Origin: an uncultured virus (IMG/VR IMGVR_UViG_3300047481_002482) | Lineage: Duplodnaviria > Heunggongvirae > Uroviricota > Caudoviricetes | Strand: one strand, 5' to 3' | Virus record (IMG/VR): IMGVR_UViG_3300047481_002482 | Length of the DNA: 64,000 nt | In this document: positions 1 through 64,000 of the stretch, in pieces | Layout: every line of letters begins with the position of its first letter | Numbering within the stretch: the first letter of the stretch is position 1 | Position numbers and translations under genes: made by a program | The notes under the pieces: model-generated | Databases searched by the model: none | Told to the model about the DNA's origin: nothing | The model's input: only the letters and a program-made list of their open reading frames with translations

Positions 1-2
1 GC

Positions 3-770
3 ATGCGGAAACGACTCTCCATGCGTGACATCGAAGCCGAGCGCCCGCAAGGTGCGTTCCGTTTCAGAGTGACATTTCCGGATGGTCATGTCAATGACTA
101 CATGACCTTTGATGCCGCCCAGAAAGCAACCCAACTCGAAAAAGGTCGCATCTCCAAACTGAGCGAAGAACGCAAAGGTGCCAGCGCCAGGATAGAACGC
201 ATACTTAAGATGCTGCGGGCACGCCACCCCCAGGCCGAGAACGATCTCGAAGCGCTTATATTTGATTTCCGCGGCCAGCAGGCACAGGACCGCACTGATA
301 TCGCACGGCTCGATGCTGAAAACGACATGGAGGAGGCCGATATTGAGCGCCTGGAGAAGATGCTGGATCTGGTGCGCCGCCGCCGTGGCGCGTCTGCTGT
401 AGAACCCGCCATGGCCACAGAAAGCCTGCGTGATGGTGAATTCCACATCGCCACCGTTACTTTGGACGACGGCACCAAGAAAAAGGTACGCATCACCTCC
501 GACGAAGGATTCCGTAATCAAATCGAACGGCATTTCGAGCGCAAGGGCCAACGAGTCACGGACATAGATGTTGACTATGCAGTGCGTTCCGATCTCGACG
601 AAGCCAAGAAGAAACCACAGCCCACCAATCCTGAGCTGTGGGGCCGGGCCAAGAGCGCTGCCCGATCAAAGTTTGATGTGTATCCTTCGGCCTATGCCAA
701 TGCCTGGGCGGCCAAATGGTACAAATCAAAAGGTGGCGGCTGGCGCATGGGCAAACCAAAGAAAAAATAA
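3..770 (+). CDS. Probable head-associated/virion protein (may begin upstream of the window)
   Basis: 255-aa ORF with a coiled-coil segment and a basic C-terminal module (FDVYPSAYANAWAAKWYKSKGGGWR) following an LDE motif. Confidence 0.5.
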   Translation: MRKRLSMRDIEAERPQGAFRFRVTFPDGHVNDYMTFDAAQKATQLEKGRISKLSEERKGASARIERILKMLRARHPQAENDLEALIFDFRGQQAQDRTDIARLDAENDMEEADIERLEKMLDLVRRRRGASAVEPAMATESLRDGEFHIATVTLDDGTKKKVRITSDEGFRNQIERHFERKGQRVTDIDVDYAVRSDLDEAKKKPQPTNPELWGRAKSAARSKFDVYPSAYANAWAAKWYKSKGGGWRMGKPKKK

Positions 771-785
771 CCAAAGGAGCGGATC

Positions 786-923
786 ATGCAACAGTATAGA
801 TTCTGGGCCACTGTCACGGTCGCTGGCACAAAGCAGCGCCGAGAGTTTGTTTTCACCGCCGCCAGCTGGACCGAAGCCCGGCGCATGATGAGTGCTGCCA
901 TGAAACAACCTATACCGGCATGA
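786..923 (+). CDS. Small hypothetical protein, 45 aa (MQQYRFWATVTV...PIPA), not in ORF track
   Basis: AAGGAG RBS upstream; fills the gap; ATGA overlap with next gene. Confidence 0.75.
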   Translation: MQQYRFWATVTVAGTKQRREFVFTAASWTEARRMMSAAMKQPIPA

Positions 924-1435
924 GAGACCTGATCGATACAATCGATCGTATCTTGACCGAAGCCCGCGGAGGCAGCATCTCAGACTGGCAGAACCAAGAA
1001 CCCAAAGAGTTCGCACGCCATCTCATCAAGAAATTTGGTCAGCCAGCAGAAGAGACCGGCAGCCAGGCCACTTGGTATGCCCAAGATGGATTCAAGAAAA
1101 TCGTCGTGAAAGATGAATACATCCTCCATTGCTGTCCTGAACCACACTATGATTTTGTCTACAGCACTGTAGATCTCCATGTGCCCAAGAAATATGTGAG
1201 AGCCTTGGCCGACAGTTCCGAAAGCATCCTGCTGGACCTGCTCAAGAACGAAGTCACAGCCCGTTGTGCCACTCTCAGCGCCAATGCCGTGACTTTGAAC
1301 TATGTGATCGATGTTGTGGCGGGTCGCATCGACCCTAGCAAGTCAGAATACGAGCGCAGGATCAAAGCCATGAATCGGAACCGACTGGATCCAGATCCAG
1401 AATGGTGGCCTGATGTGACCAAAGAGATGAGGTGA
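920..1435 (+). CDS. Hypothetical protein with propeptide-like N-terminus
   Basis: 171 aa; MRDLIDTIDRILTE leader; overlaps neighbours. Confidence 0.7.
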   Translation: MRDLIDTIDRILTEARGGSISDWQNQEPKEFARHLIKKFGQPAEETGSQATWYAQDGFKKIVVKDEYILHCCPEPHYDFVYSTVDLHVPKKYVRALADSSESILLDLLKNEVTARCATLSANAVTLNYVIDVVAGRIDPSKSEYERRIKAMNRNRLDPDPEWWPDVTKEMR

Positions 1436-1443
1436 CCTTTATC

Positions 1444-2016
1444 ATGAGAGCACAAGAATTCGTGGTAGAGAAGTGGTCAGAACGCTACAAACGATCTATC
1501 AACTGTGCTCGGCCTCGCGGATTCAGCCAGCGTGCCCACTGTGCCGGCCGTAAGAAAAACGAAGATGTGTCAGAAGATCAAAGAATCTCGCGGCGTCCTG
1601 GTCAACCAACCAAATCCAAATTTCATAGCGACCTATACACTGATGAAAATCCACGCGGTACCATCCATGGGCTCCGATTTGCCTCAGAACAAGATGCCAG
1701 AGACAGTGTACACAAGATACGCGCCAGTGGACGCAGTCATGCGCATAAGATACAGGCAGCGGTGGCCATGGAACAGCGTGCCAAGACCGCTGGCAAGACG
1801 GCCGCTGCCGCGGTGTATCGTCGATATATCAACAAGATGAAAAAGAAAACCAAACAACGGCAGTTGGACGAACTACAGTTCCGCGGCAGTGAATGCACCC
1901 AGGACTGTTCGGGACATCGCGCTGGCTATGAATGGTGGCAGCGCAATCGCCGCACACCTCAGAGCCGGAGTGCCAGTTTTGATCGAGGCGCCGCCATCGC
2001 CGCGGCTGGTGGTTGA
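1444..2016 (+). CDS. Basic modular protein, probable head-associated
   Basis: MRAQEFVVE start; modules KWSERYKRSINC..P.GFSQRAHC, SDLYTDENP.GTI.GL.F, F.G..CT.DCSGHRAGY. Confidence 0.6.
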   Translation: MRAQEFVVEKWSERYKRSINCARPRGFSQRAHCAGRKKNEDVSEDQRISRRPGQPTKSKFHSDLYTDENPRGTIHGLRFASEQDARDSVHKIRASGRSHAHKIQAAVAMEQRAKTAGKTAAAAVYRRYINKMKKKTKQRQLDELQFRGSECTQDCSGHRAGYEWWQRNRRTPQSRSASFDRGAAIAAAGG

Positions 2017-2018
2017 CC

Positions 2019-2321
2019 ATGCGCGCCCATGAGTTTATAATGGAACGATATGAAGGTGGACTGCGAAAATGGTTCCGCCAGAAGTGGGTCAACATCGGAA
2101 AAAAGAAAGATGGTCGGCATCCGGAGTGCGGTACTTCTGGTGAAAAGAGTGGTTATGCAAAATGTGTGCCTGCAGCCAAAGCCCGTTCCATGAGCACAGC
2201 AGAAAAGAAAAGCGCGGTCACACGCAAGCGTCGGGCGCAGAGCGCGGCAGGTCGAGCAGGCAAGAGTTCTGGCAGCACAGGCAAGGCACCAATCCGTGTG
2301 TCCACAGCACCCAAGAAATGA
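2019..2321 (+). CDS. Small basic protein, probable head-associated
   Basis: MRAHEFIME start; GGLRKWF..KWVNI...C...KCVP module. Confidence 0.6.
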   Translation: MRAHEFIMERYEGGLRKWFRQKWVNIGKKKDGRHPECGTSGEKSGYAKCVPAAKARSMSTAEKKSAVTRKRRAQSAAGRAGKSSGSTGKAPIRVSTAPKK

Positions 2322-2322
2322 A

Positions 2323-2400
2323 ATGAATCCAGATCAATATCCTGTGTGGCCTGACCCAGATGGCGCAGATCGGCCGACCAATCCCTACTCATCTGCATGA
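2323..2400 (+). CDS. Putative 25-aa microprotein (MNPDQYPVWPDPDGADRPTNPYSSA)
   Basis: Bridges the stop at 2321 to the ATG at 2397 with ATGA coupling. Confidence 0.5.
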   Translation: MNPDQYPVWPDPDGADRPTNPYSSA

Positions 2401-2627
2401 ATCAAGATCGACCCTATATCTACGAATCACCCGATTCCGGAGATACCATCTATCGCAGGTTGGCCGGCACCAATCAACGCGAGCTTGTGCGAGAAGGACC
2501 ATTACGGCAAAAAATGCTGAGGAATCAACTGTGGCAACAGATCTTCCGGGCCGCAGAAACAGACCCTGTGCTCCAACACATGCTGGAACAGATCGAAGTT
2601 TATCACAGACTCAAGGATCAGCCTTAG
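2397..2627 (+). CDS. Hypothetical protein
   Basis: 76 aa; YIYESPDSGDTIYRR motif. Confidence 0.7.
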   Translation: MNQDRPYIYESPDSGDTIYRRLAGTNQRELVREGPLRQKMLRNQLWQQIFRAAETDPVLQHMLEQIEVYHRLKDQP

Positions 2628-2703
2628 GACCGTTAGAACCCGAGGCCGGTGGGCGGCTGCTGCCCCGTGTCCAGGACTCGCTACCCTTGGGCAGGAAGTG
2701 AGC
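2621..2703 (+). ncRNA. Candidate structured cis-regulatory RNA (pseudoknotted)
   Basis: GC-rich intergenic segment; stems 2651-55/2661-65 and 2668-75/2685-93; loop CTCGCT 2677-82 complementary to AGTGAG 2697-2702. Confidence 0.45.
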
Positions 2704-2725
2704 ATTTTACAACAGAGATTAATCA

Positions 2726-3844
2726 ATGCTGAGTTTTGATCCACCCGCTGCGAATTTTTGTATGGCCCCCTGGACAAACATCCACATCGGCACGATGGAA
2801 AATCTCCAACCGTGTTGCGCTGGTGCTGGCATCAACTATGACATCGCGCAACTGCCGATCTATACGAGCGAAAATAATCAAGATTTATTAGCGATCAAAA
2901 AACATTTTTCTCAGAATCAGGAACCTCCGAACTGCCAAGGTTGCCAAGAACGCAATTGGTATTCTCAATTTTACCTTCAGGCACCAAAGGGTCTCAACGA
3001 TTTTACACTGCTCAGTGTGGATCTGAGATGGTCGAACACCTGTCAACTTAACTGCATGTATTGTAACGCAGCACAAAGCAGTTCTTGGGCAGCCTTGGAA
3101 CAAAAACATTCAACCACGATACCCATTGCCAGCAGGATTCGTGACCGAGATGCCTTGATCGATTTCATCGCTCAACACAAATCTACCATACAACGTGTGA
3201 GTCTGCTGGGCGGCGAACCGTTGTTGATCAAAGAAAACATCCGGCTATTGGAACTGTTGGGCAAGGATATCGAAGTAAATATTTTCTCCGGACTCAATGT
3301 TGATCTCGAAACCAATGCTGTTTACGAGACGCTGATTAAGATGCCAAATGTTTACTGGACTGTGAGCATGGAAAATGTTGGAGAAAAGTTCGAATTTGTG
3401 CGACGCGGATCATCCTGGAGCCGGCAAGTGAAAAATATAGATAACCTATTGTCAAATAATCAAAGTAGATACACTGTTAACTTGCAAAGTCAGTTCTGTG
3501 CCTATTCGGCCACCTCAATGACTGAGTTATATGAGTTTGTGCGCGCACGCGATATCAAAATAAATTGGAATTGGTTAGATCATCCAAACGCGCTGGATTT
3601 TTCAGATTTTCCAGATCATCACAAATTGATGGCCTTGGAGCAGTTACAAAAGGTCAAATCTGTTCCAAACAAGTTTTCATATGAACCCCAAGTTGACGAT
3701 ATAATTAAAAGGATAAATGCTGGTCTAGGACACGGCAACCAGGAGCAGGTGGCAAGGTGTAGGCAATGGCATCGAGACATAGAATCACGCTATTTTGAGG
3801 ACCGACTTGATTTTGTGGCTCTCTGGCCAGAATTTGCCGATTGA
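2726..3844 (+). CDS. Radical SAM protein with extra Cys-rich N-terminal domain
   Basis: CQLNCMYC motif, GGEP motif, N-terminal CMAPW...PCC...CQGC. Confidence 0.85.
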   Translation: MLSFDPPAANFCMAPWTNIHIGTMENLQPCCAGAGINYDIAQLPIYTSENNQDLLAIKKHFSQNQEPPNCQGCQERNWYSQFYLQAPKGLNDFTLLSVDLRWSNTCQLNCMYCNAAQSSSWAALEQKHSTTIPIASRIRDRDALIDFIAQHKSTIQRVSLLGGEPLLIKENIRLLELLGKDIEVNIFSGLNVDLETNAVYETLIKMPNVYWTVSMENVGEKFEFVRRGSSWSRQVKNIDNLLSNNQSRYTVNLQSQFCAYSATSMTELYEFVRARDIKINWNWLDHPNALDFSDFPDHHKLMALEQLQKVKSVPNKFSYEPQVDDIIKRINAGLGHGNQEQVARCRQWHRDIESRYFEDRLDFVALWPEFAD

Positions 3845-3893
3845 TGCAGGATAATCGGCATATATATGTTCATCTAAACAAATAAATGAGACC

Positions 3894-4949
3894 ATGTTAT
3901 CATCTTACTGTAATTTTGACCCCCTCAACGAAATCTGGCTAGGTGATGTGTATCCTACTGAATTTTTTGATCGATGCAAAAATCTCCAGAATATTGACGC
4001 TATCAAATACATCAATGATATCACTCTAGAAGATCTTGACGCAATAGAAACAACGCTGCGTAATTTGGGTGTCCGGGTCAGCCGACCAAAGTTTACAACC
4101 AACGCCGAAGATTACATGGATGCAAATGGTAACCTTCTCAAGCCACCTATCACGCCCAGAGATGAAACCATGATGCTTGGCAATATACTGTATCATCTCC
4201 GAAATGTGTATCCTACTGACCCCTGGCAACAACATCTAGATCGGTATCGTCTAACCAACTGCGTGATCACGGCTCCTCATCTGGCCGGATTCGGTCATAT
4301 TGTGCCTCCAAGCATCGTGCGTCTTGGCAAAGATATCTTTATCGACCGAGACAGCCACGAACATTGCTGGGAACAAATTGAAAAATATTGCTTGCCTTTT
4401 TGGCAAGCAGATTTCCGTGTGCATGTCTGTCATACTAGAGGCCACAGTGACAGCGTGTTTTGCGCTCTAGCACCTGGCAAGATCATAACCAGCCATTGGA
4501 AACCTGATCTAAGTCAAGAGTTTCCGGGCTGGGACATCCTGAAATTGCCCTGGCGACCAGTCAACGCCAAAGAAATATACTTCAGTGGAAATTTTGAAAA
4601 AAATTGGCATATCGATGATCCTGCTATGATGGTTAAAATCACCGCGTTCAATGCCACCATAGACGATTTTGCTCTGCAATGGATTGGTACTTCATTGGAA
4701 ACTGTATATGAAGTCAACAGCCTCATGATCAATCCCGGTCTCATTGTGACCACAGGCGAACCTCCGGAAAAAGTACGGACCTGGTTGAAAGCCTGCAACA
4801 TCGATTATGTGGCTGTGAATTTTAGGACCAAGGGTTTTTGGGACAGCGGTATACATTGTCTCACCGTAGATATCGATCGAGACCGCAGCAATACTGATCT
4901 TTTTCCAGAACTCGATCAGACTCTGATCTATCATGGTGAACCCACGTGA
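3894..4949 (+). CDS. Amidinotransferase-family protein
   Basis: PRD motif, GHSD, C-terminal SGIHC catalytic Cys motif. Confidence 0.75.
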   Translation: MLSSYCNFDPLNEIWLGDVYPTEFFDRCKNLQNIDAIKYINDITLEDLDAIETTLRNLGVRVSRPKFTTNAEDYMDANGNLLKPPITPRDETMMLGNILYHLRNVYPTDPWQQHLDRYRLTNCVITAPHLAGFGHIVPPSIVRLGKDIFIDRDSHEHCWEQIEKYCLPFWQADFRVHVCHTRGHSDSVFCALAPGKIITSHWKPDLSQEFPGWDILKLPWRPVNAKEIYFSGNFEKNWHIDDPAMMVKITAFNATIDDFALQWIGTSLETVYEVNSLMINPGLIVTTGEPPEKVRTWLKACNIDYVAVNFRTKGFWDSGIHCLTVDIDRDRSNTDLFPELDQTLIYHGEPT

Positions 4950-5602
4950 GTTTTGGCGTGATAGACGATGTGCTTGATCAAAGGTGTGTGCAAAGCATTC
5001 TGTCTATTTGCCATGAGTTCCGACACACCACTGGATACTTCCTGAGACGCAAAGACCCTCTGTGTGCAAAACTACGGCAGTTTGTGATGCCAGCAATCAA
5101 TCGTGTTGAAAATGGTGATCATTATTACAAAAGCATGTTTCTGGATATAGATGCCCCAGGTGGTGCACACGTGGACGAATATTACGATCGTAGTGCTCGT
5201 AACACTTATATTTTTCCATTGCACATTGAGTACACAGATATAAACAGCGCAGGCTACACCAGCACGCTGGTCTTCAATGAATGTTATCACAGTGATTATC
5301 AACCCACCGATGACAGGTATGATATCAGTCCTTTTTTTCCATCGGCCCCAGATCAAGAGGATGGGTGTCATGACATGAGTCAAAAGCTCGTAGGTGCTAT
5401 GTTTTTCGACCGTGAAGAATCTCAGCACAAGTTAAAAAAACTCAGTATTGCTGCGATTTTGCCATGGCGGATCGGCAGCATGATATATTTTGGTCGTAAT
5501 CAGATACATGGTAGCAACAATTTCTACAAAACCAACGTATGTAAAAAACAAGCATTGGTAGTTTTTACCACCAATGACCCTATATCGGATGAACTATGGT
5601 AA
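4946..5602 (+). CDS. Hypothetical protein, possible 2OG-Fe(II) oxygenase fold
   Basis: HxD (AHVD) plus distal H (W..G..I.F...QIH). Confidence 0.45.
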
Positions 5603-5607
5603 ACACT

Positions 5608-6903
5608 ATGTCACATTCTATCACACCCAACCATCGAGTGGCGGATCTTGGTTTAGCTGCCTGGGGACACAGAGAAATCGCTATCGCTGAGACCGAGATG
5701 CCTGGGCTCATGGCAGTGCGAGACAAATATGCCGATCAACAACCTCTGCTGGGTGCACGCATCGTAGGCAGCCTACACATGACCATCCAGACCGCTGTGC
5801 TGATCAAGGTGCTCGTAGCTCTGGGTGCCGAGGTGCGCTGGAGTTCCTGTAACATTTTCTCTACACAGAATCATGCTGCTGCAGCCATCGCTGATCTTGG
5901 TATCCCGGTCTGGGCCTGGAAAGGCGAGACCGAAGAGGAGTACTGGTGGTGCATCGATCAGACCATCGAAGGTTGGCAACCCAATCTCATACTAGATGAC
6001 GGACACGATCTAACGGATCGTATATTCACACGCTATCCCGAACTGGTATCCGACATCCTTGGTGTCAGCGAAGAGACCACCACTGGCATCCTGCGCCTGC
6101 GCGAACGTGCTGCCCGTGGTGAACTGCCGATACCAGCTATCAATGTGAACGATTCTGTGACAAAATCCAAGTTTGACAATCTCTATGGCTGCCGTGAAAG
6201 CCTGGTAGATGGCATCAAGCGCGCCACCGACGTCATGATTGCAGGCAAGGTGGCAGTCGTGGCTGGCTACGGCGACGTTGGCAAGGGCTCTGCCCAGGCC
6301 CTGCGCGCCCTCTCCGCCCAGGTCTGGGTCACCGAGGTCGACCCCATCTGCGCGCTTCAAGCCGCGATGGAGGGATACCGCGTGGTTACCATGGAATACG
6401 CCGCCGATAAAGCGGACATTTTTGTCACAGCCACTGGCAACATCAATGTGATAACCAAGGCACACATGGATCTCATGAAGGATCAGGCCATCGTTTGCAA
6501 CATCGGTCACTTCGACAACGAGATTGATGTAGCTGCCCTGTCTGACCTAGAGTGGGAGGAGATCAAACCACAAGTGGATCATGTGATCTGGCCTGATGGA
6601 AAAAGGATCATTTTATTGGCTCGAGGTCGGTTGGTAAATCTGGGCTGTGCCACTGGTCATCCCAGTTTCGTCATGTCAACATCATTCACTAATCAGGTCC
6701 TGGCACAGATCGAACTATGGCAGAATCATGCCAAATATAGTGCAGGAGAGATCTCGGTTCTACCCAAGCATCTTGATGAGGAGGTAGCACGATTACACCT
6801 TGGCAAGATCGGCGCCAATTTAACGTTGCTTACAGAACAACAGGCAGATTACATCAAAGTACCATTGCGGGGACCCTTCAAAGCGGACCATTATAGATAT
6901 TGA
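5608..6903 (+). CDS. ahcY: Adenosylhomocysteinase (SAH hydrolase)
   Basis: [45 protein letters not shown]-terminal HYRY. Confidence 0.98.
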
Positions 6904-6908
6904 TCTAG

Positions 6909-7988
6909 ATGGATCTACTGCCCCAGAACTTGCAGCAGCAGTGGTGCGATTTGCCAGATCATGTACGATCTATGCTCGGATTTCCAGATATCGATTTTGG
7001 TAAGACCTGGGTTTGTTTCAACGTGCAAAATGTCAGCGACATCAGTTTGCCCGCAAATGCTGATCGAGTTGTAGTAACCTATCATACAGAATATCTCAAA
7101 CACGACGACCTGCTGAGGTTTTTTTCGCTGTATCCGGACATAGAATTTTTGCTGCTCACGGACTGGCAAAACGGTTCGGCCGGTCTTCCTTGGCCTCAGA
7201 ATGTAACCTACGCCAGGTGGGTGACCTGGCACCATCAGATCGATGCAATCCGGAACCAATACGGAATAAACGCTGACATCAGGCGTCCCCATCACAAAGT
7301 CAGTTCACTGTCATTCCAACACGAGTTCCACAAGGCCGCGGTGACCGCGTATTTGATGCGAAATATTCCCGCCAGCGACATGATACTATCTTGGTGGAAC
7401 GTGAAATCAGCAGGCAGACTGTATTATCTGGACACAGGATATTTTTTACCATCTGACATAGCAGATTTGGTGCTGGACAAAAATTTTCAGAATATAGATA
7501 ACATCCCACTTGACAGTTTTGATAACACACCCATGAACAACAGCGCATGGGCTCATCCGGCTTATCTCGACTGCCTTTTCAACTGTTCCAATGAATCAAT
7601 CTATAACGATTTTTGCATGATCGACGACCGCTCTTATAAATTGCCGTGGCCTTATGTCACTGAAAAAACTTGGAAACCATTGCTGGCCGGCCGGGCTTTT
7701 ATTCCAGTGGGCCAGAGCGGCACCCTGGAATCTTTGACAAAGTTAGGGTTGCGTTTCATACCACAGATGATGGATATCGACAAGGTGCCAACCGAATTCG
7801 ACAGAATTTTTGCGGTATGGCGTGCCATAGATTGGATCAATGACCATAGCATCGACGATCTTTTTGATCTCACATGGCCTAGCACTGAACACAACCTTGA
7901 CTGGATAGGCAAAGGTCATTTCGCGCAACGTTGCAACAGCAGCAATGATCTGGCAAAATACAAAATCCAAGACTGGTTGCGCGCATGA
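6909..7988 (+). CDS. Glycosyltransferase-like protein (TEKTxKP family)
   Basis: NES...VTEKTWKPLL.G..FIP.G motif shared with 18746 and 62242. Confidence 0.5.
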   Translation: MDLLPQNLQQQWCDLPDHVRSMLGFPDIDFGKTWVCFNVQNVSDISLPANADRVVVTYHTEYLKHDDLLRFFSLYPDIEFLLLTDWQNGSAGLPWPQNVTYARWVTWHHQIDAIRNQYGINADIRRPHHKVSSLSFQHEFHKAAVTAYLMRNIPASDMILSWWNVKSAGRLYYLDTGYFLPSDIADLVLDKNFQNIDNIPLDSFDNTPMNNSAWAHPAYLDCLFNCSNESIYNDFCMIDDRSYKLPWPYVTEKTWKPLLAGRAFIPVGQSGTLESLTKLGLRFIPQMMDIDKVPTEFDRIFAVWRAIDWINDHSIDDLFDLTWPSTEHNLDWIGKGHFAQRCNSSNDLAKYKIQDWLRA

Positions 7989-8048
7989 AAATCATGTTGA
8001 CAATGATAATTTTTGGATATACAATGTGACTTACATAAAGGAAAACAC

Positions 8049-8309
8049 ATGGACACTCGTAATTTTTCAGCAGAACAAAAAGCCAAACTTACAAAGATGG
8101 TTAATGAGGGCATGCAGGTCATGCACGAAGTAGAAACCTTGAATAGTGGTCTCTCAGACACCATCAAAGCCGTGGCAGAAGAACTCGAGATCAAACCTAA
8201 CATCCTCAAGAAAGCCATCCGCCTGGCTCATAAAGCTGAATTTGGCCGAGAGCAGCAGGATCATGCATTGTTGGAAACAATCCTGACCACGGTTGGTAAA
8301 ACTTTATAA
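8049..8309 (+). CDS. Small dsDNA-binding protein (T4 DsbA/GapR-like)
   Basis: 86-aa helical protein, IKAVAEELEIKPNILKKAI; AAGGA RBS; next to polymerase. Confidence 0.55.
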   Translation: MDTRNFSAEQKAKLTKMVNEGMQVMHEVETLNSGLSDTIKAVAEELEIKPNILKKAIRLAHKAEFGREQQDHALLETILTTVGKTL

Positions 8310-8325
8310 ATATTCTACAATGCTC

Positions 8326-8382
8326 GAGTCGCTGGCGTAACCAGCATGAATCAAGGCAAACCGGCCACAAACGGAGAACACT
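8326..8382 (+). promoter_or_regulatory. Structured 5' leader of polymerase gene (hairpin plus pseudoknot over RBS)
   Basis: GCTGG-cgtaa-CCAGC hairpin; GGC/GCC and CCG/CGG pairings overlap GGAG; TATAAATA at 8305-8312. Confidence 0.45.
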
Positions 8383-11043
8383 ATCAGCTATATTGACGCA
8401 CTCTTCGATAGAGACAGAGATCGCATACACGTTGTAGGACGCCGTGATGGCGAACGGTACTACGAAGAACATCCTGCCTCCTACGTGTTCTATTATGACG
8501 ATCCTCGGGGCAAGTTCCGCTCAATCTTTGGCTCTCCGGTAGCCAGATTTTCTACACGCAACAACAAAGAGTTCCGCAAAGAGATGGCCATACAACGAGG
8601 CAAGACCCTGTATGAAGCTGATATCAATCCCATATTCCGTTGTCTAGAAGAAAACTACAAAGGCATAGATGCACCTCGCTTGCACACTGCATTCTTCGAC
8701 ATCGAAGTAGATTTCGATCCTGAACGCGGATTCAGTCGTCCAGAAGATCCCTTCAACCCCATCACGGCTATCTCTGTGTATCTAAATTGGCTGGATCAGT
8801 TAGTGACCTTGGTACGTCCTCCCAGGCACGTGAGCCAGACCACGGCCAACGAGATCGCCGCTGAATTTCCAAATACCTTCGTGTTCTGGGAAGAACGAGA
8901 TTTGTTAGACACCTTCCTCAATCTCATACAAGACGCAGATGTGCTCAGTGGCTGGAACTCCGAAGGCTATGACATCCCTTACACCATACAGCGTACCACG
9001 CGAGTGCTCAGCAAAGATGACACCAGACGGTTTTGTCTCTGGGAGCAGATGCCTAAACAGAGAACTTTTGAACGTTTTGGTGCTGAAAATATTACATTTG
9101 ATCTCATTGGTCGAGTGCATCTGGATTACATGCAGTTGTATCGCAAATATACCTATGAAGAACGGCACAGCTACAGCCTGGATGCCATCCTGGAATATGA
9201 AGAACTGGGTGGCAAGACCCGATTCGAAGGTACGCTAGATCAACTCTACAATCAGAACTGGAAGACCTTCATCGAGTACAATCGGCAGGACGTGCGCGGA
9301 CTGGCCGACATCGATCGCAAACTGAGATTCCTAGATCTGGCCAATACCTTGGCACATGAAAACACTGTGCTGTTGCCCACCACCATGGGTGCTGTGGCTG
9401 TGACAGAGCAGGCCATCATCAATGAAGCCCATGAGCGAGGCATGGTGGTGCCTGTGAGAAAAGAGCGTCTTACCGATGATGACACCCAGGCCGCAGGTGC
9501 CTACGTGGCCTATCCCAAGAAAGGCATGCACCACTGGGTGGGCTCAATCGACATCAACAGCCTTTATCCTTCTGCGATCCGAGCACTCAACATGGGACCA
9601 GAGACCATCATAGGCCAACTCCGTCCCATCATGACCGACCGTTACATCGCCGATCGGCAACGGAGTGGCAGCAGTTTTGCGGCGGCCTGGGAAGGCCTGT
9701 TTGGTACCCTCGAGTACACCGCTGTCATGGAACAACAACGCGGTACGGAAATAACCATAGACTGGCAGGACGGAGATGAATCCATACACTCAGCGGCTGA
9801 AGTATGGAAGATGATCTTTGACTCAAATCAGCCTTGGATGATTTCCGCCAACGGTACCATATTCACCTATGAAACCGAAGCAGTGATTCCTGGTCTGCTC
9901 AAGCGTTGGTATGCCGAACGCCGAGACATGCAGGCACGACTCAAAGAATGCTCCACCCCAGAAGACGAAGAATACTGGGACAAACGGCAGTTGGTGAAAA
10001 AGATCAATCTCAACAGTCTCTATGGTGCCATTCTTAACCCTGGCTGCAGGTTCTTTGACAAACGCATTGGTCAATCAACCACGCTCACAGGCCGGGCTAT
10101 CGCACAGCATATGGATGCCTATGTGAACGAGTGCATCACAGGCCGATATGATCATGTGGGTGATGCCATCATCTATGGCGACACAGATTCTTGTTATTTT
10201 TCTGCATGGCCTGTGCTGCGACCAGAGATAGAAGCAGGACACATGGCCTGGTCGAAAGAGACCTGCATCGCGCTGTATGATTCGATCGCTAATCAGGTGA
10301 ACCAGAGTTTTCCGGGATTCATGGAACAGGCCTTCCATGTGCCTCGAGAGATGGGAGAGGTCATACGCGGCGGTCGGGAGGTAGTGGCATCTCGGGGTCT
10401 GTTTATCACTAAGAAACGCTATGCTGTGATGATCATCGACAAGGAAGGGCGACGAGTGGATGTTAACGGCAGCCCTGGCAAGGTCAAGGCCATGGGTCTA
10501 GATCTCAAGCGGTCGGACACACCCAAGATCATCCAGGATTTCCTCAGCGAAGTGCTCACGGATGTCTTGACCGGTGAGACCAGAGATGCTGTGGTTGAAA
10601 AGATCAGAGAGTTCAAATATGCCTTCGCGGAACGCCCGGGATGGGAAAAAGGATCACCCAAGCGCATCAACAATCTCACCCAGTACTCCAAACGAGAAGA
10701 ACGAGAAGGTCGTGCCAACATGCCAGGTCATGTGCGAGCGGGCATGAACTGGAACACCATGAGACGTATGAACTCAGACAACTACAGCATGCAGATAGTA
10801 GATGGTATGAAAGCCATCGTGTGTAAACTCAAATCCAATGCACTAGGCTGGACATCAATCGCTTACCCTACAGATGAACTGCACTTGCCGCAATGGTTCC
10901 GCGAACTGCCGTTTGATGATGCAGAGATGGAGGCCACAGTGGTAGATCAGAAGATCGACAATCTCCTGGGAGTGTTGGACTGGGATCTAGTCAGTGCCAC
11001 CAACACAGAAAATACCTTCCAAAACTTGTTTGATTTCCAATGA
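8383..11043 (+). CDS. polB: Family B DNA polymerase with 3'-5' exonuclease; probable ATC start at 8383 (track start 8485)
   Basis: FFDIEV ExoI, DINSLYPS, KINLNSLYG, YGDTDS, KKRY motifs; frame open back to ATC 8383 behind GGAG. Confidence 0.95.
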   Translation: MSYIDALFDRDRDRIHVVGRRDGERYYEEHPASYVFYYDDPRGKFRSIFGSPVARFSTRNNKEFRKEMAIQRGKTLYEADINPIFRCLEENYKGIDAPRLHTAFFDIEVDFDPERGFSRPEDPFNPITAISVYLNWLDQLVTLVRPPRHVSQTTANEIAAEFPNTFVFWEERDLLDTFLNLIQDADVLSGWNSEGYDIPYTIQRTTRVLSKDDTRRFCLWEQMPKQRTFERFGAENITFDLIGRVHLDYMQLYRKYTYEERHSYSLDAILEYEELGGKTRFEGTLDQLYNQNWKTFIEYNRQDVRGLADIDRKLRFLDLANTLAHENTVLLPTTMGAVAVTEQAIINEAHERGMVVPVRKERLTDDDTQAAGAYVAYPKKGMHHWVGSIDINSLYPSAIRALNMGPETIIGQLRPIMTDRYIADRQRSGSSFAAAWEGLFGTLEYTAVMEQQRGTEITIDWQDGDESIHSAAEVWKMIFDSNQPWMISANGTIFTYETEAVIPGLLKRWYAERRDMQARLKECSTPEDEEYWDKRQLVKKINLNSLYGAILNPGCRFFDKRIGQSTTLTGRAIAQHMDAYVNECITGRYDHVGDAIIYGDTDSCYFSAWPVLRPEIEAGHMAWSKETCIALYDSIANQVNQSFPGFMEQAFHVPREMGEVIRGGREVVASRGLFITKKRYAVMIIDKEGRRVDVNGSPGKVKAMGLDLKRSDTPKIIQDFLSEVLTDVLTGETRDAVVEKIREFKYAFAERPGWEKGSPKRINNLTQYSKREEREGRANMPGHVRAGMNWNTMRRMNSDNYSMQIVDGMKAIVCKLKSNALGWTSIAYPTDELHLPQWFRELPFDDAEMEATVVDQKIDNLLGVLDWDLVSATNTENTFQNLFDFQ

Positions 11044-11984
11044 AGCTCAGCGAACTCGTCCGTCTGCTCAACAACATCGACCAACAGCCGCAACCAGATT
11101 CTCGCGCCATCTGCCAGAAAGAACTAGGCGAACTGGTGCGAACTGTTAAAGAAGGGCAACCACAGCTGCCGGGTTGCATCGCCAATCTCCAACAGGATTA
11201 TCAGGCTATCAAACAGCTTTTGGATCAATTTTGCGACCATGTGTCCCACACTCGCCAAGAGATCCAGCAGCTGATAGAGGCCATGCAGCCCAGTTATTTT
11301 TCGTCCAGCTATCGATTGCATGACGAAGGCATGGTAAATGACTCCGATCAGCACATCCTAGACAGACGGCCTACCTTGCGGCTAGAAGTCGAACAGTATA
11401 TAGCAGCCCGCATAAGCCTGCACAGCGATTGGCATCATGCTGCCTTGGTAATCAGACCTGCTGCAGGAGAATGGCTGCAGTGGATGGTAGGAGCAGATCC
11501 ATTGTATCTAGCGGATATACGGTCTAGCCTCCTGCAACCCGCTAAAGGCCAGTTTACCCCTGAATACCAGCGCAGGCTCCGGTCCTATGTACTCAGAGAG
11601 AACGATACCGAAGGCCGGGTGCTGAGAGATATTCCAGACGGTCAGTTTGGATTTTGCGTGGCAATAAACTTTTTCCATTACAAACCTTTTGAGATCATAC
11701 GGCTTTATCTGGACGAAATCTACCGCAAGCTCAAACCTGGTGGAGTGCTGGCATTCACTTTCAATGATTGCGATCTCTGGGGTGGGGTAGAACTAGCTGA
11801 AAGGTCTTTTATGTGCTATACGCCTGGCGGCTTGCTGCGTAGCCTTTGTGAAAGCTTGGGCTTCGAGATTACCCAACACTATCTCATAGATCACTCAAAT
11901 ACCTGGTTAGAGATGCGTAAGCCTGGAGTTCTGACCAGTTTGAGAGGTGGTCAGAGCTTAGCCAAAATTGTCGCGAATCAATGA
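11040..11984 (+). CDS. Coiled-coil plus class I SAM-methyltransferase-like domain protein
   Basis: NFFHY...YLDEIYRKLKPGG.LAFTF motif. Confidence 0.6.
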   Translation: MKLSELVRLLNNIDQQPQPDSRAICQKELGELVRTVKEGQPQLPGCIANLQQDYQAIKQLLDQFCDHVSHTRQEIQQLIEAMQPSYFSSSYRLHDEGMVNDSDQHILDRRPTLRLEVEQYIAARISLHSDWHHAALVIRPAAGEWLQWMVGADPLYLADIRSSLLQPAKGQFTPEYQRRLRSYVLRENDTEGRVLRDIPDGQFGFCVAINFFHYKPFEIIRLYLDEIYRKLKPGGVLAFTFNDCDLWGGVELAERSFMCYTPGGLLRSLCESLGFEITQHYLIDHSNTWLEMRKPGVLTSLRGGQSLAKIVANQ

Positions 11985-12023
11985 AACGATCTATATAGTA
12001 GTATCAACCAACGGAGAACCTCA

Positions 12024-12755
12024 ATGAGAGACCATTTGCTCGACCTAGTAGAACACACACACGATCTTGGCTGTATCGACCTTGTCAAGATCACTGGCAC
12101 CGCCAAAGAAACCGTGATCGATGGCATTGCCGAAGATCGTTCGGTGGTAGTGCAGGGGCGATTCCTCACACCAGTCGCTGACTTCATCGGCACATTTGGC
12201 ATGCCCAATCTTACCAAACTCAAGATCCTGCTGAACCTGGCAGAGTATCGAGAGTTGGCAGAGATCACGGTAAAGCGCCAGGAACGCAACGGCGAACAGG
12301 CCCCGGTAGGCCTGCACTTCAAGAACGCTGCAGGAGATTTCAAGAACGACTACAGATTCATGACATCTGAGATCGTGGCAGAGAAACTGAAAACCGCCAA
12401 GTTCCGCGGTGCCAACTGGAACATCGAGTTTGAACCTACCATCGCTGGTATCCAGCGCCTCAAGATGCAGGCACAGGCCAATGCGGAAGAAAACACTTTC
12501 CAGACCCGCACAGACGCCGGAGACCTCAAGTTCATGTTTGGTGATCATAGCACACATGCCGGAGAATTCGTTTTCCATCCTGCGGTCACAGGCGAACTTA
12601 AACGCGCATGGGCCTGGCCGGTAAAGCAGGTCATAGCCATCATGGATCTTACAGGGGACAAGATCGTAAAGATATCAGATGATGGCGCTGCCCAAATCAC
12701 GGTGAATTCTGGCATAGCGGAATACAACTACATCCTGCCGGCGCAGAGCAAGTGA
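12024..12755 (+). CDS. Probable sliding-clamp-like replication protein
   Basis: 243 aa, beta-rich, ends YNYILPAQ like PCNA/gp45-type clamps; located after polymerase. Confidence 0.5.
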   Translation: MRDHLLDLVEHTHDLGCIDLVKITGTAKETVIDGIAEDRSVVVQGRFLTPVADFIGTFGMPNLTKLKILLNLAEYRELAEITVKRQERNGEQAPVGLHFKNAAGDFKNDYRFMTSEIVAEKLKTAKFRGANWNIEFEPTIAGIQRLKMQAQANAEENTFQTRTDAGDLKFMFGDHSTHAGEFVFHPAVTGELKRAWAWPVKQVIAIMDLTGDKIVKISDDGAAQITVNSGIAEYNYILPAQSK

Positions 12756-14278
12756 TCGAGCAGGACGATCTCACCAGCAAGCAGCAGGACTATGCAATAT
12801 TCCTTCCGGCGATCAGTTCGTTCTATGCCTCATACATAGGGCGGCAGAGATTTAGCCAATACATAGAACAGACCCGCATGCCCACGGGCATACCAGACAT
12901 GGAGCAGATGAACTGGTTGGATCCGCAGAAGGCACTGTTCCCTTATCGATGGAGCCTGTATTCTGCGGGACATGCCAATCTGGATCTTGTCAAGCAGGAT
13001 CCTAAAGAAGACATGATCAGGAACAGAGATCCTAATACCGTGATGCTGGCCGACTCAGGCGGATTCCAGATCGCCAAGGGTGTGTGGCCCGGACGCTGGG
13101 CAGATTTCGCAGACAAAAAAGCCGAAGCACAAAGAGAAAAAGTCCTCAAATGGCAGATGAACATAGCCACTTATGGCATGACCATGGACATACCTACCTG
13201 GACCTTCCGTGACCCAGTGGCAGCACAGGCTTGTGGAATCTTCAGTTACGAAGATGCTGTCAAGGCCACGCAGTACAACAATGAGTTTTGGATCGCGAAT
13301 CGCTATGGCGAAACCCGGATACTCAATGTGCTCCAGGGCGGTAATCATGGCGAAGCGGATCACTGGTATGATCTCATGAAGGCATATTCGGATCCTAAAA
13401 AATATCCCGATCGGCATTTCAATGGCTGGGGCATGGGAGGCCAGAACATGTGTGATGTGCACCTGGTGCTGCGACGCCTTGTACATCTCATACACGATGG
13501 ATTGCTGGAGCCAGGCGTGCATGATTGGATGCACTTCCTGGGCACGAGCCGGCTGGAATGGGCAGTGCTGCTCACAGACATACAGCGAGCTGTGCGACAG
13601 TATGCCAATCCGCGATTCACCATATCATTCGACTGTGCCTCGCCGTTCCTGGCTACCGCTAATGGTCAGTTATATCACAGCATCCTCGCTGAGAATCGAT
13701 CTAAGTGGTCATACCAGATGGCTGCCACCGCTGATGACAAGCGGTATGCCACAGACAACCGATCATTCCGAGATGCTGTGACGCAGGATGGTATACATCC
13801 AACCTTTGAGGACAGCCCGATTTCTACCCGGTTGAAGATACGAGATGTGTGTATATACCGACCTGGTGACAAAAACAAGATTGGAAAAGAAGGCACGACC
13901 TCTTGGGATAGTTTCAGTTATGCTCTCATGATGGGACACAATGTATGGATGCATATCGAAGCGGTACAGCGTGCCAATCGCCAATACGATCTGGGTATTT
14001 GTCCAGACATGATGGTACATCCTAATGATCCCAATTTTGATGTGCGTCGCGTGATCAATCAGGTGTTCGCGGCCAGAGATCGCTCAAAATCATTGGCCAT
14101 AATCGACGATCATGCTAAAGTATGGGAAAGGGTAGTGGGCACACGCGGATTTACCGGAAAGCGGGCAGTGAACGCACACAGCCAATTCAACAGCCTTTTT
14201 GATATAGACGAAGAGATCGAAGTGGACGAAGAGTTTGACCAGAGCAAACTTGATCAACTGGAGAAGATAGATGAATAG
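12752..14278 (+). CDS. dpdA: tRNA-guanine transglycosylase-like protein, probable DNA 7-deazaguanine inserting enzyme
   Basis: DSGGFQ, MDIP, VLQG, HFLG, SFDCASP TGT-fold motifs; co-occurs with folE/queD/queE. Confidence 0.8.
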   Translation: MIEQDDLTSKQQDYAIFLPAISSFYASYIGRQRFSQYIEQTRMPTGIPDMEQMNWLDPQKALFPYRWSLYSAGHANLDLVKQDPKEDMIRNRDPNTVMLADSGGFQIAKGVWPGRWADFADKKAEAQREKVLKWQMNIATYGMTMDIPTWTFRDPVAAQACGIFSYEDAVKATQYNNEFWIANRYGETRILNVLQGGNHGEADHWYDLMKAYSDPKKYPDRHFNGWGMGGQNMCDVHLVLRRLVHLIHDGLLEPGVHDWMHFLGTSRLEWAVLLTDIQRAVRQYANPRFTISFDCASPFLATANGQLYHSILAENRSKWSYQMAATADDKRYATDNRSFRDAVTQDGIHPTFEDSPISTRLKIRDVCIYRPGDKNKIGKEGTTSWDSFSYALMMGHNVWMHIEAVQRANRQYDLGICPDMMVHPNDPNFDVRRVINQVFAARDRSKSLAIIDDHAKVWERVVGTRGFTGKRAVNAHSQFNSLFDIDEEIEVDEEFDQSKLDQLEKIDE

Positions 14279-14855
14279 AGCAGGACACGCCGATGCCGAA
14301 TTCTTTTTCGGGCATGAAGTAGAACACACGCCGGCTTTCCTCAAGCACACCTTGTTCGTGATAGGCTATCACACGCAGGAAGAGATCGATCAGCAACTGG
14401 ACACACCAAGGCCAGTGGAGCACATCTTCTTTGGTGCCAACGACAGTTATCGACCCATGACCTCTGCCGATTATACCGCATGGGAATCAGTGATCTCTAC
14501 TTATCTGGATCGCGGATTCTGGTGCAGCCTGGACATACCTTTTGAATATGTAGAGGAATTCAACGATGGTGGCCTGTGCGAGCGAGACCGGTTCATACCC
14601 ATCATCAAGGTCGCCATCCCTTACATCAAACTCTGGAACTACAATACCTGCGTGAAGATCGACGACCGAGATTTCGCCGCCACCAATCCTGGTGTGTGGG
14701 TGCATGAACTGAGAGATCTTATGGGGCGCGATCGATTCACTGGCTGGTCGGACTACAGTGAGGACGAAGTTGTGCCGGTGGGTGCCAAAGTAGACCGAGA
14801 AGGAGTGTTGGACAGCCAGTATCCCGATGGTGACGACTACTGGAGGGCCACATGA
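14271..14855 (+). CDS. Hypothetical protein coupled to dpdA
   Basis: 194 aa; FFG.EVE.TPA, HIFFGAN, KIDD.DF.ATNPGVW. Confidence 0.7.
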   Translation: MNRAGHADAEFFFGHEVEHTPAFLKHTLFVIGYHTQEEIDQQLDTPRPVEHIFFGANDSYRPMTSADYTAWESVISTYLDRGFWCSLDIPFEYVEEFNDGGLCERDRFIPIIKVAIPYIKLWNYNTCVKIDDRDFAATNPGVWVHELRDLMGRDRFTGWSDYSEDEVVPVGAKVDREGVLDSQYPDGDDYWRAT

Positions 14856-14986
14856 AAGCATGGATAGCCGCCGCCATCATATGCGGCATCACTGCACTTA
14901 TCACAGCAGGCCTATGGTCTGTGAGGGACCAACATCTCGCATGGCATTTTTGGTTCTGCCAGTATTACGATTCCGAATGCCGTTGA
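14852..14986 (+). CDS. Small membrane protein, 44 aa (MKAWIAAAIICG...), not in track
   Basis: GGAGG RBS, ATGA overlap, hydrophobic N-terminus. Confidence 0.65.
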   Translation: MKAWIAAAIICGITALITAGLWSVRDQHLAWHFWFCQYYDSECR

Positions 14987-14987
14987 G

Positions 14988-15629
14988 ATGAATAAAATAG
15001 TCACGGTGTATGAAAGATTCCATGCCCGAGATCCCGAACCAAACCGTCCTCCTAGAGAAAAGATCTACGACAACGCATTCAAGAGTCTGGTCGGTGTCAC
15101 GCTGTCCGCACAGACCAAAGATGAGAGGACCGCAGAAGCCTGCCGCAATCTGTTCGCCCGGGCAGAAACACCGGAAGAGATCTTGGCCCTAGACCTAGAC
15201 GAACTCAAACAGTTGATCCGTCCCGCAGGCATGTACAACAACAAAGCGAAGAACCTACGGCTGATGAGCGAACAGTTATTGGCAAGACACGGCGGAATCG
15301 TGCCTAACGATCGCGAACAGTTGATGCAGTTGGCAGGTGTGGGACGCAAGAGCACAGACATCATGATGCGCTTCGTGTTCAACGAGCCTGCCATAGCCGT
15401 TGACACCCATGTGCATCGCATCGCCAACAGACTGGGTATCGCGAACACCCGGGCAGAACACAAGACCGCGGAGATACTGGAAAGGAATACACCGGACCAA
15501 TATCGCTGGGGTGCGCACGAATGGTTGATCGGCCATGGAAAATACACCTGCCGGGCTCGCAATCCTTTGTGCGATCGGTGTATGCTAGTGGACATATGTG
15601 ATTATCACAATCAAAAGGTGCGGCAATGA
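14988..15629 (+). CDS. nth: Endonuclease III (HhH-GPD glycosylase/AP lyase)
   Basis: LSAQT.D, L.GVGRKS HhH, VDTHV.R, C-x6-C-x2-C-x5-C 4Fe-4S motif. Confidence 0.95.
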   Translation: MNKIVTVYERFHARDPEPNRPPREKIYDNAFKSLVGVTLSAQTKDERTAEACRNLFARAETPEEILALDLDELKQLIRPAGMYNNKAKNLRLMSEQLLARHGGIVPNDREQLMQLAGVGRKSTDIMMRFVFNEPAIAVDTHVHRIANRLGIANTRAEHKTAEILERNTPDQYRWGAHEWLIGHGKYTCRARNPLCDRCMLVDICDYHNQKVRQ

Positions 15630-15940
15630 AATGGTTTGATCAGTGGTTCTTCAAGAAGTGGTGCTGGGCCTGGGAAAACAAAGACAATCCAGATGAGTTT
15701 AGAAACCAGATCCAGGCCAAACCCTCCACTGGCCTGGGCATCCTGGCCCCGGACGAGGCCTGGGAAGACGGTCTCCGCATCACTATAAAGAAAATGATCG
15801 GTGGATCAGTGGTGAGTTTCCGAGTCTATGACAAACGCACCGATCGCTCTGATATCCGCAACTACATCATCACGGACGAGCAGGATTTCAACACTGAACT
15901 GGGCAAGATCATAACCATGGAATCAATGAGGCAATCATGA
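15626..15940 (+). CDS. Hypothetical protein
   Basis: 104 aa; ATGA-coupled on both sides. Confidence 0.7.
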   Translation: MKWFDQWFFKKWCWAWENKDNPDEFRNQIQAKPSTGLGILAPDEAWEDGLRITIKKMIGGSVVSFRVYDKRTDRSDIRNYIITDEQDFNTELGKIITMESMRQS

Positions 15941-16377
15941 ACCAAGAACAGAGAGACACAGCAGATCGTATCGTGGCAGCAGCAGATAGAAAGATCTGGG
16001 TTACATTCAGGCGCGAAGGCATACATCGTTATCCAGCAGCGGCCACAGATCCTACACTGGCCACAGGTGATGAGTATGATGTTTCATTCTTAGCTCATCA
16101 TCATAGGCACATATTCCATTTCAGAGTGTGGATAGATGTGTTTCATTCTGACCGTGACATCGAGTTCATACAATTTAAGCGGTGGTTAGAAAACCTCTAC
16201 GACAAAGCAGTCATCCAACTAGATTATCAAAGTTGCGAGATGATCGCAGACGACCTATATATACAGATAGCAGATCGCTATCCTGATCGCACCGTGTGGA
16301 TCGAAGTCGCAGAAGACGGTGAGAATGGATGTGTGATCCACTACGAAACCCATCAACCTCAACGCATCTCAGTATAA
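15937..16377 (+). CDS. QueD-like T-fold protein, probable CDG decarboxylase (DpdL-like)
   Basis: LAHHHRHIF (LxxxHRHxF), RDIEFI, SCEMIA, V.EDGENG. Confidence 0.65.
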   Translation: MNQEQRDTADRIVAAADRKIWVTFRREGIHRYPAAATDPTLATGDEYDVSFLAHHHRHIFHFRVWIDVFHSDRDIEFIQFKRWLENLYDKAVIQLDYQSCEMIADDLYIQIADRYPDRTVWIEVAEDGENGCVIHYETHQPQRISV

Positions 16378-16387
16378 GGAGACACAC

Positions 16388-16600
16388 ATGGCCAAACCAG
16401 CCATCCGGCACAATCCCCGAGTCACTGCTGTATTCGAGGATCTGGAGCAGTTCCTCAGGTTCTGTCAGGACTTTGGTTACCGATTCAACGAAGGCGATCT
16501 ATACAATTGGAAGAGCTATGCCTATCAGCAGTTCAACAAACACTTACAAGGCAAATTCGCCAAGGACATGTGGGCCATAGACAGCCGTAGGAGCCGCTGA
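16388..16600 (+). CDS. Hypothetical protein
   Basis: 70 aa; TAAGGAG RBS. Confidence 0.75.
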   Translation: MAKPAIRHNPRVTAVFEDLEQFLRFCQDFGYRFNEGDLYNWKSYAYQQFNKHLQGKFAKDMWAIDSRRSR

Positions 16601-17787
16601 TGCGCCGACTCTTCTATATGGGGTTGGAGTCGTATGAAGCACGCTACACGCTCCAGCTCACTGAATGGAATCGGCGTGTGTTTGATCGCCGGGGACTTGA
16701 TGTGGTATATGTGCCCGGCAGCACCATAGATGACACACAGTCGATCTCGGTGGGTCAGGTGCTAGATGCACACGGGCGCTCCTACTTCTCCATGAGCCAG
16801 ATGATGAACCTAGTGCAGATGATGCGCAACGGCGATGTCACAGCAGAAGATGTGATCTACTTCGAAGACATGTTCCAGCCTGGTATTGAAAGCCTGCCTT
16901 ATATCATCAATCAAATTCCTGCCAATCTCCGTCCCAGGATCTTTGTTCGCTGCCTTGCACAGGCCATTGATCCTGATGATTTCGTGCATGTCTGGGGCAT
17001 GGCGTCGTGGATGAGCACATATGAGCGCATGGTCAATCAAATCCCTGGTTTGACTGTGTTGGCCACCAACGAAGAAATGGTGGCGCACATGAGGATCGCG
17101 GGCTGGACCGCTCCCATCTACAATATCTCGGGCTTGGCCTTTGGCAAGGAGGAAGTGCTGGAGCGCATCGGTGGTGCTGATTGGGTCAGACCGTTCGGTG
17201 ATCGCACACGGCGCGTGGCCTTCGCGGCCAGATTCGACCAAGAAAAGCAGCCCAACTTCTACATGGATCTCATTGAACGGTATCGATTCCAAGGTCGGCA
17301 CCGAGACATCGAGTTCGCTGTGTTCTCCGGAGCGCCGTTGCGTAGCAACAACCACAGATATCTAGACCGTGCCCGAGCCATGCAAGCCGCCGGGCAATTG
17401 ATGATCTATGAGGACTTGAAGAAAAATGATTACTATCTTCTGCTCAATGATACTCGCGTGCTCTTTAATTGCGCCCTCCAAGATTGGGTTTCCAACACGG
17501 TCTCGGAGGCAGATACTCTGGGCTGTAATGTTCTATACCCTGCTTATCGTAGTTTCCCAGAGACCTTTGCCAACGACCCTGACAGGCTCTATGTTCCTTG
17601 GTCAATAGGCGATGCCTTCGTCAAACTGGAACACCTGCTGGATCAGCCGCACCACAACATGGGCTTGATCTCGGACTGGAACGATGGCACCATCGATCGC
17701 ATCGTGGACATCATCGCAGGACGCGGAGGCGAATGGAGCCGAGAAGGACCCCGTTATCGAGATCATGTGGCTGGAGCCAAATACTAA
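16600..17787 (+). CDS. GT-B glycosyltransferase
   Basis: RFDQEKQP and QDWVSNTVSEADTLGC sugar-nucleotide-binding region, YRSFPE. Confidence 0.7.
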   Translation: MRRLFYMGLESYEARYTLQLTEWNRRVFDRRGLDVVYVPGSTIDDTQSISVGQVLDAHGRSYFSMSQMMNLVQMMRNGDVTAEDVIYFEDMFQPGIESLPYIINQIPANLRPRIFVRCLAQAIDPDDFVHVWGMASWMSTYERMVNQIPGLTVLATNEEMVAHMRIAGWTAPIYNISGLAFGKEEVLERIGGADWVRPFGDRTRRVAFAARFDQEKQPNFYMDLIERYRFQGRHRDIEFAVFSGAPLRSNNHRYLDRARAMQAAGQLMIYEDLKKNDYYLLLNDTRVLFNCALQDWVSNTVSEADTLGCNVLYPAYRSFPETFANDPDRLYVPWSIGDAFVKLEHLLDQPHHNMGLISDWNDGTIDRIVDIIAGRGGEWSREGPRYRDHVAGAKY

Positions 17788-18749
17788 TGACCAAACCTCA
17801 AACTGTGATAGTCACGGGCGCCGCTGGTTATATCGGTGGTGAGACCATGTTGGTGTTGCGAGATCTGAACATTCCGGTGATCGGAGTGGACATGAAGGCC
17901 CTGCCCAAACACCTAAGATCTGTGCCGGATCGATTCTATCAAGAGGATTTCAGCAGCAGTTCTAGCCTAGAACTGATACGCGAGCATAAACCCGCAGCCG
18001 TGATACATTGTGCTGGTACTAGCCTGGTTGGACCATCGGTCACAGATCCAGAGCTGTATTATCGCAACAACTTCGTCAAAACCAAGATGCTTCTAGACTA
18101 TGTGGTCAAGACTGCACCTCGCACCCGAGTGATTTTTTCAAGTTCGGCTGCTGTGTACGGTGAACCAGTGATCACACCTTGCCAAGAATCAGATCCGCCC
18201 TTGCCCGTGAGCCCTTATGGTGAAAGCAAGCTCATGATCGAGCAGATGTTGGCTGCCTACCACCGAGCCTATGGATTGGATTATGTGGCTTTCAGATATT
18301 TCAATGCCTGCGGCGCAGACAACCAAAGCAGGCACGGCCAGGCACCTGGTGCTAGCCATATCATCGCTCGGGTGTTGGAAAGTCTGCGAGATAATACAGA
18401 GTTCACACTGCACGGGACGGACTATGCCACCGCGGATGGCACCTGCGTGAGAGACTATGTGCATGTGGAAGATATTGCGCTGGCACATCACATGTCCATC
18501 TATGATGTAGTGCCCAGTGGAGTGTACAATCTTGGCACATCAGTAGGTGCATCCAATCGCGAGATAATCACCACGGCCGAATCCGTTACCGGCCGCGAAC
18601 TACAATGTGCGACCGGCATCAGGCGAGCAGGTGATCCGGCTGTACTCACAGCCAGCAGCGAACGATTCAATCTTGTCACAGGATGGATACCTCGCTACAA
18701 TCTGCACGAAATCATCCAGCACGCCTGGCAGTGGTATCAACGATCATGA
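17787..18749 (+). CDS. galE: UDP-glucose 4-epimerase
   Basis: TGAAGYIG, FSSSAAVYG, YGESK, RYFNACG, DGTCVRDYVHV. Confidence 0.92.
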   Translation: MTKPQTVIVTGAAGYIGGETMLVLRDLNIPVIGVDMKALPKHLRSVPDRFYQEDFSSSSSLELIREHKPAAVIHCAGTSLVGPSVTDPELYYRNNFVKTKMLLDYVVKTAPRTRVIFSSSAAVYGEPVITPCQESDPPLPVSPYGESKLMIEQMLAAYHRAYGLDYVAFRYFNACGADNQSRHGQAPGASHIIARVLESLRDNTEFTLHGTDYATADGTCVRDYVHVEDIALAHHMSIYDVVPSGVYNLGTSVGASNREIITTAESVTGRELQCATGIRRAGDPAVLTASSERFNLVTGWIPRYNLHEIIQHAWQWYQRS

Positions 18750-19744
18750 GGATAATTGATCCATCCATCGCCGGAGTTTTTGAATCATGGGAACCCTACA
18801 AAGATTTTTTCTATACTGATCATCGAGGTTGGGCCATGCCCGATACAGACAAGATCAAATCATTGGCCGATGCCTATGATTTCGTTGTAGCAAATTGCAG
18901 CACGGAACACTGGGGCAGCGAAAGAGATTTTCCATTGGTCGTAAGAGTGCATGACATATTGGCTGATCATTTCAACACGGGTTTTGTGTGCTTGTGCCAC
19001 GACCCTTCGGATGAGGATTTAAGACCTGGTATCTTGTATTTTTCTTTTTTTGCATGGCGCAAACAATGGAGATTGGTAGATCCTAATCGAATCTCAATCT
19101 CGGATAGAACCTACTTATTCAGTAATCTCAATCTGATCGCCAGAGATTTCCGGATCGCAAACTATCTTTGTTGGCAGCAACAACCTTATGCTGCCAAATC
19201 TCTGATCAGCATGCACAATGTAACGGAAGATCATCATGATTATGATGGACATTTTGGATTGACTGATGAAGAACTCAGTGATTGGCAACAAACACTACCA
19301 ACATTACCGTCCAAAATCTGTGATGGTTTCAACCTCTTGTTTGATGTATATCATCCAGCATTTAGAGACAGTTATCTGCATCTGGTGTCAGAGTCCACGA
19401 TCAAAGATAAGATCTTCTTGACTGAAAAAACTTGGCAGCCGATCTTGGCCGGACAGTTGTTTATGGTGTGGGGTAATCCTGGTATTATTACACATCTGCG
19501 TAATCTCGGAGTAGATGTGTTTGATGACATCATTGACCATGAGTACGACACCATCTCTGATCATAGGACTAGACTCCAATACATACATAAAGAATTAAAT
19601 CGATTATCTCTATTAAACTGGCAGCAGATATATCGCGACACCAACAAAAGAAGGCAGGATAACTCAGACAGTTTTGTCACAGGAAAATTTATAGCAAAAG
19701 TTGTGGATAAATTAAAATTACGGCTGCCACCTGGCATTCTATAA
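18746..19744 (+). CDS. Glycosyltransferase-like protein (TEKTxxP family)
   Basis: HLVSES...FLTEKTWQPI..GQ.F...G....L...G.D.FDD. Confidence 0.5.
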   Translation: MRIIDPSIAGVFESWEPYKDFFYTDHRGWAMPDTDKIKSLADAYDFVVANCSTEHWGSERDFPLVVRVHDILADHFNTGFVCLCHDPSDEDLRPGILYFSFFAWRKQWRLVDPNRISISDRTYLFSNLNLIARDFRIANYLCWQQQPYAAKSLISMHNVTEDHHDYDGHFGLTDEELSDWQQTLPTLPSKICDGFNLLFDVYHPAFRDSYLHLVSESTIKDKIFLTEKTWQPILAGQLFMVWGNPGIITHLRNLGVDVFDDIIDHEYDTISDHRTRLQYIHKELNRLSLLNWQQIYRDTNKRRQDNSDSFVTGKFIAKVVDKLKLRLPPGIL

Positions 19745-19745
19745 C

Positions 19746-20774
19746 ATGTATCATGCTGCCGAACTGGTACATTGGATGCGCAATCAAGATCATAAAATCT
19801 TGTTGCCAGCACAGGTGGATATTGATCTTACCAATATCTGTAATCAAGATTGTTATTATTGCAATTCAGCAGATCATCGAGCCGAAGCACCTGTGCAAAA
19901 AAAATACACAGAATACATCGATCTTCTGGACAAACTCGCAGGATGGCGTGCGCACAGTCCTGACAGTTATGGAACTACACATACAATCACATACCCAGGT
20001 GGTGGCGAACCCACGGTACTACCGGGTTACGAGCATGTGATTGAACATACCATCGATTTGGGATTTTTAACATCAATTACTACCAATGGATCAAAACTAG
20101 ATCGATTGTTAGATTCAGTCCCTGTGGAAAAATTGCGTAAACTGGCCTGGGTGGGCATTGACATTGATGCTGGTACCGAAGAACTGTATGAGAAAATACG
20201 GCGTAGCCTCACCAGTAGAAGTTTGTTTGACCGAGTCAAAGAAAATGCCCGAGAACTGATTCAAGCCGGGGTTAATGTAGATTTGAAATGTCTCATCAAT
20301 CCTTACAATGACAATCAAGAAGCCATCAACGATCTATTCAATTATGCCGCAGCAGTAAAGGGCCGAATGTTGTATTTCCGTCCTATGATATACAAAGATA
20401 GAGCACATCCTATCACAGAACAATTGGTGAATTGGGTTAAATCAGCCAGCGATCGGACTGGAGTATCATACTGGATCAACGAAAACAAGACCCAACCACG
20501 CCGATACAAACGATGCCATCAGATGTATCATTTTCCTGTGTTTTGTGCCGAAGGCCAGATTTATGTGTGCTGTGACAACAAAGGCAATCATGATTTTTCT
20601 ATTGGCCGATGGGACCAAGGTGATTTCAGAGATCTATGGTTGAGCACGCGGCACCATGATATATACAACAAGACCAATGTGAATCTGTGCGCTCCTTGCC
20701 GTCCAAATGTTACCAATAATGTGATCCAAGATATCTTGGATGATCCTAGGAAAATTGAACAGCTATATCTATGA
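19746..20774 (+). CDS. Radical SAM protein with C-terminal SPASM/twitch-like domain
   Basis: CNQDCYYC, GGGEPT, TNG, C-terminal C...CC...CAPC. Confidence 0.9.
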   Translation: MYHAAELVHWMRNQDHKILLPAQVDIDLTNICNQDCYYCNSADHRAEAPVQKKYTEYIDLLDKLAGWRAHSPDSYGTTHTITYPGGGEPTVLPGYEHVIEHTIDLGFLTSITTNGSKLDRLLDSVPVEKLRKLAWVGIDIDAGTEELYEKIRRSLTSRSLFDRVKENARELIQAGVNVDLKCLINPYNDNQEAINDLFNYAAAVKGRMLYFRPMIYKDRAHPITEQLVNWVKSASDRTGVSYWINENKTQPRRYKRCHQMYHFPVFCAEGQIYVCCDNKGNHDFSIGRWDQGDFRDLWLSTRHHDIYNKTNVNLCAPCRPNVTNNVIQDILDDPRKIEQLYL

Positions 20775-21136
20775 ACATAACATTCCCTGTCATCGAATTG
20801 CTTGATCGTTATGCGATTGCCCGGGTCAAATGGCAAAAAACCAATGGATCCAATCCTGCTGAGCTAGAATTCTACCAAACACAGATCGATCAGTTGCCAG
20901 CAGATCAGATCGGTAATGGCATCAAAGCACTAGAAGAAATCCATACACATATCTGGGCCCTAGAAAGCGAGCTTAAAAGCGACCGAGAACGCGAGTTGGC
21001 CTTAGAGGAAATCGGCCGCCGGGCGCTGGTGATAAGAGACTGGAACCGAAAAAGGATCGAGGTGAAAAACAGCATCGCAGACATCATCAACAAGGACGCA
21101 GTGAGAGAAATAAAAAAGGATCATCTGTCTGAATGA
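20771..21136 (+). CDS. Hypothetical coiled-coil protein
   Basis: ELLDR..I..VK...IW.LE...N..R...KN.I. Confidence 0.7.
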   Translation: MNITFPVIELLDRYAIARVKWQKTNGSNPAELEFYQTQIDQLPADQIGNGIKALEEIHTHIWALESELKSDRERELALEEIGRRALVIRDWNRKRIEVKNSIADIINKDAVREIKKDHLSE

Positions 21137-21630
21137 TATGGCATAAAGGACATGTTGATCCATGGTGGGATCACAGTTTCAAAGATCTCGATTATCAATA
21201 CTATCCATTAAAGAACACCCATGATCTTGTGCGTTGGATAAACGAAGGATATCAGCACCTGAGGCTCAACGGAGGATTGTATAACATGTCCAGAATCATG
21301 CCCAAATATGCGGAGAGATTTTTACATCTTTTTCCTTGGGAGGACGTGGGCATCGCGTTTTACAAGATGTGTACCTGTGATGCATTGCCTTTACATACCG
21401 ACAGCTATATTTCTTATCGTAAAATGTTTGGTGCCAGTGCTGAGCAGATGTACAGAGCAATAGTTTTTCTAGAGGATTGGAAAAGCGGTCATTACTTCGA
21501 AATCGATGGGCATCCTATGATGCCCTGGAAAGCTGGAGACTGGATTTATTGGAACAATGACGTGCCACATTATGCTGGAAATTTCGGTGTTGAACCCAGA
21601 TATACCATGCAGATCACCGGACACCTATGA
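21133..21630 (+). CDS. 2OG-Fe(II) oxygenase/cupin-like protein
   Basis: LPLHTD, W..GD...W....PH...N.G..PRYT.QITG. Confidence 0.7.
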   Translation: MIWHKGHVDPWWDHSFKDLDYQYYPLKNTHDLVRWINEGYQHLRLNGGLYNMSRIMPKYAERFLHLFPWEDVGIAFYKMCTCDALPLHTDSYISYRKMFGASAEQMYRAIVFLEDWKSGHYFEIDGHPMMPWKAGDWIYWNNDVPHYAGNFGVEPRYTMQITGHL

Positions 21631-22250
21631 AATCATTGGACGATTACACCGATCCTTTTGATGCTATAAAAGAATTTGAGCACTTATTACAAGAATATAC
21701 CGGTGCTTCTCACGCCATTGTTACCGACTGTTGTACACACGCTATCGAGATCGCGCTGCGTATCCGCAAGCCGGAAAAACTGGTTTTCCCCAACAAAACC
21801 TATCTCAGCGTGATCATGCTTATGCACAAGATAGATATCAAATACGAACTTATCGACAAATCGTGGTTCGAAGAGCGCAGATATCATCTCCAGGGCTCAG
21901 ACATCTGGGACTGTGCAAGATACTTTAGGGCAGACATGTTTCAACCAGGAGAGGTGCAATGTTTGAGCTTCAATCGGGGCAAACCTTTGGCTATTGGTCG
22001 AGGCGGAGCTATCCTCACCGACGATGCCGACCTGGCGGCCAGAGCGAATCGCATGAGATACGATGGACGAGACATTTTCCAATACAAGAACTGGCCAGAA
22101 CAACAAAATTTTGAAGTAGGCTACCATTACTATCTTCGACCAGAAGACTGTGTAATGGGTATAGATCTGCTGCGATCCGGCCATATCATTCCCCAACCTC
22201 TTTCAGTATTCAACTATCCTGATTGTAGAGCTATTAAAATTGTCCCTTGA
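21627..22250 (+). CDS. Short DegT/DnrJ-family PLP aminotransferase-like protein
   Basis: CT.AI.IAL, D.A, SF...KPL..GRGGAILTDD. Confidence 0.75.
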   Translation: MKSLDDYTDPFDAIKEFEHLLQEYTGASHAIVTDCCTHAIEIALRIRKPEKLVFPNKTYLSVIMLMHKIDIKYELIDKSWFEERRYHLQGSDIWDCARYFRADMFQPGEVQCLSFNRGKPLAIGRGGAILTDDADLAARANRMRYDGRDIFQYKNWPEQQNFEVGYHYYLRPEDCVMGIDLLRSGHIIPQPLSVFNYPDCRAIKIVP

Positions 22251-23022
22251 TTATTTGGATCCTGGTAGATGGCTAGTAGTACAATACCGTCCTGGTAGCG
22301 GTGGGAAATTCTTGTGCATGGCTCTAAGTACCATTGACAAAGTAGCCCATTGGGATCATAGAGTCGAAAACAAAGAGATTTGCTTCCAAGATTATATCAC
22401 CACTCTTTGGACCCCAAAGAAAAAAGATCTGTGGCTGGCGCACGAACCTATTACCGATTGGAATTTGACTTTTTTCAGTCGCACGATGCCTCGCGGCGAC
22501 CATCTTTCCTTGGAGCAATTTAATTATCTGTGTGACCAACAAGGCAGCGATTATTTTAAAAAAACATGGCGTTCGGGCAAAATAATTTTAGATTTTTTGA
22601 ATAAGAATCCGATGCCAATCTGGTGGATAGGGTCTATGACAGTAAAACTTGACGCTGATCTATCAGACCCAAAATACAGATCACGGTTATTAGATAAAAT
22701 TTATCTTTGGGATAATATCACGGGCATAGGATGTTCTATGATGGATAAGCCTATGCCTGAGCAAAAATATCATAATGCAATCTTGTATGACAACAAATGG
22801 CAACATGGTCCATTTGAAAGTTCCGATTGTTGGTTAAATTGGGTAATCGAGAATGATGATAGGATCAATTTTAGCCTATCACCTGCGGATATAAAAATGC
22901 ACGATCTATTAGATTACAAAAAAGTATATAACTTGGTAACGAAAATTGCCGAAAATTTAAAATCCGACATCCAAGAAAAAGATCTTAAATTTCTACATGA
23001 TTATTGGTCAACCAGGTGTTGA
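22240..23022 (+). CDS. Hypothetical protein
   Basis: 260 aa AT-rich ORF; N-terminal YRPGSGGKFL P-loop-like segment. Confidence 0.6.
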   Translation: MSLDYLDPGRWLVVQYRPGSGGKFLCMALSTIDKVAHWDHRVENKEICFQDYITTLWTPKKKDLWLAHEPITDWNLTFFSRTMPRGDHLSLEQFNYLCDQQGSDYFKKTWRSGKIILDFLNKNPMPIWWIGSMTVKLDADLSDPKYRSRLLDKIYLWDNITGIGCSMMDKPMPEQKYHNAILYDNKWQHGPFESSDCWLNWVIENDDRINFSLSPADIKMHDLLDYKKVYNLVTKIAENLKSDIQEKDLKFLHDYWSTRC

Positions 23023-23047
23023 CAGCGGTCTAAATATCATCTACAAT
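23019..23047 (+). promoter_or_regulatory. Sigma70 promoter with embedded TAAATA upstream of folE
   Basis: TTGACA-N17-TACAAT; TAAATA at 23031. Confidence 0.75.
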
Positions 23048-23090
23048 CATCTTTAACAATGGCGATCCACCGCATTAACTCGGAGAAATC

Positions 23091-23825
23091 ATGATCACTA
23101 AATTCAACGAACACGCCCAACCAAAAAGCGACAAAGGTACCTACCTCAGTGATGCCATCCGGCAGAACATGCGAGAGCAAGGCAAGCGGTTCTGGGCAGG
23201 CGACAACATCTCAGACTATGTGTATCCAGAGATGAAGAAGGTCTTGATCGATGAAGCCACCGAAGCATTTGAATTGGTACTGGATCGGCTGTTAATTGAT
23301 AGAGAAACCGATCCCAACTCAAAAGGAACAGCCCGCCGACTGGCCAAGATGTACTTCAACGAGATCATGTCCGGGCGTTATAATGCCCCACCCGATTGTA
23401 CAGCGTTCCCTAACCACAGCGAGGACCGCTACGAGGGAATGCTTGTGGTTCGTAGTGAAATTCGTAGTATGTGTTCTCATCATCACCAACCCGTTGTTGG
23501 CGTTGCTTATATTGGCATTCTCGCTGCAGAAAAGCTGATAGGATTGAGCAAATACACCCGCATCGCGCAGTGGTGCAGCCGGCGTGGCACCCTGCAGGAA
23601 GAACTATGCAACGATATCGCCCGAGAGATCATGAAGGTCACAGGCAGCGAAGATGTGGGTGTGTATATCCAGGCGCAACATGGATGCTGTGAAAATCGCG
23701 GCATCATGGCCCATTCTAGCCTCACCCAGACCACAGTGTTGCGAGGTGCGTTCCTGGCGGATCCTGCGGTTAAAAAAGAGTTCATGGACAATATCAAACT
23801 GCAACAGGATTTCGCGCCCCGATAG
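23091..23825 (+). CDS. folE: GTP cyclohydrolase I
   Basis: T..R.AKMY, SMCSHHH.P, GLSK..R, LQE, H.C...RG. Confidence 0.97.
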   Translation: MITKFNEHAQPKSDKGTYLSDAIRQNMREQGKRFWAGDNISDYVYPEMKKVLIDEATEAFELVLDRLLIDRETDPNSKGTARRLAKMYFNEIMSGRYNAPPDCTAFPNHSEDRYEGMLVVRSEIRSMCSHHHQPVVGVAYIGILAAEKLIGLSKYTRIAQWCSRRGTLQEELCNDIAREIMKVTGSEDVGVYIQAQHGCCENRGIMAHSSLTQTTVLRGAFLADPAVKKEFMDNIKLQQDFAPR

Positions 23826-23831
23826 CCTTGG

Positions 23832-23860
23832 TTGACCAGAAATTCCAGATATCGTAAACT
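23832..23860 (+). promoter_or_regulatory. Sigma70-type promoter
   Basis: TTGACC-N17-TAAACT. Confidence 0.6.
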
Positions 23861-23889
23861 AGTAACATCTCAATGATCTAGGAGCGATC

Positions 23890-26247
23890 ATGAAATTCCG
23901 TAGAACCGGTTTGGCCATCTCTGTAAGCCTGGCCCTCGCCGCCTGTGGCGGGGGTGGCGGGGGTGGTTCAACTACCTTGAGTCCTTTCGTTCGTGCCAGT
24001 GTTCCCTTCCACGCACCTGTCAGGATTGATTCTGTGCTGCCTACCGATGCCAATACCTATGTCTACAACAGCAGCGCATTGATATCACAGGACCTCCGAG
24101 GAAATGGCATCCAAAGCCTGATCCTGGCAGGTAGGATGGCCCCTAACGGTGGCACCTACCATGATTATCACATGCAGATCTGGGATTGGCAAAACGGAAA
24201 CCTAATCAATGCCACGGCATCCTGGTTTGCAGGTGATGACAACAAGATAACCGGCACCGAACCTTCGGTCCGTTTCGCTGATTTTGATCGAGATGGCAAG
24301 ATCGATATGTATGTGGCCCCACACACTGATACCAATGTGTTTGGGCCCGGCATAGTGTACTTCAATGAAGGCCACAGATTCACGCGCAGAAACATACTGT
24401 TAGACGATGTACCTGGGCACGGTAGCGCTGTGTTTGACCTCAACGGTGATGGATACACAGACATAGTGACCATGGGTCTGCGCTTCACATTTGGCGGGCC
24501 CGGCCGAAACTTTACCACCTATTGGGGCCGTGGTGATTATCCCGGTGGAGGAGCTGATGTGGCAGCGGCCGATTTTCTTGGCAACGGTACCAGCACATTG
24601 ATCCTTACTGACATGAACAGCAATCAAGTTGGTAACAATCGTTTGTACACTTGGAACATGGGTGCAGATGGTGTGTACATCACGCAGATCGGCACCTTGC
24701 CTACACCGAGGTTCTTGTTGCCAAAATGGGCAGGTTATGGCTTCGCCGGTAGCCATGATACTCGGGTGTTGGCCTTTGACTTTGATAACTCTGGGCTCAG
24801 CGACGCGGTGATATTCAGCCGACCTTGGATCACTGCTGGTCAATGGCCAGCCTACAGCGAAATACAGTTCAATCGTAATCTGGGCGGAGGTGTGTTCCAG
24901 GATGTGACCGATGCAGTATTGATCGGTTATGATAACACCTTGCCTGCTGCATATCATCCCGTGCTGACAGATGTCAACAACGACGGATTGATTGATATAG
25001 TGTTGGGCGGAACCGGATGGGGTAACAATCGTGGTGCCCAAGTGTTGCTACACACACAGGATCACCGATATGTGGCCAGCTATGCAGACATCTTGGAGGC
25101 CTTTGCCGATCAAGCCTTTGATCTCGAACGTGCTCTTCACAACACCGCGGGTTTTGGGGCCAATGGTATTGCGTTCGTGCGGGGACCAGACAACGTGATG
25201 TATCTTGCTACTGCGGTGAGCTATGAAGACAGCTCAGGACGGCACCAAAAAGCTATCTATCTCTCCAGACTGGGTGACATGGCCCCATCCGCTCAGGCCA
25301 CAGCCGATATGATACAACAGGTATGGCCCTGGATGAGTCCAGCACAGGTCAACTCAGTATTGGCCTCCACTGCCGGAAACTTTGTAAATGGAGTAGCGGT
25401 GATCGATCTCCGGCGCATTTGGTCGCCTGTGGGCCACCTCGGTCTGCTCGTGAATGGCAAGCGACAAGTGTTGGCGGGTCATGTTTCGGTGCCGGGCCTA
25501 GACAGCAAATCAATTTCTAGCATCACTGCTCTGGATGAGCTGGGCAGAGATTTCCGTGTGGATCTTTCCGTGATGCGCCAACACACCCCAAACCTCACAG
25601 TGGATCATATATTGAGCTCAGTTGATCCTCAACAGAACTGGAGCAGCCGAATGGTGGGTGATGCCACTCGGCAGAATCTGGGATTGAGCCTGACCGGTCG
25701 CACCGCAGATCGGTTTGCCAGTTCGGTGAGCACCCGCAGGATGGGCATCACGCAAGATTGGGATATCAATCTGGGCATAGCAAGAATGCCCGGCAGCCCA
25801 TGGATGAGTTTTTCGGGGGTGTTTGGCACCATCCAAGACAGTATCATGGTGGATACCACCCTGGGAAGGCATTGGTCAAACGGGGCTTTCGTGCAAGGCA
25901 GTGTGATGCAGACCACCACTAACTTCCAGACCGGCCTGATCGATCGAATCACACCATTATGGAGCGCATCGGCCATGGCAGGATGGCAGGACCAGGCATG
26001 GAGCTTGTATGGTGGAGTACAGCCTACTATAGTCGCTGGTTCAATGAGCATGACCTTGCCTACCAGTGTTGACAGGCAGGGCAAGGTACAATATACTAGA
26101 TACAGCACCAACATCAGGAACGATGCAGTGGCATTTGCCGGGTTCCAGCGTCGCTGGCGCTTTCAAGATCAGTCATGGAGCCTTTCTGGAGCACTCAACG
26201 ATCATGGCAGTTATCGCATGCAATTGGATTATCGCAAGGATTTTTGA
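23890..26247 (+). CDS. Lipoprotein with FG-GAP/VCBS repeats and probable C-terminal outer-membrane beta-barrel
   Basis: LAAC lipobox plus Gly linker; repeated D(F/L/V)xxDG..D motifs; alternating beta strands ending DYRKDF. Confidence 0.75.
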   Translation: MKFRRTGLAISVSLALAACGGGGGGGSTTLSPFVRASVPFHAPVRIDSVLPTDANTYVYNSSALISQDLRGNGIQSLILAGRMAPNGGTYHDYHMQIWDWQNGNLINATASWFAGDDNKITGTEPSVRFADFDRDGKIDMYVAPHTDTNVFGPGIVYFNEGHRFTRRNILLDDVPGHGSAVFDLNGDGYTDIVTMGLRFTFGGPGRNFTTYWGRGDYPGGGADVAAADFLGNGTSTLILTDMNSNQVGNNRLYTWNMGADGVYITQIGTLPTPRFLLPKWAGYGFAGSHDTRVLAFDFDNSGLSDAVIFSRPWITAGQWPAYSEIQFNRNLGGGVFQDVTDAVLIGYDNTLPAAYHPVLTDVNNDGLIDIVLGGTGWGNNRGAQVLLHTQDHRYVASYADILEAFADQAFDLERALHNTAGFGANGIAFVRGPDNVMYLATAVSYEDSSGRHQKAIYLSRLGDMAPSAQATADMIQQVWPWMSPAQVNSVLASTAGNFVNGVAVIDLRRIWSPVGHLGLLVNGKRQVLAGHVSVPGLDSKSISSITALDELGRDFRVDLSVMRQHTPNLTVDHILSSVDPQQNWSSRMVGDATRQNLGLSLTGRTADRFASSVSTRRMGITQDWDINLGIARMPGSPWMSFSGVFGTIQDSIMVDTTLGRHWSNGAFVQGSVMQTTTNFQTGLIDRITPLWSASAMAGWQDQAWSLYGGVQPTIVAGSMSMTLPTSVDRQGKVQYTRYSTNIRNDAVAFAGFQRRWRFQDQSWSLSGALNDHGSYRMQLDYRKDF

Positions 26248-26672
26248 TGCCAGAACCGGCTGCACAATATCTCACACATTACAGCCTCAAAGAGGCCTTG
26301 ATCGATGGTGTGGCACCCTGGCAGGACATGCACATGGATCTAGGCGATGTCAAGGTCTACCAAGATCGTTATCCTGTGACCCAGGGTCATCTGCTGTTCG
26401 TGCCTGAACGAGATGCTCCTGGCAACATAGCTGAAGCTTTCCGCATGGCCTACCTCATGGGCGAAGCCATGATCCGGCGTGGTGAATGTGTGGCTTTTAA
26501 CATTGGCATGAACCGAAATGCCGAGGCTGGACAGACCGTTCTGTATCCGCATGTGCATCTGATCCCACGGCGCGCGGGAGATTCGGAGGATCCTGTGGGT
26601 GGAGTGCGTGGCGTGATACCCGGTCAAGCTAACTACAAGAAAACTGGCTATAAAAACCCTACAGATAAATAA
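26247..26672 (+). CDS. HIT-family nucleotide hydrolase
   Basis: D.YPVT.GH.L.VP, AGQTV..PHVHLIPR. Confidence 0.92.
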   Translation: MPEPAAQYLTHYSLKEALIDGVAPWQDMHMDLGDVKVYQDRYPVTQGHLLFVPERDAPGNIAEAFRMAYLMGEAMIRRGECVAFNIGMNRNAEAGQTVLYPHVHLIPRRAGDSEDPVGGVRGVIPGQANYKKTGYKNPTDK

Positions 26673-26679
26673 TGTTTCC

Positions 26680-26724
26680 AGCGGCCTTTTCGACGCTCAT
26701 CCCGCTCTATAAACTCTGCGTGTC
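26680..26724 (+). ncRNA. preQ1-I-like riboswitch candidate upstream of queD
   Basis: P1 AGCGG/CCGCT, loop ending CATC, tail CTATAAAC, GACGC able to pair with downstream GCGT. Confidence 0.5.
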
Positions 26725-26742
26725 TTGCTTACACAGGAGACG

Positions 26743-27279
26743 ATGATGGCAACTTATGTTTCAACAAAAACTTATGGCAACGATCGAGGACTTTCTTGCT
26801 GTTTCCGCCAATGGCGAAGCACACACAGCCATTGCAGCCTGCTACATGGCTACTCGATTGGTATCAGATTAGTATTTGAATCTGAAACATTAGATGATAA
26901 AAATTGGGTGTGTGATTTTGGGGGACTCCAAGCTTTCAAAGACTGGGCTGAGCACATGTTCGATCACACGCTCGTGATAGCCAAGGACGATCCGCATCTC
27001 GATCTGTTCTTGCGGATGGCCGAACTGGGCCTTCAGGATTCCGGAGGTGTTTGCGACATCCGACTGGTAGAAGCAGTGGGCTGCGAAAAGTTCGCGGAAC
27101 TGGCTTACCATGTGATGGCGGATATCTTGCGGACTTTCCAGGCCGATGAGACCTGGCATTTCATGAGCGGCGATCAGATCGTGGATTATGCACCACGCTA
27201 TCCAGTGGGCCAAGGAGTGCGGCTGCGATCAGTAGAAGTGTTTGAACATGCGGGCAACTCGGCGATCTATGAAGGTTGA
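26743..27279 (+). CDS. queD: 6-carboxy-5,6,7,8-tetrahydropterin synthase
   Basis: CSLLHGY, DFGGL, FDH, E..A; AGGAG RBS. Confidence 0.9.
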   Translation: MMATYVSTKTYGNDRGLSCCFRQWRSTHSHCSLLHGYSIGIRLVFESETLDDKNWVCDFGGLQAFKDWAEHMFDHTLVIAKDDPHLDLFLRMAELGLQDSGGVCDIRLVEAVGCEKFAELAYHVMADILRTFQADETWHFMSGDQIVDYAPRYPVGQGVRLRSVEVFEHAGNSAIYEG

Positions 27280-28075
27280 TATTTCAGTGCTACTGCCCAC
27301 GAGAGGCAGGACCCAGGCGTTGAAGACCAGCATTTACAGTCTGCTAGATCGGGCCAAGCGACCAGACGGCATGGAAATCTTGTTGGCTTTCGATCACGAT
27401 GATCAATCATCATTCCAATGGTTCCAAGATCATGTGGCAGACATCATCGACGATGCTGGAGCACACTATACTTGTTTTGGTTTTGATAGACTGGGCTATA
27501 TCAGGCTCAATGAGTACATCAATCATCTGGCCGGTCACAGCCAAGGTCAGTGGTTGTTTTTCTGGGGCGATGACGCTATCATGGAGAGCGCGGACTGGGA
27601 TCAGCGCATCCGTGAAGTCAAAGCCTTCCGGGTGCTGAGGATACCCACACACAAGCAGCATCCCTATGCTATATTCCCAATAGTGCCCAGGGCCTGGTAC
27701 GATCTGTTTGGTTATGTGTCGGCACATCAGCTCACTGATTCATGGGTAAGCCAGATAGCCTACATGCTGGATGTCATGCACAATATCGATGTGACAGTCA
27801 CACATGACCGATTCGACCTCACCGGCAACAACGGAGACGACACCTGGAAGAACCGTCCCATGCTGGAGGGCCGTCCTGAAGATCCCAGAGATTTCAACCA
27901 CATGAGCTGGCGCAATCGCCGCATGGCGGACGCGGCGCGGATCTGCGAGATGCTGGAACAGCAGGGTCATGATATGCCTTGGTTCCATGGTGTGATCGCT
28001 GGCACGCAGGACCCCTGGGCCAAGATGGTCAGCGACGAATATGATCCCAATCGCCAGCTCACAGTGTTCAAATGA
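27269..28075 (+). CDS. GT-A (GT2-like) glycosyltransferase
   Basis: ISVLLPTRGR, D.DD, FWGDD. Confidence 0.75.
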   Translation: MKVDISVLLPTRGRTQALKTSIYSLLDRAKRPDGMEILLAFDHDDQSSFQWFQDHVADIIDDAGAHYTCFGFDRLGYIRLNEYINHLAGHSQGQWLFFWGDDAIMESADWDQRIREVKAFRVLRIPTHKQHPYAIFPIVPRAWYDLFGYVSAHQLTDSWVSQIAYMLDVMHNIDVTVTHDRFDLTGNNGDDTWKNRPMLEGRPEDPRDFNHMSWRNRRMADAARICEMLEQQGHDMPWFHGVIAGTQDPWAKMVSDEYDPNRQLTVFK

Positions 28076-28854
28076 CTGAGCTGATCGAGACAGTGAAACA
28101 ATACTGGGATCGGCAGCCCTGCAATGTGAGGCACAGCGATCATCCGGTGGGGTCAAGAGAATACTTTGATCAGGTTGAGTTGAGGAAGTTCCAGGCCGAG
28201 CCCCACATCTTGAACTTCAGTGAGTTCAGCCGCTGGCGCGATCAGTCGATGCTGGAGATAGGTTGCGGCATCGGTACAGCAGCGGTGAACTTTGCCAGAT
28301 TCGGTGCAAAGTATACCGGAGTAGAACTCAGTGGTGAAAGCCTAGCTCTTACCCGGCAGAGGTTTGAAGTGTATGGATTGAAAGGGGACTTCTATCAAGG
28401 CAATGCCGAAGAGCTGCCTGATTTCCTGCCAGCCAAGCAGTATGACATGATATACTCTTGGGGAGTGATACATCACACTCCCAATCCTGATCGAGTGATT
28501 GCACAGGTGTGTGATTATCTGCGTCCAGGCGGTACCTTGAAGATCATGGTGTACGCCCGCGACAGCTGGAAAAACTACATGATCGAAGCTGGCTTGGATC
28601 AACCCGAGGCCCAATGGGGCTGCCCAGTGGTGCATAACTACACCCGAGAAGCATTGGCCGATCTCATAGGATCAAATTTTGAAATAGAAACCATAGAACA
28701 AGATCATATCTTTCCCTATGAGATCCAAGCCTACAAACGCAAACAATATGTGTTGCAGCCTTGGTTCCAGCACATGTCCAAACAGATGTTTTCAGTGCTT
28801 GAACGGCATCTGGGATGGCATCTAATGGCCACAGCGCGCCGCAAGGAAGCATAG
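28072..28854 (+). CDS. Class I SAM-dependent methyltransferase
   Basis: LEIGCGIG, YSWGVIHHTP, LRPGG. Confidence 0.92.
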   Translation: MTELIETVKQYWDRQPCNVRHSDHPVGSREYFDQVELRKFQAEPHILNFSEFSRWRDQSMLEIGCGIGTAAVNFARFGAKYTGVELSGESLALTRQRFEVYGLKGDFYQGNAEELPDFLPAKQYDMIYSWGVIHHTPNPDRVIAQVCDYLRPGGTLKIMVYARDSWKNYMIEAGLDQPEAQWGCPVVHNYTREALADLIGSNFEIETIEQDHIFPYEIQAYKRKQYVLQPWFQHMSKQMFSVLERHLGWHLMATARRKEA

Positions 28855-30000
28855 ATGAACATAGGTGTGATAGGAGTTGGTAGGTTAGGTATCTGTTTTG
28901 CCCTGTTGTTGGATCGCGCAGGACACGGCGTGATGGGATGCGATATCCGCAGCAGCTACATCGCCGGCCTGCAACGCCGAGAGATACACACAGCCGAACC
29001 AGGCGTGGCTGCCATGCTCAAAGATTGTGATATCACGTTCACTACAGACACCAGATCGGTCATTGCCAGCAGCGACATCATCTATGTGATGGTGGCTACT
29101 CCCAGCCTTGCAGATGGTAGCTATGATATCTCGGCCATCGATCGCGTGGTGAGTGATATCGGTGAATCGGATTTCGATCTGACCAACAAGTTCCTGGTGA
29201 TAGGATGCACCACCAATCCTGGCGACTGCCAGCGCATACAAGATCGCCTGCGAGATCGCGGCATCAGGGTCCTTTACAATCCTGAATTCATCGCGCAAGG
29301 TTCGATCATCCACGATCTCCAGCACGCCGACATGGTGTTGATTGGTGGAGAAGATAGCTCAGTGATCGATTGCTACAAATTACTTTATAATGATATCCAG
29401 GTGCGTGTGCCCGATGTGCATGCCATGAGCCTCACAGCTGCCGAATTGGTCAAGATCGCCACGAATTGTTTTCTCACCACCAAGATCAGTTATGCCAACA
29501 TGATGGGCGAGGTACTGATCAGATCGGGTCTTGAATTCGATGTAGATCGGGCCTTGGCCGCTATCGGTGCGGACGGCCGCATAGGTCATCGCTATCTGCG
29601 TTACGGCATAGGATACGGAGGACCTTGTTTTCCGCGCGACAATCGCGCGTTCGCAACCTGCGCCCAAAAAGTAGGTCTAGATTTTCCTTTGGGGCACATC
29701 GTGGACAGATTCAATCAAGATCACACCGTGTTCCTAATGGAACACTGGATCCGGAAAAATCCTCAACGATTGCCGTTTTTCCTCCGCACCTTAGCCTACA
29801 AGGCCGGGACCGACATCTATGAAGAAAGCCAACAAATGAGATTGGCTGAGCTGCTGATGGATAGAGAATACAGGGTGGTGGTTGAACCATGCAACAAGAT
29901 GCCTGAGTCCGTGAGATCATCTCTTGTTTTGAAATGGGGCAACCTCATAGAGTTCCGCGCCCGTAATCAACTTGCCACTTGCGTGGAGATCACGTTATGA
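28855..30000 (+). CDS. ugd: UDP-glucose/GDP-mannose dehydrogenase
   Basis: GVGRLG, VATP, YNPEF, AELVK...N, GYGGPCFPRD. Confidence 0.9.
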   Translation: MNIGVIGVGRLGICFALLLDRAGHGVMGCDIRSSYIAGLQRREIHTAEPGVAAMLKDCDITFTTDTRSVIASSDIIYVMVATPSLADGSYDISAIDRVVSDIGESDFDLTNKFLVIGCTTNPGDCQRIQDRLRDRGIRVLYNPEFIAQGSIIHDLQHADMVLIGGEDSSVIDCYKLLYNDIQVRVPDVHAMSLTAAELVKIATNCFLTTKISYANMMGEVLIRSGLEFDVDRALAAIGADGRIGHRYLRYGIGYGGPCFPRDNRAFATCAQKVGLDFPLGHIVDRFNQDHTVFLMEHWIRKNPQRLPFFLRTLAYKAGTDIYEESQQMRLAELLMDREYRVVVEPCNKMPESVRSSLVLKWGNLIEFRARNQLATCVEITL

Positions 30001-30911
30001 CCACACGCCCTTATGTAAGCGTGGTCATCATAGGGCGTAATGACGATTATGGCCAAGATTTCAAGACTCGAATCAACACTTTCGTGCGCAGCTTGGATCA
30101 TCAGGTACGAGCGCACATGGATCTTTGGGAACTGATAGTGGTGGAGTGGAATCCCATGCCAGATCGCGATGGCTTGTCCTCGGTGTTGATGCCTACCCAG
30201 AATCTGCCAGTGAGAATAATTACCGTACCAGCTGATCTCCATGCTGCCATCGGTTCTGCAACACCTGTTTTGGAATTTCATGCCAAGAACGCGGGCATAC
30301 GCCGGGCCCGAGGAGATTTCGTGCTAGTCACCAATCCCGACATACTTTTCACACAGGCCCTAATAGACGAGCTGGCACAAAAACGATTGAGGACTGACAC
30401 TGTTTATCGAACGGATCGGTACGATTTTGAAACCAAAGGCATCCAAGATGTGGCCGCAGCAGAGCTCATTGATTTTGCTCTGGATCACAGCTTCGTGGTA
30501 CACGCCATGCAGGGAGAAGCCAGTGTGAGTATTCCTGTGGCCGCAGATCAACGCTTATGGACCCGGCTACCAAGATCACAGCTAGGTCCTGATGTTTGGC
30601 ATACCAATGGCTGCGGAGACTTCATGTTGGCTGCTAGAGAAACCTTTTTTACGGTGCGTGGACTCTATGAGACCTTGGAGCACCGCTGGCACGTGGACAG
30701 CATCAGCTTGTTAAGATTTGCAGTGGCCAAGATGAAACATCACGCGTTTACGTCTCCCTTGTGCGTGTTCCATCAGCATCACGATCGTCGCGACCAGGAT
30801 GTCACATTCCAGAGTCTCGACGTGGTGGCATTGGCCCGTAAGCCAGGAGATACGGACTGGGGATTCCGCGATCTGGCATTGCCGGAACAGATTCAGAGAG
30901 CCACGGTATGA
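29997..30911 (+). CDS. GT-A glycosyltransferase-like protein
   Basis: GRNDDY, VEWNP, AKN.GIRRA.G.F...TNPDI, GDF. Confidence 0.75.
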   Translation: MTTRPYVSVVIIGRNDDYGQDFKTRINTFVRSLDHQVRAHMDLWELIVVEWNPMPDRDGLSSVLMPTQNLPVRIITVPADLHAAIGSATPVLEFHAKNAGIRRARGDFVLVTNPDILFTQALIDELAQKRLRTDTVYRTDRYDFETKGIQDVAAAELIDFALDHSFVVHAMQGEASVSIPVAADQRLWTRLPRSQLGPDVWHTNGCGDFMLAARETFFTVRGLYETLEHRWHVDSISLLRFAVAKMKHHAFTSPLCVFHQHHDRRDQDVTFQSLDVVALARKPGDTDWGFRDLALPEQIQRATV

Positions 30912-31510
30912 AGCAACAGTATCTAGAACAACTGCTGTTCAAGGTCAAGCACGGACATCAAGACAGCGATCGACATGTGATGACCTGTTTCAGCATCGCT
31001 TTGCAGATACATGCCCGGCGAATCCTAGAACTAGGAGTGCGCACCGGAAACACCACATTGCCTTTCTTGTGTGCAGCCCAGGAACTAGGTGGCATGGTGC
31101 ATTCGGTAGACCTCGAAGCCACCACCTTCCAGTGTCCCGATGAGTTCCGGGTGTACTGGCAATTCTACCAGAGTGATGCCATCACATGGTTAGAACAACG
31201 CCAAAGCGAAGGCGGTCAATATGATCTCGTCTATATCGATGATTGGCACGCCTATGATCATGTGCGGCGAGAACTTGAGCTGGTGGCGCCCATGGTCACA
31301 CCGTCATCTGTGATCTTGTTGCATGATCTCATGTACTCGGGCACACATCCGGATTATCATAGCGACCCAAATACCACTGACGCACAATGGAAAGGCGGCG
31401 GACCTTATCGTGCTGTTGCTGAGCTTGATCCTGCAGTTTGGGAATGGAGCACCATACCGGTAAATCATGGCCTCACCTTGTTGCGCAAGAAAGGCCGGGT
31501 TCTGCCATGA
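30908..31510 (+). CDS. Class I SAM methyltransferase
   Basis: LELGVR.G.T, DL.YID..H.Y, LHD. Confidence 0.88.
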   Translation: MKQQYLEQLLFKVKHGHQDSDRHVMTCFSIALQIHARRILELGVRTGNTTLPFLCAAQELGGMVHSVDLEATTFQCPDEFRVYWQFYQSDAITWLEQRQSEGGQYDLVYIDDWHAYDHVRRELELVAPMVTPSSVILLHDLMYSGTHPDYHSDPNTTDAQWKGGGPYRAVAELDPAVWEWSTIPVNHGLTLLRKKGRVLP

Positions 31511-32346
31511 AATATCTGGTACTGGGTAGCCGAGGACAAATAGGTCTTAGCTTGTGTGGTTACCTGCGAGATCAGGGTCACGAGGTAGCAGAATTCGACA
31601 TAGCGGATGGCATGCGTTATGACCTCCGCAGGATCAACAACACCGATCTGCACAAGGCCATGATCTGGTCTGACATGGTGTTCTTCTTGGCATGGGATGT
31701 GGGCGGTAGCACCTATCTGGCACGATACCAAGACACCTATGATTTCGTGATGAACAATGTGGCCATAATGCACACAGTGTTCGATTGCCTAGCGCAGCAT
31801 CAGAAACCATTCATATTCGCCTCTAGCCAGATGGCATCCATGAGCTACAGCTCATATGGACTGACCAAGAGCCTGGCCGAACGCATAACCCACACGCTGG
31901 GGGGCATAACAGCAAAGTTCTGGAATGTGTATGGTCTTGAGTTAGATCCCAACAAAACACATGTTATCACGGATTTCGTGATCAAGGCCCGGGACACCGG
32001 CGTGATCAATATGCGCACCGATGGCACAGAAAGCCGACAGATGCTGCATGCCGACGACTGCAGCCGTGCTCTTTATATTTTGAGCCAACGCTACCAGGAT
32101 CTAGATAGGCAGCGTGAATATCATGTGACCAGTTTTGAATGGCACACCATGTTGGAAGTGGCTGGTGTGGTGGCAGATCTTTTTCCTGGTTCTCTTGTGC
32201 TGCCTGCCGAGGCCAAAGATCTAGTGCAGAGAGATGCCCGGAACGAACCCGATCCTTATATCCTAGATATATGGCAACCAAAGATCACTTTGCGATCAGG
32301 CATCACAGATATCGTGGAGAAAATGAACCATGACCGACACCATTGA
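31507..32346 (+). CDS. NAD-dependent epimerase/dehydratase
   Basis: LGSRGQIG, YGLTK, WNVYG. Confidence 0.88.
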   Translation: MKYLVLGSRGQIGLSLCGYLRDQGHEVAEFDIADGMRYDLRRINNTDLHKAMIWSDMVFFLAWDVGGSTYLARYQDTYDFVMNNVAIMHTVFDCLAQHQKPFIFASSQMASMSYSSYGLTKSLAERITHTLGGITAKFWNVYGLELDPNKTHVITDFVIKARDTGVINMRTDGTESRQMLHADDCSRALYILSQRYQDLDRQREYHVTSFEWHTMLEVAGVVADLFPGSLVLPAEAKDLVQRDARNEPDPYILDIWQPKITLRSGITDIVEKMNHDRHH

Positions 32347-32968
32347 TCTCGTTGAGTTCTGGAATCAAGAACACACGGCGCATAGCGGATGGTTGACCGG
32401 AACCAGCTGGCAAGCCATGAAACAGTATTATGGCATCACAGATCGAGACGTACAGGGCAAGTGCTGTCTGGAGATCGGTGTGGGAAAGGCCACGGTCACC
32501 CGTGAGCTGGCCAGGCTGGCAGAAAAACTCTACTGCTGCGACATAAGCTCAGCGGCACTGGCCAAGGTCAAGGATCTATCGACCGAATCTTGGTTGACAC
32601 AGGATCTCGCACAGGCACCACCAGTGGATGTGGTGTGATGTCATCTAGTGCTGGTACACTGCGATGACCAGGAGTGCCAAAGGATACTGACTGCCCTTAA
32701 ACTCAATGCACTGGGCCGGATTTTTTGTCAGTTCAGTTTATTCAAAGATGAAAATCTGGGCATCCGAGATGCCGCGCCCGGAGTGCAGCAGAAGCTGGAT
32801 CCGGGAAGCAAACACTGGTTCCGCACAACAAAACAGATCAGGGATATAGTGGATTCTGCTGGTCTGGAGATACATAGTATGAAATCTCATGATCCTGGCG
32901 GCTACTTCGGATGGCATAACCAGATCTGGCAGTTTTTAGAACTGCGTCCCTCAAACAAGGAGCAATGA
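32330..32968 (+). pseudogene. SAM methyltransferase interrupted by in-frame TGA at 32636-32638
   Basis: LEIGVG motif before the stop; same frame continues VDVV*CHLVLVHCDD to 32968. Confidence 0.7.
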
Positions 32969-32969
32969 A

Positions 32970-33944
32970 ATGAAAAAAGTTTTAGTATGTGGAGCAGGCG
33001 GATTCATTGGCGGACATCTTGTGTCCAGCTTGAAAAAACAAGGTCACCACGTGATCGGTGCCGACATCAAAGAACATGAATATCAGCGATCCGCAGCGGA
33101 TGAATTCCATGTCATGGACCTACGTGAACAGATCAATGTCAGGCAATTGATCACTGCTGATATCGATACTGTGTATCAGCTGGCCGCGGACATGGGCGGT
33201 GCCGGTTATATCTTTACAGGGGAGAATGATGCAGACATCATGCACAATTCGGCCATGATCAACCTCAACATCGCGGAAGAGATGGTGCGCAAAGGTGTGC
33301 CGAATGTGTTCTACACATCATCGGCCTGCATGTATCCGGCCCACAATCAGCTGGATCCTGATAATCCGCTATTGAGCGAAGCATCTGCATACCCTGCCGA
33401 ACCTGATTCAGAATATGGTTGGGAAAAACTGTTCTCGGAACGGCTCTGGATGAGTTTTGGTCGCAACTATGGCCTGCGCGTGCGGATCGCCCGGCTGCAC
33501 AATGTTTTCGGTGCTCTGGGTTCCTGGAACAACGGCAAAGAAAAGGCCCCAGCTGCCTTGTGCCGCAAAGTGGCTCAAAGTTCTGGAGAGGTTGAAGTAT
33601 GGGGTCCTGGCAACCAGACGCGCAGCTTCCTTTATATCGATGAGTGCGTCGAGGGCATTCATCGCATCCAGGCATCCACATGTGACTTTCCATTGAATCT
33701 GGGATCAGAAAGAATGATTTCCATAAACGGTTTGGTCAAACTGATATCGACCATCGCTGCTAAATCTGTTACTATAAAGAACATACCCGGTCCACAGGGC
33801 GTGATGGGTCGCAACAGCCACAACCAACTGATCAGAGAGACCATCGGTTGGGCACCGGCAGACAATCTCGAACTGGGACTCCGACAAACTTATGATTGGA
33901 TAGCAGGCATGGTCCAGTCCGGAATCTTAGACAAGGCAGCATGA
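32970..33944 (+). CDS. NAD-dependent epimerase (GDP-mannose 3,5-epimerase-like)
   Basis: GAGGFIG, LAADMGG.G, SSACMYP, YGWEK, EKAPAA.CRK. Confidence 0.9.
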   Translation: MKKVLVCGAGGFIGGHLVSSLKKQGHHVIGADIKEHEYQRSAADEFHVMDLREQINVRQLITADIDTVYQLAADMGGAGYIFTGENDADIMHNSAMINLNIAEEMVRKGVPNVFYTSSACMYPAHNQLDPDNPLLSEASAYPAEPDSEYGWEKLFSERLWMSFGRNYGLRVRIARLHNVFGALGSWNNGKEKAPAALCRKVAQSSGEVEVWGPGNQTRSFLYIDECVEGIHRIQASTCDFPLNLGSERMISINGLVKLISTIAAKSVTIKNIPGPQGVMGRNSHNQLIRETIGWAPADNLELGLRQTYDWIAGMVQSGILDKAA

Positions 33945-34441
33945 AGAAGATCTATCTCTCCTGGCAAGACGTCGAACATCATACTCAAGAGATCCTGCGC
34001 AAAATCACGCACGATGACTGGCGGCCAGACTATGTGGTAGGACTCACTCGAGGAGGTTTGGTTCCAGCCAATCTCATCAGCCAGTATCTCGAAGTTCCTA
34101 TGCATGCACTCAAAGTCAGTCTCCGGGATGGTCACGGTGGTAGCGAAAGCAATCTATGGATGGCTGAGGACGCGTTCAACGGTCGACGCATCCTCATAGT
34201 GGATGATATTAACGATACCGGTGCCACCCTGGACTGGATCGCGGAAGACTGGAGCTCGGGCTGTAGGCCTGACGATCCTGTATGGAAGAACATATGGGGT
34301 GGTTCGGTACGAGTGGCTGTGCTGGTAGACAATGATACCAGTCACACTGCTATGCCTATCTCCTATTATTCCATGGACATCAACAAGGAAGCCGATCCCT
34401 GCTGGATAGTTTTCCCCTGGGAAGATTGGTGGAAACGATGA
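33941..34441 (+). CDS. Purine phosphoribosyltransferase-family protein
   Basis: RGGL.PA, ILIVDDINDTGAT, WIVFPWE. Confidence 0.9.
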   Translation: MKKIYLSWQDVEHHTQEILRKITHDDWRPDYVVGLTRGGLVPANLISQYLEVPMHALKVSLRDGHGGSESNLWMAEDAFNGRRILIVDDINDTGATLDWIAEDWSSGCRPDDPVWKNIWGGSVRVAVLVDNDTSHTAMPISYYSMDINKEADPCWIVFPWEDWWKR

Positions 34442-34450
34442 GGGAATCAG

Positions 34451-34822
34451 ATGAGTGACATATTCAATGACCAGCGCAAGTTCATGCGGGCCTGTGGCCA
34501 GATCACAGATCAGTTTGATGAAAAACAATATCGCATGTACTGCGATCTCATTGCAGAAGAAACCCAAGAGCTCCAGGCAGCACTGCACATCAATGATCCT
34601 GAAGAACAACTAGATGCCCTGATCGACATCTTGGTAGTCACAGCTGGGGCTCTGCACAGCTTCGGAGTGGATGCAGATGGTGCATGGAAAGAGGTCATGC
34701 GTTCAAACTTTGCCAAGGTTGATCCCAGGACCGGTCGGGTCACTCGACGTGAAGATGGCAAAGTCTTGAAACCCGCTGACTGGGAACCTCCTAGACTGAA
34801 AAATTTCCTGCGCCGACCATGA
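34451..34822 (+). CDS. MazG-like/PRA-PH NTP pyrophosphohydrolase
   Basis: LI.EE..EL, DAL.D..VV, V.RSN..K, DGKVLKP. Confidence 0.88.
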   Translation: MSDIFNDQRKFMRACGQITDQFDEKQYRMYCDLIAEETQELQAALHINDPEEQLDALIDILVVTAGALHSFGVDADGAWKEVMRSNFAKVDPRTGRVTRREDGKVLKPADWEPPRLKNFLRRP

Positions 34823-35247
34823 TCCAACCCCTGCGCGATGATCTCATGGTGCAACAACAGTTACCTGGCATCACACGTTCCGAACTGATCTGGCAGCACA
34901 TGGTGGCAGTGATCATGCTGAACCAGACTGGTCGCAAACCTGTGAAAACGGTTTTACCTATATTTTTATCTTGTTGGCCCAATGCTTTGTTTTTCCGGCG
35001 CGCCCGGGAGCAGGACATCAAGGATGTGATCTGGCCTCTGGGCATGGTCAACGTCCGGTGCAAAAGACTCCAGCGCATGACGGAAGATTTCTTGACTTGG
35101 GATCAAGAAGATGCTACAATGTTGTATGGTATCGGCAAGTATGGATCAGATTCATACGAAATCTTTTTCAAAGGCAATTACACCATCAAACCAACAGACA
35201 AAGAATTGAAAAGATACTTGCAGGAAGAAATTTTCATAACGGCCTAA
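34819..35247 (+). CDS. MBD4-like HhH-GPD DNA glycosylase
   Basis: LNQT, PLG....R, LYGIGKYGSDSY.IF, P.DKEL. Confidence 0.82.
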   Translation: MIQPLRDDLMVQQQLPGITRSELIWQHMVAVIMLNQTGRKPVKTVLPIFLSCWPNALFFRRAREQDIKDVIWPLGMVNVRCKRLQRMTEDFLTWDQEDATMLYGIGKYGSDSYEIFFKGNYTIKPTDKELKRYLQEEIFITA

Positions 35248-35255
35248 ATAATCTC

Positions 35256-36149
35256 ATGGAAAAAATCACTTACACAGAAATATTCTACAGCCTGCAAGGC
35301 GAAGGCAAGTGGGCTGGAGTACCTTCCATCTTTTTCCGTACTTTTGGTTGCAATTTCCGTTGCCGCAAGTTTGGCAGGACGAGAGATGAGGTCATAGAAG
35401 GACACAATCCCGAAGTCACAGAAATCATCCAGATGATAGAAAAGGATCCGGCACGCTATCGAGAATTCAAAGATTTGCCCTTGGTCACAACAGGTTGCGA
35501 TACCTATGCGTCGATCTATCCGGAATTCAAGCGATTCAATCAACAGGCGGATGTGTACACCATCGCGGATCGGATCAACGACCTATTGCCTCACGGTACC
35601 TGGGATCAAGAATACAGCGATCAGATACACTTCATCATCACAGGTGGAGAACCTTTGCTGGCATATCAGCAACTGTATCCTACCTTGCTGGATCTCCTTC
35701 GCAAAAAAGGTCTGCGCGATGTCACTATCGAAACCAATGGCAGCCAGTTGCTCTACAGCCAGGTAAGAGATTATCTGTTTGAAGATTTTACGCGAATGGG
35801 TCGAGATTACGATCGTCTCACTTTTTCTGTTAGCCCCAAACTGCCCTGCTCGGGAGAGAGCTGGGAGAATGCGATCCAACCCAAGGTGGTCAAAGAATAT
35901 GAACTGGTGGGATATACCTATCTCAAGTTTGTTGTAGCCACCCGGCAGGATGTGGAAGATGCTGAACGCGCGGTGGCAGAATATCGTGAAGCTGGGTTTG
36001 GTGGTCCAGTATACCTCATGCCTGCAGGTGGTGTACCACAAGTATACAATCTCAATGTGCAAGAAGTGGCAAATCTAGCACTCGAAAGAGGGTGGCGATA
36101 CAGCCCAAGACTTCAGGTCGATATCTTCAAGAACGCATGGGGTACATGA
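35256..36149 (+). CDS. queE: 7-carboxy-7-deazaguanine synthase
   Basis: EIFYSLQGEG, FRTFGCNFRC...CDT with insertion, TGGEP, ETNG, SPK, PRLQ. Confidence 0.93.
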   Translation: MEKITYTEIFYSLQGEGKWAGVPSIFFRTFGCNFRCRKFGRTRDEVIEGHNPEVTEIIQMIEKDPARYREFKDLPLVTTGCDTYASIYPEFKRFNQQADVYTIADRINDLLPHGTWDQEYSDQIHFIITGGEPLLAYQQLYPTLLDLLRKKGLRDVTIETNGSQLLYSQVRDYLFEDFTRMGRDYDRLTFSVSPKLPCSGESWENAIQPKVVKEYELVGYTYLKFVVATRQDVEDAERAVAEYREAGFGGPVYLMPAGGVPQVYNLNVQEVANLALERGWRYSPRLQVDIFKNAWGT

Positions 36150-36415
36150 TGTGGGCCATAGAAAGCACCTTGGATCGTGCTATCAGGTTGCTGGCCGATC
36201 AGGATGACTTTGAACGCCGGGCTTTTCGAATCGAATATGCGTGGAGTGTATGGCCCAGACGGTGCTATCGCAATGAACGAAGAGTATGGGGGCAAGCTGT
36301 CCGGGTGCAAGCGGTATGGACCGGTCCAGGAGAACCCATCGTAGAAACACGTTGGTTGCATCGAGACGAAGCCGTGATCATGATGCTGAAAAGGAAAACC
36401 AATGGGACTGTTTGA
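36146..36415 (+). CDS. Hypothetical protein
   Basis: ATGA overlap with queE; fills operon. Confidence 0.6.
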   Translation: MMWAIESTLDRAIRLLADQDDFERRAFRIEYAWSVWPRRCYRNERRVWGQAVRVQAVWTGPGEPIVETRWLHRDEAVIMMLKRKTNGTV

Positions 36416-36785
36416 TAGATTCCGGACAAAATCTGTGAAACCAGCAGAGCCTCGAGAAAAACCGGCTAAGGAAAAGAAATCGTCGAAAGACATAGCCACG
36501 GAAAAAGGCGAACCCTATGTGGCTATCTTGGGTATGGAGGTGGATCCTGATAATCTGCACCAAGGCAGTTTTGAACTGGATTGGAATTCAATCTTCGTCA
36601 CGCGTTTGGTGAAAGCGGGCTACATGATGAAAGAAACTGACACAGATGCGGACATCGTGGATCGCTGGTTCCAGAATGTGTGCCGCCATGTGGTGATGGA
36701 AACGTTTGAACAAGAACAAGCCATGAACCCACAGCGTTTCGTGCGCAGCCGAGATCTAGGCGACGGTAGGCGAGAGCATTCATGA
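36402..36785 (+). CDS. Hypothetical protein
   Basis: 127 aa; GEP.V, FELDWN..F...L...GY. Confidence 0.75.
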   Translation: MGLFDRFRTKSVKPAEPREKPAKEKKSSKDIATEKGEPYVAILGMEVDPDNLHQGSFELDWNSIFVTRLVKAGYMMKETDTDADIVDRWFQNVCRHVVMETFEQEQAMNPQRFVRSRDLGDGRREHS

Positions 36786-37054
36786 TCACGGATCGACAGA
36801 GAGAAGTGTTGGTGATCACCCAGGAAGAGGCTGCTGAAGTGATCCAGGAGATCAGCAAGGTCTTCCGGTTCGGCATAGATGATAACCACAGAGATGGCAT
36901 GACCCACAGGAAAAGACTCGAGGCAGAAATCGGAGATCTCCTGTGCATGATCGATCTCATGGTTGACAACCGCCTGATCGATCCCACAGCAGTAGAGCTC
37001 GCACGCCAAGCCAAGGTCACGAAACTGCGCCGATACAGCCAGATTTACACATGA
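36782..37054 (+). CDS. MazG-like small protein
   Basis: QEEAAEVIQ..SK..RFG, LE.EIGDL. Confidence 0.75.
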   Translation: MITDRQREVLVITQEEAAEVIQEISKVFRFGIDDNHRDGMTHRKRLEAEIGDLLCMIDLMVDNRLIDPTAVELARQAKVTKLRRYSQIYT

Positions 37055-37527
37055 TATTCAATCACATACGCCGGCTCAAAGACGAAGGCAAGAAGATCGG
37101 TATCACTTTCTCCACCTTCGATCTACTACATGCTGGGCACATAGCCATGTTATCTGAAGCACGAAACCATTGCGACTATCTCATCTGTGGCTTGCAGACT
37201 GATCCCACCATCGATCGACCTGAAACTAAAAATCGGCCTGTGCAGAGCATCGTGGAACGGCAGATACAGCTGGCGGCCTGTAGGTATGTGGATGAAGTGG
37301 TGGTATACTCAACCGAGCAAGATCTCTGCGATCTATTGCTAATCTTGCCCGTAGACGTGCGTGTGCTGGGTGTGGAATATGAAGGCGTGTTTTTCAGTGG
37401 CCGGGATGAATGCTATCAACGAGAGATAGAGATAGTATACAACGGGCGAGATCATTCATTTTCCAGCTCCAGCCTGCGCAAACGAGTGGTACAGGCCGAG
37501 ATAGAAAAAAATCTACAAGATCGATGA
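37051..37527 (+). CDS. Cytidylyltransferase (TagD-like)
   Basis: FDLLHAGH (HxGH), R.H.FSSS. Confidence 0.9.
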   Translation: MIFNHIRRLKDEGKKIGITFSTFDLLHAGHIAMLSEARNHCDYLICGLQTDPTIDRPETKNRPVQSIVERQIQLAACRYVDEVVVYSTEQDLCDLLLILPVDVRVLGVEYEGVFFSGRDECYQREIEIVYNGRDHSFSSSSLRKRVVQAEIEKNLQDR

Positions 37528-38231
37528 TCCTTTATGTAAACGGCGATAGCCATACCGCTGCTGCAGAGGCAGTGAATCAGCACGCTTTCGCAGAGGATGA
37601 CAGCCAATTTTTTTACCTAGGTCGTACACCGCATCCCGCAAACTTGGCCGTAAGCTGGGGGCGTGTGTTGGCTGATGCCATGAAAGCCACGTTCAAATGC
37701 GACGCGGAATCAGCCAGCAGCAATGCCAGGATCATGCGCACTGCACGGGCCTGGGCTGAATCTCACGCTGGTCGCAGAGATCAGATCATGATAGTGCAGT
37801 GGAGCACCTGGGAACGAGAAGAATGGCTCATAGATGGCACATGGTACCAGGTCAATGCTTCGGGTGAGGATGCTGTACCGGAATCGCATCAAGCACGCTA
37901 TCGCGAGTTCGTGGCCAATATCGATTGGCCTCGACAACAGACCCAGGCCCATGACGATATCTGGAGGCTGCATCAGGAACTGCAAGACTTGGACATCCCG
38001 CATGTTTTTTTCAACGGTAATTCATGGTTTGATTTCAAACTCAAATCGGACAGACGAGAATGGGGCGCCAGTTATATCGGACCTTACGATGCCAACAGCA
38101 CCTATAATCAGTGGCTAAAACGCCACGGTTATCACACAGTAACGCCCAATTCCTGGCATTTTGGACGCGAAGCACACGCGGCCTGGAGCCGTTTTGTGTT
38201 ACAATACTGTATCGACAACCGGATGATATGA
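37524..38231 (+). CDS. SGNH-hydrolase-like protein
   Basis: NGDSHT, SN..I.R, QWS...R, H....AH. Confidence 0.6.
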   Translation: MILYVNGDSHTAAAEAVNQHAFAEDDSQFFYLGRTPHPANLAVSWGRVLADAMKATFKCDAESASSNARIMRTARAWAESHAGRRDQIMIVQWSTWEREEWLIDGTWYQVNASGEDAVPESHQARYREFVANIDWPRQQTQAHDDIWRLHQELQDLDIPHVFFNGNSWFDFKLKSDRREWGASYIGPYDANSTYNQWLKRHGYHTVTPNSWHFGREAHAAWSRFVLQYCIDNRMI

Positions 38232-39283
38232 CCATGCGATATGTGCTGATTGACACTGCCAATATGTTTTTCCGTGCCCGGCATGTGGCTTTCCGGGCCG
38301 CTGATACCTGGGAAAAGATAGGATATGCCCTGCACATCACCTTGAGTGCTGTGAACAAAGTGGCCCGCAGATTTGAAGCAGATCATGTGATGTTTGCACT
38401 GGAGGGTCGTAGCTGGCGCAAGGATTTCTACGAACCATATAAGAAAAACCGTGCTGTGGCCCGTGCTGCGCTCACAGAATCCGAACAGGAAGAAGATCGC
38501 TTGTTCTGGGAAACTTATGACAGTTTCACTAAATACTTGGCTGAACAGACCAACTGCTCAGTGATCAGGCACGAAGCGGCCGAAGCTGACGATATCATAG
38601 CTCGCTGGATAGCTTTACACCCCCAAGACCATCATACCGTAGTTTCAAGTGATACAGATTTCGTGCAACTCATCGCCCCGAATGTGGATCAGTACAACGG
38701 CATCACTGATGAGTTGATCACTGTGCGCGGTATATTCGACGCCAAAGGTCGGACAGTGACAGATAAAAAAACCAAAGAGGCCAAAAAGATCCCGGATCCA
38801 GAATGGCTGCTGTTCGAGAAATGCATGCGCGGTGATGCTTCAGACAATGTGTTTTCAGCCTATCCAGGTGTGCGCACCCGTGGAACAAAAAACCGGGTGG
38901 GACTGGAAGAAGCGTTCCAGGATCGCACAAGCAGGGGTTATGCCTGGAACAATCTCATGTTGCAACGCTGGACTGATCACAATGGTGCGGAGCATCGCGT
39001 GCTGGATGACTACAATCGCAATCGCAGTCTGATCGATCTCAGAGCCCAGCCCGACACCGTGAAAGCCTATGTAGATACTGCCATACATGAACAGATCAGC
39101 CACAAAGACATCGGGCAAGTGGGCGTGCGATTCATGCGTTTCTGTGGTCGATATGAACTTAATAAAACCTCTGAATCAGCGGAACAGTATGCTGCCTGGT
39201 TGAACCAGACTTATCAAGGAGTGTTAGATGATAGTAGCAAAAGCGGTAATACCAAACCAATATTGGATCTTGCAACAAGATGA
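38228..39283 (+). CDS. rnh: RNase H / 5'-3' exonuclease (T4 rnh-like)
   Basis: LID..N, WRK..Y..YK.NR, EADD, SSD.DF.QL, GD.SDN. Confidence 0.9.
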   Translation: MTMRYVLIDTANMFFRARHVAFRAADTWEKIGYALHITLSAVNKVARRFEADHVMFALEGRSWRKDFYEPYKKNRAVARAALTESEQEEDRLFWETYDSFTKYLAEQTNCSVIRHEAAEADDIIARWIALHPQDHHTVVSSDTDFVQLIAPNVDQYNGITDELITVRGIFDAKGRTVTDKKTKEAKKIPDPEWLLFEKCMRGDASDNVFSAYPGVRTRGTKNRVGLEEAFQDRTSRGYAWNNLMLQRWTDHNGAEHRVLDDYNRNRSLIDLRAQPDTVKAYVDTAIHEQISHKDIGQVGVRFMRFCGRYELNKTSESAEQYAAWLNQTYQGVLDDSSKSGNTKPILDLATR

Positions 39284-39695
39284 TCGCAAGATAGGCAACA
39301 TCCAAGCCGCAGCCGACGGTTTCACCGTGGTCATAAACGGCAGCCAACAGAAATTCAAGACACTGCGTACCATCCGTAGCAAGGTGTCTATTGATTTCCA
39401 GAGCATTCCTAGATCTCGAGATCCTAACAAAGACAACACTGTTCTGGGTTATGCCACTGATGCTGTACCTTACAACGGCGTGTTTGATGTGCCACATCGA
39501 GTGCCTTTATGGACACGGGAGCCTAGATCCAAGTCCTGGTATGCGGCCGGTTGGTATCTCATACGCCACGGTCGTGCATGGCAGTCAGAGTTCTGCCCCA
39601 AGATGATCATGCTGAATCGCAATGAGTTCTTAGGCCCATTCCATACTGAAGAGGAAGCACTCACACATGAGCCTGCACATCAACAGGTTTATTGA
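39228..39695 (+). CDS. Hypothetical protein
   Basis: 155 aa; AAGGAG RBS. Confidence 0.75.
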   Translation: MIVAKAVIPNQYWILQQDDRKIGNIQAAADGFTVVINGSQQKFKTLRTIRSKVSIDFQSIPRSRDPNKDNTVLGYATDAVPYNGVFDVPHRVPLWTREPRSKSWYAAGWYLIRHGRAWQSEFCPKMIMLNRNEFLGPFHTEEEALTHEPAHQQVY

Positions 39696-39867
39696 TCGAG
39701 TACGGAGTGCAGAACACCGCGGTCAGAGAGATTTCACCATGACCATGGCCGAAGCTAAAGATCTGCAGAGCGATCTTGCTAAACTGCTGTTGGCCTTGCA
39801 TGTGGCTGCACAAACCACGCAGACAGACAGCACCACCACGGTGGAGATCGATGGCGGCGGATTTTAA
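39667..39867 (+). CDS. Hypothetical protein
   Basis: 66 aa ending DGGGF; GAGG RBS. Confidence 0.7.
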   Translation: MSLHINRFIDRVRSAEHRGQRDFTMTMAEAKDLQSDLAKLLLALHVAAQTTQTDSTTTVEIDGGGF

Positions 39868-39905
39868 AACTACCTACATTATCATAAATAATTGTAGGAA
39901 CAGAT

Positions 39906-40211
39906 ATGAGCAGACCTAAACCCAAAGTGCTGGCCGAAATAACCAACCGTAATACCTACAAGACTGAGCAGGTCCTGGCGGCCGAAGGAATCTGGGCAGT
40001 GTTCTTTGACGGGTCACCTATCAATCTCAAAACTGCCAATCTCCTGGTGCAATATCCTGGGCCCAAATACAAAAAGGTCTCGTTTTCCAATGCAGGACAC
40101 GCACGAAACTTAGCCCGCAAACTCAACACACAGTTCCGTACCGACAAGTTCACCGTGGTGCTTCTCACACAAGGGGACCAAGTGTACCCCGATGCACGAT
40201 CGTCGACTTGA
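39906..40211 (+). CDS. Hypothetical protein
   Basis: MSRPKP..L start; TAAATA upstream at 39885. Confidence 0.75.
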   Translation: MSRPKPKVLAEITNRNTYKTEQVLAAEGIWAVFFDGSPINLKTANLLVQYPGPKYKKVSFSNAGHARNLARKLNTQFRTDKFTVVLLTQGDQVYPDARSST

Positions 40212-40572
40212 AATCGTCCAGCGGCTGATGCCGCAGATTCCCATGGAATATCAGCGGAGCACAGATTCCGCTATGCGCACCTGGTGGGCCAATATCCGCA
40301 GAGATGGTGGCATGCGCCTGACCGATCTGGGTTACGAAATCATGCATGATGTTCTGCGTTTGGAGAGTTGGGAACTGGATCTCCGAGATCGAGATCACAC
40401 TGTCTTTACCAAACGGCTCATAGTGGATCTGGATCGCAAACTGGAATGGCCCTACTACATCGAGGTCAGCATAAAAAAGAAACGCCGGCGCATGGTTTTT
40501 TTCGGCAGCCGGGAAGCCATGATGGCCACCATGTATGGAGATCTCAAACAGTGGCTGGCGAGCATAGATTGA
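40192..40572 (+). CDS. Hypothetical protein
   Basis: 126 aa; WW.N.R..GG.RLT..G. Confidence 0.7.
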   Translation: MHDRRLEIVQRLMPQIPMEYQRSTDSAMRTWWANIRRDGGMRLTDLGYEIMHDVLRLESWELDLRDRDHTVFTKRLIVDLDRKLEWPYYIEVSIKKKRRRMVFFGSREAMMATMYGDLKQWLASID

Positions 40573-40664
40573 CCGATAAATGCGTCTGCGTTATGCTGTG
40601 ATCAATGCAGTGATCTTAAAAAAGTTGTTGGTAAGTGCTTGCTAACAAAGCGATCCAGCGGCGG

Positions 40665-40693
40665 TTGACCAAAAATGGCATTTTTGGTATAAT
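40665..40693 (+). promoter_or_regulatory. Sigma70 promoter (leaderless transcript likely)
   Basis: TTGACC-N17-TATAAT; ATG 6 nt downstream. Confidence 0.8.
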
Positions 40694-40699
40694 ATTATT

Positions 40700-41044
40700 A
40701 TGGATGCTAAGAAAACACCCCGTAAAAAGCGAGCAGATCGCACACACATCGTGTACAAGATCCAGTCGGGCACAGACTTCTATATCGGCGTTACAGCCAA
40801 GACCGAATCAACGGTACTGAAGTCGGTGCGCACCCGGATGAACAAACACCTGTATCGCAGCCGCTCAGAAGACAAGAGCTGGGCCTTGTATGAAGCACTC
40901 CGTGGACGTGGCCCCGAGTGCTTCTGCTACTCGATTGTGGCCGTGGTGCGTGGCAAGACTGAAGCCCATCAACTGGAGCGTGCCTTGATCCGTGAACTGC
41001 GACCAAACCTAAACACTGATATTCGTGAGAGGAAAGCGGCGTGA
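40700..41044 (+). CDS. GIY-YIG-like nuclease domain protein
   Basis: IVY...FYIGVT, R...H, E..LI....P.LN. Confidence 0.7.
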   Translation: MDAKKTPRKKRADRTHIVYKIQSGTDFYIGVTAKTESTVLKSVRTRMNKHLYRSRSEDKSWALYEALRGRGPECFCYSIVAVVRGKTEAHQLERALIRELRPNLNTDIRERKAA

Positions 41045-41358
41045 CCATCATCGTCGTGCTCGCCACCGCGCCAGACCTGGATGTCGCCGAACGGCTGGCA
41101 CAAGATGTGCTGGAGCGGCGCTTGGTGGCCTGTGTGACGATCCTGCCTGGTGCCCGGAGCCACTACTGGTGGCAGGAACGGTTGGAGACGGCAGAAGAAG
41201 CGCAGATAGTCATGAAGACCACCCAGGACCGTTGGGCACGGCTCGAAGCCCATTGGCAGCAGATCCACCCCTATGACACACCAGAATTGGTGGCCTTGCC
41301 GGTCACGGCAGGCTACAGACCCTACCTTGATTGGATCGTAAAACAGGCCACCACATGA
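41041..41358 (+). CDS. cutA: Divalent-cation tolerance protein CutA
   Basis: LVACV, S.YWW, E....MKT, HPYDTPE. Confidence 0.92.
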   Translation: MTIIVVLATAPDLDVAERLAQDVLERRLVACVTILPGARSHYWWQERLETAEEAQIVMKTTQDRWARLEAHWQQIHPYDTPELVALPVTAGYRPYLDWIVKQATT

Positions 41359-41690
41359 AAGATTGTACGGATCGTCTGGTACGCGATGGTTGGGTGGCTG
41401 TGCTATACTCGCCGAGTTATGGAGCGGGTTGGAGCACCTGGCAACCGGATCCCGATGTACGAATGGCCATGTTGTTTGATCCGCAGATCGCGGACCTAGT
41501 ACAGAGGTCGCCAGATTGGCAAGAGAAAGCCGAAGCCATGGCCCGGATCAAGTATCCCGATGCATATCTGGGTGGCCTACAGCATCTTAAAGTGAAATGG
41601 TTGAGGCAGGGCACCCAGTTTTACATAGACGAACGCGATGGCAGTGAATCCATAGTGGTCAACGGAGAACAAGAATGGATAACAGCATGA
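41355..41690 (+). CDS. Hypothetical phage protein
   Basis: VAVLYSP.YGAGWSTW, E.DGSE. Confidence 0.75.
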   Translation: MKDCTDRLVRDGWVAVLYSPSYGAGWSTWQPDPDVRMAMLFDPQIADLVQRSPDWQEKAEAMARIKYPDAYLGGLQHLKVKWLRQGTQFYIDERDGSESIVVNGEQEWITA

Positions 41691-41818
41691 CCCGTAGACA
41701 ACAGCCGACTCGGCCACGCAACTGGGTAGCCAAGAACAACCGCAACCGTCCGGTTCGCCATCGCATGGCCACAGATTACCAACGCCAACCCAAACATCGA
41801 AACCAGGAGGCTGTATGA
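41687..41818 (+). CDS. Small basic protein, 43 aa (MTRRQQPTRPRNWVAK...YQRQPKHR), not in track
   Basis: ATGA-coupled on both sides. Confidence 0.65.
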   Translation: MTRRQQPTRPRNWVAKNNRNRPVRHRMATDYQRQPKHRNQEAV

Positions 41819-42042
41819 TCGAACTCACCGGATTATCACCCTTGCAACGAGAACTGGCCGACCGCATGTGGCAGATGGAATCTATAGATGAAATCGTGAC
41901 CTGGATCAACAGCATGCCCAGGTCCGTGGCCCTGCAGGCCTACATCGTGATGCAGATGATCATAGCAGCCGAGATAGACCGGGCGGCCGAGGATGACGTG
42001 AGCGTGGCCCGTGACATCATCGAAAGGATCCGCTCATGCTGA
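41815..42042 (+). CDS. Hypothetical protein
   Basis: 75 aa; AGGAGG RBS. Confidence 0.75.
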   Translation: MIELTGLSPLQRELADRMWQMESIDEIVTWINSMPRSVALQAYIVMQMIIAAEIDRAAEDDVSVARDIIERIRSC

Positions 42043-42725
42043 AATATGAAACCATCCATACAGTGAACGCCGCACGACGGCGCATGACGGACAGCCGCAG
42101 AGATCGCTATGGTTATAGTTGGCGATCAGATGGCGCCACACTGGATCAAGATCGGCTCACCATGTTCACTTTAGAGCAGGCTGCCATAGATGACAGCTGC
42201 CACAATCTCGAGTGGTCGCTGGCTGTGGCCCGCGAGCACGATCAACAGTGGTTGGTGCTGGCACCCATGACCATACAGACCCTGGGCTGGGCCGGAACAA
42301 ATCAAGTGGCTGATGACATCGCACCTCGATCATGGATACGAGAGTTCCGGCGATGGTTGGACAGCGAGCATCAGGATGCTCGCACAGAATCCAGCGACCG
42401 CGCAGAAGTCATGCACTTGCATACCTGGCGTCGCTGTTTCACTACCAAGGAACACCAGGGCGTGTACGAAGTCAGCACCGGCCGCAGGCTCACCAGTCGT
42501 GAAGAGATCATAGAATCATTCTGGCACATGGGCTTTGCCACCTGGCGCGGCCGACCCTACTCGGTTGCCAAACAGCGTTGGTCCGGCAACCGAACGGAAC
42601 TGGAAGATCTCACCGACCTCTATCACCAGCATTATGCCAGGCACCGCACTTCGGACATGGCCAAGAAAATGGTGTCAGCATTCCGATCGATCAATCGCTA
42701 CGCGGCCTGGCCTGGAGCTTGGTAA
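42036..42725 (+). CDS. Hypothetical protein
   Basis: 229-aa ORF in operon. Confidence 0.7.
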   Translation: MLKYETIHTVNAARRRMTDSRRDRYGYSWRSDGATLDQDRLTMFTLEQAAIDDSCHNLEWSLAVAREHDQQWLVLAPMTIQTLGWAGTNQVADDIAPRSWIREFRRWLDSEHQDARTESSDRAEVMHLHTWRRCFTTKEHQGVYEVSTGRRLTSREEIIESFWHMGFATWRGRPYSVAKQRWSGNRTELEDLTDLYHQHYARHRTSDMAKKMVSAFRSINRYAAWPGAW

Positions 42726-42728
42726 GTC

Positions 42729-42944
42729 GTGCCCGAGTTTGAGGATCTTTTCCCTTACGAATGTCGCACCGGGCATCCCTATGATCAGGTGGTACCATGG
42801 CTAGAAGCCACGATCGGAGAGTTTGATCGGGAATGGTATCGCTATGGATCAGACATAGCCTCGGGCATCACTGGATGGGTTCCGGATATCTACAGATTCA
42901 GAGATGAGCAGGCCGCGGTGTTGTTCCGACTGCGATGGTCTTGA
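42729..42944 (+). CDS. Small hypothetical protein (F.DE..A..F.L.W family)
   Basis: C-terminal FRDEQAAVLFRLRWS. Confidence 0.65.
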   Translation: MPEFEDLFPYECRTGHPYDQVVPWLEATIGEFDREWYRYGSDIASGITGWVPDIYRFRDEQAAVLFRLRWS

Positions 42945-43207
42945 TCGCTCGGCGGCATGCCACAGCAGTGATAGACTGGCTGGATGCCGAGGTGTCACCC
43001 AATCAACCCTATCGTGTGCCCGATATCGAACGCACTGAAGACAGCCGTAAGAATCCCTACTATGTTTCCACTACTGCGCAGATCGCGGAATGGCGTGGTG
43101 TGGACGATATGTGGCGAGTGCGACAGAGTGCGCGCAATCGCATGATTGAAGTCACTTGTGCTGATCCCCAACTGGAGTGCTATATAGCCCTGCGCTGGGG
43201 CCAATAA
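42935..43207 (+). CDS. Small hypothetical protein
   Basis: Ends YIALRWG, similar to upstream ORF. Confidence 0.6.
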   Translation: MVLIARRHATAVIDWLDAEVSPNQPYRVPDIERTEDSRKNPYYVSTTAQIAEWRGVDDMWRVRQSARNRMIEVTCADPQLECYIALRWGQ

Positions 43208-43231
43208 AAAACCGCCCGAGGGCGGTTTTTT
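43206..43231. terminator. Bidirectional intrinsic terminator
   Basis: AAAAAACCGCC-cgag-GGCGGTTTTTT between convergent genes. Confidence 0.9.
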
Positions 43232-43248
43232 GTGGACCAAATCCGCTA

Positions 43249-43407
43249 TTACTTCTTGGCGGGTTCGGCTTTTTTCTCATCTTTCTTGGCGGGCTCGGCC
43301 TTGGCGGCAGCGGGCTTGGCCTCTTCCTTCTTGGCGGGAGCGGCAGGGGCTTGGGCAAAAGCAGACACAGCAAACAGACCAGCGACGGCGGTAACGATGG
43401 ATTTCAT
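43249..43407 (-). CDS. Secreted Ala/Lys/Pro-rich small protein (acid-shock-protein-like), 52 aa
   Basis: Signal peptide MKSIVTAVAGLFAVSAFA, PAKK repeats, GAGG RBS, TAAATA upstream on minus strand. Confidence 0.75.
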   Translation of the reverse strand: MKSIVTAVAGLFAVSAFAQAPAAPAKKEEAKPAAAKAEPAKKDEKKAEPAKK

Positions 43408-43652
43408 TTTTTTCCTCTTTGCAAAAAGATTTGGATTCACTGGGACCACCCCAGTGTACGGATATTTAATCAGCAGATCGCACGGTGAAGAAAAATCCCG
43501 GAAGATCCGGGATTGATGCTGACCATTTGGCCTATTGTACGCCGTCAGCGGGCGAGTGATTCCAGGTTGATCTATTTAGTGTTTGTTTGTTACAGGCCCG
43601 TGACACTTAACCGTGCGCATTTCCCAAAGACCAGACCCAGTAAATATGTGCG

Positions 43653-44456
43653 ATGCCACAAACACAACGACATCGCACTATCTGCATATCGGACATACAT
43701 CTGGGCAGCAGGCATTGCCAGGCCCGGGTGCTCATGGACTTCCTGGATCACAACGATGCAGACAGGATCTATCTGGTAGGTGACATCATTGACGCATGGA
43801 AGATCCATGTAAACAAGTGGCGCTGGACCTCCAACCAGTCGGGTGTGATACAGAAAATATTGAAGAAGGCCCGCAACGATACGCAGATCGTGTGGATCCT
43901 GGGCAACCACGACGAGTTCCTGAGACCTTATCTGCACCACAATCTCAACTTCGGCAACATCGAGATCGCCAACCAATGGGAACACACGGATGCACAGGGT
44001 CGGCGCTGGCTGATCACCCACGGTGATCTCTTCGATGGTATCAGCAGGATACATCGCTGGTTATCGATCCTGGGTGACTCGGCCTATGACTTCGTGCTGT
44101 GGCTCAACACTCACTTCAATCGGGTGCGCCATCGCATGGGATTCGGCTACTGGTCGATGGCCAAGTTCCTCAAGCACCGCGTGAAGAAGGCCGTGGACTT
44201 CATTTACCAGTTCGAATCAAACCTAGCCGCCTACTGCCGGAAACGCGGATTTGATGGCGTGATCTGCGGACACATACATGCGGCCGAGATCAAAGAGATC
44301 GATGGCGTGATCTACATGAACGACGGAGACTGGGTGGATTCATGCACCGCCCTGGTAGAAGATTATTCAGGCGAGTGGCGCATCATACACTGGACCAAAG
44401 GAGCACCAAATGTGGATACTGTTAGTGATGTCGGTGCACATCAACAACCCCTCTGA
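43653..44456 (+). CDS. Metallophosphoesterase (UDP-2,3-diacylglucosamine hydrolase-like)
   Basis: SDIHLG, GDIID, GNHD, HGD, CGHIH, N.GDWV. Confidence 0.9.
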   Translation: MPQTQRHRTICISDIHLGSRHCQARVLMDFLDHNDADRIYLVGDIIDAWKIHVNKWRWTSNQSGVIQKILKKARNDTQIVWILGNHDEFLRPYLHHNLNFGNIEIANQWEHTDAQGRRWLITHGDLFDGISRIHRWLSILGDSAYDFVLWLNTHFNRVRHRMGFGYWSMAKFLKHRVKKAVDFIYQFESNLAAYCRKRGFDGVICGHIHAAEIKEIDGVIYMNDGDWVDSCTALVEDYSGEWRIIHWTKGAPNVDTVSDVGAHQQPL

Positions 44457-44616
44457 TGTGCCAGGATGGGTGCGCATACCCATGGAGAGCCAAGCCCAGT
44501 GCGAACGGGCCCAGGCCGGAGTCACAGCCTGGCTCAAGTTTGAATTATTCAAGATAACCACACAATGTCTGCAAGAATCATCCTCGTCATCACCGATAAC
44601 ACGCCCGACCAGATAA
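44410..44616 (+). CDS. Small exported hypothetical protein
   Basis: AAGGAG RBS; hydrophobic N-terminus; two Cys. Confidence 0.55.
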   Translation: MWILLVMSVHINNPSDVPGWVRIPMESQAQCERAQAGVTAWLKFELFKITTQCLQESSSSSPITRPTR

Positions 44617-45569
44617 ACGGCGTGGTAACCACCTTCCGCTGCCTGGAGCCGCAGGCCCGCTCAGATGGCTACGAGATCCAGTACATTCATCCCGGCCTGT
44701 TCTGCCATATCAGTTGTCCGGGCTATCCTGAAGTCCGGCTGGCATGGCCACGCGGCATAGGTCGCATGATACGCGATGTCGCTCCAGATCACATACACAT
44801 TGCTACCGAAGGACCAGTAGGTCTAGCCGCCAGATTATGGCTGGATCGCCACGGATGGCGCTACAACACCTCTTACCATACCCGATTCCCTGAGTTCGTT
44901 AAAGAAATCTATGGCATACCCACAGGCATTACCTATGCCTATCTGCGCTGGTTCCACAAGCACTCGGGTCGAGTGCTCACAACCACCGATACCATGGTAG
45001 AAGAATTACGGGCGCATGGGTTTGCGGGCGACATACGGGCCTGGACCCGCGGTGTGGATCGGGATCATCTACAACCCTCGAGAGATCGAAAGCCGGACCA
45101 CCGTTTCCAGGATCGGCCTCGGGTGTTGTATGTGGGCAGAGTGAGCCGCGAAAAGAATCTCGAATCACTATGCGAACTATATTCGGAGTTCCTGATCGAT
45201 GTCGTGGGTGATGGTCCGCACCGCGCAGAACTAGAGCGGCGATATCCCCGCGTGAACTTCCTGGGATATCGCCGGGGATCGGCCCTGGCTGATTGTTACG
45301 CACAGGCGGATGTGTTCGCTTTCCCTAGCCGGGCAGACACTTTTGGCATCGTAATGATCGAGGCTATGAGCCTGGGCACGCCCGTGGCCGGCTATCCGGT
45401 ACCAGGTCCCTTGGATGTGATCGAGCCGGGTGTTACCGGATATACCGATGAAGATTTAGGGCGTGCTATAAGACTATGCATGGGCCTGGATAGATCTCGG
45501 ATAGAACGGGCCAGCCAGAGATGGACCTGGAATCGTTGTTGGACCATTTTTAGAGACAACCTCATCTAG
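44565..45569 (+). CDS. GT4 glycosyltransferase
   Basis: NGV, HIATEGPVG, YVGRVS.EKN, FPSR.DTFG.V..EA...GTPV. Confidence 0.92.
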   Translation: MSARIILVITDNTPDQINGVVTTFRCLEPQARSDGYEIQYIHPGLFCHISCPGYPEVRLAWPRGIGRMIRDVAPDHIHIATEGPVGLAARLWLDRHGWRYNTSYHTRFPEFVKEIYGIPTGITYAYLRWFHKHSGRVLTTTDTMVEELRAHGFAGDIRAWTRGVDRDHLQPSRDRKPDHRFQDRPRVLYVGRVSREKNLESLCELYSEFLIDVVGDGPHRAELERRYPRVNFLGYRRGSALADCYAQADVFAFPSRADTFGIVMIEAMSLGTPVAGYPVPGPLDVIEPGVTGYTDEDLGRAIRLCMGLDRSRIERASQRWTWNRCWTIFRDNLI

Positions 45570-45608
45570 GTTGACTTGGCCCTTGGGAGATGTTACACTC
45601 TTGTTGTA

Positions 45609-45684
45609 GGGCCGGTAGCTTAAACAGTAAAGCAAGGTACTCATAATGCCTGGAGTGTGGGTGCAAGTCCTACCCGGCCTACCA
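45609..45684 (+). tRNA. tRNA with CAT anticodon (Ile2-like or Met)
   Basis: Cloverleaf GGGCCGG/CCGGCCT, loop CTCATAA, encoded CCA; own TTGACT-N17-TACACT promoter at 45571-45599; atypical T-loop TGCAAGT. Confidence 0.85.
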
Positions 45685-45799
45685 TCCAGTTTTACCAGAT
45701 TTCTAGCATACTCTGTCAAAATCCTGTATAAATATTATTTGCTCAGTGCCCCTTGGGACTGTGCAAATTTTCTTGCTGAACCTAAAGGAGAAAAACGCA

Positions 45800-47739
<1,940 letters not shown>

Positions 47740-47742
47740 ACC

Positions 47743-47769
47743 AAAAAGGGAGGCTGGTCCTCCCTTTTT
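47743..47769 (+). terminator. Intrinsic terminator after groEL
   Basis: AAAAAGGGAGG-ctggt-CCTCCCTTTTT. Confidence 0.88.
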
Positions 47770-47775
47770 GCTGTT

Positions 47776-48138
47776 ATGGAAGCCACCGGACATCTGGATC
47801 TCGATATATGCCAGTGCTGGTGGCTGACGGAAAAAGTGCGCGGCGATGATGTGTATGCACAGAATCTTTATGCGGCCATGTGCAATCAAGCATGGCAGTA
47901 TCAAGATGTATGGACGGTGCTCACAGATCGAACCTGGTCATGCTCTTGGCGATCTGCCGGGGCCATCGTGGCCGACATCCGTGGTGAAGGTGATCACCTG
48001 GATTGGTACTGTTCGGGCAGCCTGGGCAATCCCGACAATCACGGACACACACCAAGACAATACGTGGACGAGGGAACGATCACGGATGAGATCCGGCATG
48101 ATCTGGCCGAAATCGGTTGGATTCCCGTGGTTGACTAA
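47776..48138 (+). CDS. Hypothetical phage protein
   Basis: YAQNLYAAMCN, WSCSWR..G.IVA, DWYCSG. Confidence 0.75.
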   Translation: MEATGHLDLDICQCWWLTEKVRGDDVYAQNLYAAMCNQAWQYQDVWTVLTDRTWSCSWRSAGAIVADIRGEGDHLDWYCSGSLGNPDNHGHTPRQYVDEGTITDEIRHDLAEIGWIPVVD

Positions 48139-48189
48139 TAAATCTCATTGGTGGTATAATGCTGTATATCATTCCGTAAAAGGTTTATC

Positions 48190-48444
48190 ATGCAAAACAA
48201 AAGTGGATTCGTGCGTTGGATGTTCCGTGGTTGGTATCGTGATCTCACACTATGGGGTCTGATCATCGGCTTGATAGGATTCTTGATCATGGCCGTAGAC
48301 GGGCCATTGATCACAGTATGGTTCTTGCTGTCTGTGGGCCTGGCCCTGGTCATGTTTGATCTTGTGTGCAATTTCCTGCGCTTCCAGTATAGTCTCTACA
48401 CCATGGAACGCGATCGTGTGACTCGTGAACTGGAAAGGAAATAA
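48190..48444 (+). CDS. Small membrane protein
   Basis: Two hydrophobic segments; TTGACT-N18-TATAAT promoter upstream. Confidence 0.75.
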   Translation: MQNKSGFVRWMFRGWYRDLTLWGLIIGLIGFLIMAVDGPLITVWFLLSVGLALVMFDLVCNFLRFQYSLYTMERDRVTRELERK

Positions 48445-48445
48445 C

Positions 48446-49405
48446 ATGGCGACCCGGAAACAGAAACAAGAACTCATAGACACCCTGAAATTCACGCCCA
48501 CTCCGGTGCGCATCCAGCTCTACGGTTACGGTGGTGAATGCTATATCGGATCTGTGAGCAGAGAACAGTATGAGTTCTTTAAGGCAAAACGGATCGATAT
48601 AGATCAATACACCCACTCCTGGGATGAAAACGGCATGTGGGATGATGTGCCCACCGAAATGCGGCCCTTTGATCCGGGAAGTCCCTACGACTGCGACGAC
48701 CTGTTCCATGCTAGCGGTGCTACTATGGATAACAGCAGTTATATCTCAGTGGAAGAAGTTGATTCTGGCCAGGAACTGTGGAAATCGGATCTGGACATCG
48801 CCAATTTGGAAGGTCGGGGTGTCACAGTGGATCTCGTGGATGACTGCGACAGCGTGGACTGGCCAGATGGCAAGATAGTGTTCTGGGGCGGCCAGGGCGA
48901 GAAGGGCTGTTTCTTCGACGGTGAAATCACGCTCCGGGCACCGTTCGATCCCAGTAAACTGCGCATCACTTACGGCAACGGCGATGATTGGTTGATCTGT
49001 TCCGGCGTGGAATATGACGGCGAGGACGTGGAGGGCACAGACGGCTATTCCACCACGGGCAAGTGGGCCGAGGGCAAGTTCTGGATCGCAGGTGGTGAAG
49101 AAGTGTACGAGGGTGTGGAGCGCAACGAAGACGGCGACGAAGAAGAGGATGTAGAGGTCTTAGATGGGGAAGAGATGCAGGCACAGGAAGCCATAGACGC
49201 CGGACCCCACATGTGGGAGGGCATCGAGCTCACTCCCTATCGCGATGCGTCTCTAAAGCCAGACATCAAAGGTCAATACGATGTGCTCACAGGCACCTGG
49301 CCATTCCCCCAGCGTGCGGAATGGACCGGTCGGACCTGGAAAGATCTCAATGGCAAAAGGATTGATGTAGCACAATGGCGGGGACTGAGTCAACCCGCCG
49401 AGTAA
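48446..49405 (+). CDS. Acidic hypothetical protein
   Basis: 319 aa, D/E-rich; GYGGE motif. Confidence 0.75.
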   Translation: MATRKQKQELIDTLKFTPTPVRIQLYGYGGECYIGSVSREQYEFFKAKRIDIDQYTHSWDENGMWDDVPTEMRPFDPGSPYDCDDLFHASGATMDNSSYISVEEVDSGQELWKSDLDIANLEGRGVTVDLVDDCDSVDWPDGKIVFWGGQGEKGCFFDGEITLRAPFDPSKLRITYGNGDDWLICSGVEYDGEDVEGTDGYSTTGKWAEGKFWIAGGEEVYEGVERNEDGDEEEDVEVLDGEEMQAQEAIDAGPHMWEGIELTPYRDASLKPDIKGQYDVLTGTWPFPQRAEWTGRTWKDLNGKRIDVAQWRGLSQPAE

Positions 49406-49413
49406 AGAACACG

Positions 49414-49650
49414 GCGCCTAGTCAGCGCCTAGTCCGACCCCGACGATGAAGTGGTGTGACAGCCACGGGTGGTTCCAGTCCAACCGAACTGGCGCTGGCA
49501 ATGCGACAACGGGCCTGTGGCGAGCGGAGGTTCCCACTACCGATTTGGCCTGCTGAGGTTCTCACAGGGGCGATGGCCGCCTGGCGAGAGCTAACCAGGC
49601 GTAGTGGGTCGGAAAGGAAAGTCACCGCGACGGAGCTGTCAGAGCAGTAG
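49414..49650 (+). ncRNA. Candidate ~240-nt structured ncRNA
   Basis: GC-rich intergenic region with nested helices: CCCACTAC/GTAGTGGG, GCCTGG/CCAGGC, GTGGT/GCCAC, CCAGT/ACTGG. Confidence 0.55.
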
Positions 49651-49655
49651 TTCCT

Positions 49656-49743
49656 ATTGTGCTAGGCTATGGCGCCCATAGGAAAAAAATAATGACAATC
49701 CATAGAAAATACATTGACTCTATGATATATACTCGTGTATAGT
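49656..49743 (+). promoter_or_regulatory. OxyR-like operator plus sigma70 promoter of ahpC
   Basis: ATTG-N7-CTAT-N7-ATAG-N8-TAAT-N8-ATAG, then TTGACT-N18-TATAGT. Confidence 0.55.
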
Positions 49744-49794
49744 AGAAACACTGAGACATAGGGTCTCAAAATGTCCAACCAAAAGGAAACCAAT

Positions 49795-50355
49795 ATGAAA
49801 ACAGTAGGTGAAAAGATCGAACCATTCGTGGTCACAGGTGTGAATCCCGGATCCGACAAGTTTTTTGATATCACAGAGCAGAGTTTTGCAGGCAAGTGGA
49901 AGGTCATAGTATTCTACCCCAAAGACTTCACTTTCGTGTGCCCCACTGAGATCGTGGCATACGATCGACTGTTGGCAGATTTCGAGGATCGCGATGCCGT
50001 GTTGCTCACAGGTAGCACAGACAACGAGTTCTGCAAGCTAGGCTGGCAAGCCTCGCACGAAGACCTGAAGAAAATCCGCCACGTCCAGTTCGCTGACACC
50101 CAGCGTGGTGATCTCAGTTTAGTGGATCAACTGGGTGTGTTCTTCGCTCCGGCAGGTGCCGCCCTTCGTGCCACATTCATCATCGATCCCGAAGGCGTGA
50201 TCCAGCATGTCACAGTGAACAACCTCAACGTGGGCCGCAGTGCCGAAGAGACGCTCCGTGTGCTGGATGCTCTCCAGACCGGTGAACTGTGCGAGTGTAA
50301 CCGCCAAGTAGGTGCCGACACCCTGGAAACCAAGAAACCTAAGAAGGCAGCATAA
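49795..50355 (+). CDS. ahpC: Peroxiredoxin AhpC
   Basis: FYPKDFTFVCPTE, RATFIIDP, GR...E.LR.LDALQ...LC. Confidence 0.97.
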   Translation: MKTVGEKIEPFVVTGVNPGSDKFFDITEQSFAGKWKVIVFYPKDFTFVCPTEIVAYDRLLADFEDRDAVLLTGSTDNEFCKLGWQASHEDLKKIRHVQFADTQRGDLSLVDQLGVFFAPAGAALRATFIIDPEGVIQHVTVNNLNVGRSAEETLRVLDALQTGELCECNRQVGADTLETKKPKKAA

Positions 50356-50867
50356 TGCAGTGGGTAGACCAACTCAAAGAAGGCCTGCCCGACTACGCCA
50401 AAGATACTCGCTTGAACATCGATGCAGTGGTCAAGCGCAGTACCTTGGCGGCAGAAGAAGCCGAAGCAGTGGCCTTGGCTGCCGTGTTCGCCACGGGCAA
50501 TACCAAGCTATGGATCTGGATCCAGAGCCAGCTGGCGGATCAGAAGGAAGCTGAGGCCGCGATCACTGCCGCAAGTTTGATGGCCATGAACAATGTGTGG
50601 TATCCCTATGTGGAAATGGCAGAAGATGCCAATCTACAAGGACTGCCTGCGCAACTCAGGATGAATGCCATCGCCACGCATGGTGGGACTACTAAGGCTC
50701 GTTTCGAAGCCTATAGTTTGGCTGCTAGTATCGTAGGCCGGTGCCATTTCTGTGTGAAAGCACACTACGACACCTTGAAGGCAGAAGGTTACACTGTGGA
50801 GCAACTTCGCGACATTGGGCGTATCTCGGCCGTGATGACCGCAGTGAGCCGTGTGATGGCTGGTTGA
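50355..50867 (+). CDS. ahpD: Alkylhydroperoxidase AhpD
   Basis: LPDYAKD..LN, MAMNNVWY, S....CHFCV..H. Confidence 0.95.
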   Translation: MQWVDQLKEGLPDYAKDTRLNIDAVVKRSTLAAEEAEAVALAAVFATGNTKLWIWIQSQLADQKEAEAAITAASLMAMNNVWYPYVEMAEDANLQGLPAQLRMNAIATHGGTTKARFEAYSLAASIVGRCHFCVKAHYDTLKAEGYTVEQLRDIGRISAVMTAVSRVMAG

Positions 50868-50907
50868 TTTTCGTTCCAGGACAGGGTATAAGGTTGACAT
50901 ATTATAT

Positions 50908-51867
50908 CTAGCGAGATAGTTCGCTGGTAAGGTATTCCATAGTTTCTTTCGCTGTGCGGATACGATCTACATATTTGATTGAAGGGCCTGCCATGATCAG
51001 ACCCTGCTCGCCATCGCTGTGTATTCCTGTGTACAAAGCCCGAGAATGATTGGCATCGTCGAACTCATCCATCACACTGTCGTCGTCGAATACCAGAGCA
51101 TTTTGTTTGATTTTGTGTATCCCTGCACGATCGCCAATTTGTTGTACCGATTGTGCTTCAACCATTTTTTGTTTTACAGCCATAGTCAATGGGCTTTCTA
51201 CACAGGCAGCAAACAAAGTACCCACTGCCACTGCAGGAGCACCGGCGTCAATGTAATCTCTGACCTGTTGAGGAGTTCCTATTCCGCCATGAGGAATGGT
51301 GTTGGTGGTAAATTTGATCTGTTCGGCAAAAAATTCATGCACCGGTAATTCACCTTGCCCTCCAGCACTGTCTGAACCTTTGAGGCTCACTGCACTCAAC
51401 ACCTTTATTTTTTCAGTAGAACTTGGTTTCAAGAGCCTTCCGATAACATGACTGAATGATCGTAGATATTTGATCCCCTGGAATATCATCGGATCTTCCA
51501 AAAGCTGACTAGCACATATCTGATCACCTTCCCATCTTGGGAAGATGTCCCAATGACTGATCCTAAGATCCTTGGCCATTTTCAAGAATTCCGGATACAA
51601 AACATATTTGGCGGATATAGGCACCACGCAATCGCTGTCGCCTTTGGATTTGATAAAATCCATGAGTCCAAAATACATAGGATCAAAATCAATTTCACGG
51701 AAAGGGAGTGGACTGTTGCGCAAGGGTCTTGTATGATTAAAGGCGGGGTTAACAGACAAACTGGGAAATCCGCCTGCTTCATGCACAGCGAGAGCCAGTT
51801 TTTTATCACTACCAAGATTCATGCCGGCCAGGACTATGGGCCAATGACTGTTGAAAAGTTTGCTCAT
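50908..51867 (-). CDS. Nitronate monooxygenase/FabK-like flavoenzyme
   Basis: PI..AGM, LA.AV..AGG, GGIG, GA.AV.VGT.F....ES. Confidence 0.75.
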   Translation of the reverse strand: MSKLFNSHWPIVLAGMNLGSDKKLALAVHEAGGFPSLSVNPAFNHTRPLRNSPLPFREIDFDPMYFGLMDFIKSKGDSDCVVPISAKYVLYPEFLKMAKDLRISHWDIFPRWEGDQICASQLLEDPMIFQGIKYLRSFSHVIGRLLKPSSTEKIKVLSAVSLKGSDSAGGQGELPVHEFFAEQIKFTTNTIPHGGIGTPQQVRDYIDAGAPAVAVGTLFAACVESPLTMAVKQKMVEAQSVQQIGDRAGIHKIKQNALVFDDDSVMDEFDDANHSRALYTGIHSDGEQGLIMAGPSIKYVDRIRTAKETMEYLTSELSR

Positions 51868-52005
51868 TTTATTATGCAAATCAATGCTACTTACCATCCA
51901 GATGCTCCGTGCAAAAAATTCAGCCAGTCCTTGGGTCTGGATTTTTTTTCGTGATAGAAAAACAATTATAATTAATCTAACAGTATACTACAAAAGGAAC
52001 TAATT

Positions 52006-53454
52006 GTGAACACTTTTCCCATATTTGATTCATCCGTGGGCTGGATGATATTGGCTATCTATGCTGTAGTCGTGTTTTCATTGACTGTCAAATTTGTGCG
52101 CGGCTATGCAACAGACAAGACCAGTTTTTTATTGGCCAGGAGAGAACTTGGTACACTCTCGGGAGCTCTCAGCATCGCGGCAGTCTGGACCTGGGCACCG
52201 GCCATGTTCATATCTGCGCAGCTGGCTTACCAAAACGGCATAGCTGGCCTATTTTGGTTTACCATCGGCAACTTTCTCACCCTGATAGTGTTTGCCTGGT
52301 TCGCAAGGCGTTTGCGAGAAAACCAACCTCTTGGATTTACTCTTTCAGGGTATGTGAAACACAAATTTGGTGAACGAGTTCAATCGTTGTTTTTGATTGA
52401 AAGCAGTGTGTTAGCAATCTGCGCGGTCGCCATCAATGTGCTGGCTGGCAGCAAGGCCATTGAAACTATCACAGGCATGAGTTATCATGCTGCTAGTGCG
52501 GTATTGACCTTGTTGGCATTGGCATACGTGCTACGGGGTGGACTCAAAGCCTCTGTCGTGACTGAAATTTTCAAAATCACCATACTGTGGATTGGTATTG
52601 CGATTCTGGTGCCATGGGCCTGGAACGCCGGCGGCGGTATCGATTCCGTGATTGCAGGCCTGGGTGGTATCACCGGCCAGGGCAACAGTCTATTTGGGAA
52701 CGATTTCGTGTTAGGAATTTTCATGGGCATGGGTTTGAGTACCGTGCTGGGACATCTTGGTGCGCCTTGGGCAGACAACAGCTTTTATCAAAGAGCTTTC
52801 AGTATCAAGCAAAACAGCATCATTCCAGCATTCATTTTTGGAGCACTAATATTCCTGTTTATTCCTTTGACGATGGGCAGCCTTGGATTTCTGGCAGCTG
52901 GCACCGGACTCGAAATCGCCAAGGATGCAGTGGGTATGACTGCTATCATAGCAGTAGGATCGGTATTGCCAAGCTGGACCTTGATTGTTCTGATATTCAT
53001 GACCTTTGCGGGTTTGGTCTCAGTGATAGACGGACATCTCAGTTCGGCGTCGTCCATCGTTGGACACGATGTCAGGTCAAGATTCCGAGATAAAAATGAC
53101 GAACCCAGCACAGTGACCTGGGCTAGATCGGGCATGATAGCTGTGGCCGCCATTGGCCTGATTATTGCTAATTGGCCTGGAATGACCTTGCTCACGATCT
53201 TTCTGTTCTTCGCAGTAATGCGTGCCACTGTTTGGTGGCCAATGATGTTGCACCTGGCTAGGCCGGCTCTACTAAACGAACGAGGGGTGTTCTGGGGAAT
53301 CCTATTGGCATTTTTGATTGGCATGCCAATATACCTCTTTGGTCAGTTTGTTGGTCAAAAAGATCTTATAATGATTGGTACATTGACAGCGGTGTTTGGT
53401 AGTGCTGCGCTCAGTCTACTCATAACCAAACTAACCAGCAACACAACAAAATGA
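52006..53454 (+). CDS. Sodium:solute symporter family transporter
   Basis: Highly hydrophobic; SIAAVWTWAPA, GG.KASV.T, D..F.QRAF. Confidence 0.85.
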   Translation: MNTFPIFDSSVGWMILAIYAVVVFSLTVKFVRGYATDKTSFLLARRELGTLSGALSIAAVWTWAPAMFISAQLAYQNGIAGLFWFTIGNFLTLIVFAWFARRLRENQPLGFTLSGYVKHKFGERVQSLFLIESSVLAICAVAINVLAGSKAIETITGMSYHAASAVLTLLALAYVLRGGLKASVVTEIFKITILWIGIAILVPWAWNAGGGIDSVIAGLGGITGQGNSLFGNDFVLGIFMGMGLSTVLGHLGAPWADNSFYQRAFSIKQNSIIPAFIFGALIFLFIPLTMGSLGFLAAGTGLEIAKDAVGMTAIIAVGSVLPSWTLIVLIFMTFAGLVSVIDGHLSSASSIVGHDVRSRFRDKNDEPSTVTWARSGMIAVAAIGLIIANWPGMTLLTIFLFFAVMRATVWWPMMLHLARPALLNERGVFWGILLAFLIGMPIYLFGQFVGQKDLIMIGTLTAVFGSAALSLLITKLTSNTTK

Positions 53455-54035
53455 CTACCGACGATCAAACTTTTTTCTGGGGTGGAGACGCCAAATTTGC
53501 AGTGGTGCAGCGCAATAATGGCAGGATCTGGATGATCGATGACAGGATCCCTTACCTATCATCCATACCTGCAGTGTTTCAGAGCAAGATTCCGTTGATG
53601 CTGCTGGATATATCCACTGTCAAAAACAATCGGAACTCAATCATTGACAATAGCTGTTGTTACAACTGGACGATCAAGTTCCAAGATCAACAGGTGCCAG
53701 TGCCCATGAAAAAACTCAGCAGCCGTTGGGTTGATTACGACAAGGTTTATGTTTGTTCCGAAAATTCAGTATTATCAGAGCATGTACATGATGCAGATCC
53801 AATCGAGATCGATCTACGCCGGCAGCTCTTCCTGTATTACAATCTAGTTCGCGATGCATATCATTACTTTGATCAACCCGGCTCCGACCTCGCCACGATC
53901 ATGACAACAATGTGTGAAATCTTCGGATCTAATCTTTACATCCAGGACATATATGAAGCATTGGTCTACCATAGACGAGATATGTTCCACGACCGGGTAC
54001 TCAAATACATAGAAAGGGATCTCAAATATGCATGA
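53451..54035 (+). CDS. Hypothetical protein
   Basis: 194 aa; ATGA overlap. Confidence 0.65.
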   Translation: MTTDDQTFFWGGDAKFAVVQRNNGRIWMIDDRIPYLSSIPAVFQSKIPLMLLDISTVKNNRNSIIDNSCCYNWTIKFQDQQVPVPMKKLSSRWVDYDKVYVCSENSVLSEHVHDADPIEIDLRRQLFLYYNLVRDAYHYFDQPGSDLATIMTTMCEIFGSNLYIQDIYEALVYHRRDMFHDRVLKYIERDLKYA

Positions 54036-55179
54036 CATAGTGTATGTGAACTGGACTCTGATCAAAATGTATGATTGGAACCTGCTGGACAGCCAAGATC
54101 TGCTGCCAGAAGTGCGAAAAGCCCTTGAACTCTCAGATCTGCCCAATCTAGAAGGTTATCTTTTTGATAGACATCGCAAGATCAGTGTTGGCCCTATCAA
54201 ATCGAACAAGACAGCCCCTTATGTCGTGCCACCGTTGCCTGATCGTGAACTGACGTTTTCTCATTGCCTAGACGAAGTCGTGACAGAGATATTGCACACG
54301 CACAAAAATTCTAAGATATATCTGGCTTGGTCTGGGGGCGTAGACAGCACCACATTGGTGTGCGCTATGCTGCGTAATGCCACCAAAGACATGTTGGATC
54401 GTGTCACGATACTTTGTTCTAATGACAGTGTGCTGGAAAATCAATATTTTTTTTATAGGATCATCAAGCCCATGTTGCAGGTGGCCGACATCAATGAATT
54501 CAAGATCGACAGCCAATTTGTTAGCAACGGTTCAATTATGATGGACGGAGAATGTGGCAACCAAATCAATCTTGGATATTGGACATATGATTTGATATCA
54601 TCTGACCAGTGGGACTTGCTCGAGGCCCCGTTCAAAGATGCACCGTTGCACAAAATAATGGGTGTTGATGCTAACAGTCCTGGACTAAAAAACTTACAAG
54701 AAATTCTATTTGACAGCGCAGAATCTGCTCCGGTGGACATAAAAACAGTGTACGATCTGGCCTGGTGGAGCAATTTCAATTTCAAGCTGGACTATGTGAT
54801 GTATCGTAAAGCCATGCCGACTTACACTAAGCATTTGACCCAATCCGAAACCAAAATATTTTTTGAAAAAAACCTGGTGCATGCTTACGCTCATACTTTG
54901 ATGCAACAGTGGGCAATGTCCTCTTTGTTGCAAAGGAGAACATTCGATCGATCAAAGACCGCAAAGTATTTCCAGAAAGACTATATCTATCAGATTGATA
55001 AAAATCCCTACTATTTCCGGTTCAAGCCAGAACAGAGCAGCATGGCAACATACTATACCTGTTATGGTAAAGGAATTCCTACGATGTCGGATCTGTTCGC
55101 GGTGACTGACTCATTCAAGAAACTGTCTTTTTTTAATGCGGAGGACCGCCAAACATTGAAGAAATGGTTATTCGGATAA
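54028..55179 (+). CDS. PP-loop ATP pyrophosphatase (asparagine-synthase-like)
   Basis: WSGGVDST, GECGNQ. Confidence 0.7.
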   Translation: MHDIVYVNWTLIKMYDWNLLDSQDLLPEVRKALELSDLPNLEGYLFDRHRKISVGPIKSNKTAPYVVPPLPDRELTFSHCLDEVVTEILHTHKNSKIYLAWSGGVDSTTLVCAMLRNATKDMLDRVTILCSNDSVLENQYFFYRIIKPMLQVADINEFKIDSQFVSNGSIMMDGECGNQINLGYWTYDLISSDQWDLLEAPFKDAPLHKIMGVDANSPGLKNLQEILFDSAESAPVDIKTVYDLAWWSNFNFKLDYVMYRKAMPTYTKHLTQSETKIFFEKNLVHAYAHTLMQQWAMSSLLQRRTFDRSKTAKYFQKDYIYQIDKNPYYFRFKPEQSSMATYYTCYGKGIPTMSDLFAVTDSFKKLSFFNAEDRQTLKKWLFG

Positions 55180-55204
55180 GGCGTGATAAGTTACAAAAAA
55201 ACAG

Positions 55205-55233
55205 TTGACAAGGTATAAATAAACCTATACAAT
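55205..55233 (+). promoter_or_regulatory. Composite promoter of tRNA operon (sigma70 plus TATAAATA)
   Basis: TTGACA-N17-TACAAT with TATAAATA at 55214-55221. Confidence 0.85.
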
Positions 55234-55240
55234 AGACACT

Positions 55241-55372
55241 ATGATGACTCAACAATTATCACCCATATCGATGCATTTGCCTAAGATGCTAGGTTGCCAG
55301 ACCACATGGTTTGGATCCCTATCAGTCTATCTCCAGGCGATCGAGAACAGTGATAGTGGAGGGTCCGAGTAG
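55241..55372 (+). CDS. Putative leaderless leader peptide, 43 aa (MMTQQLSPISMHLPKMLGCQTTWFGSLSVYLQAIENSDSGGSE)
   Basis: ATG 7 nt after the -10 box; last codons overlap the antiterminator arm. Confidence 0.6.
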   Translation: MMTQQLSPISMHLPKMLGCQTTWFGSLSVYLQAIENSDSGGSE

Positions 55373-55433
55373 ATCAAGTTGTAACTAGATTTTATCTACA
55401 AGGACCCTGGATCGAAAGATACCAGGGTTTTTT
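55360..55433 (+). terminator. Attenuator: terminator 55403-55433 with competing antiterminator 55360-55408
   Basis: GACCCTGG-atcgaaagata-CCAGGGTT-TTTT; AGGGTCC 55360-66 pairs with GGACCCT 55402-08; GTAGAT/ATCTAC extends that helix. Confidence 0.75.
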
Positions 55434-55578
55434 GTTATACGCCAGGCAACGAGGGCCAAGTCAGCGTACAATAAAAAGACGAACGGGCGGAGTCCAGGAT
55501 GAAGTCTCTCTTGTGAGACGAAAGATTGGCAGGCAGGGGATGGCCCTGCGATATGGCAGCCACGAGAGTGGCTCTATA

Positions 55579-55683
55579 TTTGAACACATTACTCTCAGCA
55601 ACAACGAGCATCCGCGGAGAGGACACGATCAGGCTCGATTCGAATCGAGGCTGCACGGTCGCCGACTCAGTAGTGTGTTCAAA
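55579..55683 (+). ncRNA. Candidate ncRNA closed by 15-bp stem within tRNA array
   Basis: TTTGAACACATTACT / AGTAGTGTGTTCAAA; internal CTCGA-TTCGAA-TCGAG hairpin. Confidence 0.5.
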
Positions 55684-55686
55684 CAT

Positions 55687-55775
55687 GGTTCCTGTTCCTC
55701 GCGATGGTCTGTAAAACCGTTGCCTTTAATATGCGGGGTGGCGGCAGTTAGGTTCGATTCCCTGATCATCCACCA
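55687..55775 (+). pseudogene. Degenerate/chimeric tRNA-Tyr(GTA)-like element
   Basis: Anticodon arm GATGGT-CTGTAAA-ACCGTT, GGTTCGATTCC, terminal ACCA, but no acceptor stem or D-arm. Confidence 0.55.
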
Positions 55776-55782
55776 GTTTCAT

Positions 55783-55860
55783 GCACCGTTCGTCTAGCTG
55801 GTCAAGGACATCTCCCTTTCACGGAGAAGATCAGGGGTTCGAATCCCCTACGGTGTACCA
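55783..55860 (+). tRNA. tRNA-Glu(TTC)
   Basis: Full cloverleaf GCACCGT/ACGGTGT, TCTCC-CTTTCAC-GGAGA, CCA. Confidence 0.95.
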
Positions 55861-55866
55861 GTTCCG

Positions 55867-56236
55867 GGTGCCAAAGTGTTCATGGACGCACACTTTTAAA
55901 AAACTGTAAGCTAATTTTTAAGCTCTGCAGGACCCATTTCGTGATAAGTACCTGATGCCGCGCATACATCAACTGCTGACTCTCTTGCCCATGCCTCTGT
56001 TTGTCATAGGATTTATTCTGTCCCTGCTCTCTCCGCAGTCTATCTGCACACAGTTTCCCTATGAAATGACCATAATGTGGGCTGTAATGGCCCTGGCACA
56101 CACATCACCTTGGCTGTTATTCTATCAACAGCACTTTGCCCGGAATGCTTAGACAGCAGTGATAACTGCCCTGTAACACTGCCCAAGAGAGCCTGTCACG
56201 CTGGAAGAAGGGGATCGTTACCCCTTGGTACCGCCA
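55867..56236 (+). pseudogene. tRNA-Asp(GTC) split by ~295-nt insertion (5' part 55867-55894, 3' part 56190-56236)
   Basis: GGTGCCA and D-arm GTGT/GCAC upstream; AGC-CTGTCAC-GCTGG, T-arm and TGGTACC-G-CCA downstream. Confidence 0.8.
55955..56152 (+). CDS. Small two-TM membrane protein inside split tRNA-Asp
   Basis: 65 aa, two hydrophobic stretches; TAAGTA just upstream. Confidence 0.65.
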   Translation: MPRIHQLLTLLPMPLFVIGFILSLLSPQSICTQFPYEMTIMWAVMALAHTSPWLLFYQQHFARNA

Positions 56237-56242
56237 ATGCAA

Positions 56243-56317
56243 GCCCTTGTAGCTCAGCTGGCAGAGCAGCGCACTCGTAATGCGTGGGTCGGGAGTTCGA
56301 TCCTCTCCGGGGCACCA
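56243..56317 (+). tRNA. tRNA-Thr(CGT), acceptor stem one nt short on 3' side
   Basis: GCGCA-CTCGTAA-TGCGT; GGGAG-TTCGATC-CTCTC; CCA. Confidence 0.82.
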
Positions 56318-56322
56318 CACAT

Positions 56323-56397
56323 GTATCGGTAGTGTCAACGGTAGCACGGCAGCCTCCAAATCTGCTTGTGAGGGTTCGAATCCTTCCCGGTACGCCA
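56323..56397 (+). tRNA. tRNA-Trp(CCA)
   Basis: GTATCGG/CCGGTAC, loop CTCCAAA, G73, CCA; C-U mismatch at 31-39. Confidence 0.88.
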
Positions 56398-56411
56398 ATT
56401 GTAGTTGACTT

Positions 56412-56489
56412 AGTGAGGTGGCCGAGTGGTCCAAGGCAACCGGTTGCAACCCGGTAAAATCGTGAGTTCGAATCTCACCCTCACTTCCA
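56412..56489 (+). tRNA. tRNA-Cys(GCA)
   Basis: AGTGAGG/CCTCACT, ACCGG-TTGCAAC-CCGGT, U73, CCA. Confidence 0.95.
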
Positions 56490-56624
56490 TTTTTTTATTA
56501 AGGAGAAGATCATGACCCAGGAAGAACGCTGGCAGTGGATCTAAGACAATGTGCAATGATCTCAAAGCAATTGACATCTCATATGATCAATGCTAGAATG
56601 TTGTTTTAATTATTGGAACATGAA

Positions 56625-56861
56625 ATGGCACGAATATCTAGCGAAATTGCCGCCCAAAAGGTCGGCCGGTATGATCTTATCCTTATCGGTGCTCGCAGGG
56701 CCCGAGAGCTCAATCGCGGATGGCGACCCACCGTATCCGGTAACAACGGCATAGTGGTCACTGCCATCCGCGAGATCGAAGCCGGCACGATCGGCCGAGA
56801 TTATCTCTTGAAGCCACCTAATCTGGATCGCAGAGAGCGACCGCCAGAATCGGATCGATAA
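56625..56861 (+). CDS. rpoZ: RNA polymerase omega subunit homolog
   Basis: MARI.......V.RYDLILI.ARRAREL, V.TAIREI..G. Confidence 0.85.
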   Translation: MARISSEIAAQKVGRYDLILIGARRARELNRGWRPTVSGNNGIVVTAIREIEAGTIGRDYLLKPPNLDRRERPPESDR

Positions 56862-57079
56862 TCCATGGTCAAGCCTGTGAGCGAAAGCAGGCCAGCCACC
56901 ATCCCAACTGTGAGGGAAGCACTACCACCCTGGGCCTCTGTAGCCGCAATAGGCCGCGCTCCATGGCATGGAGATGAACACGCATCAGGGGATCGCGAGG
57001 CTGGGTTGGTAGCCCAGCAAAGGCCGGTTGGGCCGGCATCGTGGATCTTAAACACAGCACAGTGGGTTTGACCATGGAT
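56861..57079 (+). ncRNA. Candidate ~220-nt structured ncRNA
   Basis: 16-bp closing stem 56861-76/57064-79; inner helices CCCAACTG/CGGTTGGG, CTACCA/TGGTAG, CTCCAT/ATGGAG. Confidence 0.6.
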
Positions 57080-57234
57080 CAACGGTGATGCCGTAACGCG
57101 CCTTGTAAGCCAGCCTCTCATCGCCATGACATATATACAGAACATGGATCAACAGCGATGTAAGGGCCTGCAACGCCCGCAGGTGTGTTAGAAACATCGA
57201 CCTCTCGCTGCCATGCCCCAACCCGGAGATCGCA

Positions 57235-57396
57235 ATGAGCATAAAAGGACTGAAAGAAGCACTGGCCCGTAAACAGGCACAACAAAACCCAGACACCAAA
57301 TCCACGGAAGGTGCTGAAGTCAAGGTAACTGCTACCACTCCTGTGCGGGTAGGTGGCAGCAAGCCGCAGAAAAAAGTTACTGGCCGAGGTCGATAA
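57235..57396 (+). CDS. Small basic protein, 53 aa (MSIKGLKEALARKQAQ...TGRGR), not in track
   Basis: GGAG RBS; Lys-rich. Confidence 0.7.
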   Translation: MSIKGLKEALARKQAQQNPDTKSTEGAEVKVTATTPVRVGGSKPQKKVTGRGR

Positions 57397-57417
57397 CACA
57401 ATAGAAAGGAGGGCACG

Positions 57418-58023
57418 ATGCCAGCAGTATGGTTAGTATCAGACACACATTTTGGTCATGCTGGCGTTTGCCGATTCACCCGAGATGATGGTAGCAAACT
57501 CCGTCCGTGGGACGATCCTGCGGAGATGGATGAACATCTCGTGCGTGTGTGGAACGAGCGTGTGAGGCCGCAGGACAAAGTGTATCATTTGGGGGACGTG
57601 GTGATCAACAGAAAGGCCATGAAAACTCTAGGTCGACTCAACGGAGACAAGGTCCTGATCCGTGGCAACCACGACATCTTCCGAGACGATGAGTATCGTG
57701 AGTACTTCCGTGAGCTGCGTGCTTACCATGTGATGAACGGAATGATCCTGAGCCACATACCGGTGCATGAGGCCAGCCTTGGCAGATTTGGTACCAACAT
57801 CCATGGCCACACACACTATCAGCGTGTGAAACGGGCTCATGGTGTAGATGCACGCACCGGCGAAATGTTGTACTCAGACGAGATCGATACGAGATATCAT
57901 TGTGTGTGCGTGGAGCAACTTCCAGACTTTGCTCCTATCCTGTTTGAAGATGTGATCCGGCGTATCGAGACCGAAGGTGGCACCGTGGGGTTCCGCAGCG
58001 GCAATGGTCCCATGGTGGACTGA
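57418..58023 (+). CDS. Calcineurin-like metallophosphoesterase
   Basis: SDTHFGH, LGD, GNHD, SH.P, HGHTH. Confidence 0.92.
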   Translation: MPAVWLVSDTHFGHAGVCRFTRDDGSKLRPWDDPAEMDEHLVRVWNERVRPQDKVYHLGDVVINRKAMKTLGRLNGDKVLIRGNHDIFRDDEYREYFRELRAYHVMNGMILSHIPVHEASLGRFGTNIHGHTHYQRVKRAHGVDARTGEMLYSDEIDTRYHCVCVEQLPDFAPILFEDVIRRIETEGGTVGFRSGNGPMVD

Positions 58024-58025
58024 TC

Positions 58026-58184
58026 ATGAAACTTTGGGAAGCCACCATTAGACAACCAGGACCCGGTACCGCGGAATTCAAGGTCCGGATTGGTGCCGAA
58101 AATGCTGAAGAAGCCCGGAGATTATTACAGCAACTACACGGACCAAGATCGGTACCTTATCTACCTCGACAGGTACCACAGTAA
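58026..58184 (+). CDS. Small hypothetical protein, 52 aa (MKLWEATIRQPG...PRQVPQ), not in track
   Basis: Fills gap after phosphoesterase; EARR helix similar to the 786 ORF. Confidence 0.65.
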   Translation: MKLWEATIRQPGPGTAEFKVRIGAENAEEARRLLQQLHGPRSVPYLPRQVPQ

Positions 58185-58193
58185 TAAATATCA

Positions 58194-58560
58194 GGATTGT
58201 TGTATGAAGCGAGTGGAACAACGGGCAAGACAGGGGTTCGATTCCCCTCTGGTCCACCATAAGGAGACTGACAATGCTAGAAACTCTATTTTGGCTGGCG
58301 ATAGGTGCTTTCATAGGTTGGAATTTCCCCCAACCCGAATTCGCAAAAAGCATCCAGGCTCGAGTGATAGATATGTTCAGGAAAAAATCTTAGTCTCTTT
58401 ATGATGGGCCAGCCATGGTATCGATTGACGGTCTATTACACGAGTGGACAACAGGTCAGGCGAAGGACCTAATCCTAGCAAAACCACAAACGCCAACGAC
58501 AGCGTTTACGCAATGGCCGCTTGAGCCTGCTGAGGGTGGAAGCCCAAGAAACAGAACTTC
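58194..58560 (+). ncRNA. ssrA: Circularly permuted two-piece tmRNA (acceptor piece to 58259; coding piece from 58406; tag ANDSVYAMAA at 58492-58524)
   Basis: GAC-AGGGG-TTCGATT-CCCCT-CTGGTCC-A-CCA precedes GGGCCAG (G3-U70, A73); tag ORF ends AA-stop; outer ends approximate. Confidence 0.92.
58274..58393 (+). CDS. 39-aa membrane peptide within tmRNA intervening sequence
   Basis: AAGGAG RBS; MLETLFWLAIGAFIGWNFPQPEFAKSIQARVIDMFRKKS. Confidence 0.75.
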   Translation: MLETLFWLAIGAFIGWNFPQPEFAKSIQARVIDMFRKKS

Positions 58561-58561
58561 C

Positions 58562-58590
58562 AAAAGCCCGCTACCCGCGGGCTTTTTTTT
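58562..58590 (+). terminator. Intrinsic terminator after tmRNA
   Basis: AAAAGCCCGC-tacc(c)-GCGGGCTTTTTTTT. Confidence 0.9.
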
Positions 58591-58754
58591 GGCCGCGGTA
58601 TGGGCCTACTAAATATCTCAAGCAGCGCCGGTATCATGCCGACGCCGGATCAAATCGACGCTTGACATAGCAATGTCTTTACTGTATTATCAATACAGAA
58701 CGCCGTCCGTAAGCATCTTTGCTAGCACAACTACTCAAGTGATATGGAGACACA

Positions 58755-59663
58755 ATGATCCGTTTCTTTACGATGGTGTTATTATTCGCATTCTTTGTGC
58801 CCTCGCATGCAAAAACCATTCCAATAATCATACCATTCAGCGCAGGGGGCGTGACAGCTTTGACCTGGCAGATCATAGAACCCTATGCTAATCAAAAACT
58901 CAAACAAAACGGTATTGTTCTACGCACAGAGCATCTGCCCGGGGCTGGCGGAGGGATCGGAGCGGCTGCTGCCTTAAGGCGGCAAGAAGGTACCTTAGTT
59001 TTCACATCTACCAGTGTGGCATTGTTGCCATTGATCAATCCTGCTTTTGATTACCAATTAAGTGATTTTTCTCTGGTGAATCATGTGGGCCAATATCCAT
59101 TGGTATTGTTTGCATCGACCCAAATTAACACGTGGCAAAATCTCTTGGTCAAATGCCGTAAAGGCCCAGTTAGTTTTGGCAACAGTGGACATGGCAGCAT
59201 GACGGCGGTGACCGGTGAGGCCATATTTAGATCAATGGGTTGTAAAAGCGAAATGATACCATATAAAAGTGCCAGCCAGGCCATGCCGGATTTGGTCCAA
59301 GGAGTGATAGATACAGTGGTAGATCATCCCACGTTGCCAAACCTGGACCTGGCGCGCACTGAGAGAATCAGACCTATCATGGTGTTATGCCAAAACAGAA
59401 TTTCTGTGCTTCCTCATGTACCTTGTCACGGAGAACTTGCCATAGACACCGATTTCGCTAACTGGCATGTGCTTTTGGCCAATCAACTCATTGATCGTAG
59501 AGATATGGAAATGGTAAAACATGCGGTCAATCAAACTTTGCAAGATCAAGAGGTGCGCAGAGCTCTGCAGAAAATGGGCATGAACAACATAGGCGGCACC
59601 GTACCGACTGACTTTTTATTACGAGAGCAGCATAAATTCAGACAGAGTTTAACAACTCAATGA
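58755..59663 (+). CDS. Tripartite tricarboxylate transporter substrate-binding protein (Bug/TctC)
   Basis: Signal peptide; PFSAGG, PGAGG.IG, G.SG.GS, IPYK......DL..G. Confidence 0.85.
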   Translation: MIRFFTMVLLFAFFVPSHAKTIPIIIPFSAGGVTALTWQIIEPYANQKLKQNGIVLRTEHLPGAGGGIGAAAALRRQEGTLVFTSTSVALLPLINPAFDYQLSDFSLVNHVGQYPLVLFASTQINTWQNLLVKCRKGPVSFGNSGHGSMTAVTGEAIFRSMGCKSEMIPYKSASQAMPDLVQGVIDTVVDHPTLPNLDLARTERIRPIMVLCQNRISVLPHVPCHGELAIDTDFANWHVLLANQLIDRRDMEMVKHAVNQTLQDQEVRRALQKMGMNNIGGTVPTDFLLREQHKFRQSLTTQ

Positions 59664-60793
59664 CTCCGAGATCAATCATCCCGCATCCAGATAAGTTTGG
59701 TTTTTATCAGGTAGGCGATCGTAAATCTTACAGTAAGATCGAAGCATTAGAATGGCAAAGATCCACTGGACTCTGGCCTCAATGGAATTTCAATGCCGAG
59801 ATATTTGGAAATTTTGATTGGAAAAATGAGCCAACTACTGATCTCTGGTCGCTTTATAAAATACGGGCAAGGCAGATCAGAGAAGCATACGACTATTGTG
59901 TGATTTTTTACAGCGGTGGTTCTGACAGCCATAATCTCTTGTCGGCCTGGTTAGACGCCGGTTGCAAAGTGGACGAAATTGCCACTTTCCATTATTACTC
60001 TGGCAGCAGAGACAAGTTATCTTTCATGAACGCAGAAATTACTTTGGTTGCCTTGCCTTTCATCCAAGAACTGCAAAAAAAAATTGACTTTGAGTTCCGC
60101 CTCATCGACCTCAGCCAAGATATCATAGATTTGGTTAGAAACTTCTCTCATGATTATGGTTACATGGTGTCAAAAAATCTCTCGCCTAACAACCATGCCA
60201 AAGTGTTTTGGAGAGATCGGATTGAGGAATATCGTCGGCGTATTAGTCGCGGAGAACGCGTGTGTTTTGTCTGGGGCAGCGACAAACCTATGGTGCATTA
60301 CGATGGTAGATTCTACGTGAGATTTTTGGATATAATTGATAACTGTGTGGGACCTTATTGTCAACAGAATTTCCACAATGGTTATTTCGATGAACTGTTT
60401 TACTGGAGCGCGGATCTACCTGCCTTGATTTCTAAGCAGGCACATGTAATCCGAAGATTTTGCACGACTGTTAACGATCACCAATGGTACCAATCCAGTT
60501 TCAGCGAATTTGGATTCAATCCTGTTATACAAAAATATCTTACCGCGGATGCTGTCAAACAAATACTTTATCCAAGATGGAATGCTGACACTTTTTGTGA
60601 TGGCAAGAGTCGCAGCTTTATCTGGAGCGATCGTGACATGTGGTTCATCAACGGAAACATCAACGAAACACAGAAATTTCGTGCTTTAAGTTTGGACATC
60701 ATGACAACATTGCATCCCCAGTGGCTAAACGATCAAAACGACAAACTCAAAGGCATAAAATCTCATGTGAGCCCAAATTACTACATAGAGTAA
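59660..60793 (+). CDS. PP-loop (SGGxDS) protein
   Basis: YSGGSDS, G.DKP, E.FYW. Confidence 0.65.
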   Translation: MTPRSIIPHPDKFGFYQVGDRKSYSKIEALEWQRSTGLWPQWNFNAEIFGNFDWKNEPTTDLWSLYKIRARQIREAYDYCVIFYSGGSDSHNLLSAWLDAGCKVDEIATFHYYSGSRDKLSFMNAEITLVALPFIQELQKKIDFEFRLIDLSQDIIDLVRNFSHDYGYMVSKNLSPNNHAKVFWRDRIEEYRRRISRGERVCFVWGSDKPMVHYDGRFYVRFLDIIDNCVGPYCQQNFHNGYFDELFYWSADLPALISKQAHVIRRFCTTVNDHQWYQSSFSEFGFNPVIQKYLTADAVKQILYPRWNADTFCDGKSRSFIWSDRDMWFINGNINETQKFRALSLDIMTTLHPQWLNDQNDKLKGIKSHVSPNYYIE

Positions 60794-60802
60794 ACCAAGA
60801 GG

Positions 60803-60831
60803 TTGACCGATAAATCGTTTTTTCTTACAAT
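60803..60831 (+). promoter_or_regulatory. Sigma70 promoter
   Basis: TTGACC-N17-TACAAT. Confidence 0.75.
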
Positions 60832-60866
60832 AATTTAAGTTTGTAAACAACCGAAAGGAAAGCCCT

Positions 60867-61958
60867 ATGTCCGTAGAACATCGCACCGTTACCGCGGTTG
60901 GTGCCCGCCGAGCAGTGATGAAGTGTTTCGCCAAACGCCGCCCCATGTTCCTGTGGGGTCCTCCCGGTATTGGCAAGAGTGAAGTGGTAGCCCAGATCAC
61001 CCGAGAACTAGGTGGCTTCATGATCGATCTACGACTGGGCCAGATGGATCCCACTGATATCCGGGGTATCCCGTTCTATAACAAAGAGCTGGGCAAGATG
61101 GACTGGGCTCCACCCATCGACTTGCCGGATGCAGACCTGGCCAGCCAGTATCCCATCGTGGTCTTGTTCATGGACGAAATGAACTCGGCGGCTCCGGCTG
61201 TGCAGGCTGCGGCTTACCAGCTGGTGCTTAACCGACGAATTGGCAAATATGTGCTGCCTGACAATGTTGTGATGGTGGCCGCCGGCAACCGTGAATCGGA
61301 CAAAGGCGTGACCTATCGCATGCCCACACCGCTAGCCAATCGTTTCGTCCACGTTGAGATGCGCGCGGATTTTGCTACCTGGCAAGACTGGGCCGTGCTT
61401 AATGGCATCCACAAAGATGTGGTAGGCTATCTTTCGTTTGCCAAACAAGATCTCTATGACTTTGATGCTAAATCGTCAAGCCGTGCGTTCGCTACGCCAC
61501 GATCGTGGTGTTTTGTAAGCGAACTGCTTGAAGACGAAGATCTAGACGATGTCACTGCCACTGATCTCATCGCTGGTACCATTGGCGAGGGTTTGGCAGT
61601 TAAATTCCAGGCCCATCGTCGGATTTCCGGCAAATTGCCACGGCCCGAAGATATACTGTCGGGCAAGGAGAAAGAACTGCAGGTCAAAGAAGTTTCAGCC
61701 ATGTACAGCCTGGTGATCAGCCTGTGCTACGAGCTTAAAGATGCGCTAGAAGTGCGCAAGGTCACTGACAAAGAGTTCCACACCATGGCAGACAATTTCT
61801 TTGGCTACATGATGAAGAACTTCGAGACTGAGCTTGTGGTTATGGGTGCCCGTATCGCGCTCACGACCTACAACCTGCCGTTCCAACCTACCAAGCTCAA
61901 GAACTTCGACGAGTTCCATCAGCGGTACGGCAAGTACATCCTCCAAGCCAACTCTTAA
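60867..61958 (+). CDS. MoxR-like AAA+ ATPase
   Basis: GPPGIGKS Walker A, FMDE Walker B, AAGN, LANRF, TPRSW. Confidence 0.92.
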   Translation: MSVEHRTVTAVGARRAVMKCFAKRRPMFLWGPPGIGKSEVVAQITRELGGFMIDLRLGQMDPTDIRGIPFYNKELGKMDWAPPIDLPDADLASQYPIVVLFMDEMNSAAPAVQAAAYQLVLNRRIGKYVLPDNVVMVAAGNRESDKGVTYRMPTPLANRFVHVEMRADFATWQDWAVLNGIHKDVVGYLSFAKQDLYDFDAKSSSRAFATPRSWCFVSELLEDEDLDDVTATDLIAGTIGEGLAVKFQAHRRISGKLPRPEDILSGKEKELQVKEVSAMYSLVISLCYELKDALEVRKVTDKEFHTMADNFFGYMMKNFETELVVMGARIALTTYNLPFQPTKLKNFDEFHQRYGKYILQANS

Positions 61959-62000
61959 CTGTCAACAGGGTGGGATCCATACCGCAAGGGACATAGGGCT

Positions 62001-62240
62001 ATGTCGGATCCTGCCCTCCCCACATCCATAGTCCGGATCGAGTTCCGGCCATATAGCCATCAAGAAGTTCAAGATCTACTACGCGAGGTCACTCTGGATT
62101 TTGGTCCACCGGGCAGTCAGCGGAGATGGCAGTTTGTCACTGCCCAGACTCCGGATACCCAGACCAATCTCTGGATCGTGGATTTCCATTTCCGCGACGC
62201 CAATGATGCTGTGATATTCGGCCTTAAGTATCAGAAATGA
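62001..62240 (+). CDS. Small hypothetical protein (F.D..DA..F.L family)
   Basis: C-terminal [14 protein letters not shown]. Confidence 0.65.
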
Positions 62241-62241
62241 T

Positions 62242-63402
62242 CTAGCGGAGCAATATTTTTTTAACCAATGGTAGGTTCTGTGGTAACACGACTTCTCTAC
62301 CATCCACTCTGCCATTGTTCCAGATTCTTAGGCAAGTATCAAAATTGTTCACTAACTCTTCCACGATTGTTTGCCGGAATTCATTGAAGAAATGCTGTTT
62401 GTTAAATAATAAGACAGGCAGCATGTCTTGGTACAAATCATCCAATTCTTTCCTAGACAGAGCACACAATTTTTCTATGATGTTTACAATCATGTCTGAT
62501 CTCCGATCGACATCGGCTACCGAATCATAGGATTCATCCCACCAACGATCAAAAGTTTTGAATCCATAACTGCGTAAATAAGCCAGATTGCCCGGAGCCG
62601 CTGCCAATACAAAAGGTCTCAAAGCCACAATAGGTTTGAAAACTTTTTCTGTGAGATGTAATTTAGAGTGGTAAAAAACTGTCTCATTTACAACATGTAC
62701 AAATGAATTTTGCCATAGTGCATAGGTTCGATGATTAAAACATGCACTACTGGTTCCATCTATCTCTACCTTGTCTACTATCAATGGCCATTGCTTCGCC
62801 ATCTCTGCACATTGCGACATCAGTTTTTTATCATTGTCTGTGATCAAACTAGATGGACAATTGATTTCTTGTTGTAAATCGGATTGATTGGCGTGTAAAC
62901 TTATGTCGCCAAAAGGGTGCAGTTGTTTCAGCAAAAATCTGCATACCAGGGACATTCGATAGGCTCGAAAATTTCGTGACAGATGATTAAGGCTGCAGAA
63001 TACCTTGGTTGGTTGTATGTTAGTGTCAATAAATCTGCTGTCCGCAAACCAATCAAGTGCTGCGAACCCATGATAGAAAAAGTACCAATCCATCATTCCG
63101 TATTGTCGACAAATCTTTTTTTTGATGGCAGAATGCTCGCTGTTGGCAAGGATAGTAACAATTTTACTGGGTGATGTTCTCAAGAGGCTGAGATACAACA
63201 CTCCAAGGTCGTCTGACCAGATTGGTTCCTGATCGAAATGATATAGCACATGGTGCTCCTGCTTGCACTCAGGTCTACCGCTGTATTGAAACTGACTAAG
63301 TCGGTCTTTTGTACCAAAAGGATAGTAATACCAAGTATCCAGACCCGATGGTTTGAGAAGATTACTGTGCAAAATCCAGTATAAATTTTCAATCGAAGGC
63401 AT
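62242..63402 (-). CDS. Glycosyltransferase-like protein (TEK.FKP family)
   Basis: HVVNET.F....HLTEKVFKPI...RPF.......L..LR.YGFKTF..WWDESYD. Confidence 0.55.
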   Translation of the reverse strand: MPSIENLYWILHSNLLKPSGLDTWYYYPFGTKDRLSQFQYSGRPECKQEHHVLYHFDQEPIWSDDLGVLYLSLLRTSPSKIVTILANSEHSAIKKKICRQYGMMDWYFFYHGFAALDWFADSRFIDTNIQPTKVFCSLNHLSRNFRAYRMSLVCRFLLKQLHPFGDISLHANQSDLQQEINCPSSLITDNDKKLMSQCAEMAKQWPLIVDKVEIDGTSSACFNHRTYALWQNSFVHVVNETVFYHSKLHLTEKVFKPIVALRPFVLAAAPGNLAYLRSYGFKTFDRWWDESYDSVADVDRRSDMIVNIIEKLCALSRKELDDLYQDMLPVLLFNKQHFFNEFRQTIVEELVNNFDTCLRIWNNGRVDGREVVLPQNLPLVKKILLR

Positions 63403-63444
63403 ATCGTATGTATTTCACTTGATTCCTGCCTGCATTTATCCAGG

Positions 63445-63473
63445 TTGACCGGAAATTACTGAAATCGTATAAT
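63445..63473 (+). promoter_or_regulatory. Sigma70 promoter
   Basis: TTGACC-N17-TATAAT. Confidence 0.8.
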
Positions 63474-63494
63474 AATTAAAATTAAGGAGCAATC

Positions 63495-64000
63495 ATGACA
63501 ACACCATCCGCAGTAGATACCGCCAATCGAGATGATGCCAAACGGTTCGCCAATCTCATCGGCCCTATGGATTCCAAATTAGATCGCGAAGTGCGCGAGA
63601 TGCTGGTCACTGCCCGGGTGGGTATGTTGCTCCGTGCTTCGTTCTTTGGTAATCTGGCCACCCGACTACGACTGGTCAATGCAGATGAATGGTGTGCCAC
63701 GGCTGCTACCGATGGAAGGAATTTCTATTACAACAGCCGATTCATCAAGATGCTCAAACCCAAAGAGATCGAGTTCTTGTTTGGTCATGAAGTGCTCCAT
63801 TGTGTGTATGACCACTTTGGCCGCAGAGGTGAGCGTGACCCGCAGTTATGGAACATCGCCAACGATTTCTGCGTAAATGGTGATCTCAAGAAGCACCGTG
63901 TGGGTGAGTTTATCACTTCGGTGCCTTGCCTGTATGATCAAAAATACGAAGGCAAAAGCTCCGAAGAGATCTACGACATCTTGTACGAAAACGCCGAAAA
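63495..64000 (+). CDS. HExxH metallopeptidase-domain protein, typical MoxR partner (runs off window)
   Basis: TAAGGAG RBS; FFG.LA..L, TAATDG, HEVLH, WN.A.D..VN. Confidence 0.85.
   Translation, partial: MTTPSAVDTANRDDAKRFANLIGPMDSKLDREVREMLVTARVGMLLRASFFGNLATRLRLVNADEWCATAATDGRNFYYNSRFIKMLKPKEIEFLFGHEVLHCVYDHFGRRGERDPQLWNIANDFCVNGDLKKHRVGEFITSVPCLYDQKYEGKSSEEIYDILYENAE

Follow-up and report, generated by a model that had tools for sequence, protein, structure and literature searches.

A candidate leader-peptide attenuator with broad amino-acid coverage ahead of phage tRNA genes

The window analyzed here, a stretch of 64,000 nucleotides from the uncultured Caudoviricetes record IMGVR_UViG_3300047481_002482, carries between 55205 and 56489 a series of features that all lie on the plus strand. 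Its source is a large freshwater phage, and dozens of uncultured relatives share the arrangement. A gene occupies 54028–55179, and a near-consensus sigma-70-type promoter, TTGACA-N17-TACAAT, follows at 55205–55233 with 11 of 12 consensus matches and a conserved TATAAATAAA in its spacer (55214–55223). A leader ORF of 43 codons (55241–55372), a putative antiterminator/terminator switch and a conserved structured RNA, here called block A (55438–55550), come next, and tRNA genes for Glu-UUC (55783–55860), Thr-CGU (56242–56316), Trp-CCA (56323–56397) and Cys-GCA (56412–56489) complete the series. The strong promoter and the ORF opening at ATG 55241 had been proposed in an original prediction, and both are present. 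The promoter is kept in all close homologues. The related pattern TTGAC-N18-TANNNT occurs 14 times in the window, always on the plus strand, against 1.67 expected, and the same pattern scan returned no occurrence between 55233 and 56571. The region 55238–55445 folds at z = −4.28, a value equalled by none of 200 shuffles.

Homologues were recovered with independent DNA patterns built on the terminator arm, the 3′ end of the ORF, both arms, the promoter and start only, or block A only. Nineteen distinct close homologues were found, and a wider scan raised the set to 59 distinct leader peptides. A more diverged arrangement recurs in 50 of 80 further viral loci fetched by the block A pattern, with no match to the switch model obtained in the other 30. 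Among known phages, 242 records match the tRNA parts only and none covers at least 80% of the query; the nearest record, a 41.7 kb fragment (G001), stops inside the 54028–55179 gene and lacks the switch locus. Bacterial and archaeal genomes gave four pattern matches, none recognized by the switch model, which we treat as chance hits; 13 of 24 metagenome pattern matches and locus L005 were likewise set aside as chance hits. Rfam 15, T-box families included, gave no match in 55200–55790 at E values up to 10 apart from one chance-level hit on the opposite strand, and in 20 related loci it recognized tRNAs only. A literature search found no publication describing a leader attenuator of this kind before phage tRNAs.

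The leader ORF is conserved as a reading frame. Its ATG lies 7 nt past the −10 box and has no Shine–Dalgarno sequence, so the leader mRNA of the window is probably leaderless, a reading taken from the promoter-to-ATG spacing. In all 19 distinct close homologues with enough upstream DNA frame 0 is open, compared with 0/19 for frame +1 and 1/19 for frame +2; after shuffling, the chance of an open leader frame is 0.04–0.17 per sequence. Lengths among the close homologues range from 38 to 47 codons, which means that every length change is a multiple of three. An ATG-initiated ORF of at least 25 codons ends within the switch in 49 of 50 wider homologues, the sole exception being L058, for which just 65 nt of upstream sequence are present. 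Conservation of the frame, which the original prediction had offered as a check, is thus well supported. Judged by start context, 41 of the 59 leaders look leaderless, 13 are unclassified, and in 5 an A/G-rich Shine–Dalgarno-like stretch is the sole start signal flagged by pattern; in sequence terms, the means of initiation appears to vary across the family while the ORF persists. The window peptide contains one Trp (codon 55307–55309) and one Cys and has no homologue in the protein database; gene callers probably skip ORFs of this kind.

The ORF body is itself predicted to fold. A rod-like long-range hairpin spans 55255–55358, with a UUAUCAC…GUGAUAG closing helix and its apex at the Trp codon, and the corresponding rods reach z = −1.7 to −3.2 in all 13 homologues folded. 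Their closing helices differ in sequence between lineages. The rod ends just before the 5′ arm of the antiterminator, and the two structures do not compete. The dN/dS of the leaders is only 0.23–0.98 and their third-position bias is mild (21, 25 and 31 variable of 46 columns); since the ORF body is structured, conservation of the peptide may partly reflect constraints on the RNA.

The end of the leader, GGA GGG TCC GAG TAG, is built into the putative switch. The antiterminator 5′ arm AGGGUCC (55360–55366) lies inside these last codons; the apical hairpin P1 (55369–55399) pairs GUAGAU (55369–55374) with AUCUAC (55394–55399); and the stop codon UAG (55370–55372) sits in the 5′ strand of P1. The segment GGACCCU (55402–55408) serves both as the antiterminator 3′ arm and as the 5′ arm of an intrinsic terminator, whose hairpin and U-tract appear in the minimum free energy (MFE) fold at about 55402–55436. 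All four arms are where the original prediction had put them, and the terminator that it had drawn at 55403–55433, upstream of the tRNA array, is found with slightly wider limits. The terminator stem is ACCCTGGATC/GAT-A-CCAGGGT, capped by a GAAA loop and followed by T6GTT; its bulged A caused a simple scan for terminators to overlook it. Across homologues the terminator hairpin has energies of −12.9 to −17.3 kcal/mol, 99.2% of its cells are paired in 17 sequences, and all 45 unique wider 3′ regions contain one.

The two folds are mutually exclusive and nearly equal in energy. In the window, the terminator state has −26.3 kcal/mol, and the antiterminator forms once the RNA is cut before the terminator 3′ arm, at −22.6 to −23.4 kcal/mol. 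It likewise forms in all 19 truncated homologue folds (−17.6 to −23.3 kcal/mol), and in each of the 19 homologues the two states differ by −2.9 to +2.9 kcal/mol, in agreement with the attenuation geometry proposed from the shared strand. When the 3′ arm is removed from the 45 unique wider 3′ regions, an upstream partner captures the terminator 5′ arm in 44. The stop codon begins 2–4 nt past the antiterminator 5′ arm in 18 of 19 close homologues and 14 nt past it in L050, where AGGGUCC is preserved in a different frame and the ORF is 8 codons longer at its end, reaching into the apical hairpin. For the wider homologues the stop begins 0–28 nt after the antiterminator 5′ partner, and it always falls within the 5′ half of the antiterminator. 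The stop position, a further point that the original prediction had singled out, was likewise borne out.

Covariation of the antiterminator pairs, anticipated in the same way, was also observed. In an alignment of 54 related sequences that was model-fitted to the structure, 13 of 15 antiterminator pairs change on both sides, 84.4% of cells pair as against 26–55% with slid partners, cells with double-sided changes number 117 as against 39.7 ± 4.8 in shuffles, and the covariation score was reached by 0 of 500 shuffles. A plain MAFFT alignment of 17 sequences gave 92.8% pairing for the antiterminator pairs versus 22–49% with slid partners. Compensatory changes preserve P1, as in L050 with GUGUAU/AUACAC, and P1 pairs at columns 24–28 of alignment A7 covary. 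Applied to the whole element, RNAalifold returned P1 and the terminator alone, a consequence of the poor alignment of the ORF body. In many MFE folds the 5′ end of the transcript pairs with the antiterminator arm; this pairing is no better than that of shuffled 5′ ends (fraction at least as good, 0.12–0.92), and a classic 1:2 anti-antiterminator, in which the 5′ end would pair with AGGGUCC, was accordingly rejected.

The amino-acid content of the leaders is unusually broad. The window leader uses 19 of the 20 amino acids, lacking Arg, and draws on 32 different codons over its 43 positions, with no run of a single residue, exactly as first described; that description had called diversity alone weak evidence for a general sensor, and the family data strengthen the idea considerably. 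All 20 amino acids occur in 31 of the 59 distinct leaders, which are 32–66 aa long, whereas 1.95 such leaders are expected from the window proteome composition and 5.31 from uniform usage; the maximum in 200,000 simulations was 16. The number of amino-acid types exceeds the expected mean in 59 of 59 leaders, and after reduction to a single member of each 50%-identity cluster about 17 of 34 still hold all 20. Among the close homologues 14 of 19 have all 20 types and 5 have 19, and a run of regulatory codons for one amino acid is absent from the leaders. Complete coverage is not universal, the remaining 28 of the 59 leaders holding 16–19 types. The lone Cys occupies different positions in different lineages. 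At the codon level, the match of leaders to the phage's own tRNAs was no better than synonymous resampling in six loci (P = 0.26–1.0), and tuning of this kind was rejected.

Directly behind the terminator, block A follows with no preceding promoter in 14 of 14 loci examined, and in 8 relatives a small protein gene starts 10–35 nt past the U-tract. Having no promoter of their own, block A and the small gene both need read-through of the terminator. Same-strand tRNAs lie downstream in every close homologue with enough sequence and follow in 38 of 46 wider loci, with opposite-strand tRNAs in none.

These observations make it reasonably probable, in our assessment, that the element, at the head of a phage tRNA and small-RNA unit, works as a ribosome-mediated transcription attenuator responding to general decoding capacity. 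Host RNA polymerase would start at the strong promoter, the transcript would begin at or beside AUG 55241, and the leader would be translated as a leaderless mRNA. The RNA after the ORF could then adopt either of the two near-equal-energy folds, both needing GGACCCU. Because it is transcribed before the terminator, the antiterminator would form by default, and polymerase would go on to transcribe block A and the tRNA genes. If a ribosome follows polymerase closely and reaches the stop codon, it would cover the antiterminator 5′ strand, so that the terminator forms and transcription ends; stalling, or decoding of the leader that is slowed or prevented, would give read-through and more transcription of the tRNA unit. 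As the leader holds every or nearly every amino acid, shortage of any one aminoacyl-tRNA family could cause the delay, and the phage would probably make more tRNA when ribosomes read slowly. Such an element would suit tRNA loss during infection or a tRNA-targeting host defence. The start of transcription, the translation of the leader, the direction of the switch and tRNA depletion as the physiological signal are what we infer from the arrangement of the locus.

How far the controlled unit extends is the point on which a related account differs: a translation-coupled switch would gate only the short unit behind the terminator, block A with or without a protein of 52–59 aa, and the tRNAs would be transcribed mainly from their own promoters. 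The first item past the terminator is indeed always block A or a small gene. Between the terminator and the first tRNA, 11 of 17 close relatives and 13 of 38 wider ones carry a sigma-70-like promoter (TTGACC-N17-19-TAnnnT), which often overlaps the end of block A; in such phages transcription of the tRNAs could be independent of the switch. The original prediction had named an independent tRNA promoter past the terminator as a finding that would count against it; that objection thus applies to these relatives and not to the lineage of the window, since such a promoter is missing in the window, in L031, L044, L004, L030 and L050, and in 25 of 38 wider loci. The best window candidate, at 55553–55580, reaches a 9/12 match, and in L004 a distance of 106 nt separates the terminator from the start of the first tRNA. 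Transcripts that pass the terminator may well run from block A into the tRNAs, and a leader with all amino acids suits tRNA supply better than it suits an RNA of the block A kind. We therefore consider control of the short unit only to be unlikely.

Two further accounts dispense with the position of the ribosome. The ORF could encode a small protein with its own function, the terminator simply ending the gene or being tuned by another factor, for example a protein or the peptide, and the element does have its own promoter and terminator, a dN/dS below 1 and recurrent motifs: Trp occurs exactly once in 54 of 59 leaders, and some endings resemble NSD/DR..PE or GGSE. An ordinary terminator, however, would not retain an equally stable competing helix through covarying changes; C-terminal leader residues vary widely across the family while the antiterminator helix persists, even with the arm in a different frame in L050; genes and RNAs without promoters lie directly behind the terminator; and we know of no structural reason for a 38–47 aa protein to hold all 20 amino acids. 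With no protein homologue on record either, we find this explanation improbable. Still less likely, and in our view very much so, is a non-coding riboregulator or sRNA in which the ORF is untranslated and the 5′ rod binds a ligand, tRNA or protein that sets the fold choice. In its favour, each of the 13 homologues folded has an ORF body with more structure than its shuffles, the full element reaches z = −4.28, long-range helices with differing sequences recur between lineages, and the terminated product would resemble an sRNA. Against it stand a frame that is open in 19/19 and 49/50 homologues while other frames are closed, length changes in multiples of three, and starts placed at the predicted +1 or behind Shine–Dalgarno-like stretches. 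An amino-acid pangram would be meaningless in an untranslated RNA, and there is no Rfam match, T-box included.

The attenuator interpretation has clear relatives among known systems. In the enterobacterial amino-acid operon attenuators trpL, hisL, pheL, leuL, thrL and ilvL, the position of the ribosome picks the fold. The phage element resembles the trpL type in its short leader ORF, intrinsic terminator, overlapping antiterminator and ORF end at the antiterminator. It differs in having (nearly) all 20 amino acids once rather than a codon run for a single one, no supported 1:2 anti-antiterminator, a probably leaderless mRNA, tRNA and small-RNA genes rather than biosynthetic enzymes as cargo, and a phage as carrier. 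T-box riboswitches also choose between antiterminator and terminator, reporting tRNA charging; they bind tRNA directly and have no ORF, whereas the phage element has an ORF and no T-box match in Rfam. Upstream-ORF attenuators that respond to ribosome stalling include bmrB-bmrCD, vmlR and lmo0919. To our knowledge, no uORF of the toiL, whiB7, bmrB, vmlR or lmo0919 type has been reported to contain all amino acids or to control tRNA genes. toiL-topAI (PMC12121999) and the mycobacterial whiB7 leader (PMC10274678) are reported as uORF attenuators that sense general ribosome stalling. In uORF attenuators of all these kinds, as in our proposal, a ribosome that stalls within the short ORF, whichever amino acid is involved, promotes read-through into genes easing translation stress; unlike the phage leader, several of them use Rho or specific arrest sites, and their cargo is resistance or stress proteins. 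A preprint on mycobacteria (bioRxiv 10.1101/834739) describes leaderless polycysteine short ORFs as cysteine-responsive attenuators, which share with the phage leader a leaderless short first cistron as sensor for downstream expression; they carry a Cys tract for one amino acid, whereas the phage leader has one Cys among all residues and an explicit terminator/antiterminator pair. Of the enterobacterial leaders, pheL appears in PMC3082878.

More broadly, we regard as evenly balanced the proposition that many large phages, possibly of several host groups, carry such a "pangram" leader, in which every amino acid present once and a balanced switch would together gauge decoding capacity universally, with feedback on phage tRNA supply and on the co-transcribed, widespread block A. 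If this is true, tRNA genes would for the first time be known to lie under an attenuator, and the element would extend classical attenuation from one amino acid and one pathway to all amino acids and the whole tRNA pool. It would act as a built-in translation-capacity meter that raises tRNA gene expression when decoding falters, as in host tRNA decay or attack by anticodon nucleases, and would explain in direct molecular terms how phages detect depletion of host tRNAs or defences that cleave tRNA. It would also bear on why phages carry tRNA arrays and how tRNA expression is timed. The part is compact, at about 200 nt, and the family is large, with 59 distinct leaders and membership in no Rfam family.

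Some readings of the sequence behind the terminator were rejected. The small post-terminator proteins were considered as RNA polymerase omega; they gave no Pfam match at E values up to 0.001, and their alignment with the Rpb6-like protein of the window is poor, so this assignment was dropped. A hammerhead-like reading of the block A GGAUGA…GAAA motif was rejected by eye, the core C3/U4 being unmet and Rfam giving no hit. The −10-like TACAAT at 55467–55472 was discarded as a promoter: it is not kept in L046 or L047 and is therefore probably part of block A. Block A combines a hairpin carrying an AACGAGG loop with AAACGGGCGGA, the internal loop GGAUGAA/..GAAAGAU and a GC hairpin. Compensatory changes occur in 14 of its 18 predicted pairs, and more than 119 viral contigs match its pattern.

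Re-reading of the window demonstrated that the positions proposed in the original prediction of a leader-peptide attenuator gating a tRNA array were all correct. The element comprises a sigma-70-type promoter (55205-55233), a 43-codon leader ORF (55241-55372, + strand), the antiterminator arms AGGGUCC (55360-66) and GGACCCU (55402-08), and an intrinsic terminator (55402-55436). Region 55238-55445 folded far more stably than expected by chance (z = -4.28; matched by 0 of 200 shuffles), and its minimum free energy (MFE) structure includes the terminator and a GUAGAU/AUCUAC hairpin (P1). In truncated folds, RNA ending before the terminator 3' arm forms a long antiterminator instead, AGGGUCC-GA-GUAGAU...AUCUAC-AA-GGACCCU.

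Homologues were retrieved from public viral and metagenome contigs using exact DNA patterns taken from separate parts of the element: the terminator, the ORF end, both arms, or the promoter and start only. After removal of chance matches, 19 distinct full-length homologues and two 5'-cut ones were obtained. The structured RNA behind the terminator (block A) supplied the pattern for a later scan; more than 119 viral contigs were among the matches listed, 80 were fetched, and a covariance model placed the switch directly upstream of block A in 50 of these.

All 19 truncated folds of the close set contained the antiterminator (-17.6 to -23.3 kcal/mol). When one strand or the other was blocked, the energy gap between the antiterminator and terminator states was as small as -2.9 to +2.9 kcal/mol in 19/19, the antiterminator state being the lower in 8/19 close homologues, and this near-equality persists across diverged sequences. 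Pairing held for 92.8% of antiterminator cells and 99.2% of terminator cells in a plain MAFFT alignment (17 sequences); slid partners of the antiterminator gave 22-49%. Changes on both sides of a pair were found at 5 antiterminator pairs (9 cells) in a model-fitted alignment of 18 sequences and at 13 of 15 pairs in one of 54 sequences, where 117 such cells compare with 39.7 +/- 4.8 in shuffles and the covariation score was 0.380 (shuffles 0.163, reached by 0/500; slid partners at most 0.089), figures that are supportive rather than probabilities, since model-fitted alignments favour structure and the sequences are related. Individual homologues display the same replacement of paired strands: L043 and L045 carry GGGGUUCUG/CAGAGCCCC in place of AGGGUCC/GGACCCU, L109 has a perfect 14-bp helix with a quite different inner sequence, and L050 has GUGUAU/AUACAC in place of GUAGAU/AUCUAC, retaining AGGGUCC but in a different reading frame, with an ORF 8 codons longer. 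Among unique wider 3' regions, the terminator 5' arm was captured by an upstream partner in 44 of 45 truncated folds.

In all 19 close homologues the leader ORF stays open in the frame set by its ATG, compared with 0/19 for the +1 frame and 1/19 for the +2 frame, and interior shuffling gave a chance of only 0.04-0.17 per sequence of leaving it open. These leaders span 38-47 codons, every length difference is a multiple of three, and the ORF middle is barely alignable between lineages. In 49/50 wider loci the switch contains the end of an ATG ORF that is 25 codons or longer, the single exception having no upstream DNA. By simple patterns, 41 of the 59 distinct leaders have a leaderless-like start, with the -10 box 5-9 nt upstream of the ATG, 5 have an A/G-rich Shine-Dalgarno-like stretch alone, and 13 are unclassified; retention of the ORF while the mode of translation start changes argues for translation. 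Leader dN/dS of 0.23-0.98, a mild third-position bias and the absence of any homologue of the peptide in the protein database argue against a strongly selected protein.

The original prediction had counted 19 amino-acid types in the window leader, which is correct, and had rightly rated this as weak evidence alone, a weakness that disappears when the whole family is considered. All 20 types occur in 14 of the 19 close leaders and 19 types in the other 5, whereas the chance of all 20 at 38-47 residues is 0.7-3.9% under the composition of the window proteome. Only 1.2% of 43-residue segments of the window's long ORFs contain 20 types, and among 109 other window ATG ORFs of 38-47 codons, one has 20 types and two have 19. 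With conserved residues held fixed, the all-20 chance was 0.9-5.3% per lineage representative, chosen among all-20 leaders in two lineages with mixed type counts. Over the wider family, all 20 types are present in 31 of 59 distinct leaders, compared with 1.95 expected, 5.31 under perfectly uniform usage and a maximum of 16 in 200,000 simulations; a further 17 have 19 types, and 59/59 lie above the expected mean. When each 50%-identity cluster is reduced to a single leader, all 20 are present in about 17 of 34. Exactly one Trp occurs in 54/59 leaders and the single Cys shifts position between lineages, which suggests that these residues are selected for being present and not for a structural role. 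Leader codons fit the phage's own anticodons no better than synonymous resampling, and the signal is at the amino-acid level.

The stop codon begins 2-4 nt past the antiterminator 5' arm in 18/19 close homologues, 14 nt past it in L050, and 0-28 nt past it in the wider set. In every fold displayed for the wider set it lies, by eye, within the 5' half or apex of the antiterminator hairpin and well ahead of where the terminator 5' arm begins, the distance being 29 nt in the window. A ribosome covers about 12-15 nt on each side; given this footprint and the stop position, a terminating ribosome should open the antiterminator and leave the terminator untouched. In 13/13 homologues (z = -1.7 to -3.2) the ORF body forms a rod-like hairpin that stops immediately short of the arm; speculatively, this hairpin might serve for pausing or timing. 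A pairing between GACUC (nt 6-10) and the arm's GGGUC recurs in many MFE folds; this trp-style 1:2 element was no better than with shuffled 5' ends, and no claim is made for it.

Judged by its anatomy, the element is best read as a ribosome-mediated attenuator. Prompt translation of the leader would lead to termination, whereas slow or failing decoding at any of about 20 codon kinds would let the antiterminator persist and the tRNA unit be transcribed. An untranslated leader would also permit read-through, as no anti-antiterminator is supported, and the element would consequently report general translation capacity. It would work like classical leader-peptide attenuators; however, trp-type attenuators are defined by a codon run and a 1:2 hairpin, and the element has neither. 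The closest logic, in the parts of the reports available, is that of uORF switches sensing general ribosome stalling (PMC12121999, PMC10274678, 10.1101/834739). The element matched no Rfam family, and a full-text literature search, covering the sources in part, found no description of phage tRNA-gene attenuation or an all-amino-acid leader.

In 14 full-length close loci, the element directly behind the terminator is block A or a gene for a 52-59 aa protein followed by block A. Neither has room for its own promoter, so both need terminator read-through. Block A (window 55438-55550; also in L002, L004, L006, L009, L026, L031, L038, L039, L044-L047 and L050) is a structured RNA, about 115 nt long, that has compensatory changes at 14 of 18 predicted pairs and no Rfam match. 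It comprises an AACGAGG-loop hairpin, a single-stranded AAACGGGCGGA, an internal loop GGAUGAA / AGUAAGA, which resembles a bulged-G motif, and a GC-rich hairpin. The small gene, found in 8 loci (L031:968-1135(-), L030:3027-3197, L038:2121-2294(-), L006:2771-2926(-), L039:2731-2886, L050:2767-2940, L043:208-384(-), L045:2708-2905), has a ribosome-binding site and starts 10-35 nt past the U-tract; its products, a family absent from the window, have the common pattern ..VL...L..LI..KI.RAR.. and no Pfam match.

A same-strand tRNA array follows in every close locus with enough sequence, lying 345 nt from the terminator in the window and 106 nt from it in L004. The wider loci offered no more than 1.15 kb of sequence for this comparison, in which same-strand tRNAs occur in 38 of 46 loci and opposite-strand tRNAs in none. 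Counter-evidence to control of the tRNAs by the switch comes from 11/17 close and 13/38 wider loci, where the stretch from the terminator to the first tRNA holds a sigma-70-like promoter. The window and the other members of its lineage, L031 and L044, have a hairpin AGCCAC...GUGGCU in place of this promoter, and in the window 55233-56571 contains no TTGAC-type promoter, only a 9-of-12 match at 55553-55580.

Several further features were noted around the array. Within the leader promoter spacer (window 55214-55223), TATAAATAAA (or GAYTAAATAA) is kept in nearly all leaders; it resembles the T4 late-promoter box TATAAATA, which occurs 3 times in the window compared with 0.89 expected, and may mark a second, phage-specific promoter overlapping the first. 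Small-RNA-like repeat units with a long closing stem (window 55579-55683, UUUGAACACAUUACU...AGUAGUGUGUUCAAA; in the L006 and L038 downstream regions CAUAUUGAAGCACAUU...AGUGUGUUUCAAUAUGG; stems by eye) alternate with tRNAs; arrays of relatives contain several copies of these units, which could be processing stems or a stable-RNA family. A tRNA-Tyr-like element (window 55686-55776, also L031 and L045) has an anticodon-type loop CUGUAAA, a GGUUCGAUUCC T-loop and 3' CCACCA; it escaped both ARAGORN and the Rfam tRNA model, and long tRNA-Tyr genes occupy the same place in relatives. Directly after tRNA-Cys lie a T-run, AAGGAG and, immediately ahead of the next promoter, a 10-codon ORF (ATG ACC CAG GAA GAA CGC TGG CAG TGG ATC TAA; window 56495-56545). 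The tRNA block is directly followed by a consensus promoter, TTGACA-17-TAGAAT with TG, which drives a gene whose 82-aa product contains an RNA polymerase Rpb6/omega domain (E = 1.2e-9; window 56571-56861).

The window as a whole resembles a segment of a very large phage genome, and similarity to phages of the GenBank collection was limited to the tRNA genes. Nearly all genes lie on the + strand. Among the encoded products are a family-B DNA polymerase, radical-SAM enzymes, AdoHcy hydrolase, GroEL, a MoxR-type ATPase and the Rpb6/omega-like protein, and there are 5 tRNA genes plus a two-piece (permuted) tmRNA of betaproteobacterial type with the tag ANDSVYAMAA (58143-58615). Sigma-70-type promoters TTGAC-N18-TANNNT number 14, all on the + strand, compared with 1.67 expected. 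Cell-like genes at 44565-55179 and 58755-59663 encode GroEL, an AhpC/TSA peroxiredoxin, a CMD-family protein, a sodium:solute symporter, a TctC-family receptor and glycosyltransferases, and a nitronate-monooxygenase-like protein is encoded among them on the minus strand.
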